This document shows, in pieces, positions 1 through 64,000 of a stretch of 64,000 nucleotides of DNA (position 1 is its first letter; the number at the start of each line of letters is the position of its first letter). The notes under the pieces were generated by a model. It was not told where the DNA came from. It saw nothing but the letters and a program-made list of their open reading frames with translations, and made no database searches. Origin of the DNA: Nitrosopumilus sp. (lineage in GTDB: Archaea; Thermoproteota; Nitrososphaeria; Nitrososphaerales; Nitrosopumilaceae). The position numbers were made by a program, and so were the translations under genes. The stretch spans positions 288,001-352,000 of the forward strand of contig OZ240211.1 in NCBI GenBank assembly GCA_965197525.1, written 5' to 3'.

Positions 1-1
1 G

Positions 2-658
2 ACTTGGAAAGCTTTTGAGAATAGATACTGGCCAAGAAAATACATTGCAGATAACGAAGGATACATCCGCTATGACCATATTGGTGAAGGAGCTTACCAA
101 GAGACAGAACGAGTGATTCAAGAACTCTTAAAAGAACGATCACTGGCAATGGGTATGCAAACAGCAAGTGCTGATTCTCTTGTCGATATAGAAGAGTTTG
201 AGCACTCTAGGTTCAGAACCCCAGAACTGTACTTTGGATACGACTTTGCATATAATAGAAACTATTTGGGCAATCCAGAAGGATTCCAACCTGGTAAAAT
301 AGTATCATATATGCCACCTGAAAGTATTCAGAGGGACAAATTCTATGTAACTGGCGATTGGTTGAACCTAAGTGGCAGTATGAAACTTGTATCAGATAAA
401 GGTGTAGTTCAGTTAGTGTACGGGGCAAAAGAGGTAAATATTGTAACTGAAGGTACAGGCACCTTGGAGATATTCCTAGATGGTGAACCGCTACCTGAAG
501 AGCATGCAGGAGTTGATATAACTCCGGGCACCAACACCCTGGAAGCATCAGGTGCAGGGCTATACAACATAATAACAAGCGATGGTAGTGCACAACACGG
601 ACTAGAAATAAGGATTACAGGTCAGGACTTTCAAATGTTTACATTTACCTTTGGCTAG
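2..658 (+). CDS. DipZ-like redoxin/thioredoxin protein, C-terminal part (5' end outside window)
   Basis: Frame is open from position 2 (TWKAFENRYWPRKYIADNEGYIRYDHIGEGAY), a redoxin C-terminal motif, followed by a DipZ-type C-terminal domain ending FTFTFG. Confidence 0.7.
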   Translation, partial: TWKAFENRYWPRKYIADNEGYIRYDHIGEGAYQETERVIQELLKERSLAMGMQTASADSLVDIEEFEHSRFRTPELYFGYDFAYNRNYLGNPEGFQPGKIVSYMPPESIQRDKFYVTGDWLNLSGSMKLVSDKGVVQLVYGAKEVNIVTEGTGTLEIFLDGEPLPEEHAGVDITPGTNTLEASGAGLYNIITSDGSAQHGLEIRITGQDFQMFTFTFG

Positions 659-885
659 CCACACTGTAAACAACTGCTAGACGATGCAAGATAGATTCGA
701 TAATGTAGTAGGCATGTTACTGCTATGTGGGATTAATGATATGCACAAAGGAGCGAATCAACATAAATGTCATTTATCACCATGGGGATCATATGTGTCA
801 CCATATAGACTGTAACTGCAGTTACATCATGTACGGTGACAATTTCCTTTAAAGCAGAGAATGTCAAGACTATGTAAGATTAATT

Positions 886-1536
886 ATGATAAGCAACTCT
901 TGGAATAAGCCAGAAAATGAGAGTATCACCCAAAAAGTACTAGGCAAGGTAAAGCCTGATGAACCGTTAAAGAATCGAATCGACCTAGCACAACGAAAGT
1001 TACAAGCTCAGATCTCAAAACTAGAGGGCATTAATGAAAAACTACGGGTACAGCACGATGCAATATTTGCCAAAATAGTCAACGCTCAAAAAAATCGTAA
1101 ACCAGTCTACGCAAAAGCATATGCAAACGAGTTGGCAAACGTCAGAAAGATGAAAAATATGATAGGCGGTGCAAAATTATCCATGGAGCAAGTCAGACTT
1201 CGACTAGATACTGTATCTGAATTGGGAGACGTTGTAGTTACTCTCAGTCCTTGTATGTCAATCATCAAAGGTCTAAGCCCATCACTTAGTGGAATTATGC
1301 CCGAAGCAAATGCATCTATGCAAGATTTGTCACAAATACTAGGTGATGTGATGTCAGGATCATCAGTAGATAACGCTGACAGTCTAAGCATTGGTGCTGA
1401 GACTGACGCAGATACTATGGCAATCTTAGAAGAAGCACATAATGTTATTGCTGGTCAAACCAAGACTACAATTCCAGATATTCCAGAGAATCTCAAACAT
1501 GAGATAGTGCAAAAAAGAACAAACATCCTGGCTTGA
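886..1536 (+). CDS. cdvB: Cell division protein CdvB (ESCRT-III/Snf7 family paralog)
   Basis: Snf7-like helical core (YAKAYANELANVRKMK, LRLDTVSELGDVVVTLSP) and C-terminal MIM2-like IPDIP. Confidence 0.85.
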   Translation: MISNSWNKPENESITQKVLGKVKPDEPLKNRIDLAQRKLQAQISKLEGINEKLRVQHDAIFAKIVNAQKNRKPVYAKAYANELANVRKMKNMIGGAKLSMEQVRLRLDTVSELGDVVVTLSPCMSIIKGLSPSLSGIMPEANASMQDLSQILGDVMSGSSVDNADSLSIGAETDADTMAILEEAHNVIAGQTKTTIPDIPENLKHEIVQKRTNILA

Positions 1537-1683
1537 TTGTTCGGTATGTGTAGATGATTAGAATTGATTTGCATTATACGAGTTGTACACGTTGCTCTTA
1601 CATTCAGTTTGTATTAGTACTACACTAGTTGATCGAAAACTTGCAAATTAATTCAAATTTCAGCAATATACAGATAAAGTCAA

Positions 1684-1899
1684 TTAACGTGTACGATTTT
1701 GTTTAACTAACAACAGTCTTTGTCTATCTTGGGTTCCTCGTGGATTTGTTCGCAGTACCATCCCACAACAAGGACAGTTAGTTCCGTCCCACGTTATAAA
1801 AATCGCACAGGGTGAGCACCTCTTCTGACCTGATTCATATCTGCTTAGTAACAATGGTTTTTTTGCCTTGTATTTATCGCAAGTGCCTCTACAGCCCAT
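1684..1899 (-). CDS. Small Cys-rich putative zinc-binding protein
   Basis: CxxxC, CxxC and CPCC motifs in 71 aa; resembles thaumarchaeal small proteins. Confidence 0.65.
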   Translation of the reverse strand: MGCRGTCDKYKAKKPLLLSRYESGQKRCSPCAIFITWDGTNCPCCGMVLRTNPRGTQDRQRLLLVKQNRTR

Positions 1900-2141
1900 G
1901 ATTTTAGTATGTATGTCTATTATATCTAGTATTAGATCTATCTTTTTGTTTCACTAAAAATAAAATTATGAAAAATAGAGACAATTTGACATAATCCAAA
2001 TTTACAGCCATGGAAAGATATTCCAAGAATTTGAAATAAACAATCACCAAAACAAAATTTGGTTGCAAAGACATCATAGTTGGTACACCAAGTTGCATCA
2101 ATGATCATCTTCAACTATACCATAATCATATACAAATCTCA

Positions 2142-2489
2142 TTATTGATTACTTGATCTCTTTTTACTCTTTAGAATCAAGACCTTTTTTATTCGAGATA
2201 TAGTAGGATAACTATAACCACGCCTACGATAGTTGGCAATCATCACCTTCCAGTTCTTTAATCTCCACTGAGCTTGTTCTTGTGTAACTGAGTGGACCTC
2301 TCTTTGAATGATGCTTTTTCTACCGACCTTTAGTGTTCCAGCATCCTTTGCAGCCCACCTATTCTTTGCAAATTTCAGCCCGGTAATAATCTCAGATATT
2401 GGCATCTCTTTAAAGTACTCTCCAAGTCTCTTCAACTCTGAATCCGTAGGCTGTTTTGAGACTGGAAGCTCAATAGAGGATTTTGCCAT
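2142..2489 (-). CDS. Conserved basic hypothetical protein
   Basis: Likely start MAKSSIELP at 2489; the upstream extension in the ORF track runs into the repeat array. Confidence 0.65.
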   Translation of the reverse strand: MAKSSIELPVSKQPTDSELKRLGEYFKEMPISEIITGLKFAKNRWAAKDAGTLKVGRKSIIQREVHSVTQEQAQWRLKNWKVMIANYRRRGYSYPTISRIKKVLILKSKKRSSNQ

Positions 2490-2617
2490 AAATATAGTAA
2501 TTTGCCATGCCTTAAGAGAATTACTAGTAGAGATGATAATTGTGGTGGTGTTCAAACCAGAATAATGAACTTGTCTGGCATTCATACAAGCAAGATAAAA
2601 TACAACAAACCTTACAC

Positions 2618-2842
2618 TGTTAAAAATTCGGGACATTTGATCCTGCTGTTAAATTCGGGACATGACAAATGGTATATTTCTAGAGTGTTAAATTAGGGAC
2701 ATAAAATTTGATATATTTTATGAGTGTTAAATTTGGGACATAATATGTGGTCTGGAGATTGTTAAATTAGGGAGTTTTCAACAAGGTGCTAAGTTAGGTA
2801 TATGACACCATGTTTGTTTCGAGACTGTTAAGTTAGGGAGTT
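2618..2842 (+). repeat. Array of seven degenerate 17-bp direct repeats, consensus TGTTAAATTNGGGACAT
   Basis: Copies start at 2618, 2647, 2686, 2725, 2760, 2787 and 2826 (spacings 29, 39, 39, 35, 27, 39). Confidence 0.85.
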
Positions 2843-2928
2843 CGTGTTGTCATCTAGGATTAATTCATTTAATCAAAAAATTACTCAAATGTAACACATT
2901 TAGATGGTTTTATTTTTAAAAATGAGGG

Positions 2929-3096
2929 TTATTTTGCTTCCACCATGTTTAGTCGTTCATTTATTTTTTTCACGTCTTCTTTCAACTCACTAAGTTGTTT
3001 CTTTACGAAAGTCATATCTTCGTCCAATTTACCAAATCGTGTACTAATATCGTTTTTTAACTCTGTAAGGGAGTACAAGAGCTTGTGTTCATCCAT
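2929..3096 (-). CDS. Small coiled-coil protein (55 aa), absent from ORF track
   Basis: Manual translation MDEHKLLYSLTELKNDISTRFGKLDEDMTFVKKQLSELKEDVKKINERLNMVEAK shows heptad periodicity. Confidence 0.6.
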   Translation of the reverse strand: MDEHKLLYSLTELKNDISTRFGKLDEDMTFVKKQLSELKEDVKKINERLNMVEAK

Positions 3097-3138
3097 ATTA
3101 TATAATAAATCATATTGTATATATGTTAAACGTATTAT

Positions 3139-3158
3139 GGTTCTGTCGGGTTAACGGG
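3139..3158 (+). mobile_element. Solo IS6-like terminal repeat
   Basis: GGTTCTGTCGGGTTAACGGG; 16/20 identity to the tnpB-element TIR; first 15 bp identical to 62234-62248. Confidence 0.55.
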
Positions 3159-3330
3159 TGCTGAAAATGCACACGGTTAACTCTTCAAATGGTTTTCCCA
3201 GAATGGGCTGAGTGTTAACTTGGAGTTTCCGGATGCGGTGTATCCTGATGCCATCGGATCTATCATTCCGGATGCGGTGCCTGATTGCAACGTTGTTTTT
3301 CTCAAAGGATGGGTTTGGATACCGCGTTTC

Positions 3331-5073
3331 TCAACTGGTGCTGACAGTGTATGTTTCATCCACACCTGTGGGGACGGCGTCAGTCAGCGGGTTGCCTGCT
3401 GCGTCTGTGATGCCATGGTCTGGAACTAGATCAATGTCGTAGGTGCCGTCCCGGGATACAGAGACTGTGGCTAGGTATTGGCTGCCGGACCCGGTTACTG
3501 ATGTGATGGGACCAGAGTTGGCGCCGTCACCGAGTGTAAGAGTCCAAGAGTTGAGGATCCCAGAGTCCAGATGATAGTTGTCATTCATGCGCAGCTGCCA
3601 GTCGCCGTTAATTGAGACGTCATCGCTGTATCCAAGTGTGTATGTTTCTACAATGTCGTCTGCAGAGCCGCCTGCGCGGTTGTGCAGTGTCATTACTTGG
3701 CCGTCAGGCGAGACGAGTTGCACCAGGAGATCGCCTCTCCACGGATGGGTAATGTCTACTGCAACGGATACTGCAGAGACTGTGCCTGATTCAGAGACTG
3801 TGATGGTGTCTGTCTTGTCTGTGTTGTGGGGCACTATGGCAAGGGATGGCGTACTGGTATACGTAAACGGATTTGAGCCTATTCTGCCCGTGCTGTTTGA
3901 AGACAGGGCAAAGTCGGATGCATCCACGCCGGTCACGTCCTCGCTGAATGTCACGCTGTATATCAGTGTCTGGTTGCCCGTGGTTGCGTTTGACGGGTTG
4001 AACCGCTCAATTGATGAGATTGTTGGGGCTGTGCGATCAACTGTATATGTGTGGTCTGCGCCAGTTGGGACGTGATCTATCAACGGATTGCCTGCGGTAT
4101 CTGTTATGCCGTGCCCGGACGAGGTCAAGTTGAGATTGTATGTACCCTCCTGTACGGCAGAGACTGTTATGTTGTATGTGCTGTTGGAACCTGACAGGTT
4201 GGCTATGGTACCGGTTGTGGTGGAGGAGTTGACTGTAAGCGTCCAGCTGTTCAGGGTGCCGTCGTCTGCTGAGGCATAGTTGTCGTTTATCCGCAAAGTC
4301 CAGGTACCTGCAATTGATACCCCTGTAAAGTCTGGTGTGTATGTCTGGTCTATGTCATTGGCGGAGCCGCCTGAGCGGTTGTGGACTGTCTTGGTTGTAC
4401 CATCAGGTGCAATAAGATCAATCTTGAGATCACCTTTGTACGTGTGGGAGACATCGACTGCAAGCGAGACTGACGTAACAGTGCCAGAGTCTGTAACTGT
4501 AATGGTGTCTGATATGGTGTTGTCGTCTTCAGTTATGTCAATGTCAGGAGAATTCGTCTGTGTGAACTGGTCGAAACTGGTGATGGTACTGCCTGTGGTG
4601 ATGGTACCGCTTGGGGTAATGGTATACATGACAAAGTCAGTAACATCCACACCGGTCACGTCCTCGCTGAACGTCACGTTGTATATCAGCGTCTGGCTGT
4701 TGGTGCTTTCCACAGCAGGATCATGTCTTGCAATCGATGATACAGTTGGTGCGGTGGTGTCAGTGACGTTGGTCTGCCCCACTATCACTTCGACGAAATC
4801 ATAGTAATCGTAATCCGGATATGTGTTGTTTACCTCTACGTAGAGGTGGTAGACAAACGCGTCATCCATGGACAGTCCGTCATCCGTTATGGTATGCGTG
4901 TCGTTGCCTAGGAACCAAATGGAAGGCCCAAATGCTGAATCAATATTGTCTGTCTGGTCAACCACATACCTCGTCGCATCTCCTGAATAATTCCAACCTA
5001 CGGTCGTAGAGTTGTGAGTCGTAGCAGCCCACATGTCAAGTATGCCTGCCTGGCGAACCGTGGCATTTACCAA
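3331..5073 (-). CDS. Surface protein segment 3: two Ig-like/proprotein convertase P-domain modules
   Basis: P-domain motifs HTYKGDLKIDLIAPDG...GTWTLRIND and HPWRGDLLVQLVSPDG...GDWQLRMND; Ig motifs VTFSEDVTGVD and ITDAAGNPL. Confidence 0.75.
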   Translation of the reverse strand: MVNATVRQAGILDMWAATTHNSTTVGWNYSGDATRYVVDQTDNIDSAFGPSIWFLGNDTHTITDDGLSMDDAFVYHLYVEVNNTYPDYDYYDFVEVIVGQTNVTDTTAPTVSSIARHDPAVESTNSQTLIYNVTFSEDVTGVDVTDFVMYTITPSGTITTGSTITSFDQFTQTNSPDIDITEDDNTISDTITVTDSGTVTSVSLAVDVSHTYKGDLKIDLIAPDGTTKTVHNRSGGSANDIDQTYTPDFTGVSIAGTWTLRINDNYASADDGTLNSWTLTVNSSTTTGTIANLSGSNSTYNITVSAVQEGTYNLNLTSSGHGITDTAGNPLIDHVPTGADHTYTVDRTAPTISSIERFNPSNATTGNQTLIYSVTFSEDVTGVDASDFALSSNSTGRIGSNPFTYTSTPSLAIVPHNTDKTDTITVSESGTVSAVSVAVDITHPWRGDLLVQLVSPDGQVMTLHNRAGGSADDIVETYTLGYSDDVSINGDWQLRMNDNYHLDSGILNSWTLTLGDGANSGPITSVTGSGSQYLATVSVSRDGTYDIDLVPDHGITDAAGNPLTDAVPTGVDETYTVSTS

Positions 5074-5139
5074 GTTTGATGGCAGTGACAGGCCGTCTGC
5101 AGTGACAGCCTTTACTTGGTACGAGTATGACGCGCCCGG

Positions 5140-7365
5140 CTACACGGAACGGTCTATGTACGCTGTATCGGTGCTTTGCGTGTCGTTGACTAGCACGGAT
5201 AGGCCAAAACCAGAGTCGCGCAACACCTGGTAGCCTATAGGAGATCCTAGTGCGGGTTGGTACCACATCAACACCACCTCGGAGTCTGTGACCTTGGCGC
5301 CTAGTTCTGCTGGCTGGAACAGCGCAGCGTTTGTGACGACAATATCGACAACAAAGCTTGCAGTGGCGATATTACCGGAATCATCGGTGGCAGTACAGGT
5401 AACTGTGGTCCTACCTTCCCCAAACGTCGAGCCTGATGGTGGGGAGCACGACATGTCAACATCTGAGTCTGCTAGGTCAGTCACTGACAGGGCATCAAAT
5501 GTCACCACAGTCGAGTTCCCCTGCATCAACGTTTTGTCTATATTTGCAGGGGCGGGATCAAATACCGGTGGCGTGGTATCCTGCACCGTTACTATCTGGG
5601 TGGCAGTAGCCATGATACCAGAGGAGTCAGTGGCAGTCCAGATCACAGTCGTGTTGCCAACATGAAATGATGCCGTGGCGTTGTTGGTTATGGTTATGTT
5701 AGTGTCAGTGTCATGTGTGGCAATAGCGTTTCCTATGTCAACTGTGGTAAGGGAACTGGTAGCCTCGACTGTTACATCAACAGGTGCCGTTATTCTAAGT
5801 GATGACTGAACCACGGTTATGATCTGGGTACGAACCTGAACCGTGTTTGACGGTTCTGACAGTCTTCCTCCTGTACTGACTGATTTGATCTGATAAGAGT
5901 ATGCTGTGTCTGGTTCCACAGCAGAATCCACATATGTTGTCGCAGTACTGCCGGTATCAGTTACGAGTATCCCAAGAGAGCTAGATGTTCCACGCAGTAT
6001 CTGGTAGCCGGTTACTGGATCTGTTGGGGCATGCCAATTAAGAGTTATTGAGTTTGACGTGGATGTTGTCCTGACATTTGTTGGTGCTGTTGGTCCAGAT
6101 ATTATATTTATGTGAACTGTTGCAGGTTCGCTGCTGAGATGACCATCAAATGCACGAAACGTAAAAGAATCCATTCCCACAGCATTATTGTTTGGGGTAT
6201 ACCTATGCTCACTAGAGTTGATGGAAAATCGATCCAGCGTGCCGTTTTTTGGATCGGTCACTATTGAAAATGACAGGATATCATTTTCAGGATCAGAGCC
6301 AGTCAATGTTATGTCCACCGTTTCACCTGATTGAACAGTCACGGTTTGTGGAGTTGCAGTAGGTTTGAGGGTGACAAAATCCATGCTGTGCATTTTCATA
6401 ATGTTAAATGTTGATGCATACTCCTCGTTCCACAATTTATCAAAGTTTTTGAATGTTCTTGGTTTATCTTCGAGTATCATCATGATCTTATCGCTACCTT
6501 CTGCCATCATATCATGATTGACGTTATCAATGAAATCATGATCAGGGTGTGAAGAATTATCTGTAATGTCCCATAAAGCTGCTGCTACTCTTCCTTCCAC
6601 TGTTTGCCCCACTAGATTTCCATTAAGTATAGTTATAGCAGGGTTATTTATATTCCCAGATAAATCCTCATCATCATCTACAAGTGCAGCTCTCTCTAAA
6701 TCGATATGAGTATCATTATACCATTTGTATACACTAGCATTATCAACTAGACTAGGGACAAAATCCGCCCATCCTTCTGTCCATGCACAACCCTCATTGC
6801 CAGTAGAACCTCCAAAGGTGTGACCACTACAATTGGCGGTTGGAGGAAAGTTTGAACCGTATATACTATTCATAATGTGATGACCGTACTCGTGTAGTAT
6901 TGTAAATCTTCGTTGAGAATCGTCAGAAGTCCCTGGTAGAAGTGGTAAACCGTCAATATATATTGTGTCTAAACTCCGATCGTAAAAACTATCTGTATCG
7001 TCATCGTCCATAGTAAACACTTCAGGATCAGCGCCGCTCTGCCAGTTTACTGGAACTTTGGATATTACAATATTATATTCAGATGAGAAGTGATCATGAG
7101 CGTCTGAAATACTATCTGATATCCAAAGAGCGTTTTGTATATCGCCGTCTTCTGAATCAATCTGGGCGTTTATGAAAAATGCATTAAGATGGCTATTATA
7201 AACTCGATGGAATGATGTACGATACTCACGTTCATCAATATTTTGCACCTTTACATGATCGCCTTCACTGTAAACAGTTGCACGAATACGAAAAACATCC
7301 CCCTCTAAAAGATTAACATAGTTACTCTGAATATAAAAAAACACCATTAGACGAAGTATTACCAC
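5140..7365 (-). CDS. Surface protein segment 2: HEXXH metallopeptidase, Ig/cadherin-like, FN3, HYR and FN3 domains
   Basis: ILHEYGHHIM zincin motif with downstream WTEGWAD; FN3 motifs; HYR-like DTTPPV...FGEGRTTVTCTATD. Confidence 0.75.
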   Translation of the reverse strand: MVILRLMVFFYIQSNYVNLLEGDVFRIRATVYSEGDHVKVQNIDEREYRTSFHRVYNSHLNAFFINAQIDSEDGDIQNALWISDSISDAHDHFSSEYNIVISKVPVNWQSGADPEVFTMDDDDTDSFYDRSLDTIYIDGLPLLPGTSDDSQRRFTILHEYGHHIMNSIYGSNFPPTANCSGHTFGGSTGNEGCAWTEGWADFVPSLVDNASVYKWYNDTHIDLERAALVDDDEDLSGNINNPAITILNGNLVGQTVEGRVAAALWDITDNSSHPDHDFIDNVNHDMMAEGSDKIMMILEDKPRTFKNFDKLWNEEYASTFNIMKMHSMDFVTLKPTATPQTVTVQSGETVDITLTGSDPENDILSFSIVTDPKNGTLDRFSINSSEHRYTPNNNAVGMDSFTFRAFDGHLSSEPATVHINIISGPTAPTNVRTTSTSNSITLNWHAPTDPVTGYQILRGTSSSLGILVTDTGSTATTYVDSAVEPDTAYSYQIKSVSTGGRLSEPSNTVQVRTQIITVVQSSLRITAPVDVTVEATSSLTTVDIGNAIATHDTDTNITITNNATASFHVGNTTVIWTATDSSGIMATATQIVTVQDTTPPVFDPAPANIDKTLMQGNSTVVTFDALSVTDLADSDVDMSCSPPSGSTFGEGRTTVTCTATDDSGNIATASFVVDIVVTNAALFQPAELGAKVTDSEVVLMWYQPALGSPIGYQVLRDSGFGLSVLVNDTQSTDTAYIDRSV

Positions 7366-8560
7366 ATCCTATACCGCTGGCTGTACCAGTACTATTATTA
7401 TATATTCCAATACATACCTTGGCAGAATTAACATAAGTCGTATCTCCTTCACCGAAAGGAATTTGATCGTTACGTACCCAAGTGCTTACTAAAAAAGATG
7501 TGGAATGACTGCGAGATGATGAAGATTGCGTTGATGCCCGTTTTGAAAATTCTTCATCTATCTCAGCATCCGTATGTCCTCCATCACGAAGGATCTGTCG
7601 GAAATCAGTCATATTCAGATTCAGGTGTGCACTCATCTGTTGGACAAAGTCTAGGGACTCCCCAACTCTTTGCTTAGGGTCAATGCCTTCAAAGTATGCT
7701 GCAAAGAATTCGGTGAGTAGATCTAGTGACGGTGGGACGTACCAGGAAGCGTCACCCCAGTCCTCATCATCAACCCAAGATTCAGAATCACTTTGTGTGC
7801 CCTTGGCAGATTTTTGCCCTAATGATGGGTAAAGTTCGGGATATCTAGCCATGCGTTCTGACCACAGCATTGTCTCTTCATCGTCAAGGTATATTCCAAG
7901 GTATCCTCCAGTCCGGTAGTAGGATATACCAGTTATGTGGTAATGTCCTTCATTGACAGCCCTAACTTCAATAGTATACGTCTTTGACTCGTCTGTATCA
8001 AGAGGTGTGAATTCTGTATAGTAGTAACGAAGTATTTCGTTGCCTGTTCTGTCTAACTCAATTTCATACTCAAGTCCACCAGAGTCAACTATCTCAAATC
8101 CAGAAGGTATTGTCCATCCGGTTATAAGATGTATACTGGATCTATTCTCTGTTGTATTGGTAACTGGTAGGCCATTATTAGTGATGTTTATAGTCACTGT
8201 TGCAGTCTCGTTAATATTTGGCAGTCGTGATATGCTTACTTCTGGTATTGTATGGCTTGATGTCCTAGGTGCTGTTTGATCAATCGATCCTACAGGACGT
8301 TCATAGGGTGCGGTCTCATATGACAGTATAAATCCTCTCTGTTTCAAGGGATCGACTGACGATGTAAAGACACATGCCGGTAAACCGCTTGGAGACTGCA
8401 TCAATACCCTATCATCACGGCATTGTATCTCTTCAATCGACACTCCTGATTCAAATTGTGCGTGTGGCGACTGTATGTCATTGGTATCTGCAAGTGCGGA
8501 AGTCATACTTACACTGAGTGTCAGAATTACCAGTATGGTGATTTTTAGTGTAGATGTCAT
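7322..8560 (-). CDS. Surface protein segment 1: signal peptide and N-terminal region
   Basis: Hydrophobic N-terminus (LKITILVILTLSVSMTSALA), then SPHAQFESGV...IQCRDDRVLM...SGLPACV; TATA-like TTATAT about 25 bp upstream. Confidence 0.7.
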   Translation of the reverse strand: MTSTLKITILVILTLSVSMTSALADTNDIQSPHAQFESGVSIEEIQCRDDRVLMQSPSGLPACVFTSSVDPLKQRGFILSYETAPYERPVGSIDQTAPRTSSHTIPEVSISRLPNINETATVTINITNNGLPVTNTTENRSSIHLITGWTIPSGFEIVDSGGLEYEIELDRTGNEILRYYYTEFTPLDTDESKTYTIEVRAVNEGHYHITGISYYRTGGYLGIYLDDEETMLWSERMARYPELYPSLGQKSAKGTQSDSESWVDDEDWGDASWYVPPSLDLLTEFFAAYFEGIDPKQRVGESLDFVQQMSAHLNLNMTDFRQILRDGGHTDAEIDEEFSKRASTQSSSSRSHSTSFLVSTWVRNDQIPFGEGDTTYVNSAKVCIGIYNNSTGTASGIGCGNTSSNGVFLYSE

Positions 8561-8674
8561 GTTAGATTAACAAAAACATATGATATAAGACTAGGGATAC
8601 TTGGTTCTGTGAAGTTATCGGGAGTTATATGTCAATCCCTAAAATGTATAAACCTCTGAACCGTAAGATATTCG

Positions 8675-9877
8675 TTGAAAGCGATAAAGTCAATATCACA
8701 GAAATATGCGCAAAACTCTGATCTAATGGATATGATGGCTATATTCACAAAGATGGTCAATCATTGCATCAAGATAGGGTTGAAAGAAGACACTCACAAT
8801 ATGAAGAGGTTGTCCATGTTATGTTATCATGAATTACGTAACTATGACATTTTATCAACATACAAGATATGTGCAATATCAAGAGCTGCAGGCATATTAT
8901 CAAACAGAAAACAATCAAACAAACGAGGTGTCAGAATAAGAGACCCAATAGTCAAAAATCCCTTTATGACAAACTGTTACGGCATAAAACACAACGGTGC
9001 ACTACTAACAATCCCATACAAGAAACATAACCCAATCAACATTTTACTCAACGATCACACCCAAAAAATCCTATCTGATCCTGCCTTGACGGTGCGCTCG
9101 TTTTCATTGACTGCTCTGAACATCAGTCTTTGTGTTTCAAAAACAGTGCAAGAGATAGAGTGCACCAAGAAAGTGGGAATAGACAGAAACCTAAGAAATG
9201 TGACGTGTGGGAACGAGGAAGAGGTGACAGTCTACAAGACAAACAAACTGTTATCCATAAAGGAGAACACAATACACGCCAGGGCAGGCTTCCACAGAAA
9301 TGATCGCAGGAAGAAAAATCAGTTCTACAAGGAAAAACAGAGAAGACTGACTAACAGAGCAAAGCAGTACATCCACAGAATCTCAAAGGATATAGTAGAC
9401 AACGCAGTCAAAAACAAGACTGCAATCGTCATGGAAAACCTGAAAGGAATAAGAAAATTGTACCGAAAAGGAAACAGTCAAGGTAACAAGTACAGACGTA
9501 GATTGAACGGGTGGCAATTCTACGAGTTACAACGCCAAGTAGAATACAAAGCCCAATGGGTCGGACTACCTCCAGTCGAGACAGTAGACCCAAGAAACAC
9601 GAGCACGCAGTGTCCGCAATGCGGAAAGAGACTCCAAGAGGACATGCAACAACATCGTAAATTGTCGTGTAATAATTGCGGTTTGTTTATGGACAGGGAC
9701 ATCATCGCTGCCATGAACATATCACGCAAGCTGCCCCCTAGGTTTAGGGGTAGTAGAGGTGACATAGATGAAGCACAGTCCGGCACTTTTGAGCAGGCGA
9801 TGACGGAACCCAGCACACCATTGGTAATCCGAATAGTCGATATGTCAAAGTCAAGTTTAGGGGTTAACTCCCGATAA
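8675..9877 (+). CDS. tnpB: RNA-guided endonuclease TnpB (IS605 OrfB family)
   Basis: RuvC-I VGIDRN, RuvC-II IVMENL, zinc finger CPQC...CNNC, RuvC-III DRDIIAAMNI; TATAAA at 8647-8652 before a TTG start. Confidence 0.9.
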   Translation: MKAIKSISQKYAQNSDLMDMMAIFTKMVNHCIKIGLKEDTHNMKRLSMLCYHELRNYDILSTYKICAISRAAGILSNRKQSNKRGVRIRDPIVKNPFMTNCYGIKHNGALLTIPYKKHNPINILLNDHTQKILSDPALTVRSFSLTALNISLCVSKTVQEIECTKKVGIDRNLRNVTCGNEEEVTVYKTNKLLSIKENTIHARAGFHRNDRRKKNQFYKEKQRRLTNRAKQYIHRISKDIVDNAVKNKTAIVMENLKGIRKLYRKGNSQGNKYRRRLNGWQFYELQRQVEYKAQWVGLPPVETVDPRNTSTQCPQCGKRLQEDMQQHRKLSCNNCGLFMDRDIIAAMNISRKLPPRFRGSRGDIDEAQSGTFEQAMTEPSTPLVIRIVDMSKSSLGVNSR

Positions 9878-9889
9878 CTTCACAGAACC
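9730..9889 (+). ncRNA. Candidate omegaRNA scaffold overlapping the tnpB 3' end
   Basis: omegaRNAs typically overlap the tnpB 3' end; hairpin at 9730-9754 and pairing of TGACATA (9760-9766) with TATGTCA (9841-9847); boundaries inferred. Confidence 0.45.
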
Positions 9890-9917
9890 ATCAACAAGTT
9901 ACAGCTAGTTTGTTGAT
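9890..9917. terminator. Hairpin abutting the right TIR
   Basis: ATCAACAAGTTA-CAGC-TAGTTTGTTGAT forms a 12-bp stem with two G-U pairs. Confidence 0.4.
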
Positions 9918-10131
9918 TGGACATTCCCGATAAACTCGAATCGTCAAATAAAATAACATTTGACGTACTAGCAGTTTAACGGAATATTGGCATTTTTGCA
10001 TACTGTGTTATACATGGCAAATCCTAGAATTATTGTCGCAAAAGTAACTAACGGAACTAAAAGGAATAGGTTGGTTTTGTTTACCACAAGCATCATGGTA
10101 ACATTTGGCTATAAAAATTATCGTCGTCTAG

Positions 10132-10548
10132 CTAGTCTACCATCACAGTAAATGTGCCTTGGGTATGCGAATCGCGTAGCAATTGTACCATCTCCCGAGG
10201 AATCAGATCAGATGCTTTGTCACAACACACAGCCAACGTTCTCGGACACGTAAAATCGCTTTTTCTGATAACGATATCTGTATCGTGAGTCAGTAACAAA
10301 TTTGGGTGACCTGTTCCATTAATGGTAAATTTGTAGTCTTGTACACAAATAGTAATAGTTACTCTAGTATTGGGATCTCGTAGTCGATCTTTGAGTTCTT
10401 GAGGCAACTCATTGCAGCTAGCAGCTGCGTTGACTCCTATAATACAATCTCCACTAGGTGTTAGAGATGACTCTTTTGTAATCTCGATAGTGCGACGATG
10501 GTTTGATCGGATATTTGCATGTCCAAAAAACGAGATCTCAAACTCCAT
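10132..10548 (-). CDS. DUF371 family protein
   Basis: GHANIRSNHRRTIEITKESSLTPSGDCIIGV and CDKASDLIPR motifs. Confidence 0.85.
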   Translation of the reverse strand: MEFEISFFGHANIRSNHRRTIEITKESSLTPSGDCIIGVNAAASCNELPQELKDRLRDPNTRVTITICVQDYKFTINGTGHPNLLLTHDTDIVIRKSDFTCPRTLAVCCDKASDLIPREMVQLLRDSHTQGTFTVMVD

Positions 10549-10774
10549 GACAGTGATCACGTTACACTTTAATTAAATCTACTAACAATAAATCAATCTT
10601 GGCTGATTCTAGTCAAAGAATTTCAGAATCGGAGATAAAGTATATTTTATGAAACCCGATAAGAATCTAGTAAGAAAAAGATGACTAAAACTAACCAAAT
10701 GACTGAGCATTTGGCAGAATTTTATTTAAAAAAGATACCAATGCTTAAATTAAACTCTCGAAGAAAAAAATCAA

Positions 10775-11512
10775 ATGATGCCATCACAACAAGGTTATGA
10801 TAGGGCCATCACAGTATTCTCGCCGGATGGCAGGTTATACCAAGTGGAATACGCCATTGAGACAGTGCGGAAAGGCACTATAGCTGTAGGCATAAAATGC
10901 AAGCAAGGCATCATTATTGCAGTAGAAGAGAAATCAAGAAAATTACAGATATCAGATACTGCACAAAAAATATTTCAAATTGATGATCATGTGGGAGTGG
11001 CAGCAGCAGGCTACATCCCTGATGCACGAAGTCAAGTAGATAATGCCAGATTCTTCTCTCAAAGCAATCAAATGATATACGATGAACCAGTTCAAGTAGA
11101 AACTATAGCAAAACATCTAGCCGATCAATCCCAGCAGTATACCCAATACGCAGGGGTCAGACCATTTGGTGTAGCATTAATCATAGGAGGGGTAGTAAAC
11201 AAGACTCCTGAACTATTTCTCACCGATCCTAGCGGGACATACATCTCTTATGATGCAATATCCATAGGTTCAGGTTCTGACAAGGTTTCTGACTTTTTAG
11301 AAAAGGACTACAAGGATGATCTAACTCTGGATGATGCAGCAGTACTTGCAACAGCCGCAATCTATTTAGCAAGTGATGATAAAAGCGGAACTGATCATAT
11401 TCGTATGTCGTGCATCAAAGAAGAGACAGGATTATACGAGCTGGTATCAAATGATCAAATAACTCAATACACAAATACTGCCAAAGAAAGATACCCCAGT
11501 GATAAAAATTGA
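10775..11512 (+). CDS. psmA: Proteasome subunit alpha
   Basis: GYDRAITVFSPDGRLYQVEYA signature; VRPFGVALI. Confidence 0.97.
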   Translation: MMPSQQGYDRAITVFSPDGRLYQVEYAIETVRKGTIAVGIKCKQGIIIAVEEKSRKLQISDTAQKIFQIDDHVGVAAAGYIPDARSQVDNARFFSQSNQMIYDEPVQVETIAKHLADQSQQYTQYAGVRPFGVALIIGGVVNKTPELFLTDPSGTYISYDAISIGSGSDKVSDFLEKDYKDDLTLDDAAVLATAAIYLASDDKSGTDHIRMSCIKEETGLYELVSNDQITQYTNTAKERYPSDKN

Positions 11513-12362
11513 TCATTGTGCAATACGAGAGACAAATCTGTTGAAACTATCTGTTGCCATACCAACATCCGCACTGTCTGATGAATCACTCAAAATAGAC
11601 AAGACAAAAAAAATATCAATACTAGCAAGAGCGTGTGCCATCTTCAAAATAGACACCGTCTATGTGTACCATCAAGGAGAAAAAACATCAGATAGTACGC
11701 TAATTACTACAATCCTAAAATATTTAGAGACGCCGCAATTCTTGAGAAAGAGATTATTTCCAAAGATAAATGATTTAAAATTTGCAGGTGCGCTACAACC
11801 ACTGAGAATTCCTAGTCATAGTACGCCTGCCAATCCAAAGAGCATAGCCCGTAACGATGTCAGGGAAGGAATCGTTGTAAGTGTAAAGGGACGGCGGTTT
11901 GTAGATGTTGGAATAAATCAACTAATTCCGTTTTTTGGGAATAGCACACCTCCTGGTAAAAGAATAACCATACAGTTCAAAGAAGGCTATCCAAACTTTT
12001 CAATCAAAGAGATATCGCCATATGAATCACCGGTGTATTGGGGTTATGTTGTCAAAGAGCGGGCAAACCTATACTCGTTGCTATCAGAGTGGAACGGCCA
12101 GATTATCCTCACATCCAGAAAAGGAAAAAAAGCGACAAGAGAGCAGATCTTCAAGTATACGAAATCAGATCAAAGCACGTTGATTGTTTTTGGATCGCCT
12201 GAAAAAGGAATTCACGAAATTGTGGGTCCCAAGATAAACAAAGTACAAAATGCTAAATTGTTAAACTTCTTTCCAGATCAAGCAACCCAGACCGTACGAT
12301 TAGAGGAAGCTTTGCTTGGCACGCTTGCAATAATTAACATGTATAATCACGATAATGGCTGA
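11499..12362 (+). CDS. SPOUT-family RNA methyltransferase (DUF171/C9orf114-like)
   Basis: LSVAIPTSALSD, YWGY, LIVFGSPEKG, NFFPDQATQTVRLEEA motifs; conserved position before rpl3. Confidence 0.85.
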   Translation: MIKIDHCAIRETNLLKLSVAIPTSALSDESLKIDKTKKISILARACAIFKIDTVYVYHQGEKTSDSTLITTILKYLETPQFLRKRLFPKINDLKFAGALQPLRIPSHSTPANPKSIARNDVREGIVVSVKGRRFVDVGINQLIPFFGNSTPPGKRITIQFKEGYPNFSIKEISPYESPVYWGYVVKERANLYSLLSEWNGQIILTSRKGKKATREQIFKYTKSDQSTLIVFGSPEKGIHEIVGPKINKVQNAKLLNFFPDQATQTVRLEEALLGTLAIINMYNHDNG

Positions 12363-12465
12363 GCGAAAGAACTTTCTATTATTGGCAATAGGGATGGGCA
12401 TAGTGGGAATAGCAGTCGGTGCCGCTACGATCCTAACTGCAGTACAGGACGTCATAGCACCGTGA
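12355..12465 (+). CDS. Small single-pass membrane protein (36 aa), absent from ORF track
   Basis: MAERKNFLLLAIGMGIVGIAVGAATILTAVQDVIAP; ATG overlaps the upstream stop (ATGGCTGA). Confidence 0.55.
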   Translation: MAERKNFLLLAIGMGIVGIAVGAATILTAVQDVIAP

Positions 12466-12540
12466 TGATGGTTAACCTAAATTTTTTTCCAGGTTAACAA
12501 TCTTATGGTTTAATAGAGGGAGTTTAAGCACTCAAATCCA

Positions 12541-13542
12541 ATGGGAGCTAGAAAACGCCATTCGCCAAGAAGAGGGAGTCTTGCATACTCACCACGTGTA
12601 CGCGCAAAGAGCATGGAGGCAAGAATTAGAGCATGGCCAAAAGTTGACACTGCTGAACCCAAGATACTCGCTCACTGCGGGTTTAAGGCAGGATGTGTAC
12701 AGATTGTGAGCATAGATGATAGGGACAAAGTTCCAAACGCAGGAAAGCAGCTAGTTAGCCTAGGGACAGTCCTTGTAACACCGCCGGTACTAATTTTGGG
12801 AATAAGGGGTTATTCCAAAGATAATGATGGCAGACATGCAGAGTTTGATGTTTATGCTGAATATATTCCAAAAAATATTGCCAAGGAGATAAAGATAGAA
12901 AATGTTGCAGGTTCAATAGAAAAGGCAGAAAAAAAATTAAAACATGTACAAGAGATCTTTGCAATAGTTGCAGTATCTCCAAGGGATGCAGGACTAGAAC
13001 AAAAGAAACCATACATATTTGAAGCACAAGTAAGTGGAGGTAACAATGATATTTTAAAACAATTTACACATGTAAAAGAATTACTTGGAAAAGAGGTAAA
13101 GATCGATCAGATATTTGAAACGGGTGCAACAGTAGATGTTGCTGCCATTACCAAGGGCAAAGGATGGCAAGGCGTAATACAGAGATGGGGGGTAAAAAAG
13201 AAACAACACAAATCCCGAAAGACTGTCAGAGAGGTAGGATCACTTGGACCAATATCTCCACAAAGTGTAATGTATACCGTTCCAAGAGCAGGACAGATGG
13301 GATTCCATCAAAGAGTGGAATATGATAAAAGAATAATGATAATGGGCAATACAGAATCAGACGACAAGTTAAAGATTAATCCAGACGGGGGCTACAAGCA
13401 CTTTGGACTAGTCAAGGGAGATTTTATTATTCTAAAGGGATCCGTGCCAGGAACTTACAAGCGACTGATCAAATTACGTAGTCAGATTAGAAATACACCT
13501 ACACGAATCAACAAACCCAAGATCTTGGAGGTAGTTGTATAG
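12541..13542 (+). CDS. rpl3: 50S ribosomal protein L3
   Basis: RHSPRRGSLAYSPR, TKGKGWQGVIQRWG, PRAGQMGFHQR. Confidence 0.97.
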   Translation: MGARKRHSPRRGSLAYSPRVRAKSMEARIRAWPKVDTAEPKILAHCGFKAGCVQIVSIDDRDKVPNAGKQLVSLGTVLVTPPVLILGIRGYSKDNDGRHAEFDVYAEYIPKNIAKEIKIENVAGSIEKAEKKLKHVQEIFAIVAVSPRDAGLEQKKPYIFEAQVSGGNNDILKQFTHVKELLGKEVKIDQIFETGATVDVAAITKGKGWQGVIQRWGVKKKQHKSRKTVREVGSLGPISPQSVMYTVPRAGQMGFHQRVEYDKRIMIMGNTESDDKLKINPDGGYKHFGLVKGDFIILKGSVPGTYKRLIKLRSQIRNTPTRINKPKILEVVV

Positions 13543-13544
13543 TT

Positions 13545-14378
13545 ATGAGTAATAAAAACAAAGCACCCAGTGCACCCATACTTTCAACTAACGGCAAAAA
13601 AATAGAAGAGATGGAATTGCCTCTGATATTTTCAACGCCATACAGACACGACTTGATTCACAAGGCATTTACAAATCTGACATCGCATAAATTCCAAAGA
13701 CAGGGCAGAAAACCGAATGCAGGAATGGATGTAGTGGCAGATTCAAACGATCCGCCTACAGGACAAGGGGTATCCCGTGTTGCGAGAATGGCCGGAGGCG
13801 GAGGAGGTAGACAGGGTCAAGGCGCAGAAGTCGCATCAACTAGAGGCGGCAGACAAGCGCACCCACCAATAGTGGAAAAAGTAATCTACAAAAAATTAAA
13901 CAAAAAAGAGAACAAACTAGCGTTATGTTCTGCCATTGCTGCAACTGCATCAAAACAGCTAGTAGAGCGCCGAGGCCATATAGTCGATAATGTGGAATCG
14001 TTCCCAATCATAGTATCTGACGATATAGAGACAGTATCCAAAGCAAGCGACATGACTGCAATACTAGATAATTTGAAACTGCTATCAGATGTCAAGAGAT
14101 TAAAAAATAGAAAACCACGTTCTGGCCAGTCAAGACTGCGAGGCCGCAGCAAAAAGACAGGAAAGAGTGTTTTGTTTGTGACCGTTGATTCCGCTCAAGT
14201 AAAACAAGCAGTAGGAGCATTGCCTGGTGTACAGGTAAGAGATGTAAAAGATCTAAGTGTATTGGATTTAGCCCCCGGTTCTGACCCGATCAGACTAACC
14301 GTATACTCAAAATCGGCAATACATGCGATCGGAGAGATTAAATCAACCCATCTGAAAATAATGGTGAATGTGCAATGA
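13545..14378 (+). CDS. rpl4: 50S ribosomal protein L4
   Basis: GQGVSRVAR, TRGGRQAHPP, DLAPG motifs. Confidence 0.96.
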   Translation: MSNKNKAPSAPILSTNGKKIEEMELPLIFSTPYRHDLIHKAFTNLTSHKFQRQGRKPNAGMDVVADSNDPPTGQGVSRVARMAGGGGGRQGQGAEVASTRGGRQAHPPIVEKVIYKKLNKKENKLALCSAIAATASKQLVERRGHIVDNVESFPIIVSDDIETVSKASDMTAILDNLKLLSDVKRLKNRKPRSGQSRLRGRSKKTGKSVLFVTVDSAQVKQAVGALPGVQVRDVKDLSVLDLAPGSDPIRLTVYSKSAIHAIGEIKSTHLKIMVNVQ

Positions 14379-14641
14379 ATATTGAACAGGCAATGAAGAT
14401 AGTGATAAAACCACACATAACAGAGAAGACCTTTGCGATGATAGAGGCAGAGAACAAGATTTGCTTTATTGTGGAGCGATCAGCTAACAAACAAGACATA
14501 TCACTTGCAGTTAAAACACTATACAAAGAAGATGTCAAAAAAGTAAATACCGCAAGAACGATTTACGGTAAAAAGGCATTTGTTCAACTAGAAAACATCG
14601 ACCAAGCCAGAGATTTGGCTACAAAAATAGGAATGCTATAA
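14375..14641 (+). CDS. rpl23: 50S ribosomal protein L23
   Basis: IKPHITEK, VKKVNT, KKAFVQL. Confidence 0.95.
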   Translation: MNIEQAMKIVIKPHITEKTFAMIEAENKICFIVERSANKQDISLAVKTLYKEDVKKVNTARTIYGKKAFVQLENIDQARDLATKIGML

Positions 14642-14707
14642 TATGGAACATAAAGCGCATAATGTTGTAGAAGTGATGATGAGAACGATTACAAGGGGTC
14701 AAATGAC

Positions 14708-15103
14708 ATGGTAAAAGAATTTTTGTACAGAGGCATCCCAAAAGAAGAACTCGACAACATGTCACTAGAAAAACTCTTTTTGTTGTTTAACTCCAGACAA
14801 CGAAGATCGCTTACAAGGGGCATAACAGATGGTAAAAGAAAGCTGATTGGAGAGATAAAGGCAGCCAAAGCAGGCAAGCTAAAAAATCCCGTCAAGACGC
14901 ATGTCCGAGATTTGATTATTCTGCCATACATGGTAGGCGTTACAGTAAATGTATTTTCTGGAAAAGAGTTTCAGCCTCTAACTATCACAGCTGAGATGAT
15001 TGGGCATTACCTAGGAGAATACGTAATAACAAACAAGAGAGTTTCACACGGTGCTCCAGGCGTTGGTGCATCAAGATCCAGTCTCTACGTACCATTAAAG
15101 TGA
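14708..15103 (+). CDS. rps19: 30S ribosomal protein S19
   Basis: KTHVRDLIILPYMVG, MIGHYLGEY. Confidence 0.96.
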   Translation: MVKEFLYRGIPKEELDNMSLEKLFLLFNSRQRRSLTRGITDGKRKLIGEIKAAKAGKLKNPVKTHVRDLIILPYMVGVTVNVFSGKEFQPLTITAEMIGHYLGEYVITNKRVSHGAPGVGASRSSLYVPLK

Positions 15104-15108
15104 TTCAT

Positions 15109-15567
15109 ATGAGCAGATTTAGTTACGCGTTTCAAAACTATGACCATACAAGGCACGTACGCGCATCAGTCAGAGAGAAAGACATGTCGCACAAACACGC
15201 GCGTGAGGTAGCAGTAGCAATAAAGGGATTATCCATGGAGAAAGCAAGAGACTATCTACAGGCAGTCATTAATATGGACAGAGCAGTAGCTTTTAGGCGA
15301 TACAAAAACCAAGTTGGGCACAAAGCAGATCCCGGTATGATGGCAGGACGCTATCCACAAAAGACTGCCAAAGAATTCATCAAAGTTTTAGACAATTTAG
15401 AGGCAAACGCGCAGTTCAAAGGAATGGATATGGACAGAATTAAAATTATTAATGCTACAGTTCACAAGGGCGTTACAGTAAAGAGGTTTATTCCACGTGC
15501 CATGGGCAGGGCAACACCAAAGAATAACGTGTTAACGCATGTAGAGTTGGTTGGAAGGGAGGTATAA
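15109..15567 (+). CDS. rpl22: 50S ribosomal protein L22
   Basis: [29 protein letters not shown]. Confidence 0.96.
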
Positions 15568-15575
15568 CAAGAGAG

Positions 15576-16337
15576 ATGTCTGCAGTAAAAAACGTAATTA
15601 AAGATAATTACAACATGATGTTGCTTAAAGATTATCTAAGAGAAGCCATAAAAGATGCAGGCTTTTCACATGCAGAGATCTCAAAGACGCCGATAGGAAC
15701 TCGCGTTGCACTACATGTGACAAGACCCGGAATAGTTATCGGCAGAAAAGGTTCAGGTATCAGGCTATTGACTGAAAAACTCGCAACTGATTTTGGACTA
15801 AAGAACCCACAAATTTCAGTAATAGAGATTGAAAAGCCAGAACTTACACCCAGCGTAATGTGTAACAGAATGGCATCACATATAGAACGTGGAACGGCGT
15901 TCAGACGAGCAACAATGTGGACGCTAAAACAGATCATGGAAGGTGGGGCAATGGGCGTCCAAATAACCATATCTGGAAAACTTAGAGGTGATCGTTCAGC
16001 CTTTGAGAAACATACTGCAGGAATATTGCCCAGAGCAGGATATCATGCAGAACTCATAGTAAAAGAAGACATTGCACATGTAAAGACTGCAATGGGACTG
16101 ATTGGAATAAGAATAAGAATTGCAATCAAGGAAAAATTAATTCCAGAATTTGAGATGAGAATTATGAAACCAAAGAAAGAACGACTGCAAGTTCAAGATA
16201 AAAAGACTGGAAAGATGCGAGATGAAACTGCAGGTGAAAGAAAGGCAAGAACAGAGTCAGAATATATTGCACTGGAAGAAGAGAAGATGAAATCAATAGA
16301 GACATTAGAAGAAGAAGAAGAGGCCAAGCTAAAATGA
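15576..16337 (+). CDS. rps3: 30S ribosomal protein S3
   Basis: KH domain [10 protein letters not shown]; [10 protein letters not shown]; charged C-terminal tail. Confidence 0.96.
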
Positions 16338-16561
16338 CTAGGACTAGCATGAAGACTATTAGGGAGTTAGGCGAGGTGGATCTCCAAAAGAAGATTCAAG
16401 AGATAAAAAGTGAACTAGTCAAACTCAAAGTTGACGGCTCAAAGGGAACGTTGAGAAAAGAGAGTGGCAAACTAAAACCATTGCGTCATGATATTGCAAG
16501 AATGTTAACTAGAATAAATGAGATAAAAAGAGAGAAACAAAAAGAGGAACAGAGACAATGA
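16334..16561 (+). CDS. rpl29: 50S ribosomal protein L29
   Basis: [10 protein letters not shown] motif and operon position. Confidence 0.93.
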
Positions 16562-16851
16562 CCATAACTGCACAAAATATTATGTCACATGAATTCATAG
16601 GACTGGACACCAAAGTAGTGCATTCAACCAACCCTCAAATCATAGGATTAAATGGAAGAATAATTAATGAAACAAGATCAATGTTTACAATAGATGTCAA
16701 TCACAGAGTACCAAAATCAGTTCCAAAAGCTGGAAGTGAATGGGAATTCAAAATTCAAAAAGATATAGTAATAATTGATGGTTCTAAAATTATAAAAAGA
16801 CCCTATGATAGAATTGTTGGAGGGATAGGCAAGGAGAAGAAAGCGCAATGA
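16558..16851 (+). CDS. rnp1: Ribonuclease P protein component 1 (Rpp29)
   Basis: HEFIGLDTKVV, GLNGRIINET, IDGSKIIKRPYDRI. Confidence 0.92.
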   Translation: MTITAQNIMSHEFIGLDTKVVHSTNPQIIGLNGRIINETRSMFTIDVNHRVPKSVPKAGSEWEFKIQKDIVIIDGSKIIKRPYDRIVGGIGKEKKAQ

Positions 16852-17171
16852 CTACAAACATAGGATTAAAAGTAAATGAACCAAAGAGAGAATGTACTGA
16901 CAAGCACTGTCCATTTCATGGTGGTTTATCCATCAGAGGAAAGCTATTTGACGGTCAAGTAACAGGCAGTAAAGCAAAACAAACAATAACACTACAGAAA
17001 GATTCACCAATCTACTTTAGTAAATTTAAACGATATGCTAGAGGTACTAGTACAATTCATGCACATGTTCCAATGTGTATCGATGTAGAGAATGGTAATC
17101 ACATACTAGCAGCAGAATGCAGACCGATATCAAAGTCAGTATCCTATGTTGTAGTGGAGGTTAGATCATAA
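16848..17171 (+). CDS. rps17: 30S ribosomal protein S17
   Basis: CPFHGGLSIRG, AECRPISKS. Confidence 0.96.
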   Translation: MTTNIGLKVNEPKRECTDKHCPFHGGLSIRGKLFDGQVTGSKAKQTITLQKDSPIYFSKFKRYARGTSTIHAHVPMCIDVENGNHILAAECRPISKSVSYVVVEVRS

Positions 17172-17173
17172 CA

Positions 17174-17596
17174 ATGGCCAAGCAGGCAGGTAAAGGAGTA
17201 GAAGAGTTCCGTCCCTATGTGACCAAAGTGCTACCAGTTGGTGCAAATATTGTGTGTGCCGATAACTCTGGTGCCAAAATTTTAGAGATAATTAATGTTC
17301 CAAGACACAAGACTAGAGCGTCACGATTACCATCAGCATCAGTTGGTGACTTTTGCAATGTTGTCGTAAAAAAGGGACCTGCAGAGTTACGAAAACAAGT
17401 CCATGGGGCAGTAATAATTAGACAAAAATACGCAATTCGTCGATTGAACGGTGTTAGAGTATGCTTTGAGGATAATGCAGCAGTGATAATTACTCCAGAG
17501 GGTGAAACCAAGGGAACTGATATTAAAGGACCAGTAGCAGTTGAGGCATCTGAAAAATGGCCAAGGGTAGCTAATCTGGCATCAATGGTGGTATGA
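17174..17596 (+). CDS. rpl14: 50S ribosomal protein L14
   Basis: CADNSGAK, FEDNAAV, KGPVAVEA. Confidence 0.97.
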   Translation: MAKQAGKGVEEFRPYVTKVLPVGANIVCADNSGAKILEIINVPRHKTRASRLPSASVGDFCNVVVKKGPAELRKQVHGAVIIRQKYAIRRLNGVRVCFEDNAAVIITPEGETKGTDIKGPVAVEASEKWPRVANLASMVV

Positions 17597-17600
17597 TATC

Positions 17601-18233
17601 ATGAAGCCAACAAAAATGCGCAACAGGTTAATTTATCAGGCAACTTTTCATACAAAGAGCAAACAACTAACAAGCCAATTGTCAAAAAATTTGGCCAAAA
17701 AATATGGAAAGAAGAGCGTACGTGTTATTGAAGGCGATAGTATCAAGATATTACGAGGCGAATTCAAGGGAGTAGACGGCAAGATATCAGATGTATCAAT
17801 AAAGAGAAATGGTGTTGCAATTGATGGGATAAAAAAAGAAAAAAGCAAAGGTGATAAATTTGATGTGTATATCCATACATCAAATTTGGTAGTGACATCA
17901 TTGGATACGACTGACAAATGGAGAATAGAAAAATTACAGAAAGGTTTACCTCCAATACCATCTAGTGATATAACAGATGATAACGATGATAAAGTACAAA
18001 AAAGTGGTGTAGACAATATAGATGAACAACAAAAAGAGGTTGTCATAGAGAAACAAGATGACACTACGCACATGCAAATAAAAACGAAAAATGATAATGA
18101 TGGCGATGGCGATAAAGACGACGATAGTAATGATATCTCACACAAGGAAGATCTAAAAGATCAAACAACAACTACTAATGACACTAAAGAAACAAAAGCA
18201 GATATATCTAACACAAAAGAGGATGTAAAGTAA
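17601..18233 (+). CDS. rpl24: 50S ribosomal protein L24 with long acidic C-terminal extension
   Basis: KOW motif GDSIKILRGEFKG, IHTSNLVV; about 95 extra D/K/T-rich residues. Confidence 0.93.
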   Translation: MKPTKMRNRLIYQATFHTKSKQLTSQLSKNLAKKYGKKSVRVIEGDSIKILRGEFKGVDGKISDVSIKRNGVAIDGIKKEKSKGDKFDVYIHTSNLVVTSLDTTDKWRIEKLQKGLPPIPSSDITDDNDDKVQKSGVDNIDEQQKEVVIEKQDDTTHMQIKTKNDNDGDGDKDDDSNDISHKEDLKDQTTTTNDTKETKADISNTKEDVK

Positions 18234-18949
18234 TGGTAAGTATTTCAGGTAGTAAAAAACTCAAACGCCAAATGGCTCCACAATTTTGGGGAATTACAAG
18301 AAAAAATAAGAGGTTTGTAATTACAGTAAAACCAGGTTCACATAAAAAAGCTCATTCCATATCGACTGCAGTGTTTTTGCGGGATATGTTAAAGATAGTT
18401 ACAACACTAAGAGAGGCAAAGACTGCAATCTATTCGGGCAGTGTGAAAGTTGACGGCGTCATACGAAAGTCGTTACATCACTCCATTGGACTAATGGATG
18501 TGATAGAGTTAGAGAACATGCCAGATATTTATCGACTTGTTCCAACAGAAGAGAAGCTCTTAGAACCAATAAAAATTCAAGAGTCAGAGAAGACACAGAA
18601 ACTTGTAAGAGTGGTTAGTAAAACGACAATTAATGGAGGAAAACTACAGATAGGATTTCACGATGGCCGCTCAATAATATCAGACAGTGCAGTCAGCGTA
18701 GGAGATACATGTCTAATCAAAGTACCGGATCAAAAAATTCTTAAAATTCTAAAACTGGAGACAGGCTCGCAAGGCCTAGTAACACGGGGAAATAACACAG
18801 GTCAAATTGGCAAGATAGAGACTATTGAAGAGGGAACATTCATCCTTCCAAAACGCGTCATCTTGGCATTAAAGGACAGAAAGATAGAGATTCCTGCAGA
18901 CATCATAATGCCAATTGGAAAGGAAGAGCCAATAATTCAATTAAAGTGA
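18233..18949 (+). CDS. rps4e: 30S ribosomal protein S4e
   Basis: LKRQMAPQFW, PGSHKK, GNNTGQIG. Confidence 0.96.
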   Translation: MVSISGSKKLKRQMAPQFWGITRKNKRFVITVKPGSHKKAHSISTAVFLRDMLKIVTTLREAKTAIYSGSVKVDGVIRKSLHHSIGLMDVIELENMPDIYRLVPTEEKLLEPIKIQESEKTQKLVRVVSKTTINGGKLQIGFHDGRSIISDSAVSVGDTCLIKVPDQKILKILKLETGSQGLVTRGNNTGQIGKIETIEEGTFILPKRVILALKDRKIEIPADIIMPIGKEEPIIQLK

Positions 18950-18956
18950 TAGCATA

Positions 18957-19478
18957 ATGTCTCAGATAACAGAATCATCAATGAAAAAGATCTCCCTTGA
19001 AAAGATTGTTCTCAATATGGGAGTAGGAAGATCAGGCGATGCAATAGTCGTTGCCAAAAAAGCACTAGATCAAATATCGGGAAGAAAATCTTCTGCACGT
19101 AATGCAAAAGACCCACAAAGAGACTGGGGAGTCAGAAAAGGCGAACCAATCGGTGTTGCCGTTACAGTTAGAGGTGACGAGGCTGTGCAGCTGCTAAAAA
19201 GACTGTTAGAGGCAAAGGGAAATACGGTTAACGGTAAATCATTTGATAATTTTGGGAATTATTCGTTTGGGATTCGTGAACATATAGATATTCCAGGCGT
19301 CAAATACGACCCACAGATAGGAATACTTGGTTTGGGAATATCAGTTACATTAACAAGACCAGGATACGGAGTCAGAACCAGAAGCAAGCACAAGGCCAGA
19401 GTAGGAAAGGCCCATATCATTAACAGCCAAGAGGCAAAAGATTATCTAACTAAAGAATTTGGAGTCACTGTAGCATAA
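18957..19478 (+). CDS. rpl5: 50S ribosomal protein L5
   Basis: LEKIVLNMGVG, VRKGEPIG, FDNFGNYSFGI. Confidence 0.97.
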   Translation: MSQITESSMKKISLEKIVLNMGVGRSGDAIVVAKKALDQISGRKSSARNAKDPQRDWGVRKGEPIGVAVTVRGDEAVQLLKRLLEAKGNTVNGKSFDNFGNYSFGIREHIDIPGVKYDPQIGILGLGISVTLTRPGYGVRTRSKHKARVGKAHIINSQEAKDYLTKEFGVTVA

Positions 19479-19657
19479 TGGTTAAAGATAGATCGTACGA
19501 GGCCACAGGACGAAAGAAACATGACTTTGGCAGAGGGTCACGTTGGTGTAAACGATGTGGGGATTATACGGCAGTTATTCAAAAATATGATTTAATGATA
19601 TGTAGACGATGCTTTAGAGAAGTAGCAACATCTTTAGGGTTCAGGAAAAACAAGTGA
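19478..19657 (+). CDS. rps14: 30S ribosomal protein S14 (zinc type), absent from ORF track
   Basis: Manual translation MVKDRSYEATGRKKHDFGRGSRWCKRCG...ICRRCFREVATSLGFRKNK (59 aa). Confidence 0.95.
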   Translation: MVKDRSYEATGRKKHDFGRGSRWCKRCGDYTAVIQKYDLMICRRCFREVATSLGFRKNK

Positions 19658-19663
19658 GATATA

Positions 19664-20056
19664 ATGCCTGCAACAAACATTTTAGCAAATCTATTTGTCA
19701 CACTGTACAACAACGAAACTAGAAGAAAGAGCGACTGTGTAATTCTTCCAACCTCAAAGCTGGGAGTTGAGGTTTTAAAGACACTGCAAAAAGAGGGATA
19801 CATAGGAGAATTCGAACATATAGACGATAAAAGAGGTGGAAAATTCAAGATAAACCTACTTGCAAAGATAACAAAATGCGGATCCATATCACCAAGATTC
19901 AAAGTAAAGAATAATGAATACAACAATTGGGAACAACAGTACCTGCCAGCATATGATAGAGGGATGCTGCTAGTCACCACAAATCAAGGTGTAATGTCAC
20001 ATCACGAAGCAACGCAGAAAGGAATTGGAGGATTTTTGATAGGGTATGTCTACTAG
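19664..20056 (+). CDS. rps8: 30S ribosomal protein S8
   Basis: EGYIGEFE, VTTNQGVMSH. Confidence 0.96.
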   Translation: MPATNILANLFVTLYNNETRRKSDCVILPTSKLGVEVLKTLQKEGYIGEFEHIDDKRGGKFKINLLAKITKCGSISPRFKVKNNEYNNWEQQYLPAYDRGMLLVTTNQGVMSHHEATQKGIGGFLIGYVY

Positions 20057-20627
20057 TACCGTCGTTAACCAAACACAAAAATTTGATGATGAGGTTGTTG
20101 TCATCCCAAATGACGTTACCGTTACATTAAACAAACGAATGGTATCCTTTGTCGGACCTCTAGGTAAAACCTTCAAGAGCTTTCGTAATATTCCTGTGGA
20201 TATATCTATTGTAGATGACAAGATTATACTAAAAGCAACAGGTACAAAGAAGAGAAACTATGCAATTTTACATACTGCAAGATCAATTATTAGAAATATT
20301 TGCGAAGGCCTAGTTACAGGATATACAGTAAAGATGAAGGTTGTTTATGCACATTTTCCAATTACAGTTAAAGTGAATGGAAAAATAATCTCCATTGAGA
20401 ATTTTCAAGGCGAACGCGCACCTAGAACCACACGTATAGTTGGAAATACCAAGGTAACACCAAAAGGTGAAGATATTATATTAACTGGAGAGGTTTGGAC
20501 AGATATCACACAGACTGCCGCAAATATTGAACTTAGAACCAAGGTAAAAAACAAGGACCATAGAGTATTTTTAGATGGTATCTATGTATTTGAAAAGAAG
20601 AAAGGAATAGATAGTAAAAAGACATAA
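20046..20627 (+). CDS. rpl6: 50S ribosomal protein L6
   Basis: VVYAHFPITV, ENFQGER, DHRVFLDGIYV. Confidence 0.96.
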   Translation: MSTSTVVNQTQKFDDEVVVIPNDVTVTLNKRMVSFVGPLGKTFKSFRNIPVDISIVDDKIILKATGTKKRNYAILHTARSIIRNICEGLVTGYTVKMKVVYAHFPITVKVNGKIISIENFQGERAPRTTRIVGNTKVTPKGEDIILTGEVWTDITQTAANIELRTKVKNKDHRVFLDGIYVFEKKKGIDSKKT

Positions 20628-20638
20628 CATCATTTACT

Positions 20639-20926
20639 TTGACTCTAGACCCCGATTTCTCAAAACAGACAGACGAACTAATAGTACAAACCTTGGAGTT
20701 GTATAAAAAATCTGAGGCGTCCCCCAGAGTTGATCAGGTGTGGGCTTGTGAAAGCTTGGGTGATTTTTTGTGCGGGTTTTTTGTCGGAGAGATGGTAGGA
20801 TCTGCGCTAGGAGCATTCCAAGTAATACACAAAAGAGAACCAACTCCAGAAGAGCATATGGATATTGTAAAACTCGTTGAGAGGCATTCAAAAGACATCA
20901 AAGAGTTTTTTGCTAAATTTAATTAA
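20639..20926 (-). CDS. Conserved hypothetical protein
   Basis: 95-aa ORF convergent with rpl6; LGDFLCGFFVGEMVGSAL resembles thaumarchaeal hypotheticals. Confidence 0.65.
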
Positions 20927-20979
20927 TTGCCACATTATTGGAAACAAAAAAAGAGGACGTGATAAAATTATCCGTACTA

Positions 20980-21406
20980 AAACACTGGCATGCCTATTAA
21001 ACACATTGATCTTATACTTTGTATAGATATGATACAGTATATCTGGCTTGTAGGCATGTTTGGAATACTTTTTAGTACTGGAAGGTTGCTGACGGTGATG
21101 AATGCCTTTAAGATAGGGTCAAAAATCGTGGTTGGAATAGATGTATAGATTTCATGAGTCCTAGGAATAACAGCATTTACAGGCCACATCATCTTTGGCA
21201 ATGTAAATTTTTTACTCTTGTTTATTTTGGCAGGTCCTGGAATGACTGGGGGATTTATTGGTTCAAAATTTACAAACCGTCTAAGTCAAAAAAAGTTAAA
21301 GATCATACTTGTTACGTTACTTGTAATTACAATCGGATACCTGCTCGTTATGCTTGCTAATATATTGCTGCGACCATCTGTAATTACTTGTAGTACATGT
21401 TTCTAA
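20980..21406 (+). pseudogene. Decayed TauE/SafE (TSUP) transporter gene
   Basis: In-frame KIVVGIDV*IS*VLGITAFTGHIIFGNVNF...GGFIGSKFTNRLSQKKLK with internal stops. Confidence 0.6.
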
Positions 21407-22009
21407 CTACTATTATTCCCAGTATTGATTTTGTGATTAGATGACGCTATCAAAATTTTAAGCCGAAAATTACTTGATGTATTCGAAAGATGTACTTTAT
21501 CTTTCTTAGAAACAACAAAACCAATGTTAGTTGGCTGTAATTAACAGAAAAATAATCTTATGATTTCTGTTAACGATAAGACAGTGTTTATTTCATTAAT
21601 ACTACAACTTTTCAGCAAAAGATGATTTTCATCTACATTCGTAAATAATTGCACTATATTCCAGATTCTATTTCTGCCTAGTTACCGTATGTATTTGTAC
21701 TGTAATTCACACACTGTAATTGGTTCACTGAGCGGTACAGATCTTAAGAGGTAGACGATCTTAGGATATCTGTTTCTGACATTGATATTTTGACATCAGA
21801 TTTTTTGATTTATTCAATCTAGATATAGTTAGTAGAAACTTCCATATGTAATTAAGCGTTTTGTGTTTTTATGATTAATAATGTACTATGGGTACTGTTT
21901 TCTTTGAAAATGAGTTTCAAACTACGGTTATAACGACAGTTCAATCATTTTTTGGTTTAGAGCAGCATTCGCAAAGATTAAATCACTTTCGTCAACAAAC
22001 AAATTTGTT

Positions 22010-22086
22010 GCCGCCCTAGCTCAGCGTGGTAGAGCATCCGACTGTTAATCGGACGGTCGTCAGTTCAAGTCTGATGGGCGGCGCCA
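22010..22086 (+). tRNA. tRNA-Asn (GTT), CCA encoded
   Basis: Acceptor GCCGCCC/GGGCGGC, anticodon arm TCCGA-CTGTTAA-TCGGA, T-arm, 3' GCCA. Confidence 0.97.
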
Positions 22087-22377
22087 TTTTAAACTCTGAG
22101 AAGTTTGCAATATATCGAATTATTACTTAAATATTGTAAGAGAGTACGAAGTTAACGTAGGATAGATTTGGACCAATTTTTGAAAATATCTTGCCAGATC
22201 TATCAATAAAGTTTGATTGATCCAAATTTAATGCATTATCAATTTACTTGTATATGCTAATTAGCATGGTAGAAGGTTAGGTTAAGCACGAGTTATTGGA
22301 TTTACAGGTAGGGAACCTAACGCTTTACTCGGCCTAAATCAATATGTTTATAACCATTAAAATATTGACGTTATACA

Positions 22378-25278
22378 ATGTTGGGAATCACTGCTGGGTT
22401 TTCTGTAATATTACTTCTATTATCACTGTCTTTGGCATATACTGATAGTACTTTGACAGCATTTGCACAAGAGAACGAGTCCAACATACCAGACATAGTT
22501 CAAGTAGGAGTAATGCTCCCATCAACAGGTGATCTAGCAGCACACGGCCAAGACAATGGTGTCGGTGTTGAATTAGGCTTAACTGATTTTAATAAATATC
22601 TAGAAGAGATTGGTGCACATTGGCGCATGGAACTGATCAAGGAAGACACTCAATCAGATCCAATTGTAGCATTAGAAAAGATTCAATCTCTAAATTCCAA
22701 AGGTATCAAATTTGTGCTAGGTCCTGAATCAAGTGCAGAGGTACGTAACATTAAATCTTATGCAGACTCTAATGACATGGTATTAATCAGTCCAACATCT
22801 ACATCACCTGCTTTGGCAATTGATGACAACATATTCCGTATGATACCTGATGATACCCAACAGGGTAAGGTATTGGCACAATTGTTTGAGGAACAAAATA
22901 TCAAAGTAGTTGTCCCAATGTATCGTGGAGATGTTTGGGGTGATGGTTTGTTTGAATCAACAAAGATGAACTTTGAAGGATTAGGAGGAGTGATGGATGA
23001 CGGTCTGCGCTACTCTCCAGATGTAACTGTATACTCTACTGAAGCTAACTTGCTATCAGGTCTTGTTGCAGATTATGTTGCAGAGTATTCCACAGATGAA
23101 GTGGCAGTACTACTAATCGGATTCTCAGAAGCGGTACACATATTGAACTTTGCAGACTCTTATGATAACTTACATGAAGTAAGATGGTTTGGCTCGGATG
23201 GTTCATCAAATGACAGTACATTGTCAGATGATCCAATAGCTGCAGCATTTACAGAAAATGTCAACTTTGTAAGTACGCAATTTGCAACATCTACAAATGA
23301 AACCTATGAACATGTAAAGAATCACTTTATTGACTTCAAGGGTTCAACTCCAAACGCTTATGCTTATTCATCATATGACAGTGTTGCAGTTTTAGGTAAG
23401 ACAATACTAGAAACAGGCTCTGTTGATCCACTAACAGTCAGAGACTCTATAATCGAGGTTGCAGCAACACATACCGGTGCAATCGGTACTGTAAACCTGA
23501 ATGAAGCAGGTGACTTGGCAATATCAGACTATGATCTCTGGGGTATCCAGGATGGCACATGGTATCTATACGGTCATTACAATGCAGGTACCAGCATATT
23601 TGACTATACTGCTGATAAGATGATGATGGATGATGATAAAATGATGATGGCAGAATCCAACATACCAGACATAGTTCAAGTAGGAGTAATGCTCCCATCA
23701 ACAGGTGATCTAGCAGCACACGGCCAAGACAATGGTGTCGGTGTTGAATTAGGCTTAACTGATTTTAATAAATATCTAGAAGAGATTGGTGCACATTGGC
23801 GCATGGAACTGATCAAGGAAGACACTCAATCAGATCCAATTGTAGCATTAGAAAAGATTCAATCTCTAAATTCCAAAGGTATCAAATTTGTGCTAGGTCC
23901 TGAATCAAGTGCAGAGGTACGTAACATTAAATCTTATGCAGACTCTAATGACATGGTATTAATCAGTCCAACATCTACATCACCTGCTTTGGCAATTGAT
24001 GACAACATATTCCGTATGATACCTGATGATACCCAACAGGGTAAGGTATTGGCACAATTGTTTGAGGAACAAAATATCAAAGTAGTTGTCCCAATGTATC
24101 GTGGAGATGTTTGGGGTGATGGTTTGTTTGAATCAACAAAGATGAACTTTGAAGGATTAGGAGGAGTGATGGATGACGGTCTGCGCTACTCTCCAGATGT
24201 AACTGTATACTCTACTGAAGCTAACTTGCTATCAGGTCTTGTTGCAGATTATGTTGCAGAGTATTCCACAGATGAAGTGGCAGTACTACTAATCGGATTC
24301 TCAGAAGCGGTACACATATTGAACTTTGCAGACTCTTATGATAACTTACATGAAGTAAGATGGTTTGGCTCGGATGGTTCATCAAATGACAGTACATTGT
24401 CAGATGATCCAATAGCTGCAGCATTTACAGAAAATGTCAACTTTGTAAGTACGCAATTTGCAACATCTACAAATGAAACCTATGAACATGTAAAGAATCA
24501 CTTTATTGACTTCAAGGGTTCAACTCCAAACGCTTATGCTTATTCATCATATGACAGTGTTGCAGTTTTAGGTAAGACAATACTAGAAACAGGCTCTGTT
24601 GATCCACTAACAGTCAGAGACTCTATAATCGAGGTTGCAGCAACACATACCGGTGCAATCGGTACTGTAAACCTGAATGAAGCAGGTGACTTGGCAATAT
24701 CAGACTATGATCTCTGGGGTATCCAGGATGGCACATGGTATCTATACGGTCATTACAATGCAGGTACCAGCATATTTGACTATACTGCTGATAAGATGAT
24801 GATGGATGACAAGACTGCAATGGTAGATGATGATGATGATAAAGTTGACGAAAAAGGTGGCGGTTGTTTGATTGCAACTGCAGCATATGGTTCAGAGTTA
24901 GCACCACAAGTACAATTACTCCGAGAGATACGTGGCGATACTCTTATGAGTAGCGATGTCGGCTCATCATTTATGACCGGCTTTAACCAATTCTACTACA
25001 CATTCTCACCAACAGTAGCAGATCTCCAACGAAACAATGTCATCTTTGGTGATGCAGTCAGAACTGTCATTACACCTGGAATTTATACGCTTGGTGCAGT
25101 AATGGGTCTTGCTGACTCTAATGAAGAATCAGTTCTTGCCTACGGTATTTTATCCATTGTTACATTACTTGGAATATACATCATAGGTCCAATACTTGCA
25201 GTATTCGGTATTAGAATACTAGTTAGGAAAATGCAATCCAAATATCAGAGTGGCAAAGCATACCAGATAAAAAATTAA
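22378..25278 (+). CDS. ABC substrate-binding protein (LivK type) with duplicated binding domain and CFI-box-CTERM
   Basis: Two copies of GVMLPSTGDLA...AYSSYDSV; C-terminal GGCLIATAAYGSELAPQVQLLRE followed by a TM helix. Confidence 0.9.
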   Translation: MLGITAGFSVILLLLSLSLAYTDSTLTAFAQENESNIPDIVQVGVMLPSTGDLAAHGQDNGVGVELGLTDFNKYLEEIGAHWRMELIKEDTQSDPIVALEKIQSLNSKGIKFVLGPESSAEVRNIKSYADSNDMVLISPTSTSPALAIDDNIFRMIPDDTQQGKVLAQLFEEQNIKVVVPMYRGDVWGDGLFESTKMNFEGLGGVMDDGLRYSPDVTVYSTEANLLSGLVADYVAEYSTDEVAVLLIGFSEAVHILNFADSYDNLHEVRWFGSDGSSNDSTLSDDPIAAAFTENVNFVSTQFATSTNETYEHVKNHFIDFKGSTPNAYAYSSYDSVAVLGKTILETGSVDPLTVRDSIIEVAATHTGAIGTVNLNEAGDLAISDYDLWGIQDGTWYLYGHYNAGTSIFDYTADKMMMDDDKMMMAESNIPDIVQVGVMLPSTGDLAAHGQDNGVGVELGLTDFNKYLEEIGAHWRMELIKEDTQSDPIVALEKIQSLNSKGIKFVLGPESSAEVRNIKSYADSNDMVLISPTSTSPALAIDDNIFRMIPDDTQQGKVLAQLFEEQNIKVVVPMYRGDVWGDGLFESTKMNFEGLGGVMDDGLRYSPDVTVYSTEANLLSGLVADYVAEYSTDEVAVLLIGFSEAVHILNFADSYDNLHEVRWFGSDGSSNDSTLSDDPIAAAFTENVNFVSTQFATSTNETYEHVKNHFIDFKGSTPNAYAYSSYDSVAVLGKTILETGSVDPLTVRDSIIEVAATHTGAIGTVNLNEAGDLAISDYDLWGIQDGTWYLYGHYNAGTSIFDYTADKMMMDDKTAMVDDDDDKVDEKGGGCLIATAAYGSELAPQVQLLREIRGDTLMSSDVGSSFMTGFNQFYYTFSPTVADLQRNNVIFGDAVRTVITPGIYTLGAVMGLADSNEESVLAYGILSIVTLLGIYIIGPILAVFGIRILVRKMQSKYQSGKAYQIKN
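22480..24809 (+). repeat. Tandem duplication, period 1176 bp
   Basis: 22480-23633 recurs at 23656-24809; no difference seen by eye, and shadow ORFs are identical at +1176. Confidence 0.9.
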
Positions 25279-25489
25279 TCTCAGTACCACAAACAACACA
25301 CTCATGGAGAACTGCTACGCAACCAAAGAGTAGAAAACAACGTTGATTCAATAAAGACAGAATTCTCCACATATCCCAAAAATGCACATATGTACTAGAA
25401 TTCTCTTCAGTCTGCCCCCCCCCCCATCAGGTAGAATGCGCGAAGCCCATGTCCATGTAGGGGTCAGCCTATCACATAGATGCTAGGAG

Positions 25490-26130
25490 GAGGATAGTTA
25501 CAAGATAAAGAGCAAATCAGGTTTCATAAAACTCAGTGTCATGGTACAACAGGACACCATGCAGATGCTTGGATTCACGGTAACTGACGAAAAGATTGGC
25601 GATTCCCCGCAGTTCGAGCCCCTGATAATACAGGCACTGAAGAATAATGGAATAGATCCAGATGTGCGACGTGCAACAGTCATGGCTGCAGGTACCGAGC
25701 CACTGCCGGATCATGTTAAAATTAAGATCAAGGCAGATGCAGGATACGACAGCAGGGAGAATTTTCAGATATGCAGAGTACGGCATTACACTCATCATTA
25801 AGATAAAACACAATGCAGAATACAAGGCAAGAGGATAAACATGGAATGCAACATTGCAGTGATTGACCAGCTGGGTGGCGACACTACAAGCCTTGCCAAA
25901 TTCCATGAGATGGACGTCAGGGAACGTACGGAAAACCAGAACGAGTGGAAAAACGTGCAGAATACGGTTCCCGATGGCAGGTGGAGATATTCTTCTCTGC
26001 GTTCAAGAGGATATTTGGAAGTTCGGTAAGGGCAAAAACAATGGATAACATTATTCAAGAGATAGCGTTGAAGATCCAACGCTACAACCAGTTCGTAGAC
26101 ATAACTCAGAAGGTGATCTCAATGGTATGA
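25490..26130 (+). pseudogene. IS5-family transposase remnant
   Basis: KSGFIKLSV, IKADAGYDSRENF and YGSRWQVEIFFSAFKRIFG lie in different frames. Confidence 0.8.
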
Positions 26131-26238
26131 TGAAAGTATGGACTAGATGCTATACAATCGAGTCATAACGGTGGCAGGTTATGAAACAAGCTAGTTTTTA
26201 GATAATCTTTATATTTTGTCCGATTTGACAGATTAATA

Positions 26239-29200
26239 ATGTTGAGTTGCATTGCAAGCCTTACACGGTCGAATAGATTGGAAGGCAGCATAATGAAGTG
26301 GCTTGTTGTGGTAACACTTGCGTCGACATTGCTAGGTTTATACGGATACGCTTTTGCGTCATCTGTAATCATCACATCGCCCATCGCATTTGTAACGGAC
26401 GGGGTCGACGGGTTTGAGGAACTTGAGGGTCCAAAAGGCATTACAACAGTCACAATCGGATCCTCAACGTACGCACTTGCCGCGTCGTATAAAGATGACG
26501 GTGTCCAGATAATAGATATTACAGATCCGTACCACCCAAGTCCCGTTGCAGCCGTAACTGACGGGGTCGACGGGTTTGAGGAACTTGAGGGAGCACGTGA
26601 TATCACCACAGCTACGATCGGATCCTCAACGTACGCGATCGTCACATCCTCAGTTGACCACGGCATCCAGATAATAAATATTACAAATCCCTCAGATCCG
26701 GCTCCGGCATCACACATCAGCAGCATCACAGGTACATATTTCAAAGATCCTCGCGAAGTCGCCACAGTCTTAATTGGTTCATCAACATACGCCCTTATCG
26801 CAGCGCACGGAAGCGGCGTACACATAATGAATATCACCGATCCCTATGACCCAAACCATGTTGCGTCCCTGTATGATGGAAGCAAAGGATTCGAAGCTCT
26901 TGGCAATCCGCGCGGCATTACCACAACCACTATCGAATCCTCGACGTACGCCGTTGTTGCAGCGTTTGAGGGAGCAGTGCAGATCATAAACATCACTGAC
27001 CCGTCAAAACCGACTCCGGTAGGAGCAGTACACAATAGTCCCGACACCCGGCTTGGAGGTGCAACTGCTGTAACTGTTATAACGTCCAGCTCCTCAATGT
27101 ACGCCCTTGTTGCCGCGCAGACAGATAATGCCGTCCAGATAATAGACATCACGGATCTCTCCAACCCCGACCCTGTCACGTTCGTGCAGCATGGAGTTGC
27201 AGGATTTGATGCTCTTCGATACCTTGAAACTATTACCACCATCACGTTTGACTCCTCAACATATGCCCTTGTCACATCATTCATAGACGGCATCCAAATA
27301 GTAGATGTTACGGATCCCTCTAGTCCACCCCCCCCCCCTGCTGCGTTTGTGAGCAAATATGATGACAGATTTGAAGGCTTTCCATTTCCAGAAGATACAA
27401 CAGTCATCAAAATAGATTCTAGGACGTATGCCATTGTCGTATCCAATGTGGGTAATGGCGTCCAGATAATCGACATCGATCTCACCTCCGGTCCGGTGTT
27501 GGCATCTGCCACCCTGAACGAGGAAGCGGGCATGTTAGAGATCACGTTCTCAGATACAGTCGATGTCACCCCTGCAGGTATGGTTGACCTGTCAGGATTG
27601 ACCATCCGCGACGCTGGGCAGTCTGTTTCGCTGGCAGGAGCCATACTGAATACGGAGGTTGACTCGGCTGCGATCTCCATTGAGCTAACTGAGATGCAGG
27701 GCCGTTTAGTTGCAACCATGGCATCTCCACGGTTGGATATATCTGACTCTGCAGTGATTGACACCTCAGGCAATCTGATCGAGTTGTCGCGAGGCAACAT
27801 CATCACCGTAAATGACAGTGTTGCACCTGAGATCGTGTCTGCGATCATAGACGGTAATACAAGCATCCTAGAGATCACATTTTCAGACAGGATTGATGCC
27901 ACTCCGGCTTTCAGGATCCATGTTGCAGGCATGACCGTCCGCGATTCTGGGCAGTCTGTTTCGCTGGCAGGGGCCACACCAAGAACAGAGGTTGACTCTG
28001 CTGTGATCTCCATTGAGATGACCGAAGACCAGCGTCAGTCAATTGCCGTGCTAGCATCCCCGTTGTTGGATGCCAGTTACTTTAGCATAGTAGATACTGA
28101 CGGCAACCCAATTGAGGCATCGTCAGGCAACACCATTACCGTAAAAAACGTAAACCAAGTTCCCACAGTCACATCAATAGAGAGGAGCGATCCGGTAGAA
28201 GAGGTTACCTCCGAGCAAACCCTGGTCTACGAGGTGACCTTTAGCGAATCAGTAACCGAAGTGGACAAGACTGACTTTGCCTTGTCTTCTGATAGCACGG
28301 GTGGAGTCAGTTCTGCCCAGTTCACACAGACACGTTCTCCTGACATTGACATAACTGCAGCCAACACCATAACGGATACCATCACAGTCCCAGACTCTGG
28401 TACTGTTACGTCAGTCTCAGTCGCTATAGATGTCTCCCATACGTACATAAGCGACTTGAAGATAGATCTTGTTGCACCTGATGGTACAACCAAGACCATC
28501 CACAACCGCTCCGGAGGCAGCACCGATGACATAGACCAGACATACACACCAAACTTTGCAGGCGTTTCAATTGCAGGTACCTGGACGCTACAGATAAACG
28601 ACGACTATGCAGCTGCCGATGACGGTACCCTGAACAGCTGGACGCTTACGATCAATCCTAGTAGTAGTAGTAGTGATACCTCAAACCCTGTAACATCGAT
28701 CTCAGGTTCTGGCAATACGTATTACGTGACAGTCTCTGCCACACAGGACGGCACATACAACCTTGATCTGGTATCGTCAGGGCACGAGATTGTTGACACG
28801 GCAAACAATCATCTTACAAACACTACACCTACTTATGCTGACCACACCTACACGGTCAGCACCGTACCTGCTGACACCACTGCGCCAACACTATCATCAA
28901 TTGAGAGATACAATCCTGTTACTGCAACTACCGACAGCCAGACGCTAATCTACGAGGTGACCTTTAGCGAATCAGTAACCGAAGTGGACAAGACTGACTT
29001 TGCCTTGTCTTCTGATAGCACGGGTGGAGTCAGTTCTGCCCAGTTCACACAGACACGTTCTCCTGACATTGACATAACTGCAGCCAACACCATAACGGAT
29101 ACCATCACAGTCCCAGACTCTGGTACTGTTACGTCAGTCTCAGTCGCTATAGATGTCTCCCATACGTACATAAGCGACTTGAAGATAGATCTTGTTGCAC

Positions 29201-31041
29201 CTGATGGTACAACCAAGACCATCCACAACCGCTCCGGAGGCAGCACCGATGACATAGACCAGACATACACACCAAACTTTGCAGGCGTTTCAATTGCAGG
29301 TACCTGGACGCTACAGATAAACGACGACTATGCAGCTGCCGATGACGGTACCCTGAACAGCTGGACGCTTACGATCAATCCTAGTAGTAGTAGTAGTGAT
29401 ACCTCAAACCCTGTAACATCGATCTCAGGTTCTGGCAATACGTATTACGTGACAGTCTCTGCCACACAGGACGGCACATACAACCTTGATCTGGTATCGT
29501 CAGGGCACGAGATTGTTGACACGGCAAACAATCATCTTACAAACACTACACCTACTTATGCTGACCACACCTACACGGTCAGCACCGTACCTGCTGACAC
29601 CACTGCGCCAACACTATCATCAATTGAGAGATACAATCCTGTTACTGCAACTACCGACAGCCAGACGCTAATCTACGAGGTGACCTTTAGCGAATCAGTA
29701 ACCGAAGTGGACAAGACTGACTTTGCCTTGTCTTCTGATAGCACGGGTGGAGTCAGTTCTGCCCAGTTCACACAGACACGTTCTCCTGACATTGACATAA
29801 CTGCAGCCAACACCATAACGGATACCATCACAGTCCCAGACTCTGGTACTGTTACGTCAGTCTCAGTCGCTATAGATGTCTCCCATACGTACATAAGCGA
29901 CTTGAAGATAGATCTTGTTGCACCTGATGGTACAACCAAGACCATCCACAACCGCTCCGGAGGCAGCACCGATGACATAGACCAGACATACACACCAAAC
30001 TTTGCAGGCGTTTCAATTGCAGGTACCTGGACGCTACAGATAAACGACGACTATGCAGCTGCCGATGACGGTACCCTGAACAGCTGGACGCTTACGATCA
30101 ATCCTAGTAGTAGTAGTAGTGATACCTCAAACCCTGTAACATCGATCTCAGGTTCTGGCAATACGTATTACGTGACAGTCTCTGCCACACAGGACGGCAC
30201 ATACAACCTTGATCTGGTATCGTCAGGGCACGAGATTGTTGACACGGCAAACAATCATCTTACAAACACTACACCTACTTATGCTGACCACACCTACACG
30301 GTCAGCACCGTACCTGCTGACACCACTGCGCCAACACTATCATCAATTGAGAGATACAATCCTGTTACTGCAACTACCGACAGCCAGACGCTAATCTACG
30401 AGGTGACCTTTAGCGAATCAGTAACCGAAGTGGACAAGACTGACTTTGCCTTGTCTTCTGATAGCACGGGTGGAGTCAGTTCTGCCCAGTTCACACAGAC
30501 ACGTTCTCCTGACATTGACATAACTGCAGCCAACACCATAACGGATACCATCACAGTCCCAGACTCTGGTACTGTTACGTCAGTCTCAGTCGCTATAGAT
30601 GTCTCCCATACGTACATAAGCGACTTGAAGATAGATCTTGTTGCACCTGATGGTACAACCAAGACCATCCACAACCGCTCCGGAGGCAGCACCGATGACA
30701 TAGACCAGACATACACACCAAACTTTGCAGGCGTTTCAATTGCAGGTACCTGGACGCTACAGATAAACGACGACTATGCAGCTGCCGATGACGGTACCCT
30801 GAACAGCTGGACGCTTACGATCAATCCTAGTAGTAGTAGTAGTGATACCTCAAACCCTGTAACATCGATCTCAGGTTCTGGCAATACGTATTACGTGACA
30901 GTCTCTGCCACACAGGACGGCACATACAACCTTGATCTGGTATCGTCAGGGCACGACATCACAGATGAATCAAGCAATCCTCTTACAAATACTGCACCTA
31001 CTGATGCTGACCATACTTACACCGTCAGTACCACAGGTTGA
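26239..31041 (+). CDS. Large secreted protein: LVIVD-like repeats, two Ig-like domains, four Ig/P-domain modules
   Basis: Signal peptide ending YAFA; repeated GVQIIDITDP; four 241-aa modules containing HTYISDLKIDLVAPDG...GTWTLQIND. Confidence 0.85.
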   Translation: MLSCIASLTRSNRLEGSIMKWLVVVTLASTLLGLYGYAFASSVIITSPIAFVTDGVDGFEELEGPKGITTVTIGSSTYALAASYKDDGVQIIDITDPYHPSPVAAVTDGVDGFEELEGARDITTATIGSSTYAIVTSSVDHGIQIINITNPSDPAPASHISSITGTYFKDPREVATVLIGSSTYALIAAHGSGVHIMNITDPYDPNHVASLYDGSKGFEALGNPRGITTTTIESSTYAVVAAFEGAVQIINITDPSKPTPVGAVHNSPDTRLGGATAVTVITSSSSMYALVAAQTDNAVQIIDITDLSNPDPVTFVQHGVAGFDALRYLETITTITFDSSTYALVTSFIDGIQIVDVTDPSSPPPPPAAFVSKYDDRFEGFPFPEDTTVIKIDSRTYAIVVSNVGNGVQIIDIDLTSGPVLASATLNEEAGMLEITFSDTVDVTPAGMVDLSGLTIRDAGQSVSLAGAILNTEVDSAAISIELTEMQGRLVATMASPRLDISDSAVIDTSGNLIELSRGNIITVNDSVAPEIVSAIIDGNTSILEITFSDRIDATPAFRIHVAGMTVRDSGQSVSLAGATPRTEVDSAVISIEMTEDQRQSIAVLASPLLDASYFSIVDTDGNPIEASSGNTITVKNVNQVPTVTSIERSDPVEEVTSEQTLVYEVTFSESVTEVDKTDFALSSDSTGGVSSAQFTQTRSPDIDITAANTITDTITVPDSGTVTSVSVAIDVSHTYISDLKIDLVAPDGTTKTIHNRSGGSTDDIDQTYTPNFAGVSIAGTWTLQINDDYAAADDGTLNSWTLTINPSSSSSDTSNPVTSISGSGNTYYVTVSATQDGTYNLDLVSSGHEIVDTANNHLTNTTPTYADHTYTVSTVPADTTAPTLSSIERYNPVTATTDSQTLIYEVTFSESVTEVDKTDFALSSDSTGGVSSAQFTQTRSPDIDITAANTITDTITVPDSGTVTSVSVAIDVSHTYISDLKIDLVAPDGTTKTIHNRSGGSTDDIDQTYTPNFAGVSIAGTWTLQINDDYAAADDGTLNSWTLTINPSSSSSDTSNPVTSISGSGNTYYVTVSATQDGTYNLDLVSSGHEIVDTANNHLTNTTPTYADHTYTVSTVPADTTAPTLSSIERYNPVTATTDSQTLIYEVTFSESVTEVDKTDFALSSDSTGGVSSAQFTQTRSPDIDITAANTITDTITVPDSGTVTSVSVAIDVSHTYISDLKIDLVAPDGTTKTIHNRSGGSTDDIDQTYTPNFAGVSIAGTWTLQINDDYAAADDGTLNSWTLTINPSSSSSDTSNPVTSISGSGNTYYVTVSATQDGTYNLDLVSSGHEIVDTANNHLTNTTPTYADHTYTVSTVPADTTAPTLSSIERYNPVTATTDSQTLIYEVTFSESVTEVDKTDFALSSDSTGGVSSAQFTQTRSPDIDITAANTITDTITVPDSGTVTSVSVAIDVSHTYISDLKIDLVAPDGTTKTIHNRSGGSTDDIDQTYTPNFAGVSIAGTWTLQINDDYAAADDGTLNSWTLTINPSSSSSDTSNPVTSISGSGNTYYVTVSATQDGTYNLDLVSSGHDITDESSNPLTNTAPTDADHTYTVSTTG
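28226..30956 (+). repeat. About 3.8 tandem copies of a 723-bp unit
   Basis: Identical shadow ORFs at 28227, 28950, 29673 and 30396. Confidence 0.92.
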
Positions 31042-31209
31042 GGACGCATCATATAGATGCTTGAACGATTCATAAGTGATATAGTAAGTATTTTATTTTG
31101 TGTTTTAAAAGAATTTAGTTACCCATGTATACTGATAATCAAAAGTTTATCGGTATGTAAATTTTACCAGACCACAAACCGTATTGGTTACATCATACCA
31201 AATTTATGT

Positions 31210-31662
31210 ATGGGCACAAAACCAGAAGATCTCAAAAAAACGTACAAGAAGGAAAAGGACATCAGAATCAAAGTTAGAATGGTTGCAGTAAACATGGTAG
31301 TCTTTAACAACGAAAGCATTGCGCATGCGGCAGATTTGCTCATGCAATGTCCTGATTGGATGTCCTCGTGGGTCAAACGCTTCAGGGACGAGAACCTAGA
31401 AAGCCTCCGGGATCTTCCCCGCACTTGACGGCCACCCAAAGTGTCACTCGAAGAGATCAACAGAATTCTCTCAAAGACAAATTACATCATCACGCCGAAA
31501 GTACTCCATGAAGACATCCACAAAAAATATGGGATAAAATACCACATGACATCTGTCAGAAGAATACTGCGACGCTGTAACATGTCTGCCAAGACACCAC
31601 ACCCCTCCTGCAGTGAAACTGTTATTGACCAACAAACCGGTAAGGAATATGATGTTAGGTAG
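31210..31662 (+). pseudogene. IS630-family transposase N-terminal (HTH) remnant
   Basis: SWVKRFRDENLESLRDLPRT*RPPKVS with in-frame TGA at 31426-31428; winged helix-turn-helix then truncation. Confidence 0.8.
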
Positions 31663-31939
31663 AGAGGTATACTATTTTCAGGATCCTACAATCTACTGTG
31701 CTAATCTAAAATCTTTTATATATGATTTGTTTTACTAATTAATATGATATTTAAAGATGTATACGCATTAGTCTTAGTCATGTTCAGCCCAATAATAATA
31801 ATCAAGACAAATATGAAATCATTTATAGAAAACACCCCAACATCACATACAATACAATCTATAGATCCGTTGTATATAAAAGAGAATCAAGGATGGATGA
31901 TGATGTCTCATCTATCACATACGACCAAAACATACTGTA

Positions 31940-32695
31940 TTGAACTTGAGTCTTAAAACGCGTGATTTGCATAAAAGTTTTTCAGGATTAAATGTGATTA
32001 ATGGGGCCAACATTGAGATAATTCCAAATAAAATTAACCTGTTAATTGGCGCTAATGGATCAGGCAAAACAACCTTGGTCAATCTAGTATCAGGCCTTCT
32101 ACAGTCACAATCAGGTCAGGTATTTTATATGGATAAAAATATAACAAATATGCCACCTCATAAAATATTTGAAGAGGGAATAATCAGAACATTCCAAACG
32201 CCAAAATTATTCATGAATTTAACACTGTTTGACAACCTGCTTATGGCACATAATCACGTAGGCGAATCGTTTAATCTTTGCATGTTTCCAAATAAATGGA
32301 AGAAAGAAGAGAAAGAATTAACTGAAAAAGCACTGTCAATATTAGATTCATTAGGTATACTAGCATTAAAAGATCATCTTGCATATGACCTGAGTGGAGG
32401 ACAAATAAAATTACTAGAGCTAGGAAAAACATTGATGGCTGATTTCTCATTGGTGTTATTAGATGAGCCTATTGCAGGTATTGCCCCAAAACTTGCCCAC
32501 ACCATATTCGAAAAAATTCAAGAGATCTGCAAGAATAACAACACAACATTTCTAATAATTGAACATAGATTAGATATTGCACTAAGATATGTAGATCATG
32601 TATTTGTTATGCACGAGGGACAAATTATTGCAGACGGAGATCCGGACACAATATTAAAGAATCAAAAAGTTGTAGCGTCATACATTGGAGGATAA
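31940..32695 (+). CDS. livG: Branched-chain amino acid ABC ATP-binding protein (LivG-like)
   Basis: Walker A GANGSGKT, LSGGQ, LLDEP, IEHRL. Confidence 0.9.
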   Translation: MNLSLKTRDLHKSFSGLNVINGANIEIIPNKINLLIGANGSGKTTLVNLVSGLLQSQSGQVFYMDKNITNMPPHKIFEEGIIRTFQTPKLFMNLTLFDNLLMAHNHVGESFNLCMFPNKWKKEEKELTEKALSILDSLGILALKDHLAYDLSGGQIKLLELGKTLMADFSLVLLDEPIAGIAPKLAHTIFEKIQEICKNNNTTFLIIEHRLDIALRYVDHVFVMHEGQIIADGDPDTILKNQKVVASYIGG

Positions 32696-32698
32696 TTC

Positions 32699-33388
32699 AT
32701 GATTACAACTAGTCTCTTATCTAGCGGATATGGAAAAAATGTAGTTTTGCACGACGTAGATTTTGCAGCAGACAAGGGATTAACTGCAATCATTGGCGCT
32801 AATGGTTCTGGCAAATCCACACTATTGAAATCAATTTGTGGTATAGCTGATAAATTTTCTGGAAAAATCATGCTAAATGATAAAGACATTACAAATGTTC
32901 CAACACACAAGATCTCAAAATTAGGAATATCATACATGGCTCAAATTAGCAACGTTTTTCCAGAACTGACTATTCGTGAAAATTTGATTATTGGCATGGA
33001 TCAGATACGACCAGATTTAAAACACATCTACGAACTATTCCCGACACTAAAAGACCATGAAAAGCAAAAATCGAAAAATTTGAGCGGAGGACAAAGACAA
33101 CTATTAGCATTAGCAATGGTTGTGACTAAAAATCCTGCGGTAATGCTATTTGACGAACCGACTGCCAATCTATCACCGAAAAATGCAAAATTGATTTTAA
33201 AGAAAATAATCGAAGTGCAAAAAACACTAGACAACTGTGTAATAGTTGTGGAGCAAAATGTAAAAAGTATTCTTGACGTATGTGAGAACTGTTATATGTT
33301 TACTACAGGAACTGTGAGATATTCGGGTAACTCTCAAAAACTACTAGCAGATCCTGAATTATCAGACAAATACTTGGGTGTGAAATAA
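32699..33388 (+). CDS. livF: Branched-chain amino acid ABC ATP-binding protein (LivF-like)
   Basis: GANGSGKS, LSGGQRQ, FDEPT, VEQN. Confidence 0.9.
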   Translation: MITTSLLSSGYGKNVVLHDVDFAADKGLTAIIGANGSGKSTLLKSICGIADKFSGKIMLNDKDITNVPTHKISKLGISYMAQISNVFPELTIRENLIIGMDQIRPDLKHIYELFPTLKDHEKQKSKNLSGGQRQLLALAMVVTKNPAVMLFDEPTANLSPKNAKLILKKIIEVQKTLDNCVIVVEQNVKSILDVCENCYMFTTGTVRYSGNSQKLLADPELSDKYLGVK

Positions 33389-34300
33389 TTGATCATCCTA
33401 ATGGATGCTGTAATATATGCTAGTGTATTAGCGGTACTTTGTGTAGGACTCACACTAACATACAAGATAACAAATGTTCCTAATTTTGCTCATACCACAT
33501 TTGCGATTTTAGGTATGTATATGGGACTAATTATGGTTCGCGTATTTGATGCTAATCCCTTTTTTGCATTACCACTTGCATTTCTAGTATCTGGAGGGGT
33601 GGCGTTATTTTTGTATTATGGAATATTACGTATATTGATTAAAAATGGCTCTTCGTATCTTTCACTAATTATTGCAACTTTGGCTTTTGACATATTCATG
33701 GTAGGAATTATGAACATATTGGCAGACTATCTGTTTAAAACATTCAAATTTATTTCAAGAGATTTCACACTGAGAAGTTTTGATATTGTAATAGATGGTG
33801 TTCCAATGGTACTAATAGTATCAATAGTGACGTTGGCTATACTAGTAGTTGGGCTGTATTATTTGCTATATCGTACTAAATTTGGCATGGCAATGAGAGC
33901 AGCGATTGACAATACAAGTTTAGCAGGTACGTTTGGAATTGATACAAATAAAATATTTTCATTTTCGTGGTTTTTGAGCGGAGGGTTAGGCGGGATTGCA
34001 GGAGTTTTGATGAGTGTGTGGTTTCAGGGAGATCCGAGCTTGTCAGTAATTATGCTCCCTAGCGTATTTGCAGGCAGTATTGTAGGCGGATTCTCTAGCG
34101 TATATGGGGCAATTATCGGAGGAATAATAATCGGATTCAGTGAGATAATTGGAACTAGTGCACTAGCAAGCTGGTTTGGATACTGGATAATACCATACAG
34201 ACCCATCATACCATTCTTATTTATCATATTTACGTTACTGTTATTTCCAAAAGGACTATCAGTTGTATTCGATAAACTATGGGCGAAGATTAAGAAATGA
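33389..34300 (+). CDS. livH: Branched-chain amino acid ABC permease (LivH-like)
   Basis: NVPNFAH, RTKFGMAMRA, multiple TM helices. Confidence 0.88.
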   Translation: MIILMDAVIYASVLAVLCVGLTLTYKITNVPNFAHTTFAILGMYMGLIMVRVFDANPFFALPLAFLVSGGVALFLYYGILRILIKNGSSYLSLIIATLAFDIFMVGIMNILADYLFKTFKFISRDFTLRSFDIVIDGVPMVLIVSIVTLAILVVGLYYLLYRTKFGMAMRAAIDNTSLAGTFGIDTNKIFSFSWFLSGGLGGIAGVLMSVWFQGDPSLSVIMLPSVFAGSIVGGFSSVYGAIIGGIIIGFSEIIGTSALASWFGYWIIPYRPIIPFLFIIFTLLLFPKGLSVVFDKLWAKIKK

Positions 34301-35295
34301 TCGGTTCTGAGTGGATCTTCATATCTGATCTGATAGCAATATTTGCCATATACTTGATAATTAATACAAGCTTAAACTTAGAATTCGGGTTTACTGGAAT
34401 TCCAAACTTTGGTAAAGTTTTGGCAGTAGCAGGAGGTGCATTCGTGATGGGCATACTGCCACTTCATATGTATAACGCTCTTTTAGGAGCGCAGTTAAGC
34501 CCGGTAGACGACAATCTTGAATTAATTTCTCAAATAAATGCACATATTGCAGCTAATCCAGAGATAGGATTCATAGTATTCGGACTGACATTGGTTGTTG
34601 CAATGATAGTTGGCGCTGCATTGGGATTAATATCAGCTTATCCAGCAATTAGATTGCGTGGAGATTACCTAGCAATAACATTATTGGCATTTGGTGAATT
34701 AATACGCATAATTGGAATTAACACTAAAGATCTAGTTGGAGGAACGTTGGGTGTAACTACTCCCGACTTTCTCTCTTTTGTACCAAACGAGCTCAGGTTT
34801 ATAATTGCCAGCTTCGTATTGTTAGTTTTGGCAGGAGTAGTATTTTTCCTTGTTGTAAAGTTTACAAAATCACCTGTAGGGCGCCTGATGCGCGCTACAA
34901 GAGATGATGAGGTTGCATTACAATCGCTGGGAAGAGATACGACAAGAATAAAAATAAAAGTGTTGATGATATCAGGATTGATTGCAGCCATAGGAGGAGT
35001 GTTGTATGCGTCATATGTAGAAGGAGTTGTAGCATTTGGATATAATCGACTAAACTGGACATTCTTGCCATTTGTTATGGTTATAGTAGGAGGAATGGCA
35101 AATAACAAAGGCGTGTTGCTTGGAACGGTCATATTTGTAGTAAGCCGCAAATTGGTCATATTTTATAATGATAGTTTAGATGGGTTAGTGCCATTTGATA
35201 TTATTTGGCTTGACTATTTATTGCTAGGTGGAATAATGCTTATCATATTACTGTTTAGGCCTAGAGGCATACTGCCAGAAAACCCGAAGTCGTGA
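34297..35295 (+). CDS. livM: Branched-chain amino acid ABC permease (LivM-like)
   Basis: LRGDYLAITLLAFGELIR, SPVGRLMRATRDDE. Confidence 0.9.
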   Translation: MIGSEWIFISDLIAIFAIYLIINTSLNLEFGFTGIPNFGKVLAVAGGAFVMGILPLHMYNALLGAQLSPVDDNLELISQINAHIAANPEIGFIVFGLTLVVAMIVGAALGLISAYPAIRLRGDYLAITLLAFGELIRIIGINTKDLVGGTLGVTTPDFLSFVPNELRFIIASFVLLVLAGVVFFLVVKFTKSPVGRLMRATRDDEVALQSLGRDTTRIKIKVLMISGLIAAIGGVLYASYVEGVVAFGYNRLNWTFLPFVMVIVGGMANNKGVLLGTVIFVVSRKLVIFYNDSLDGLVPFDIIWLDYLLLGGIMLIILLFRPRGILPENPKS

Positions 35296-35384
35296 CTGTG
35301 ATTAATTCAGCTTGATACCACATTTGATCTTTGCACTGCGTCATACAATATCTATTTTTATAGCAGCATATGTAAAAAAAAGTA

Positions 35385-36710
35385 TTGGATTCGAGGATAA
35401 TTTATGCAATAGTTGGAATTATAGTGGCAGGAGCAATCATTGCAGCTGTTGCCGGATCTACTGTAACACCAACGTCAAAAGATTCACGTCAAGTTCCAAT
35501 AGAATCTGAAACAGTAGAACCTGGAACAGTAGAACCTGTAGACGGTGCTGAATCCACATCTACCTCCTCTTCATCTCTTCCGCTGACAACTGTTGATATT
35601 GGTGTAATGTTACCATCTATTGGTGATGTATTTAGTTATGGACAAGACAATAGTATTGCTGTTCAATTAGGCGTAACGGATTTCAATAGATATTTAAAAG
35701 ATAATAACGTGCCATGGAGGTTTAATGCAGTCTTACTAGATACACAATTAGATCCACACGCAGCACTAGAGAAGATCCAATTACTAAATGCAAGAAATAT
35801 AAAATTTGTACTAGGTCCTGAATCCAGTGCTGAAATTCGTAATATCAAATCTTATGCTGATACAAACGACATGGTGTTAATTAGCCCATCATCTACAACT
35901 CCTGCGCTAGCAATTGAAGATAACATATTTCGACTAGTACCTGATGATACTCAACAGAGTAGTGTATTATCTCTACTATTTGAACAAAAAGGAATCAAAG
36001 CTGTAATACCAATTTACCGTGCAGACGTTCGCGGAGACAGTTTATACGAATCAACAAGAACAAATTTTGAGGCCCTAGGAGGTATTATGGATGAAGGTAT
36101 ACACTATCCTCCTGAAGCATCTATTTACTCAACTGAAGCATCTATTTTATCGAATTTGGTAGATAAATACTCTAAAGAGTATACCACTAACGAGATTGGA
36201 GTACTAATGATTGGTTTTTCAGAAACTGTGCATTTACTTAATTTTGCCGATGAATATGAAAATTTACATAACGTAAGATGGTTTGGTACTGAAGGAATAT
36301 CAAATGACAGTTCTATAATAAATGATCCAGTAGCATCAGCATTTATGCAAGATGTTGATTTTACAAGTACCCAATTTGCCACGTCTAAAAATAATGTGTA
36401 TGATCGTGTCAATGAATACTTTTTAGAATTTCAAGGGAGAACACCTAACACATATGCATTTTCAGCATATGATAGTGTGTGGATTTTAGGTAAATCGATA
36501 CTTGAAACTAGATCTACTGAACCTAGTTTTATCAGAGATGAGCTGAGTAACGTTGTAGCATCACATACTGGTGCACTTGGCGCTATAACTCTAAACAAAG
36601 CAGGCGATGTGGCAATAGCAGATTATGAACTATGGGGCGTCAAAGATGGTCTATGGCATATTGTGGGCCACTTTAATTCTGCAGATAATATTTTTGATTT
36701 TAAATCATGA
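35385..36710 (+). CDS. ABC substrate-binding protein (LivK type), N-terminal membrane anchor; paralog of 22378
   Basis: GVMLPSIGD, FVLGPESSAEIRNIKSYAD, AYDSVWIL. Confidence 0.88.
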   Translation: MDSRIIYAIVGIIVAGAIIAAVAGSTVTPTSKDSRQVPIESETVEPGTVEPVDGAESTSTSSSSLPLTTVDIGVMLPSIGDVFSYGQDNSIAVQLGVTDFNRYLKDNNVPWRFNAVLLDTQLDPHAALEKIQLLNARNIKFVLGPESSAEIRNIKSYADTNDMVLISPSSTTPALAIEDNIFRLVPDDTQQSSVLSLLFEQKGIKAVIPIYRADVRGDSLYESTRTNFEALGGIMDEGIHYPPEASIYSTEASILSNLVDKYSKEYTTNEIGVLMIGFSETVHLLNFADEYENLHNVRWFGTEGISNDSSIINDPVASAFMQDVDFTSTQFATSKNNVYDRVNEYFLEFQGRTPNTYAFSAYDSVWILGKSILETRSTEPSFIRDELSNVVASHTGALGAITLNKAGDVAIADYELWGVKDGLWHIVGHFNSADNIFDFKS

Positions 36711-36837
36711 CCAATCATTACAAGTAGAAATGGGTATTGATAAAATAGTAATTAATAGTATGTTGATTATTAGCAATTGGTTTACTCTATTAGACAATAC
36801 AAATCTAATAGATAATCACATGTATTAGTACAGATAC

Positions 36838-37083
36838 GTGTTGGCTAGAACTAAAAGGACAAATCGATATTGTGTAGACTGTGGTGCAAGATTGGTATAT
36901 TATCCGCGATTATCCAATCCCAAGGCTCCGAATGAGCACAGAGTATTAGTATATGCATGCCCGGACTGTACTGAAGATTTTGAAAAGCCAAAGATGTTTT
37001 CGGTTAGACGAAACCAAGTTGATGATCCACTAGAGACAGTCGAGATTGAGATTACACAGCTACAGAAAAAGAGTAATAACTAG
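36838..37083 (+). CDS. Small zinc-ribbon protein
   Basis: CVDC and CPDC motifs. Confidence 0.65.
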   Translation: MLARTKRTNRYCVDCGARLVYYPRLSNPKAPNEHRVLVYACPDCTEDFEKPKMFSVRRNQVDDPLETVEIEITQLQKKSNN

Positions 37084-37106
37084 AAAATAAATAACAATAA
37101 CCAATC

Positions 37107-37334
37107 ATGTCACATCAAGGAAGACCAAGAAGTAATGCGTGGTTTATACTACCAATCCTACTAGGTATAATTGGAGGAATCGTGGCGTTTATTATTATAC
37201 GTCGTGATGACCCAAAGAAAGCAATGAACTGTCTAATCGTAGGCATAATATTTATGGGAATAGGCATCATCTTTAATCTGATAATTGGAGAACCTATTTT
37301 AACCTTGGATCCAGGCATTAACGTGAATGTGTAA
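37107..37334 (+). CDS. Small membrane protein
   Basis: RSNAWFILPILLGIIGGIVAFIIIRRDDPKKA; two TM helices. Confidence 0.65.
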   Translation: MSHQGRPRSNAWFILPILLGIIGGIVAFIIIRRDDPKKAMNCLIVGIIFMGIGIIFNLIIGEPILTLDPGINVNV

Positions 37335-37441
37335 CGCTCTTGGGCTTGTACTTGAAATGACATATACCATGCCAAGATCAACTACCAGCTATCATTTATT
37401 CCAAGATTTAGAATCATATAGAGCAAGGTTAAGAAATAGAC

Positions 37442-37891
37442 ATGAGCATATCAAAGATGCAAGATAATGTAGAGAGGTGGCTGACTCATGAAGGTCTTTC
37501 TTTCAAGTATGTAAAGAGCGATGAAAATATTTTTCAGATTGTAATAAAGCATGCAGGAATACAAGGAATTCCAATCGAGGTGTTTGAACCAAAAAGACAG
37601 CCAGGAATATTGGTAGTAGGGGCCAAAGTAATTATGAAAAATAACCATATCGCCAGATATCTTAGATTCAATACGGAGGAGAGGACAAAATTTGAACAAA
37701 AGATGGCTGATTTTTGTTATTCAATACAAGCAATCAACAAAGTCATTGCAGAAGATGGGAAACAGAAAATTTCAGTGTATGTTGTGTTAGACGACAAAGA
37801 AAGCATTAACCAACAGACGCTATTTGAAGCAATAGACAGTGTATCAGATAAACATGAAAAAACATCCAGATTTTTGTTAAAGACGTTTTAG
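37442..37891 (+). CDS. DUF2299-like conserved archaeal protein
   Basis: VERWLTHEGL, IEVFEPKRQP motifs. Confidence 0.6.
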   Translation: MSISKMQDNVERWLTHEGLSFKYVKSDENIFQIVIKHAGIQGIPIEVFEPKRQPGILVVGAKVIMKNNHIARYLRFNTEERTKFEQKMADFCYSIQAINKVIAEDGKQKISVYVVLDDKESINQQTLFEAIDSVSDKHEKTSRFLLKTF

Positions 37892-38240
37892 GATTAACAA
37901 ATATAATTAATCATATTTATGAAATCACGTTCTTCATATGATCATTAAAAATATTACCAGTAGATGGAATTGTACCTAAAATTTAGCCGAGTATGTTCCC
38001 AAATTAGACCAACTTGATGACGATAATGTAAAGTAGTGACTGCACCAACATCATGATGTTGCAAATGCATTAGTCTTGGCTGTGCAGACATGCGTGAGAA
38101 TCATGGAAAGGATGCGTATGTCTTGTGGCATGAGCGCAGTATTTTAGGCAATATTTCAAAATGGCAGCGGCAAGTCATGTACATGTGGCATGCAGTTCAC
38201 ATCAGTGTCTGTCACTGTGATGGTATGGTGACTGCAAAAG

Positions 38241-39480
38241 TTATGACATCAGCAGAGACGGGCTTGTATGTTCCAAGACAAACAGTATGAAGAATTCCAT
38301 TATCATCTTGTATGTTATCTTTGTATGTAGATTGTCAGGACAGACTCGCTGCAACAGATACGATGCCAGTATCCACGCGTTGAACAAAAGGATGGGCATG
38401 AACAGTAGCAACACGCGTACGGATTCTTGTTTGCTAGTTGTTCTAGGCCTCATGGATTCTATACACCTGTACCCTGTCTCTATTGACCACCTGGCCCGAT
38501 ACTGCTGCTCTACAAACGCTTCAGCCCCGTCCATATCGCTGCGTTTGAATTCGCATACTGTATCAATCGGAACGTTGGTGGCAAACGTGTGGATTACCTT
38601 TTCCCCTTTCCTGTCCTTTTCTTCTAAAATGATCAGTGTGATCTTCTCCTGTCTCTTGTCTCCATTACCTGAGATCAGGATATGCTGTGAGACTGCATCC
38701 CTTTTACCTGCCTGAAATTCGTTTATGGCCTTCTTGACACCCTTTGTATGCGTTGCAGGCATCAGAAACTGTATGTTTTTGGACTTGAGCGTACCTATAA
38801 CACCGGTGGAAAAAAACTCCCTGTCCACAGTCAGCGTTTTAATCCGGATGCCTTTGTCTGTGCATCCGTCAACGAGTTTTGAGACTATGTCCTCAAGATC
38901 GTCTTCTCTTCTGACTAAGCGTTGCCCCCAGAAAGGCTCTAGAATCGTCTACTGTACAGTTGGTGGTAGCCAAACAGTTGAAGTGATATGTTCCATTCTT
39001 GAACTTTGAGGCGATGATGTTTAGCATGTTGTACGTCTTGTCATATCTTGGAATGGTGTGTTTGTCAATTGCCACATCCACAGGAGTCCTGAACATGCCG
39101 TGTCTTCTCATCCTCATCACTGTACGGTCTACCATCTTGAGGCAGCGAGTCAGCATATAGTCATACCTGACTTGTTTTATCACGCCAAGCACCCATCTGC
39201 CGCACGGGATGCGCCTGACTTTTTTCTTTGTGCCATCTATAAACCGGGAGTTGTATGCAGTCTCTGCATACTGGCAGTGCCTGCACATGTCAAAGAATCG
39301 GGCCAAAAAGTCGTCATAACCGTACAAGGCGTTGTGCTTCTCAGAGAATTGAAGCTTTAGGTTTGACAAAAATAATGCACTCATAATTTTAAATACCTTT
39401 TCTGTGCAGACTTGTTGGAGTTTGTGGTTTTGTTTCATGTGAACTATGAACAACTCACATTCTCCTCTTTTAACCTCCAA
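38241..39480 (-). pseudogene. ISH3-family (IS4-like DDE) transposase with a +1 frameshift near 38916
   Basis: VAIDKH, LTVDREF and YRARWSIETGYR motifs; two frames join as GATL-VRREDDLEDIVSKL. Confidence 0.8.
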
Positions 39481-39612
39481 TATCTACAAAAATGTTGTTT
39501 TTGATGCGTTTTTATTCATAATGATGATTTGGGAAAAAGTACAATTCCATCTACTGATTACTTAGATCACTTTATTAAACTTGTATTCACATACCGTTTA
39601 GATAGTATAAAA

Positions 39613-40269
39613 ATGACCTCAAAAAACATTAGGCTTTTTATCACAGGTCTTATTACATTTGGTACAATGTCTGTATTGGGTCAGATGTCGATTCAATATG
39701 CATTTGCAGAACCGTGTGATAATGTTTGGGAGATAGGATTTGATTGTGATATCTCCGGATGGATAACATTTGTAATTGGAGATATAGTATTAGGTATAGC
39801 ATTATCTATGTTGTTTCTTGTTATTGCACACACATTAACTAAACAGACAGAAACGATGCAATTAATAAAATTAGTACTTAGTAAAACTCAATCAATAGTT
39901 GTAGAACAAGAAGAAAGAAGAAATAGATTAAAGCGATATGCCAGACAAGCTTTTAAAAATGATTGTGGAGCGTTGCTCTTATGTTTTGGAATACTCAACA
40001 AACTCTCACAATCAGGCAATGACGACTGGATTAAGAATCCTGAGGTTGACAGAATGCTTGTAAAATCTAAAAAAATCTTGGTAAAAATTCACAATACCAT
40101 AAACTTGTCTGTAGGAACTATTGATCCTGTTTTACTTGAAGAGATTGAGACGTTTATAACATATACAGATGATGTTCTTTATGACATCAGTAAAATATCT
40201 GCCCAATACGATGAGATCAAGAAAAAGATAATGTATTTGACTGAACGATTAAACAATGAGCAGGATTAA
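39613..40269 (+). CDS. Membrane protein of unknown function; paralog of 43526-44194
   Basis: Signal peptide (QYAFA), TM helix and shared RYARQAFKNDCGALLLCFG domain; start MTSKNIR chosen. Confidence 0.7.
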   Translation: MTSKNIRLFITGLITFGTMSVLGQMSIQYAFAEPCDNVWEIGFDCDISGWITFVIGDIVLGIALSMLFLVIAHTLTKQTETMQLIKLVLSKTQSIVVEQEERRNRLKRYARQAFKNDCGALLLCFGILNKLSQSGNDDWIKNPEVDRMLVKSKKILVKIHNTINLSVGTIDPVLLEEIETFITYTDDVLYDISKISAQYDEIKKKIMYLTERLNNEQD

Positions 40270-40323
40270 AGGACGTATTTGATTTAAATTAAAGATTTAG
40301 TTTAAAAGCAAGTTGGAAATATA

Positions 40324-41561
40324 GGCGTTGTCCAAATCTTATTTTTTCAAGCCTATTAGATGTCATTTTATCTGCACCTTATTGCTTTTGATTCCCTGTA
40401 TGTGGCGGAATTTTCTAGCAGCAGGATATGATGAGGTGTATCTTGCACCAAAACGTTGCATGGTTGTACAGCATACGCTAGACACACAACACGTGTTTTT
40501 TACGTCGTTCCACTATGACAGCAGGTTGTAACAGATGCACCGGAGTAGCAGCTGCAGTCTCTGCGTTGCCATCTTCTTCTTTGCACGAACAACCGCAGTA
40601 AACCTGTGCTTGAATGATGAGAACACCGATTCCACTATACTACGCTGGTGGTACGTATCTTCAAACTCCTTGGGATTCCTCTCCTGCCGTCTGAGCATCT
40701 CTGCCCTTGGACCGAATCCTTTTACCACATGGTTCTTGCGGGTACAGATCACAGGCTTCCTGCCAGTATTACGAATCATCTTGTAGTTCTTGTGTGCGTC
40801 ATATCCTGCATCAAGCATCACGCATCCTGTGCCGTCAGGAACCTTTTTGATCATATCCCGGAACACTGGCGAGTCATGCGCCCGTCCGGGGGTAACTACG
40901 CAGGATACGATCTTTCTTCCCTTTACATCGGTAACTATGTGCAGTTTGACGAATTCACGCCTAGAGATGACCCTTTTTGGCATCCTCCCATTCTGCATAC
41001 CTGATGATGGCAACCCCGTGGCGTCTCCCAGCAGTGATCCACGCGCATGGGATCTTGTCTGTCTTTCTATTATCTCGTGTAGCCACTCATAATCTGTCAT
41101 TATGGTGGCCGCATGATGCAGGCAGGATTTTGATGGAATGGTTTTTAATCCGTATATGTGTAATGTTCCCTGATGTGTCTGCAAGTATGAGACATGTTGA
41201 CGGTATGAATGGCAGCGAAACTCGCGGTCTGCAAGACATGCCATGTATGAGGCCATTCGCATTTCACTTGGAGTGATAGGCGAGTAAATCTCATGTAGTA
41301 GGAGGATGAGGGCCTTGATTCGTAATTTGGTGGTATGGCCTTCATCCTTTCTTCTTACCTCGTATTTCTTGTAGTATCCGTCAGGCCGTTCCCATTTCTG
41401 ATCATCAGTCTTCTTGCTTTTGCAGCCTTTCTTGTGTTTGCTGTCTTTCTTGTTCTTGCTGTCTTTCTTGTTTTTATCACGTTTTTTACTCATTAAACCA
41501 GCACGAGATCCGTGATCTTTAAGCTTTTCGCTGATTTCGCATCAAAAATTTGGACAACGCC
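40324..41561 (-). mobile_element. IS5-family element with 14-bp TIRs and 9-bp target duplication
   Basis: GGCGTTGTCCAAAT (40324-40337) and ATTTGGACAACGCC (41548-41561); GGAAATATA on both flanks. Confidence 0.92.
40513..41493 (-). CDS. IS5-family DDE transposase
   Basis: GDATG, VKLHIVTD, MLDAGYD, YHQRSIVESVFSSFK. Confidence 0.85.
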   Translation of the reverse strand: MSKKRDKNKKDSKNKKDSKHKKGCKSKKTDDQKWERPDGYYKKYEVRRKDEGHTTKLRIKALILLLHEIYSPITPSEMRMASYMACLADREFRCHSYRQHVSYLQTHQGTLHIYGLKTIPSKSCLHHAATIMTDYEWLHEIIERQTRSHARGSLLGDATGLPSSGMQNGRMPKRVISRREFVKLHIVTDVKGRKIVSCVVTPGRAHDSPVFRDMIKKVPDGTGCVMLDAGYDAHKNYKMIRNTGRKPVICTRKNHVVKGFGPRAEMLRRQERNPKEFEDTYHQRSIVESVFSSFKHRFTAVVRAKKKMATQRLQLLLRCICYNLLS

Positions 41562-41643
41562 GGAAATATACCAAAAATTTGCAGCTGTTAAAGGAAATAT
41601 TATACATACATTATCTACGCTATCAAACTGTATATGGCATATA

Positions 41644-42027
41644 CTATAAAGTATCATCGGTCAATTTAGATTCCATCTCATTGATCTTGGCCATTAACAC
41701 ATCCATATCTACCGGTTTTGCAAGAACTGAATCAATGTGCTTCTTTATAGTATCTAACTGATCAGGAGCACCTGACAATGATGCCGTAAACAAGACAATC
41801 TTTTGTTTGTTAATCAGGTCCCACTTGACTAATTCGTTAATCACATCAGCGCCCGAAAATTCAGGCATGGAAAGATCTAACAAGACAAGATCATACTTGT
41901 TCTCTTTGATCTTAGTTACTCCATCACGGCCGTTGGTTACAGATTCAAATTCATGACCCATGCTGGTTATAATCATCTCTACAAAAGAAATAATGTCAGT
42001 ATTATCATCAATTTCTAAAATCCTCAT
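41644..42027 (-). CDS. Stand-alone response regulator receiver (CheY-like)
   Basis: ILEIDD, LVLLDLSMP, FTAS, LAKP. Confidence 0.9.
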   Translation of the reverse strand: MRILEIDDNTDIISFVEMIITSMGHEFESVTNGRDGVTKIKENKYDLVLLDLSMPEFSGADVINELVKWDLINKQKIVLFTASLSGAPDQLDTIKKHIDSVLAKPVDMDVLMAKINEMESKLTDDTL

Positions 42028-42029
42028 TT

Positions 42030-43529
42030 CTAATTTTTTGTACAAGGGAGTACAAAATAAAACTTGCTACCCACGTCAACTTGACTCTCTACGCCTATAG
42101 TGCCACCTAAACTCTCAACAATACCCTTACATATAGAAAGTCCCAAACCCGTTCCCCCATGTTTTCTCGTAGCTGATGTATCTGCCTGATAAAATTTAGA
42201 AAATAGTTGCTTTTGCTTCTCAGGCATAATACCAACCCCGTTATCTTTGACTGCAAAGTGAACGTTAGAGTCTATCTGCGATATAGTAATATCGATTCTT
42301 CCAGTATCTTTAGGAATAAAGTCGACTGCATTATATGTTAGATTAGTAATTACCTGCTCAATTCTCTGTCGATCACTAGTCATTGTAATCTCTTGATCTA
42401 TTGCTGTATTAATGGTGATCATCTTCTCCTTGGCAACATAGTTAAATGATAAGCCTATATTTTTCAAAAGATCATTGAGTGAAAATTCTTTCATTTCAAA
42501 ATGCATTTTTCCTAACTCTAATTTGTGCACATCAAGAAGATCTCCTATCAAAGTTCGTAATCGCTTTGCATTTGCAAGAATTGTATTCATAGCATTGGTT
42601 TGTTTTTCATTCAAATCTCCAATCATTCCTGGTTTGAGTAATGCTTGAGAAAATCCTACAATAGGTGTAAGTGGGGATTTTAATTCATGGGTCACAACTG
42701 AAAGAAATTCTTCTTTTTGTCTCTCGATAGCAGTGAGATCGTCTAAATCTTTTTTTGTCTTATGCAAGTCAGATGTATCTTTTATCACCACATTTCTACC
42801 AATCAATACGTTGTTATCATCATATAGGTTGGTAGGGGTAAGATGAGATGGGAACTCTGTGCCATCTTTTTTAAGCATCCATATTACTGAGCTTTGTATT
42901 AATCCATCCTTTGCCCATTTTTTCATATTAGAGGTTATAGCATCCTTGCTTCTGGGTGCAGTGTGTTCAACAAGATCAATTCCAATTACTTCGTCTTTTG
43001 TGTATCCTAGCTTTTCAAGATATGATCTGTTACAGTCAAGTATAATGCCGTCAATGTTTACGGTTCGATACATATCCGGAGAGTTGTCGTACAGACTTTC
43101 GTATTTTTTGAGCTTGACTAAATTTTGTAGAGTCTTTATTTCTGACATATCGCGCAAACGAGTACCAAATCCGATTATGTTTCCATCAGAGTCGCGTTTG
43201 CTCTCAACTGTCATCAATACATTGACAAACTCTCCAGTCTTTGTAATCAGATGAATCTTTACATGACGAGTCTCATCAGTATCCTTCCATTTTGAAATGG
43301 CCTGAGTTATCTTGAGGTGATCACTGTTAGGTGAGTGTGCAGTAGAAGGGGTCTCAATAACATCACTACGTATGTAGCCTAAACGTTCTAGGTAATAGTC
43401 GTTACAGTTGACGATTATTCCGTTGTTATCTACCTCTCTATACAATATCTCAAGCGTTTTTCTAATTTTTAGTCCAGTTTCTTGAGTTATCACTTTGGAG
43501 GTTAGTTCTTTGTACATACCATTTATCAC
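42030..43529 (-). CDS. Cytoplasmic PAS-PAS histidine kinase
   Basis: Two PAS domains, H-box THELKSPLT, N-box NLTYNA, DNGVG, GGTGLGLSI; no TM helix. Confidence 0.92.
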   Translation of the reverse strand: MINGMYKELTSKVITQETGLKIRKTLEILYREVDNNGIIVNCNDYYLERLGYIRSDVIETPSTAHSPNSDHLKITQAISKWKDTDETRHVKIHLITKTGEFVNVLMTVESKRDSDGNIIGFGTRLRDMSEIKTLQNLVKLKKYESLYDNSPDMYRTVNIDGIILDCNRSYLEKLGYTKDEVIGIDLVEHTAPRSKDAITSNMKKWAKDGLIQSSVIWMLKKDGTEFPSHLTPTNLYDDNNVLIGRNVVIKDTSDLHKTKKDLDDLTAIERQKEEFLSVVTHELKSPLTPIVGFSQALLKPGMIGDLNEKQTNAMNTILANAKRLRTLIGDLLDVHKLELGKMHFEMKEFSLNDLLKNIGLSFNYVAKEKMITINTAIDQEITMTSDRQRIEQVITNLTYNAVDFIPKDTGRIDITISQIDSNVHFAVKDNGVGIMPEKQKQLFSKFYQADTSATRKHGGTGLGLSICKGIVESLGGTIGVESQVDVGSKFYFVLPCTKN

Positions 43530-44194
43530 ACCGTTTCATCAATATCAGTACTTAACCGATCAGCCAAATACATTATCTTTTTCTTGATCCCATCGTATTT
43601 GACAGAGATTTTATGCACATCATCAATCAGATCTTCGGAATCTATTAAAAATTTTTCAATCTCATCTAGTAACACAGGATCAATTGTGCTTATGGAGAGG
43701 TTTATGGTATTACGCATTCTGCCAAAAATCTTACGTGATTTTACAAGCATCTTATCCACATCGGGATTGTGAATCCAGTCATCGTTGTCAGATGTGGAAA
43801 ATTTATGCAGCATTCCAAAACATAAGAGCAGTGCTCCGCAATCATTTTTGAAGGCCTGTCTAGCATATTGTTTTAGCCTATCCCTCATTTTTTTCTCTTC
43901 TAGGAGAATATCCTTAGTGTCGCCCAAAGAAGTACGTATCAAACTCATGAGATCTATGTGTTTCTTATTCATTATACGTACCAAGTATAGGAAAATAGTA
44001 ACAAATATTATCGCAAGTAAAACATCGCCGATAATTGATATCCATAAAGAGTTGAAACGATGTGAGGATTCTTCAGTCACTGACTGCTGTTCTGCAAAGG
44101 CATACAGTGCTGTCATTTCACTGCCAAATACAAACATGGAACCAAATATAATTAAAAATACAGCATACATGCTAAAAGTTTTGTTCATTATCAT
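43526..44194 (-). CDS. Membrane protein of unknown function, translationally coupled to the kinase
   Basis: GTGA stop/start overlap with the kinase; paralog of 39613-40269. Confidence 0.72.
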   Translation of the reverse strand: MIMNKTFSMYAVFLIIFGSMFVFGSEMTALYAFAEQQSVTEESSHRFNSLWISIIGDVLLAIIFVTIFLYLVRIMNKKHIDLMSLIRTSLGDTKDILLEEKKMRDRLKQYARQAFKNDCGALLLCFGMLHKFSTSDNDDWIHNPDVDKMLVKSRKIFGRMRNTINLSISTIDPVLLDEIEKFLIDSEDLIDDVHKISVKYDGIKKKIMYLADRLSTDIDETV

Positions 44195-44369
44195 CGTAAG
44201 TCACAGGATATGTTAATTGTACATCAAGATATAGTTTGCTCATATAACAGTATTTACAAAGTTATTTGAATCGTGTGATACACCAATCAAGTTATTTCCT
44301 ATGACTTCTACTACTTTTTTTGCATCATCTTGATTAATCAGGAATATTTGATGTACTCATACAATAAAA

Positions 44370-44520
44370 ATTGTATAACAGAACCAAGACGACATCCTCA
44401 AGACTGTATACGGCGTTATGCTTTGTTGACAAGGATCTTTGCACACTTCAATGTGTCATGCAAGACATTGAATTCTTTTTTTTTTTTGTAACGTTGTCTT
44501 GGAAATTCCATTCATTTTTC
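44370..44520 (-). pseudogene. Possible ISH3-like transposase 5' remnant
   Basis: One frame reads HNAVYSLEDVVLVLL, similar to HNALYGYDDFLARF of the 38241-39480 transposase. Confidence 0.35.
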
Positions 44521-44879
44521 TGGTTTGACATGTTAACTGGTCAAATTTTGATCTTTTAGCCCCTCCCATATATCAAAAAATTATGTGCGTCAGCTTGTAA
44601 AATTATGCGTAAAAAACGTGTGTAGAGAGTACATTTTCAACTTTTGACAAACACATGATAATATTATATTACATCTATATAAAATCAAAGTCTAATGTTG
44701 TTAGTCTTACACTCTTTTCTTTTATTCAATTTTGGTGTGTTTTTGCAGTTTGCATTTCTAAAAAACTCCAAATTTCTTACGGATAAACATATTTGCGAAT
44801 ATTGTTTACACATATCAACTCATTTAGTCAATAATATTTTAGTTGGGATTGTAATTACAAATTTTTATTCAAAAACTTA

Positions 44880-47800
44880 GTGAAAAAAAAATTGGTTAAG
44901 AATATTTTTGCTTTTTGCACAAGTGGTGGATTCAACAGTCATACTGGTTATCAAAAATTGCAGTTACATTGGCTTTTGTCCCTCTCTGTAGTACTGGTAT
45001 CTGGGATGCTTGTATTGCACCCTGGTGTGTATGATACATTTCAGATATCCGGTTGGGAGGAGAAAGGGGAGGGGAATATATTTGGTGTATTGCCCATAAA
45101 AGATAATGCGTTATCTTTAGGATCATTCCAAGATGTCATTGTATCTGCAACATCTGCAAACAAAGCAGAAGATGATATCACACTGCCTATAGATTCCGTA
45201 TTCCTTGCAGCTTGGACTGATCTGATGGATTCAGTAACGCATTCAATATTACCCATACCCGCATACGCTCAAACACCTAACTCTGATGCCTTTATAACTA
45301 CGTGGGATACTACCGGGGAAGAGGCTCACCCCACACTAGCTGTCGCTTCTGTTAAATTTCATATAGATGTTAAACCTGGCAGTCAAGTAACAGTTGATTG
45401 GGGGAACGGTCAATCAAATACGTACAATGCATCACAAGGCGTGTCTCATGATTATCAAAACAGTCAACCTGGTGTATCCAAAACCAATACTATTTCAATC
45501 ACAGGTGATTTGGAGCACTTTTATTTTTATTATGTTGAACCTTTCAAAACTCACGATTCCCCGCAGTTACTCATGTCACTAGACCAATGGGGTGATGCCA
45601 AATGGACTGATATGACCAATATGTTCAGAGGTGCTACAAACATGCAGTATAATGTAACTGATGTGCCTGATCTCTCTTCTAATCCTGATGTAAAGTACAT
45701 GTTCAGATCCGTCCATTCGTTTAACGGTGATCTGTCCAACTGGGATGTATCTAAAATGACTGATTTGGGATACATGTTCGCCGATACGCCATCTTTTAAC
45801 TCTGATATCTCAGGTTGGGATGTATCTAAGGTAACTCATATGCCTTACATGTTTCACAATTCCCCCTCCTTTAACGCAGACATCTCAGATTGGGATGTCT
45901 CATCTGTGGAATACATGTTTTACATGTTCGCCGCCGCAACCTCTTTTAACGCAGACATCTCAGATTGGGATGTCTCATCTGTGGTATTCATGTATAATAT
46001 GTTCGGTGCAGCAACCTCTTTTAACGCAGACATCTCAGGCTGGGATGTCTCATCTATGTATAGTATGGGTCTGATGTCTTCTATATTCTACGATGCATCT
46101 TCATTTGACCGTAATTTGGGACCTTGGTTTATCGTACTAGAAGATACGGTTGTAGGCCATGACAAGACAGTGGTCACCCCCATATCCTCACAGATTGAGT
46201 TTGATGCAAATACTAACAACTATGACATTACAGGCGCTGATGCCAATTATTTTACAATCACAGACGGGGGGCATCTTGTCCTCAACTCCCCATCTGACTA
46301 TAACTCTAAATCCCAATATGACATAACAATAACTGCCAACAACGCAGGTGTGGACAAACTGTATCTTGATGTGGCACCTTCCATTTCTGTTACTATTACA
46401 GTCAAACAACCCTCTGATACAGCTGTCACATCCATTGCAAGATACAACCCCTTGACACAGACTACTGATAGTAGTACACTTTCATTCAATGTACTGTTCA
46501 GTGATGATGTAACCAACGTAAACTCGGAGGACTTTGAGCTGTCTTCGAGCAGTCCTACAAATACCATGGAACATACGTACACCAGTACCCCATCACTATT
46601 CATACCATATGATACTGTCAAGACAGATACAATTACCGTATCTGACTCTGACACTGTCTCTGCAGTATCAGTTGCCGTAGACATTACCCACGCATGGATA
46701 GGCGATCTTCTAGTCGAACTCATCTCGCCTGACAATCAAGTAGTAACACTGCACAACTATGCCGGTGGCTCTACAGACGACATCGTGAAAACATACACAC
46801 TTGAATACGACGATGACGTCTCAATTAACGGTGACTGGCAGTTGCGCCTGTATGATAACTATAATGCTGATAGTGGGACCTTGAACAACTGGTCAATTGC
46901 ATTCGGTGATGACTCTGCATCCAATTCTATCACGTCAGTGACAGGTTCTGGCAGCCTGTACTATGTTACAGTCGCATCACCCCAGGCAGGTACATACAAC
47001 TTGGATATCGCAGAAGACAACGACATTGTAGACGCTTCAAATAATTCATTGTCCAGCCGTACACCCACAGGCGATGATCAGTCATACACCGTTACTACAC
47101 CAACTGATACTGCAACAGCTGATAACACACCTCCGGTACTCACACTTACAGGTTTGTCTACCGTAACTATGGGTACGGGCACCACATATACTGAGGACGG
47201 TGCCACCTGTATCGACAACAATGACGGCGATATCTCGTCCCAGATTGGCATGACAGGTTCAGTGAATACAGGAACAGCTGGAACATACGTTATAACCTAT
47301 ACATGTACAGATGCTGCCAATAATCCTGCTACACCGATAACTAGAACAGTCAGCGTTGCAGACTCGCCACCAACTGTTACATCCATCACAAGGCACAGTC
47401 CTACAGAACAAAACACGAGTAACAGCACGCTTCAGTTCAGTGTACTGTTCAGTGAGACTGTAACTGGTGTAAGTCAGGACGATTTTGAGCTGTCCTCAGA
47501 CAGTCCAACAGATGTTACCTCTCAGCCATTTACGTACTCTAGTACGCCATCCCTCTTTGTACCATATAATGTAATCAAGACAGATACAATCACCGTAACT
47601 GACTCTGGCACTGTTACATCAGTGTCAGTATCAGTGGATATCACACATACCTACATTGGCGATCTAAAGGTGGAACTCGTTGCACCTGACAATACAGTCC
47701 GTATACTTCATAATCATATCGGCGGGTCAGATGATGATATTGTCAAAACTTACACACTTGAATACGACGATGACGTCTCAATTAACGGCAACTGGCAGTT

Positions 47801-49946
47801 GCGCATGTATGATAACTATGACGCAGATGAGGGAACATTGAACAGCTGGTCAATTACGCTTGGTGATGGCTCTGTAGCTAATCCTATCACAGCAGTGACA
47901 GGTTCTAACAACCAGTACTACGTTACAGTGGACTCGTCCCAAGCAGGTACATACAACCTGGATATCGCAGAAGATAACGACATTGTAGACGCTTCAAATA
48001 ATTCATTGTCCAGCCGTACACCCACAGGCGATGATCAGTCATACACTGTTACTGCAACAGCTGATAACACACCTCCGGTACTCACACTTACAGGTTTGTC
48101 TACCGTAACTGTGGTTATGGGCACCACATATACTGAGGACGGCGCCACCTGTATCGACAACAATGACGGCGATATCTCGTCGCAGATTGGCATGACAGGT
48201 TCAGTGAATACCGGAACAGCTGGAACATACGTTATAACCTATACATGTACAGATGCTGCCAATAATCCTGCTACACCGATAACTAGAACAATCAGTGTTG
48301 TGGATCCATCTCCAACCGTTACATCCATCACAAGGCACAGTCCTGCAGAACAAAACACGGGTAACAGCACGCTTCAGTTCAGTGTACTGTTCAGTGAGAC
48401 TGTAACCGGTGTAGGCCAGGACGATTTTGAGCTGTCCTCAGACAGTCCAACAGATGCTACTCCTCAGACATTTACATATTCTAGTGAGCCATCCCTCTTT
48501 GTACCATATGATGTAACCAAGACAGATACAATCACCGTAACTGACTCTGCAACTGTTACATCAGTGTCAGTATCAGTGGATATCACACATACCTACATTG
48601 GCGATCTAAAGGTGGAACTCGTTGCACCTGACAATACAGCCCATACACTTCATAATCATATCGGCGGGTCATCTGATGATATTGTCAAAACATACACACC
48701 TGACTTTGGAAGTGTCTCAATTAACGGTGATTGGCAGTTGCGCCTGTATGATAACTATGACGCAGATGAGGGAACATTGAACAGCTGGTCAATTACGTTT
48801 GGTGATGGCTCTACGCCTAATCCCATCACAGCAGTGACAGGTTCTGACAACCAGTACTATGTTACAGTCGCATCATCCCAGGCAGGCACATACAACCTGG
48901 ATATTGCAGAAGATAACAACATTGTAGATTCTTCAAATAATTCACTGTCCAGCCGTACACCCACAGGCGATGATCAGTCATACACTGTTACTGCAACAGC
49001 TGATAACACACCTCCGGTACTCACACTTACAGGTTTGTCTACCGTAACTATGGGTGTGGGCACCACATATACTGAGGACGGCGCCACCTGTATCGACAAC
49101 AATGACGGCGATATCTCGTCGCAGATTGGCATGACAGGTTCAGTGAATACCGGAACAGCTGGAACATACACTATAACCTATACATGCACAGATGCTGCCG
49201 ATAATCCTGCTACACCGATAACTAGAACAGTCAGCGTTGTGGACTCGCCACCAACCGTTACATCCATCACAAGGCACAGTCCTGCAGAACAAAACACGAG
49301 TAACAGCACGCTTCAGTTCAGTGTACTGTTCAGTGAGGCTGTAACTGGTGTAAGTCAGGACGATTTTGAGCTGTCCTCAGACAGTCCAACAGATGCTACT
49401 CCTCAGACATTTACATATTCTAGTGAGCCATCCCTCTTTGTACCATATGATGTAACCAAGACAGATACAATCACCGTATCTGACTCTGCCACTGTTACAT
49501 CAGTGTCAGTATCACTGAACATCACACATACCTACATCGGCGATCTAAAGGTGGAACTCGTTGCACCTGACAATACAGTCCGTATACTTCATAATCATAT
49601 CGGCGGGTCAGATGATGATATTGTCAAAACTTACACACTTGAATACGACGATGACGTCTCAATTAACGGCAACTGGCAGTTGCGCATGTATGATAACTAT
49701 GACGCAGATGAGGGAACCTTGAACAGCTGGTCAATTACGCTTGGTGATGGCTCTGTAGCTAATCCTATCACAGCAGTGACAGGTTCTGACAACCAGTACT
49801 ACGTTACAGTGGACTCGTCCCAAGCAGGTACATACAACCTGGATATCGCAGAAGATAACGACATTGTAGACGCTTCAAATAATTCATTGTCCAGCCGTAC
49901 ACCCACAGGCGATGATCAGTCATACACTGTTACTGCAACTAGTTAG
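44880..49946 (+). CDS. Large secreted protein: BspA/DUF285 repeats, cadherin-like domain, four Ig/P-domain modules, three DUF5011-like Ig domains
   Basis: SFNADISDWDVSSV repeats; DNTPPVLTLTG...GTYVITYTCTDAANN x3; P-domain motifs x4. Confidence 0.87.
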   Translation: MKKKLVKNIFAFCTSGGFNSHTGYQKLQLHWLLSLSVVLVSGMLVLHPGVYDTFQISGWEEKGEGNIFGVLPIKDNALSLGSFQDVIVSATSANKAEDDITLPIDSVFLAAWTDLMDSVTHSILPIPAYAQTPNSDAFITTWDTTGEEAHPTLAVASVKFHIDVKPGSQVTVDWGNGQSNTYNASQGVSHDYQNSQPGVSKTNTISITGDLEHFYFYYVEPFKTHDSPQLLMSLDQWGDAKWTDMTNMFRGATNMQYNVTDVPDLSSNPDVKYMFRSVHSFNGDLSNWDVSKMTDLGYMFADTPSFNSDISGWDVSKVTHMPYMFHNSPSFNADISDWDVSSVEYMFYMFAAATSFNADISDWDVSSVVFMYNMFGAATSFNADISGWDVSSMYSMGLMSSIFYDASSFDRNLGPWFIVLEDTVVGHDKTVVTPISSQIEFDANTNNYDITGADANYFTITDGGHLVLNSPSDYNSKSQYDITITANNAGVDKLYLDVAPSISVTITVKQPSDTAVTSIARYNPLTQTTDSSTLSFNVLFSDDVTNVNSEDFELSSSSPTNTMEHTYTSTPSLFIPYDTVKTDTITVSDSDTVSAVSVAVDITHAWIGDLLVELISPDNQVVTLHNYAGGSTDDIVKTYTLEYDDDVSINGDWQLRLYDNYNADSGTLNNWSIAFGDDSASNSITSVTGSGSLYYVTVASPQAGTYNLDIAEDNDIVDASNNSLSSRTPTGDDQSYTVTTPTDTATADNTPPVLTLTGLSTVTMGTGTTYTEDGATCIDNNDGDISSQIGMTGSVNTGTAGTYVITYTCTDAANNPATPITRTVSVADSPPTVTSITRHSPTEQNTSNSTLQFSVLFSETVTGVSQDDFELSSDSPTDVTSQPFTYSSTPSLFVPYNVIKTDTITVTDSGTVTSVSVSVDITHTYIGDLKVELVAPDNTVRILHNHIGGSDDDIVKTYTLEYDDDVSINGNWQLRMYDNYDADEGTLNSWSITLGDGSVANPITAVTGSNNQYYVTVDSSQAGTYNLDIAEDNDIVDASNNSLSSRTPTGDDQSYTVTATADNTPPVLTLTGLSTVTVVMGTTYTEDGATCIDNNDGDISSQIGMTGSVNTGTAGTYVITYTCTDAANNPATPITRTISVVDPSPTVTSITRHSPAEQNTGNSTLQFSVLFSETVTGVGQDDFELSSDSPTDATPQTFTYSSEPSLFVPYDVTKTDTITVTDSATVTSVSVSVDITHTYIGDLKVELVAPDNTAHTLHNHIGGSSDDIVKTYTPDFGSVSINGDWQLRLYDNYDADEGTLNSWSITFGDGSTPNPITAVTGSDNQYYVTVASSQAGTYNLDIAEDNNIVDSSNNSLSSRTPTGDDQSYTVTATADNTPPVLTLTGLSTVTMGVGTTYTEDGATCIDNNDGDISSQIGMTGSVNTGTAGTYTITYTCTDAADNPATPITRTVSVVDSPPTVTSITRHSPAEQNTSNSTLQFSVLFSEAVTGVSQDDFELSSDSPTDATPQTFTYSSEPSLFVPYDVTKTDTITVSDSATVTSVSVSLNITHTYIGDLKVELVAPDNTVRILHNHIGGSDDDIVKTYTLEYDDDVSINGNWQLRMYDNYDADEGTLNSWSITLGDGSVANPITAVTGSDNQYYVTVDSSQAGTYNLDIAEDNDIVDASNNSLSSRTPTGDDQSYTVTATS

Positions 49947-50099
49947 TTACATAACTCACAATAGTTATCATTCAGATTGCCAAATTCTTCTAGCTACTGA
50001 CTATGCTTACAAAATATGAATATAGTTAAAAGAACAAGTTCATTCGGATAATTATTTTGCATCGAAATACATATAGCTTAAACCTAACCCCAAACCTGC

Positions 50100-50240
50100 A
50101 TGACAGACACAGAATACAGCATGCTTTCAAGATGACATATAAAAAAGAAAGGGATCCTAGAATTTGTTGAAGAATTCTTGCAGTGCATGGTATGTGTGTT
50201 GAAAAAAAGTGTCAACTAGACTGCCGAAATTACTATGCGG
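50100..50240 (+). pseudogene. IS630 HTH remnant cut by the MITE
   Basis: Reads KMTYKKERDPRIC*RILAV, similar to KKTYKKEKDIRIKVRMVAV at about 31230. Confidence 0.45.
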
Positions 50241-50411
50241 GGTTCTGTTGGGTTATTGAGGGATCAATTCGTGATCTGAAGTCGTCGAGAGCTGGTAAAG
50301 ATCTCTGAAATTTATGCATACGGGAAAAACAAGTGGATCACACTGATTCAGAACGCCTCACTTCACATGGAAAATTCAGTGTGATTGATCCCTCGATAAC
50401 TCCGCAGAACC
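50241..50411 (+). mobile_element. 171-bp MITE with IS6-like 28-bp imperfect TIRs
   Basis: GGTTCTGTTGGGTTATTGAGGGATCAAT versus right-end reverse complement GGTTCTGCGGAGTTATCGAGGGATCAAT (24/28); internal frame GKNKWITLIQNAS. Confidence 0.8.
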
Positions 50412-50463
50412 CAGAATCAGATTCTGTTTAATAATGTGGATATAGCGTAAAAATTATTGGTGA

Positions 50464-51318
50464 TTATAAAGGAATTACCCCTAAAAGATAATCCACTAAT
50501 AATGAGAATTTGTCATTGTCTCTGTTGTTGTATCGCCACTCCATCTCTTTGATATACAACAGAAATTTTTCAGATCCTATGCCGTGATGTTTGGCAAGCT
50601 GTTCCTTTGCAAAGCTCCAGAATCCCTCTATGCCATTTATGTAAACTCTGCCTCTTGCAAATATCTTGCTGTGATCCACTGACATATGCTTGTACCCGTG
50701 AAACATCAACGAATCATATCCATGCCACATGTCCGTGTATACGATGCTTCCTCTCTTTACTTTCTTGATGGTTCCATGCAAAAGTGTCTTGGTCTTTACA
50801 TTCTTTACAATCTCCACATGAACCTTGCCGCCTCTCTCCAGTATTCCAAACACTATGGTCTTGTTTTTGGCACCACGCCCCCGATTTCCTTTTCTTTTAC
50901 CTCCAAAATACGCCTCATCAGCCTCAATTTCTCCTCTTACCTTCCTGTCGGATTTGGCCAGATTATACAGTATGCTGCGCCTGATGCAGTCAAATGCAAG
51001 TAATGCGGTAGGATAGCTAGTGCCGGTCTCAATTCCTGCACGTCTTGCACTTGTACCAAGCTCAAATAGTTTGATCAATGTAAGCCATTTTGTAAAATCA
51101 ATATTGATGTTGCCAAGCCACGTATTTTCAAATGGTTTGTAATCGAATCTGCAGTTCTGACACCGGAGCCTTGCTCTTGACATGACATAATATTTTTTGG
51201 AATTGCATGACGTACAGTTGATGGTATGTTTTCTTTTGAATCTGTTGCAAAGGAATTCTAATAACGACGCTTTGTCAGAAATGATTCCCGACAACTCAAT
51301 CAGACTGGTTTCCACCAT
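50464..51318 (-). CDS. IS1595-family (ISXO2-like) transposase
   Basis: N-terminal zinc ribbon; EIEADEAYFGG, VYTDMWHGY, INGIEGFWSFAK. Confidence 0.9.
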   Translation of the reverse strand: MVETSLIELSGIISDKASLLEFLCNRFKRKHTINCTSCNSKKYYVMSRARLRCQNCRFDYKPFENTWLGNINIDFTKWLTLIKLFELGTSARRAGIETGTSYPTALLAFDCIRRSILYNLAKSDRKVRGEIEADEAYFGGKRKGNRGRGAKNKTIVFGILERGGKVHVEIVKNVKTKTLLHGTIKKVKRGSIVYTDMWHGYDSLMFHGYKHMSVDHSKIFARGRVYINGIEGFWSFAKEQLAKHHGIGSEKFLLYIKEMEWRYNNRDNDKFSLLVDYLLGVIPL

Positions 51319-51448
51319 GAATAATTAGAGATTATGGGTAATCTAGATTATGCATAATTTATTCAAGTCTAACAACTGATTAATTTTAGTACTAGGACAA
51401 ATATTGATGATCATCTAATTCTATATCATACTAAACCAACGTTAGTGA

Positions 51449-52684
51449 ATGTCAAATCCATCTAAGATCAAGATGTTGCAAGATGCTCTTGCACAGTCCA
51501 AAAACGAAAACAAAAGACTAGAAATGGTTGTAGGGCAAAAGGACAAAGAGATAGAGCGGGTTGTAGGGCAAAAGGACAAAGAGTTGAGCTTTGAGCACAG
51601 CTTGTGGAAAACCAGACATAATACCAACATACAAGCAAGCCCGGAAAATGCCGCGCTGTTGCACAGACTTGAGACACTAGATGGCATAATAAATAACAAG
51701 AAACTGCTTCGTGGAGTAACATCGCTTAGCAAAGAAGTGTTTGAATATTTACTAGATAATTTTGAGAAGGAAATCAAAAAGTACAAAGATGCACCGTTAT
51801 TTCGTAACAACGAGTCAAGAGCAGAAGATCCCGGCAACCGTTGTAAACTCTATCCAAGACATGCACTTCTCATGTGTCTGATACGCTTCAAGGGCAATCG
51901 GACACAGGAAGACCTAGCGGCATTCTTTGGGATAGACCAGTCTAGCGTATGCGATTATCTCAAGTTCTGCAACAAGATACTTGGCATTATACTTCCAACA
52001 CCACACAAGATCTCAAAGGCGATATCAAATTGCAAGACTGCAGGTGAACTAAAAGAGTTTATTTCTGGAAATGGTGCAGGGGTGCTACTAGTCGATGGCA
52101 CTCACATACCAGTACTTCGTTCAGGTGACAAGGATAGAAGAAAAGAGACGTACTCAGGCAAGAAGAAGAGGCACACGTTAAACACCACCATAACAACTGC
52201 TACAAACAACATCATACTAGGACTAGGTAATACCGTAGTAGGCAAGACACACGACCTGACACTGCTCAAAGAGGATTCGCTTCCGTTTGGCAGATGGGCT
52301 AAAAAAATGCATGACGGGGACGCCCCCGCAAAAGAGAAATTCACAGTGTACATGGATCTAGGATATCTTGGGATACAAAATGCTATTCCCGGTGCAAACG
52401 TAATCATGCCTCACAAGAGACCACGTAAGAAAAAAGGAGAAAAGAAGAGAGGCAAGCTGACAGCTGTACAAAAAAAGCACAACAAAAAGGTCAGCAGTAT
52501 CAGGGTGACAGTAGAGAATAGTATCGGCAGGCTCAAACAGTATGCCAGGATGAGTGATCCGTATGATGGCACAGAAGATGAGCTCAACTACGAAATGAAT
52601 ATCGTTGCAGGCTTGGTAAACTTGCACCTGATGATGACACTTCGCAGAGGAAGTACCAAGATGCGCAAAAGATTCTGTGGTTAA
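51449..52684 (+). CDS. IS5-family (ISL2/Harbinger-like DDE_Tnp_4) transposase
   Basis: LVDGTHIP, YSGKKKRH, YMDLGYLG, RVTVENSIGRLKQY; N-terminal coiled coil. Confidence 0.88.
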   Translation: MSNPSKIKMLQDALAQSKNENKRLEMVVGQKDKEIERVVGQKDKELSFEHSLWKTRHNTNIQASPENAALLHRLETLDGIINNKKLLRGVTSLSKEVFEYLLDNFEKEIKKYKDAPLFRNNESRAEDPGNRCKLYPRHALLMCLIRFKGNRTQEDLAAFFGIDQSSVCDYLKFCNKILGIILPTPHKISKAISNCKTAGELKEFISGNGAGVLLVDGTHIPVLRSGDKDRRKETYSGKKKRHTLNTTITTATNNIILGLGNTVVGKTHDLTLLKEDSLPFGRWAKKMHDGDAPAKEKFTVYMDLGYLGIQNAIPGANVIMPHKRPRKKKGEKKRGKLTAVQKKHNKKVSSIRVTVENSIGRLKQYARMSDPYDGTEDELNYEMNIVAGLVNLHLMMTLRRGSTKMRKRFCG

Positions 52685-52998
52685 TACAAGGGCGGCAGTG
52701 ATGTCGCCATACCAATGACACAGCAATTACCGCGCACCTGACGTGCCGTATGCCTGCACAGGTTGTTTTGGTTTTTTTCGTTTCTATATCCATACTATTC
52801 TGATTAAAGATCCGGACAAAATCGCTTTCACCATTGAAATCTAAATTAGATGTTCAAAAACAAGACAACCAACTAAGATATGGAAGTGTCTTGAATAATA
52901 CACGCAGTGCTAGAAGAGATCCGGATGTACATAGCCGTCACACGGTAATAATAACACAGAATGATCTGTTCAGTGTGCAGATATTTTGTGTATGCTGA

Positions 52999-54150
52999 TC
53001 ACTGTTGTATGATTGTAGGGCCTACAGGTATGATCCGCGGAGGGTGCCACGGCCCGTTTTGATTTTTGAGGGCCTCCTGCATATATCTGAACAGTTTGAC
53101 TATGGCCACTTCTCTGCTGTGCAACAGCTGCCTGATCCTCTTTTGCAGCTCGTCTAGCCCTCCAAAAAACATGTCTGCAACTGCACGCCTTATCTCGCGC
53201 CACTGTATCTCGATTGGATTGTGCTGCGGGGTACGGGGAGGTAGAAACCACAAGATGACATCGCCCTTGGTGCTTTTAATATAGTTGCCCATCTGTCTGC
53301 CGGTGTGGGCTGCCGCGTTGTCAAGTATTACAAACACCTTGCCGTACCTGTATCTGAGATACTCCAAAAGTGCAATCGTACTATTGGCATCCGTCTTTTG
53401 ATGGAACTGTATGTCAAGCGTGCCCAGTCCCAGTGCCCCTATGATCTTTATGCTCTTTTTTGAAAAATTAATCTGGACCGTGTCCTTTCCGCCTTTTGCC
53501 CGTATGCCCCGCGTCGATGAGGGCGCATCTACAAAGGCTGCGGCGTCCACACATACTGCTTTGTAATGCTTGTTGTCATATTTTTTGAGCATCTTTATGG
53601 TTTCGCAGATGTATTCATCCTGCTTTTCAGGCGTGGCACAGTTGTACGGCACGGGTCTTGCATATCTGACAGAGAAACCAATCTTTTTTGTCAGCTGTAA
53701 CGCGCCGCTTGCACCGTACGCCACTTTGAACCTGTTTTTGATATGACAGGCGACAATCTTTGCGGTCCACGAACCACGCAGAAAACCGCATTCTGCAGGA
53801 CTTTTGCCAAGATCCATTCTCAGTCTGTTTTTTTGCTTGACAGAGAGGCGACACGGCCTTCCCGGACTCTTCCTGTCGTGTATGCGTTTGATTCCTCCGA
53901 CGGCCAGACGCAGCAGCCACCCATAGACGGTACTTTTTGCAACTCCAAGAGCTTGGGATATCTGCCTGAATGAACTGCATTGCTTTCTGAGTCTGACTGC
54001 CTGTAGCACGCACTTGACCTTGTAATCCGTGCTGCCTGCGTGCAGTGATTCAATGTCTGCCATATCGACATCTGGAAGAAACGATTTCCCTCGTTCCACT
54101 ATACATGCAGCAGGGACATCCGTACTATGCAAGATATTTCTGCGTCTCAT
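52999..54150 (-). CDS. IS630-family transposase, apparently intact
   Basis: HTH with SPGRP; CVDAA, ILDNAAAH, LPPRTPQHNPIEIQW. Confidence 0.9.
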   Translation of the reverse strand: MRRRNILHSTDVPAACIVERGKSFLPDVDMADIESLHAGSTDYKVKCVLQAVRLRKQCSSFRQISQALGVAKSTVYGWLLRLAVGGIKRIHDRKSPGRPCRLSVKQKNRLRMDLGKSPAECGFLRGSWTAKIVACHIKNRFKVAYGASGALQLTKKIGFSVRYARPVPYNCATPEKQDEYICETIKMLKKYDNKHYKAVCVDAAAFVDAPSSTRGIRAKGGKDTVQINFSKKSIKIIGALGLGTLDIQFHQKTDANSTIALLEYLRYRYGKVFVILDNAAAHTGRQMGNYIKSTKGDVILWFLPPRTPQHNPIEIQWREIRRAVADMFFGGLDELQKRIRQLLHSREVAIVKLFRYMQEALKNQNGPWHPPRIIPVGPTIIQQ

Positions 54151-54439
54151 ACCGGTCCGACCCTTCTGCCATACCGCGCGTAGTTAGTTGGGATTAACTT
54201 GCAGTGAAGAAAAAATTTACATACGTTCTTAAGCGTTGTTCCTGTGAGTGTTTGTTGTGTGCGTCCCTTCATTTGTGGATATCTGAAGGGATTTCACACT
54301 GTATGTTATTAAGAGACGGTATCAATTACGTTTGAATTACAGCTAAACTGATTTAAAACGTAAGGCACGCACATGCAGGATTGATCAGATCGTGTTGATT
54401 ACCCATTCACGCATCTGTTGTAGGAACTTTTTCTAGAAA

Positions 54440-55137
54440 GTGTCCGGATCTTTAATCAGAATAGTATCCATATATGTGGACTTTTTATCACAAATTGTTT
54501 TATTGTTTACACATATGTTACTAAAAAATGTAATACACATATATTATAATCGATTACCCATAATCTCTAATGATGAAATGACAGCAAATGAGATTGCCGA
54601 AAAGACTAAGATGTCGTTGCCACTAGTAATACACCACTTAAGCACGATGTCACAAGCAGGTGTTGTCAATATTACCAAGACACGTTTAAACAGCAAAAAC
54701 CAGCCAATGAAATGTTACACGGTCAAAACTGGAATTCTAATTTTACCTGAACAGGCATCTATAAACGCAAAAAAAAAAGTAAATCCCTCTCCAACTCACT
54801 GCGGAGAATTATGCGGTTTTCTGCCATTGGAATGGCAGGATTGGCATCATGGTTATTAATACCAAAATCAAATACAGAGATTGCAATAACTGTACCGCCT
54901 TCTGAATCGGACAACGTGGTAAACAATCAAAGCAGAGATCCTGTTTTAGACATTCTTCCAACAGAAGAATCCGGAATAGAACAATTGTTTCTTGAATTTT
55001 GGACTGATTCCACCACAATCGAACCATTATTGATTTGGATAACTATTCCGATCATGATTGTTGTAGCAGGTATTGGTTTGGGCACTGTGCTTGTCAGATT
55101 ATTTAGAAAAAAACATGACGAACTTGTACATAAATAA
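54440..55137 (+). pseudogene. Winged-helix regulator fused to TM segments, frameshifted at an A10 tract
   Basis: EMTANEIAEKTKMSLPLVIHHLSTM; after the A10 at 54769-54778 the other frame continues KKSKSLSNSLRRIMRFSAIG with two TM helices; true start uncertain. Confidence 0.65.
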
Positions 55138-55227
55138 CTACATAAACATGACTTTGATCTGGATCCCTCTTTCTGGCAGTTCTATTTGGAGGGTCTGCCC
55201 CAAAATGTCGCACGCACAAATAATAAT

Positions 55228-55255
55228 ATATTTCTAAATTCGAATTTAGAAATAT
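55228..55255. promoter_or_regulatory. Perfect 28-bp palindrome, copy 1
   Basis: ATATTTCTAAATTCGAATTTAGAAATAT. Confidence 0.7.
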
Positions 55256-55522
55256 TTAATATTTACAGACTGAAACAGCAAAAAGACAAGTCAAAGTGCA
55301 AGAACAAGACAGGGATTAAAAATTATTGCAAAGACAACAGACATTGAACTCGAATGTCATAATATCTGAAGAAAAAAGAAAACAGTGCATCATAATCCAT
55401 ACTTTAAATCACAGTCTCTGATTTGCAAGTATGAACGCAGTAATTAGTACAGTGACATAACAGGTATTTACTAGAAATTCATCAAATACTAACAGTGAAC
55501 AAATCCAGGCACAAATTATAAT

Positions 55523-55550
55523 ATGTTTCTAAATTCGAATTTAGAAATAT
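55523..55550. promoter_or_regulatory. 28-bp palindrome, copy 2 (one mismatch)
   Basis: ATGTTTCTAAATTCGAATTTAGAAATAT. Confidence 0.7.
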
Positions 55551-56230
55551 TGTATATCCATGTCATAAAACAACCAAGCAAGAAATTATGTATTATTATA
55601 TGGAACAAAAGATGCAACACACGAAAATGATGCAGGTTGTAAAAATAGAATTAGATAAAAGAAGAAGAAGCATAGAACTAGTAATTTAGTGAATACAATG
55701 TTATAGCAAAATCACATCAAAATAAAAAAAGCAAAAGATATTGACAATATGTCATTTGTCAATTTTACGCCTAAGAGCTAAACCCCCATATACAAAATTG
55801 TATTTTAGGCATGTGGTGATATTTTCAAGATCAGGCAATTTTATGGGGGGTTTAACATTTGAGCCTAGATAAAAAAGGCAAGTGCAATTTCACCATGGTA
55901 GCACAGGTAAACATGTCCAAAGTATTGTAGTTGTGCGTAAAAGCTAAACCCCCCATTTTACGATACATTATACATTTTAGAACGGCAGATAATCAGAGTT
56001 TGATTTTCAAAACCAGATTGAGGTGGTTAACCGTCATTGTGGTGGCGATAATGAAGAGAATGGCCAGAGATGCATTACAACGTTAATAGAATAGCACAAA
56101 AATGGTTCAAAGTATGCATGATAAGGCAAGAATGATGTCAAAGGGTAGGGGGTTTTTGGCTCAAGATGCCCAATGAATTAGACAAATGCAGAGGCGTTTC
56201 AACTATATACCAAGATATCAAAGATAGGGC

Positions 56231-56740
56231 ATGGTACGTATTGGGTTCATAGCAGTAATTGCTGCAGTAATTGTAACCATGGTAATAGCAAATTATGCGT
56301 ACATACAGTACCAGACAAATTATATCGAAGCACAGGAAGGCGACACGATCACAGTTGGTCCGGTAGAGTATGTTATTACCTTTGAAGGCACAAGTGAGGG
56401 AACTAAACAAACCGCACCTGAGAACACGTTTGTAAAAATTGGAATAGTTGCAAAAAACATCAGTAACGAGAAAACAGTACTTTCAGGAGGACAGTTCTAC
56501 ATTGTTGATGAAAGAGAACAGAAACATGAAGCAGTTTTTGGCGAATTTTCAGCAAAAGATCTACTCATAGAAGCTATAGAACCAGGCGAGACAGTAGAGA
56601 GAACAACGCAATTTGACATTCCGTTTGATGATGAGAAACAATACAAAATTATTGTAAGACCGCAAAAAGAACAATCAACAGTTGACACAGCTGTTGTTTG
56701 TATAACAAATTGCCAGTTATCATTTAATGATAATGAATAG
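56231..56740 (+). CDS. DUF4352-like Ig-fold membrane-anchored protein
   Basis: N-terminal TM helix; FVKIGIVAKN, QFYIVDE, IEPGETVER, FDIP. Confidence 0.7.
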   Translation: MVRIGFIAVIAAVIVTMVIANYAYIQYQTNYIEAQEGDTITVGPVEYVITFEGTSEGTKQTAPENTFVKIGIVAKNISNEKTVLSGGQFYIVDEREQKHEAVFGEFSAKDLLIEAIEPGETVERTTQFDIPFDDEKQYKIIVRPQKEQSTVDTAVVCITNCQLSFNDNE

Positions 56741-56907
56741 GCCAAGATACGTAATGATGTAATTGCTACCGCTATGATTCTGTTGTTTGCATAACAAATG
56801 ATCAAAAATAAATTACAAAAAACTAAAAAATTTGTCAAATTTTTTTATTGTTAGTGTAATTATGTATGACTTTTAACATATAACACACATGATCATTCCA
56901 AAAAATC

Positions 56908-57249
56908 ATGGCAAGAGCTAAAACAGGTAAAAGAACTGCATCTAAAAAAGGGACAGCTAAAAAGGCAGCGCCTAAAAAAGCAGCAGCTAAAAAGAGAACT
57001 GTAGCTAAAAAGGCAGCGCCTAAAAAAGCAGCAGCTAAAAAGAGAACTGTAGCTAAAAAGGCAGCGCCTAAAAAAGCAGCAGCTAAAAAGAGAACTGTAG
57101 CTAAAAAGGCAGCGCCTAAAAAAGCAGCAGCTAAAAAGAGAACTGTAGCTAAAAAGGCAGCGCCTAAAAAAGCAGCAGCTAAAAAGAGAACTGTAGCTAA
57201 AGGCAAAGCTGCCTCTAAACGTAAAACAGCATCAAAGAAAGGCAATTAA
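56908..57249 (+). CDS. Histone H1/HC2-like Lys/Ala-rich protein
   Basis: Five AKKAAPKKAAAKKRTV repeats; no acidic residues. Confidence 0.75.
   Translation: MARAKTGKRTASKKGTAKKAAPKKAAAKKRTVAKKAAPKKAAAKKRTVAKKAAPKKAAAKKRTVAKKAAPKKAAAKKRTVAKKAAPKKAAAKKRTVAKGKAASKRKTASKKGN
56956..57195 (+). repeat. Five identical 48-bp tandem repeats
   Basis: GCTAAAAAGGCAGCGCCTAAAAAAGCAGCAGCTAAAAAGAGAACTGTA x5. Confidence 0.95.
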
Positions 57250-57465
57250 ACAAAAATTGCCATTACTAATTTTTTTCCAAGACATTACAATGTAAAACAA
57301 TCATGTTTAACTGGGTTATCAACATGAATAATATTAACTGGGGTATAATACACATCTAAACAGTTACAGACTAACTAATCTAGTAGCAATACACATTTTT
57401 GAATAATGCACGGCTTATTACTGCACAGTATACGGCCATCAATTAACCAAACACCTTCATTTATC

Positions 57466-57493
57466 ATATTTCAAAATTCGAATTTAGAAATAT
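57466..57493. promoter_or_regulatory. 28-bp palindrome, copy 3 (one mismatch)
   Basis: ATATTTCAAAATTCGAATTTAGAAATAT. Confidence 0.7.
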
Positions 57494-57502
57494 TCAAAAT
57501 TG

Positions 57503-57913
57503 CTATGAAGAATCATCTGATGTAAGCATTACAAAAATTTTATCAGGTTTGATTCTTAAAATTATTCGTCTTTCACCATCGCGCTTAAATGGGTAGGTCA
57601 TTACCCCCAGATATTGCTGTGCAAGTTTATCAATATGCTTGTAATCAGAATCAGGAATTATTTCTTCAAGAGTTCCCCGAATTGTAACCATATCAAGTGG
57701 ATTGTGCGCAGAGACTAGAGATATTGCAACACGTGGATCACGTAAAACATTCTTGTGTTTTACTCTTTGTGCTGCCGTATTGATTAGAATAAATCCATCT
57801 GCATCACAATTTGCCCACACAGGAGTTAGCTGGGGCGACCCATCAGGCATAAGGGTAGCGATAAACACTATGTTTTTTTCAGAGAGCATCTTTACGAGTT
57901 TATCATCCAACAT
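57503..57913 (-). CDS. PPOX-class F420-dependent oxidoreductase
   Basis: ATLMPDGSPQLTPVW, KHKNVLRDPRVAIS, RIILRIKP; start MLDDKL chosen. Confidence 0.85.
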   Translation of the reverse strand: MLDDKLVKMLSEKNIVFIATLMPDGSPQLTPVWANCDADGFILINTAAQRVKHKNVLRDPRVAISLVSAHNPLDMVTIRGTLEEIIPDSDYKHIDKLAQQYLGVMTYPFKRDGERRIILRIKPDKIFVMLTSDDSS

Positions 57914-58022
57914 CAATGTAACACCATAGTTACAATAATAATAACATGCTGTCATAGTATGGATTGATAGATCTACAAATACAGCAACAAATTGATGTAA
58001 GAAGCAATCAACAAAACTTTGA

Positions 58023-58526
58023 TTATTGCTCACGAGATTTTTCAAGAACGTTAGTCATTGCTCGATTCATTATCTCCACCATCAAATACTGAGAGTACTC
58101 TTCTGATTTTTTACCTTTTGATATAGTTATTTTTGGCGTCAATCCTTTGAGAATCTTTTCGATCTTGGTAGACGTGTTATCAATTACTTTAGAGTACACT
58201 GAATCAAAATCTACAGGAGTTTCAAAATCCAGCAGTTTGGTAGAGGTGCTGTAAAATTTTGAGATAGCACCACGTGATTCTTCAATCCTTGCAATTTCTA
58301 TTAACCCAGACTCTTTTAGTATCTCTAAATGATGACGTATCGTTGTTAGTGCTTTTTTATAGCCTAGCTTTTGTAGTGTGGAAGAAATTTGATCAGCTGA
58401 CAATGCCTGGTGATAAAGAATTTCTACAATTTTAGCTCGTACAGGGTCTTCAATTGCACGTGCGTGTATAATACTTGTCGTAACTATACGATTAACTTTG
58501 ATCTGTTTTTCTAGCAGAGTTGACAT
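58023..58526 (-). CDS. ArsR-type winged-helix transcription regulator
   Basis: AIEDPVRAKIVEIL, TIRHHLEILKESGLI. Confidence 0.85.
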   Translation of the reverse strand: MSTLLEKQIKVNRIVTTSIIHARAIEDPVRAKIVEILYHQALSADQISSTLQKLGYKKALTTIRHHLEILKESGLIEIARIEESRGAISKFYSTSTKLLDFETPVDFDSVYSKVIDNTSTKIEKILKGLTPKITISKGKKSEEYSQYLMVEIMNRAMTNVLEKSREQ

Positions 58527-58759
58527 ACAAAAATATCTAGAAACCCAAGCTAAAAGAGCCTAACATCATATTTTTCATCCAAATGAATCAAATTTTATTC
58601 ACTCAAAAGGATCAGACAGGTACCAATTACATAAGATCGTTATCATATGTATTAAAATATACTATTAATCACATACCAGTATTATAATTATGGTAGCATA
58701 ACTAGTAATTATAGAATACTATAATTAAAATTAAAATGTATGATATCATTACATACTGC

Positions 58760-58778
58760 TACTATTAAAATAATAGTA
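58760..58778. promoter_or_regulatory. Inverted repeat, candidate operator
   Basis: TACTATTA-AAA-TAATAGTA upstream of the ArsR gene; further half-sites near 58659 and 58717. Confidence 0.4.
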
Positions 58779-59095
58779 AAACTAGTAAACTGATAACAGT
58801 AGTAGAAATATTATAACAAATTGATAAATATTGTATCGGTTTTGAAAAATAACAAAATGGCTAAAAAAACACGTATTTGGTAAAATATGGTAGTAAACAA
58901 GGGAATGGGATCAAGGATTCAAGATACGAATTCGAGTTTTAAACGATGCTCGTGCACGAAAAAATAGAATCTGAGTTGATAACGCCATAACATCTCTGGA
59001 TAATCTTAGCGTTTTACAGAAATTTCATACAAGTAGAACCTAGAAGCATGTTTGAGAGTACCATCATACAATCTTTTTACTAAAAATAGTAAAAT

Positions 59096-59929
59096 CTAGC
59101 TCAACGACTGACCTGAAAATCTTTCATATGCTAGAACGTATCGTGCAGTCAATTGTGAGATCACATCTTGCGGGATTGCAGGAGGTATCGGTTCTTGTTT
59201 TGCTTTGCGCTGTTCTTCAAACTGTCTTTGATATCCATTGGCAGTAAGCCAATCACGCAACAGTTGTTTGTCATATGCATCCTGTATACTACCTACCTTG
59301 TACGAATCCTTTAACCACAACCTATACTCGTCAGGACCAATAGAGTCCCCCAAGACAATCTTGTCATCTATAACACCAAATTCTAGCTTTAAATCAGCCA
59401 AGATAAATCCAGCATCATCTGCAACGCGGGACATCTTTTTATAAATATCAATAGATGTTTTTTCAAGCCAATCATACTGACTGCCTGTAACAAGATTCAT
59501 CTCTATTGCAAGAGTCCTACCTATCGGGATATCATGCTCTGATTTAGTGGTTGGATCAAATATTGGTTCTGATAATTTTGATGCAAGTCTTGTGTCAGTT
59601 ATTTCAGGCAAGGGTTTTGGCAGGGTGTTATCGTTATACCGAGTAGCAAGACTGCCATAAAAATAACCTCGTACTATACATTCTATTGGCAACATCCTCA
59701 TCTTTTTTACAACAAGCTCAGTACTAGACTTGCGTTGAACAAAGTGATTAGGAACATCCAGATGGCTAAACCAGAATTCTGCAAATCGACACAACACTTC
59801 GCCCTTATGTGGAATGTCTTGCTTGAACTTTACATCATATGCTGACACACGATCTGAGAATCGAAATAGTATGGTATCATTATCAATCTCGTATAGATCC
59901 TTTACCTTTCCACTAGCCAAGAATTTCAA
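59096..59929 (-). CDS. purC: SAICAR synthase
   Basis: SGKVKDLYE, SDRVSAYD, LADLKLEFG, GPDEYRLW, DKQLLRDWL. Confidence 0.95.
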   Translation of the reverse strand: MKFLASGKVKDLYEIDNDTILFRFSDRVSAYDVKFKQDIPHKGEVLCRFAEFWFSHLDVPNHFVQRKSSTELVVKKMRMLPIECIVRGYFYGSLATRYNDNTLPKPLPEITDTRLASKLSEPIFDPTTKSEHDIPIGRTLAIEMNLVTGSQYDWLEKTSIDIYKKMSRVADDAGFILADLKLEFGVIDDKIVLGDSIGPDEYRLWLKDSYKVGSIQDAYDKQLLRDWLTANGYQRQFEEQRKAKQEPIPPAIPQDVISQLTARYVLAYERFSGQSLS

Positions 59930-60016
59930 GTAATAATCATTAATTTTGATAGAATTTAACTGCTAGGATTAATAAAGAGAGATATTCAAATAACTTTCTG
60001 ACCAGCTAGTTACATA

Positions 60017-60166
60017 ATGAAAAAACTAGACGGATCAATAACTAATATGCTACGACATCTTCGAGCAGATGATCCTTACACGTACAAGATACCATTAGAC
60101 AAGTTTAAAGAATTAGACATCATCACGATTGATGCCGACAAGGACGAAGAAATACCACCAACGTAG
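60017..60166 (+). CDS. Possible small protein (49 aa)
   Basis: Manual translation MKKLDGSITNMLRHLRADDPYTYKIPLDKFKELDIITIDADKDEEIPPT fills the purC-DUF427 gap. Confidence 0.3.
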   Translation: MKKLDGSITNMLRHLRADDPYTYKIPLDKFKELDIITIDADKDEEIPPT

Positions 60167-60192
60167 AATAGCAATGTATCAGTAACAACAGA

Positions 60193-60474
60193 TTACTCTA
60201 CTATTTTGACCCCATTCCAAAATGCAATCATTCCTTTTATCTTCATGGCAGCGTCATTGGGTTGTGCATAATACCAAGCACAGTCAACATTAGTCTTGCC
60301 ATTTACAACAACAGAATAATAGCTTGCCATTCCTTTCCAGCCGCACACACTAGTAAATTCTGTTTTTTTAAAGTATTCTTCTTTGATAGAATCAAATGGA
60401 AAGTAATGATTCCCTTCAACGACTATTGTATCATCGCTTTGCGCAATAACAGCATCATTCCAGATTGCTTTCAT
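60193..60474 (-). CDS. DUF427 family protein
   Basis: VEGNHYFP, CGWKGMASYY, AWYY, IAFW. Confidence 0.88.
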   Translation of the reverse strand: MKAIWNDAVIAQSDDTIVVEGNHYFPFDSIKEEYFKKTEFTSVCGWKGMASYYSVVVNGKTNVDCAWYYAQPNDAAMKIKGMIAFWNGVKIVE

Positions 60475-60594
60475 ACTTTTGTATCTGTAAACAACTCTTT
60501 TTAAACGTAATTTTCAAATCGAGTTTTTACCAAATCGCTTAAAGAAAATATCAAATCATCCCCTCCAAAACACAATTAGCGATTTAAAAATATG

Positions 60595-62052
60595 TCACTC
60601 GTCACCCTTCATCTCTTGACGGCTCTTAAATTCAGGTGTGAGTCCCAGAGAATCGTAATTGCCAGTAGAGCATGTAAAACACATTGAATCCTTTGGAATA
60701 CCTACTGCTGCTGCAAGGTTTTCAGCATCATTATACCCTAAAAAGTCAGCACCGATACTCTTCCTTACCATCTCTGTGATTTTGGTGTTGTCGTCGTTAT
60801 CATGACTGTCATCTAACTGGCTATTATCAGAGAATGTTGCCAACTCTTCTTGAGAGGGAAAGTCAATTCCCGCATAGCATGGGAATTTTATAGGAGGATA
60901 CGTTATCACCATGCTAATCTTTCTTGCACCAGCCCGTCTGAGCGCTTTGATGATAGCCTTTGAGCTAGTGCCCCTAACCAAACTATCATCAATTACAACG
61001 ACGTGCTTCTCTTGAATTATCTCTTTAATTGGAATTATCCATCTATTAATCTCCACTCTGTCTGATTGGTGTGGTTCTATAAAACTACGCAACGGGCCTT
61101 TCTTACTATACCTGTCTTTTAGAAGACCCTCATCAAACGGGACTCCAAGCTCTTGTGCATATCCTAGTGCAGCAGGCCGTGCAGAGTCAGGAACGGGAAT
61201 AACTAGGTCAGCGTCTCGAATAGGGAATTTTTTTGCCAAAAACCTTCCGATATTTTTTCTTGCAACGTAAATGTTGGTACCCTCCATATTACTTGAAGGA
61301 TGCGCAAAATATGTAAACTCAAATGAACAATGCGCACGTGCAGGATCAGTTGAGAATGATTCACTCTCCAATCCATCCTTACTCATCTTGATCAACTCTC
61401 CGGGATTTACATTTCGTTTGAATGTCGCCCCGACTGCAGACACTGCAGAAGATTCAGATGCCACGATGTATGTATTATCAGATTCTTTGTGACCTAACAC
61501 CATGGGACGAAACCCCTTTGGATCACGTGCTGCATAAACTGATTGATCATCAGAGATAAATGTAAAACAGTACGAGCCGATCATCTCGTTTTTTAGAATC
61601 GACAGTGCTTGCCCCATCTGATTGTTCTCAGATATCAACGAAACCAGTCTTTGGGCTGCAACTAGAGTGTCACTAGCATTTTGTGGAGTAAACGAGCATC
61701 CTCCAACTAGGTTGGATAGCTCTTGGGCATTAGCTATGGTTCCGTTATGGGCAATACACAAATCTTTTACCCGAAGTGGTTGGGCATTCTCAAGTGTGCT
61801 CTTGCCCATCGTAGAATAACGAACATGTCCAATAACTGCACTAGAGGCATACTCTTTTGTAATTGCACGAAACTCAGGTGATGATGCTGATACCAAACCC
61901 AGTCGTTTAAGTGGCGGTTTATTGGGAACTGCAAGCCCCCACGCTTCCTGACCCCGATGCTGTAAGGCTCGCAGGGCGTCAATTGCCATCGGAATAACAT
62001 TGGTTCCAGTCAAACTGTAAATCCCTACGACACCGCAATTTTCTTTAACCAA
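60595..62052 (-). CDS. purF: Amidophosphoribosyltransferase
   Basis: ENCGVVG N-terminal nucleophile, LQHRGQE, GHVRYST, VIDDSLVRGTS. Confidence 0.96.
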   Translation of the reverse strand: MVKENCGVVGIYSLTGTNVIPMAIDALRALQHRGQEAWGLAVPNKPPLKRLGLVSASSPEFRAITKEYASSAVIGHVRYSTMGKSTLENAQPLRVKDLCIAHNGTIANAQELSNLVGGCSFTPQNASDTLVAAQRLVSLISENNQMGQALSILKNEMIGSYCFTFISDDQSVYAARDPKGFRPMVLGHKESDNTYIVASESSAVSAVGATFKRNVNPGELIKMSKDGLESESFSTDPARAHCSFEFTYFAHPSSNMEGTNIYVARKNIGRFLAKKFPIRDADLVIPVPDSARPAALGYAQELGVPFDEGLLKDRYSKKGPLRSFIEPHQSDRVEINRWIIPIKEIIQEKHVVVIDDSLVRGTSSKAIIKALRRAGARKISMVITYPPIKFPCYAGIDFPSQEELATFSDNSQLDDSHDNDDNTKITEMVRKSIGADFLGYNDAENLAAAVGIPKDSMCFTCSTGNYDSLGLTPEFKSRQEMKGDE

Positions 62053-62233
62053 GATAGACTACCGCCTGTTTAGTAGTATGACAGATAGTATATTGATTTA
62101 AACCTCGCAAAATGACAAAATCTGTTAGAAATTCTAGTGCCAGAATCATCCTCAAATATCATTGGATATTGAACAATAAAAATGATAGAGTTGATTACTA
62201 GTAAAAGATTGAATGCGTTGTATCAATATTGTC

Positions 62234-62248
62234 GGTTCTGTCGGGTTA
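62234..62248 (+). mobile_element. Solo IS6-like terminal repeat
   Basis: GGTTCTGTCGGGTTA, identical to 3139-3153, at the purF/accessory boundary. Confidence 0.5.
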
Positions 62249-62475
62249 TAGACATCTGAAATATGGATCTTAATTCTATCGTCCCAATCTTTCATGTTTT
62301 GCTCAAAAAAAAGACACTGTTCAGAATCACAGTCTACAATTTTTTCAGGACATATGATCAGCGCTGCATCAAGATTGATAAAACCTGTCAGATCTGCCAG
62401 CATAAAATATGTTTATTATTTATAGTTCTAAAGATTTATGTAAATCTTTATTAATATATCACAACTATTTGAATT

Positions 62476-63165
62476 ATGAAAACAGAGTATACGCAGGCCA
62501 TATCGCCAAATGAGCTTGACAGAGCCATGGTATTTGCCCAAGCCTTTACAAGTAAGTTAACGTACAGTGTAAAAAAAGATGCCAAAATGCATGCGGGGTC
62601 TATTTCTACTGCATATGGCAGATTAAGGATTTTAGAGCAGTTTGGGTTAGCCAAAGTCAATCGCGACATATTTACAATAAAATCAGATGTGGTAACCCAG
62701 CCGTTTTCCATCAGGAAAAGGCTATTTGAATCACTGACTGCATTGCAAAATGCAAGACGGTTTGGAAAATACTATAACGAATCTGATGTGAATTTTGCAA
62801 AAAAACATCTGCCAGCAGAGTCTCTGATCACTTTAGATTATGCCGCATGGGAATCAACCCGGTATCAAACACCATCAAAGTTTTTCGTGTACATCAAAGA
62901 TGTAGAAGAGTTTGCAAATTTTTTAATTGGTAATAATTTTCATGAGGGAAGAAATGGAGATGTGATCTTGCTGCCAAAGTTAGGGAATTTCGATAACGTA
63001 CTTGATCGAATATATCTGGACTGTATTGCCAGAGGTGGAAGAAACACATTTGATGGAATTGCATTGGAGCTGCTTTATGGTGATGCCATACAAAACAGGG
63101 GACATTTTCCCGTAGAAGTTATAAAAAAAGTTCAGGAAGACTTGCAAGGGTTGGAGATTGTCTGA
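62476..63165 (+). CDS. Putative AbiEi-like type IV antitoxin
   Basis: N-terminal helix-turn-helix-like region; DYAAW...YQTP..FFVYI and RIYLDCIARGGR resemble AbiEi C-terminal motifs; coupled to a nucleotidyltransferase fragment. Confidence 0.5.
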   Translation: MKTEYTQAISPNELDRAMVFAQAFTSKLTYSVKKDAKMHAGSISTAYGRLRILEQFGLAKVNRDIFTIKSDVVTQPFSIRKRLFESLTALQNARRFGKYYNESDVNFAKKHLPAESLITLDYAAWESTRYQTPSKFFVYIKDVEEFANFLIGNNFHEGRNGDVILLPKLGNFDNVLDRIYLDCIARGGRNTFDGIALELLYGDAIQNRGHFPVEVIKKVQEDLQGLEIV

Positions 63166-63301
63166 TATAATTGGCGAGGCATGCTCTATTGCCAAAGAGT
63201 TAAAAGATGCTGTAATAATCGGGGCCGTAGCAGTGATGCTGCACACGAAAAGATCACGAACCTCTAATGATGTTGGCGTAGTACTAGAGTGGCGTCATTA
63301 A
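63158..63301 (+). pseudogene. Truncated AbiEii-like nucleotidyltransferase (toxin) 5' fragment
   Basis: TTG overlaps the upstream TGA; VIIGAVAVMLHTKRSRTSNDVG matches the GxxA...RxTxDxD pattern with the second D changed; cut by an IS630 end. Confidence 0.5.
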
Positions 63302-64000
63302 GTCTTTGTAATTGCTTTTCTGAACATATACTGTTCAATATTCTGATTGAATGTAGCGGTTCTTAGATAATCATTGCGGCTCGTGCACAGTCACTAACAT
63401 GTTCATGGTGTTCATACATGAAAGGTTGAATCTTTAACTGGTGCCAACATTCTTCAATTGCATTAAATTCAGGACATCTTGTAGGCAAATACATTATTCG
63501 CAGTCTAGAACTGTTTGCTTTACAAATTTTTTAAACTTTTTTGTTTTATGTTGGGGTGCTGCATCCATTACAATGGCTACCTTGTCAGATAGTTCCAATA
63601 GTTTTTTGACAAATTTGAGAAACGTTGGACCGTTGAATTTTTTTTCTATAAAAAATATTGATGTGAGTCTGATATTGCACCATAAATTACACGTCTCTGA
63701 TGATCTCCAAAATAAACTCGGAGTATTTGTTGACCCACCGGCGACCATGGACCGCGCTTTGTGACATAGTCATGCATCAATATTGATTCATCCTGCACAT
63801 ACAGCTCAAAACCGTCCCGTTTTACGCATGAAATCCACCATTTCAGGGATTTTTGCCACTCTTCTATCTGTTCACTAGATGCCTTGTTTTTGTGTGCGGA
63901 ATCCGGGTACCTTTGGAGTAAAGTTATGACGACGCAATATGTCACGTATTCCAGATTCGGTGTATTTTACTCCTGTATCTTTTTTTATTTTATGTACAAG
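63284..64000 (-). pseudogene. IS630-family transposase remnant extending beyond the window
   Basis: YVQDES, VIYGAI, IVMDAAPQH in broken frames; end follows a TA at 63282-63283. Confidence 0.8.

Follow-up and report, generated by a model that had tools for sequence, protein, structure and literature searches.

An archaeal tnpB gene enclosed by perfect 25-bp terminal inverted repeats (TIRs) belongs to a family of elements that, we conclude with high confidence from their anatomy and copy census, is moved in trans by IS6-like DDE transposases through an 8-bp staggered cut. A short oriented motif, W-T-R, is present immediately 5′ of the left target-site duplication (TSD) of nearly all of these insertions. 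The explanation that we consider likely for the results as a whole is a TnpB element moved by an IS6-like transposase, with W-T-R as its TAM and with persistence that depends on this TAM.

Boundaries and copies of the element

The window, i.e., the whole stretch of 64,000 nucleotides analyzed herein, contained a 1287-bp element at 8603-9889, with an intact tnpB as its sole gene between perfect 25-bp inverted ends (GGTTCTGT...). The inverted-repeat arms (8602-8627 and 9865-9890) showed 100% complementarity across 26 nt. Within the window, the 25-nt core, GGTTCTGTGAAGTTATCGGGAGTTA, was present only at 8603-8627 (+) and 9865-9889 (-), and a match was obtained in 0 of 100 shuffles. The tnpB stop codon, TAA at 9875-9877, lies 12 nt from the element end, and the element has no space for a second gene. 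An initial annotation of this DNA had described a tnpB between exact 25-bp TIRs, with its stop codon within the right repeat and without tnpA; all three points were borne out. The parts of the element and its flanks are as follows.

8592..8602, + strand: left flank, TAG followed by GGATACTT; the slot of W-T-R and the TSD in other copies, both absent here
8603..8627, + strand: left TIR, GGTTCTGTGAAGTTATCGGGAGTTA; perfect complement of 9865-9889 and the left boundary in all subfamily-A copies of the genome
8647..8652, + strand: TATA-box-like promoter element, TATAAA, read from the sequence; 22 nt upstream of the TTG start
8675..9877, + strand: tnpB, 400 aa, TTG start; RuvC residues D170/E254/D342 and the CxxC...CxxC zinc finger intact
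9597..9852, + strand: predicted omegaRNA scaffold core; overlaps tnpB codons ~308-393; based on RNAalifold covariation
9853..9889, + strand: predicted omegaRNA terminal stem; based on MFE folds and the duplex test of own versus other TIRs
9865..9889, - strand: right TIR, complement of the left TIR; holds the tnpB stop codon
9890..9909, + strand: would-be guide of the window copy, ATCAACAAGTTACAGCTAGT; its only occurrence when guides were searched against the genome using blastn

The spacing of TATAAA suggests a leaderless tnpB transcript, and an A/T-rich TATA-like box was present at the equivalent place in the other subfamilies. The subfamilies all had the same tnpB start position, at which D and G have ATG or GTG.

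The genome examined was of the Nitrosopumilus type (2.21 Mb, a single contig, 98.99% complete). Its approximately 35 full-length copies fell into at least six subfamilies and were accompanied by approximately 15 miniature derivatives, and all of these were bounded by the same inverted repeats, GGTTCTGT...ACAGAACC; the TIRs of all subfamilies began with GGTTCTG or a one-base variant. In 16 copies of this genome with 93-99% identity, similarity was confined to positions 44-1330 of the query, which correspond to 8603-9889 of the window, and the loose ends of metagenome contigs likewise began at 8603 and 9889. In 28 elements of this genome, 8-bp TSDs abutted the TIRs, and every TSD differed in sequence.

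These boundaries bear on whether an IS200/IS605-type tnpB became nested by chance in an IS6 MITE, or whether hairpin ends are located further out (at approximately 9950). The only lead for either was a 9-nt match to the TIR core, TCCCGATAA, at approximately 9926-9934. We also considered this match as an older degenerate right end; however, it extends over only 9 nt, and similar matches of 14-15 nt were present in unrelated genes, so we attribute it to chance. The initial annotation had named homologs with boundaries other than the TIRs, or a TIR pair restricted to this locus, as observations against its reading. On the contrary, homologous copies all stopped exactly at the TIRs (8603 and 9889) with TSDs abutting them, and the TIR pair recurred throughout the full-length and miniature copies. 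The metagenome contig ends, the lack of a detectable Y1 TnpA in the genome, and a right flank that is unique in the genome also argue against nesting or outer hairpins. We regard this reading, to which we assign almost no probability, as refuted by the copy census.

Mobilization in trans

A search of the 98.99%-complete genome gave neither a Y1 transposase (PF01797), for which control genomes did give matches, nor a serine recombinase (PF00239). In contrast, seven matches to DDE_Tnp_IS240 exceeded the Pfam cut-off. In NCBIfam, these DDE transposases matched IS6 best, along the full length of the model, with 103-121 bits against an equivalog cut-off of 125. The partner transposase is approximately 380 aa in length and comprises an N-terminal SWIM zinc finger, a zinc ribbon, an HTH, and DDE_Tnp_IS240. 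An intact autonomous element of 1970 bp (genome positions 746475-748444) had an 8-bp TSD, and its TIR was the TIR of subfamily-C tnpB elements over 18 nt. A second transposase type had ...CGAGTGGTAA in common with subfamilies D and F.

The 8-bp TSDs indicate a DDE transposase. Since Y1 transposases and serine recombinases were not found, while IS6-like DDE transposases and an 18-nt common terminus were, movement in trans is well supported: the sequences indicate that the tnpB element is non-autonomous and is mobilized by an IS6-like transposase. This result supports the initial annotation, which had proposed a non-autonomous TIR element of this nature; the genome encodes transposases in elements with GGTTCTGT ends. 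The search that it had suggested for an IS6-type transposase with the same TIR succeeded for subfamily C over 18 nt, whereas an autonomous element with the TIR of subfamily A, the window's own subfamily, was not found in this genome. At one locus of G007, a near-identical left-type end was located by a transposase gene; a matching right end was not found there.

None of the IS6-like elements examined contained tnpB, and no element with both genes was detected. Many relatives had the transposase without this TnpB. A structure prediction for a complex of the IS6-like transposase and TnpB scored 0.00, which is uninformative either way.

The initial annotation had also suggested a search for tnpB homologs with the same ends and for empty sites. 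Besides the copies described above, one empty site was identified: an insertion in a relative (L142) was flanked by the TSD TTATAGAT, and the same site in the present genome contained a single TTATAGAT after TTA. Some copies lacked TSDs, and two (L129 and L132) showed a reciprocal flank swap. These features are compatible with, and do not prove, a cointegrate-forming (copy-in) mechanism.

TnpB and the predicted omegaRNA

The protein matched Pfam Cas12f1-like_TNB (1.3e-20, 73.8 bits; cut-off, 26.3) and NCBIfam NF040570 guided_TnpB (121.7 bits; cut-off, 100), and its motifs lined up with solved Cas12f and TnpB chains. D170, E254, and D342, together with C313, C316, C332, and C335, were invariant in an alignment spanning down to 32% identity, in agreement with the retention of the RuvC triad and zinc finger noted in the initial annotation. 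Between subfamilies, dN/dS was 0.06-0.13, a range that points to purifying selection on TnpB.

The alignment of the scaffold core (9597..9852) using RNAalifold gave 65 pairs, 14 of which had compensatory changes, a count higher than in all 500 shuffles. In this core, 98% of cells were paired, versus 25-39% when the partners were slid. In tnpB codons 281-395, dS was 3-4-fold lower. The miniature elements kept the omegaRNA region behind TATA-like boxes, and the genome contained 51 scaffold copies. Rfam contained no family for this region, the sole match being a chance lncRNA (E = 0.19), and no tRNA was found near the element.

The core and guide are separated by a variable segment of 37-110 nt and the TIR, an arrangement that is unlike the omegaRNAs of characterized TnpBs. 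A terminal stem, for which we find moderate support, is offered as an explanation. When 20 elements were folded by MFE, the stretch following the core paired with the right TIR over its inner half, which left the last 6-9 nt (..ACAGAACC) single-stranded. However, mirror folds at the left end gave stems of similar energy; therefore, MFE alone is no proof of the terminal stem, and we relied on a test of self against non-self. Duplexes with an element's own TIR were more stable than those with the TIRs of other subfamilies (permutation p = 0.008).

In a sponge metatranscriptome run (X6), contigs spanned the element and were deeper over its 3′ part, although ends, strand, and level are not readable from contigs; the same 3′ skew in DNA runs arises from miniature copies. 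Apart from these contigs, on which we do not rely, the computational evidence suggests that a structured omegaRNA overlaps the 3′ end of tnpB and extends to the element end. The general idea of the initial annotation, an omegaRNA that ends at the right TIR and takes its guide from the flank, fits both the covariation and the motif described below.

A one-sided motif beside the insertions

W-T-R (TTG, TTA, ATG, or ATA; background frequency, 8.8%) was directly 5′ of the left TSD in 28/28 elements of this genome, and its mirror was present on the right side in 3/28. N-T-R was detected in 19/22 elements from other genomes and metagenomes. In the pooled set (n=50), every insertion had a purine at -1 and 47 had T at -2 (Fisher, left versus right, p = 2e-13); the T at -2 was missing in three of the most distant relatives. 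At least six TIR subfamilies shared the motif, as did insertions in genomes whose TnpB was only 40-60% identical, and the motif was 0 nt from the cut in every case. Miniature elements without tnpB also carried it. In one further genome (G021), ATAT was 5′ of the TSD in both of two elements with a TnpB that was 32-33% identical; these were the only two full copies, too few to judge whether this clade has a TAM of its own. If the guide consists of the TSD and right flank, W-T-R occupies exactly the position required of a TAM.

W-T-R may instead reflect a target preference of the transposase, or of a host cofactor, that acts asymmetrically and is unrelated to TnpB, in which case the TAM of TnpB may differ or TnpB may have no part in the retention of sites. 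Weak target preferences are frequent among DDE transposases. Moreover, the two ends of the elements are not alike in their subterminal sequences, such that an asymmetric transpososome is conceivable. However, the terminal 25 bp are fully symmetrical, yet the motif is one-sided, and it holds over the TIR subfamilies and divergent TnpBs described above at the very position expected for a guide starting with the TSD. Among autonomous IS6-like elements with TSDs, a small set of nine mostly from other species, N-T-R was at chance level (4/18 sides; on neither side in 6/9 elements). This set includes the element at 746475-748444, whereas all tnpB copies of subfamily C, which have the same TIR, carry the motif. 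As no autonomous element of subfamily A was found in the genome, these controls may not represent the transposase of that subfamily. We consider a preference independent of TnpB to be unlikely.

Another possibility is that TnpB bound to the TAM, whether or not the omegaRNA is present, recruits or positions the IS6-like transpososome, and that the staggered cut is made immediately 3′ of the TAM. Directed insertion would yield a near-universal motif (a purine at -1 in 50/50 and T at -2 in 47/50) more readily than the loss of all other insertions, and the fixed spacing of 0 nt is also in keeping with it. On the other hand, there was no element with both proteins and no sign of a requirement for their co-occurrence, many relatives have the transposase alone, and the motif also accompanies miniature elements without tnpB, although TnpB may act on these in trans. 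Furthermore, we know of no precedent for the recruitment of a DDE transposase by TAM recognition only. Recruitment by TnpB therefore appears to us more doubtful still than a transposase preference. In the broader version, the reading of the TAM by TnpB decides the location of the element, either by directing the IS6-like transposase 3′ of W-T-R or because homing is essential and TAM-less insertions are effectively never kept; we give this only a small chance. If the directed version is true, guide-independent, TAM-directed DDE transposition would be a simple relative of CRISPR-associated transposons.

Proposed mechanism

In the explanation that we prefer, TnpB acts on the fate of insertions. 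Between its 25-bp inverted ends, the element has a predicted TATA-box promoter and a tnpB that is probably leaderless; its omegaRNA would overlap the final ~280 nt of this gene and exit via the right inverted repeat. IS6-like DDE transposases encoded elsewhere in the genome very probably recognize the GGTTCTGT termini and insert the element via an 8-bp staggered cut. The guide would then be the 8-bp TSD copy on the right side and the flank after it, and TnpB would read W-T-R as the TAM. The complex would cut the unoccupied allele (W-T-R, a single 8-mer, and the flank) and spare both junctions of the occupied site. Judging from the sequences, a guide from the TSD and flank, a W-T-R TAM, and the cutting of the unoccupied allele only are, on balance, probable.

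Persistence or multiplication would be limited to insertions that land next to a correctly oriented TAM, possibly through TnpB-driven homing into empty alleles or through the restoration of a donor site emptied by excision. Since the transposase showed no such preference and the motif is near-universal, we infer that only insertions with an oriented TAM persist or multiply. However, under IS26-like copying, no empty donor site would arise, and selection would need homing between chromosomes.

The copy in the window

No TSD flanks the window copy (GGATACTT versus ATCAACAA), and TAG takes the place of W-T-R; therefore, the guide of this copy is probably without a valid target. The initial annotation had proposed the empty site ...GGGATACTT|ATCAACAAG, which omits the 8-bp duplication and is not supported; the target in this family would be W-T-R, the 8-bp TSD, and the right flank. 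This copy is most likely the product of a rearrangement between copies or of a change in its flank. The sequence of its right flank occurred nowhere else in the genome, and none of the TSD-less copies of this genome was a reciprocal partner that accounts for the missing TSD. No empty site was recognized in the close relative G070 or among 45 genomes from the genus: there, only the right side from approximately 9966 onward was conserved, and the left-flank gene (7322-8560) matched nothing at the DNA level.

Comparison with known systems

In IS200/IS605 and IS607 elements, the transposase excises scarlessly and itself chooses a TAM-bearing site; this enzyme is the Y1 TnpA in IS200/IS605, the ends of which are hairpins without TIRs or TSDs. 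The present family resembles the solo-tnpB members of IS200/IS605 (the IS1341 group, e.g., ISDra2) in its homologous TnpB with a RuvC triad and zinc finger, in an omegaRNA that runs over the 3′ end of the gene and out via the right end with a predicted flank-derived guide, and in a short motif 5′ of the element as a possible TAM. It differs from this group in that 25-bp TIRs are the boundaries of all copies, 8-bp TSDs are present and separate the motif from the element, and no Y1 enzyme was found in the genome. It also differs from IS607, which has a serine-recombinase TnpA and no TIRs or TSDs, in having both TIRs and TSDs, and PF00239 was not found in the genome.

The TIRs of IS6/IS26 elements begin with a conserved GG and also have a conserved G at position 7 (Harmer and Hall 2019, PMC6807381). 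The present TIRs share G at 1, 2, and 7. Further similarities are an 8-bp TSD, a partner transposase with DDE_Tnp_IS240, and the TSD-less copies and reciprocal flank swaps that one would expect where copies recombine. However, tnpB takes the place of the transposase, and the partner transposase (~380 aa), which carries a SWIM zinc finger at its N-terminus, scored under the NCBIfam IS6 cut-off. Harmer and Hall argued against including archaeal members in the IS6 family, and there are no data on the mechanism of archaeal ones (PMC6807381).

Six DDE-associated TnpB branches (DDE-1 to DDE-6) with inverted terminal repeats were described by Altae-Tran et al. (2023), as were solo TnpBs with matching ends (PMC10691335). 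As in these branches, the ends are symmetrical and inverted, the 3′ end of tnpB is less than 250 bp from the transposon end (12 nt here), and solo tnpB copies have the ends of transposase-bearing elements, from which mobilization in trans was inferred (PMC10691335). Unlike in these branches, we found no element with both genes. The DDE partners named are IS630 in the main text of that article (PMC10691335) and ISL2, IS630, and IS1031 in the relevant part of a review (PMC13565253); IS6-like transposases are not among them. The initial annotation knew of no description of its pairing. DDE-linked TnpBs with inverted ends have been published (PMC10691335), whereas the link to IS6 was not found named in that main text, where we likewise found neither a motif on one side only, 5′ of an 8-bp TSD of variable sequence, nor omegaRNA-only miniatures described for the DDE branches. 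An overlap of the present family with one of DDE-1 to DDE-6 is possible.

Fanzor, the eukaryotic homolog of TnpB, is similarly an RNA-guided TnpB-type nuclease in a TSD-making DDE transposon, with an omegaRNA that reaches the transposon end. According to the part of the review on Fanzor, its 5′ TSD is part of the TAM, its 3′ TSD is in the scaffold, and its TSDs are fixed, such as TA or TTAA (PMC13565253). In contrast, the TSD in the present family is 8 bp of arbitrary sequence, the motif is outside the TSD, and the TSD provides the predicted first 8 nt of the guide.

In the same account, the role of TnpB is understood for IS200/IS605 and IS607, while that in DDE transposons, both prokaryotic and (as Fanzor) eukaryotic, is an open question (PMC13565253). 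The present study adds the one-sided W-T-R 5′ of the left TSD and a covarying RNA structure that miniatures have kept. With an arbitrary 8-bp TSD and no sign of a site preference of the transposase, an oriented 3-base motif nevertheless accompanied 47-50 of 50 independent insertions, which we read as a trace, at the level of populations, that TnpB function has left in a DDE transposon. The predictions are a W-T-R TAM, a guide composed of the TSD and right flank, and either the loss of non-TAM insertions or directed insertion. Moreover, the family is a source of natural omegaRNA-only mini-elements and of compact archaeal TnpBs (~400 aa) whose predicted TAM is short.

Structure, copies, and target duplications of the tnpB element

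The initial annotation described an intact tnpB gene enclosed by exact 25-bp terminal inverted repeats (TIRs), with its stop codon inside the right repeat; both points were confirmed. The features of the window considered here are as follows.

7322-8560 (-): gene encoding 412 aa, with a signal-peptide-like N-terminus
8602-8627 and 9865-9890: arms of a perfect inverted repeat, 26 nt each, 25 nt of which belong to the element
8603-9889: tnpB element of 1287 bp, subfamily A (window copy)
8675-9877 (+): tnpB, 400 aa, the single ORF between the arms
9597-9852: core of the predicted omegaRNA scaffold (RNAalifold), overlapping the 3' end of tnpB
9875-9877: TAA stop codon of tnpB
9890-9917: inverted repeat directly after the right TIR
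9987-10151: small ORF, probable start ATG at 10016
50241-50411: miniature element of 171 bp

The 25-mer GGTTCTGTGAAGTTATCGGGAGTTA was present at only two sites in the window, namely, the two TIR arms, and none of 100 shuffles matched. The ORF product matched Pfam Cas12f1-like_TNB (1.3e-20) and passed the NCBIfam model guided_TnpB (121.7 bits; cut-off, 100). D170, E254, D342, and the four zinc-finger cysteines were invariant in an alignment including TnpB relatives down to 32% identity. The TTG at the start of tnpB, preceded by a TATA-like box ~22-27 nt upstream, is the genuine start codon: all subfamilies begin at the same codon, which is ATG or GTG in subfamilies D and G.

The archaeal genome holding the window (at positions 288001-352000) is a single contig of 2.21 Mb (39.6% G+C, 98.99% complete). 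It carries 16 further copies with 93-99% identity, and the similarity is confined to window positions 8603-9889. A search for tnpB homologs with the same ends and for empty sites, as proposed in the initial annotation, yielded both. In the same genome, tblastn detected ~35 full-length tnpB copies plus fragments, and GGTTCTGT...ACAGAACC-type inverted repeats bounded every full-length copy whose ends could be located. The copies form at least six subfamilies, the TIRs of which diverge after approximately position 9. Furthermore, ~15 miniature elements of 139-851 bp share these ends; in most, all that remains of tnpB is its 3' part, starting at approximately codon 281 or 304. In 28 elements, 8-bp direct repeats (TSDs) adjoin the TIRs; since the sequence differs in each, these are independent insertions. 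A direct empty site was found for L142, an insertion in a related genome (OZ245003.1) with the TSD TTATAGAT. In the genome of the window, the orthologous site is empty, with a single TTATAGAT, and the left and right flank alignments overlap by exactly 8 nt. TIRs with a TSD of fixed length are a hallmark of DDE transposases, and IS200/IS605 and IS607 elements have neither, as restated in a review (PMC13565253).

We also noted an 851-bp element at genome positions 883991-884841 with perfect 25-bp GGTTCTGTAACATTATCGGGACGTG inverted ends and the TSD TATTACTG, which TTA adjoins on one side. Comparison by blastn with tnpB, the omegaRNA, and the transposase revealed no similarity.

Probable mobilization by an IS6-like transposase

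Neither a Y1 transposase (PF01797) nor a serine recombinase (PF00239) was found in the genome of the window, which is 98.99% complete; the control genomes gave matches for both. Seven matches to DDE_Tnp_IS240 exceeded the Pfam cut-off. These transposases are ~380 aa long; a SWIM zinc finger is at the N-terminus, and a zinc ribbon is also present. Among NCBIfam models, IS6 family transposase fitted them best; the match covered the full model, and the scores of 103-121 bits fell just short of the equivalog cut-off of 125. One of the elements, at genome positions 746475-748444, is intact (1970 bp, TIR of ~30 bp, TSD CTATTGTG), and for 18 nt its TIR, GGTTCTGTGTAATCTTCG..., is identical to that of tnpB subfamily C. 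A second transposase type has the ends GGTTCTGTTAACTTGACGAGTGGTAA, the inner part of which, ...CGAGTGGTAA, is common to tnpB subfamilies D and F. tnpB was absent from all six IS6-like elements examined.

These results support the proposal in the initial annotation that the TnpB element is non-autonomous and is mobilized in trans by an IS6-like transposase, and we consider the assignment to a non-autonomous, TIR-bounded type to be very probable. The expected transposase with a matching TIR was identified for subfamily C; no autonomous element with the subfamily A TIR of the window copy was found in the same genome. The conserved features of IS6/IS26 TIRs are GG at positions 1-2 and G at position 7 (Harmer and Hall, PMC6807381). 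Because archaeal 'IS6' elements are only distant relatives without experimental data (PMC6807381), we refer to the partner as IS6-like, and copy-in and cut-and-paste transposition are both possible.

The 171-bp miniature element at 50241-50411 has GGTTCTGTTGGGTTATTGAGGGATC-type inverted ends and no TSD. Its interior corresponds to the 3' terminus of an IS6-like transposase gene, reading ...GKNKWITLIQNASLHMENSV*, and it is therefore a deletion derivative of the autonomous partner, not of a tnpB element.

A one-sided motif next to the target duplication

Elements were oriented by tnpB before motifs were scored. TTA, TTG, ATA, or ATG (W-T-R) was located directly 5' of the left TSD in all 28 TSD-bearing elements of the genome, and at the equivalent position beyond the right TSD in 3 of the 28. 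Miniature elements obeyed the same rule, including one of 208 bp, the orientation of which was assignable solely from its omegaRNA remnant. An independent set was drawn from Nitrosopumilus, Nitrosotenuis, and Nitrosotalea genomes and unbinned metagenome contigs (TnpB identity, 36-92%). It contained 22 elements with a perfect 8-bp TSD, 19 with N-T-R and 16 with W-T-R. Among the pooled 50 insertions, a purine was present at -1 in every case, T at -2 in 47, and A or T at -3 in 46; no such base preference was detected in the TSD itself or the right flank. The background frequencies of W-T-R and N-T-R were 8.8 and 14.5%, respectively, and the left and right sides differed at p = 2e-13 (Fisher's test, pooled insertions). 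As controls, we used nine autonomous IS6-like elements with TSDs, one from the same genome and eight from relatives. N-T-R was present on 4 of their 18 sides and on neither side in six of the nine. Several loose contig ends in unrelated metagenome runs also read TTG or TTA, then 8 nt, and then position 8603. Sponge metagenomes were among the runs containing the sequence.

We propose that W-T-R is the TAM of TnpB and that the TSD and flank act as the guide; we regard this as the probable reading, and no other explanation considered accounts for the strict orientation. The omegaRNA would exit through the right end, and the guide would begin with the right TSD copy. In an unoccupied allele, the target would begin with the single 8-mer, with W-T-R as its immediate 5' neighbor. 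An occupied site would be protected: ...AACC replaces the TAM at the right junction, and only 8 nt of the guide would match at the left junction.

Two elements in another genome, L071 and L073, have ends of the same type (GGT(C/T)CTGTCAAGTTATAG...) and 8-bp TSDs, but share only 32-33% TnpB identity with the window copy. In both, ATAT, not W-T-R, is 5' of the TSD, which may represent a different TAM of a different TnpB clade, seen in these two copies only.

Predicted omegaRNA

Several lines of evidence indicate that a structured RNA overlaps the 3' end of tnpB. Third codon positions are more conserved between subfamilies in the final ~400 nt of the element (0.80-0.94) than before it (~0.72). 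In most between-subfamily comparisons, dS falls from 1.07-1.55 (codons 1-280) to 0.32-0.59 (codons 281-395), with low dN/dS in both parts (0.06-0.13 and 0.16-0.30, respectively). RNAalifold on 20 elements predicted 65 pairs, 14 with compensatory double changes, more than in any of 500 column shuffles (maximum, 12); 98% of cells were paired versus 25-39% with the partners slid. The region matched no Rfam family. In the genome of the window, nhmmer detected 51 scaffold copies, and TATA-like boxes precede the scaffold in miniature elements.

A variable segment of 37-110 nt separates the core from the element end. In the predicted folds of most elements, the inner half of the right TIR is paired with the bases that immediately follow the core, and ..ACAGAACC stays unpaired before the guide. 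Duplexes with the element's own TIR were more stable than non-self duplexes (means of -9.4 versus -7.6 kcal/mol; permutation p = 0.008). Left-end mirror sequences fold as well, and our confidence in this predicted terminal stem is moderate.

The window copy and recombination between copies

The window copy lacks a TSD (left, GGATACTT; right, ATCAACAA) and carries TAG at the motif position. The specific empty site proposed for it in the initial annotation was not supported. Its would-be guide occurs in the genome only at its own flank, and its empty site was not found in relatives. Approximately one quarter of full-length copies lack a TSD. In the related genome with L142, two TSD-less copies, L129 (TAGAAACT/TTATGTTA) and L132 (TTATGTTA/TAGAAACT), have exactly reciprocal flanks. 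This exchange is the hallmark of recombination between copies, with inversion of the intervening segment, and shows that TSD-less copies arise in this way. We looked for a reciprocal partner of the window copy among the TSD-less copies of its own genome and found none. The inverted repeat at 9890-9917 (ATCAACAA-N12-TTGTTGAT), unique in the genome, would fold as a hairpin within the would-be guide.

Comparison with published systems

The general arrangement of TnpB in a DDE transposon has already been published: Altae-Tran et al. 2023 (PMC10691335) described TnpB branches tied to DDE transposases, with the 3' end of tnpB <=250 bp from the transposon end, and solo TnpBs whose ends are almost the same as those of systems carrying a transposase. 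In the text consulted, the DDE partner named there is IS630; a review names ISL2, IS630, and IS1031 (PMC13565253). A literature search combining TnpB with IS6 returned nothing relevant. Relative to the literature consulted, the new features are the IS6-like partner, the W-T-R footprint with its fixed orientation next to a TSD of variable sequence, supported by controls, and the miniature elements retaining only the omegaRNA; the family may overlap with one of the published branches. In Fanzor, the TAM is reported to include the 5' TSD, and the scaffold to contain the 3' TSD (PMC13565253). In contrast, the TSD here is arbitrary and the motif is outside it.

Flanking genes

The gene at 7322-8560 starts 42 bp from the element, which lies upstream of it; this gene had no DNA match in the 45 genomes of the genus searched and is species-specific. 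The small ORF at 9987-10151, ~125 bp from the other side of the element, contains ..MANPRIIVAKVTNGTKR.. and is conserved at both the DNA and protein levels across most genomes of the genus. A viral-fraction metagenome contig (run X4) matched window positions 8400-8570 with 3 differences; beyond 8570, the following 134 nt of the contig did not fit the window, with the break ~32 nt before the left end of the element. This suggests a strain arranged differently upstream of the gene at 7322-8560.
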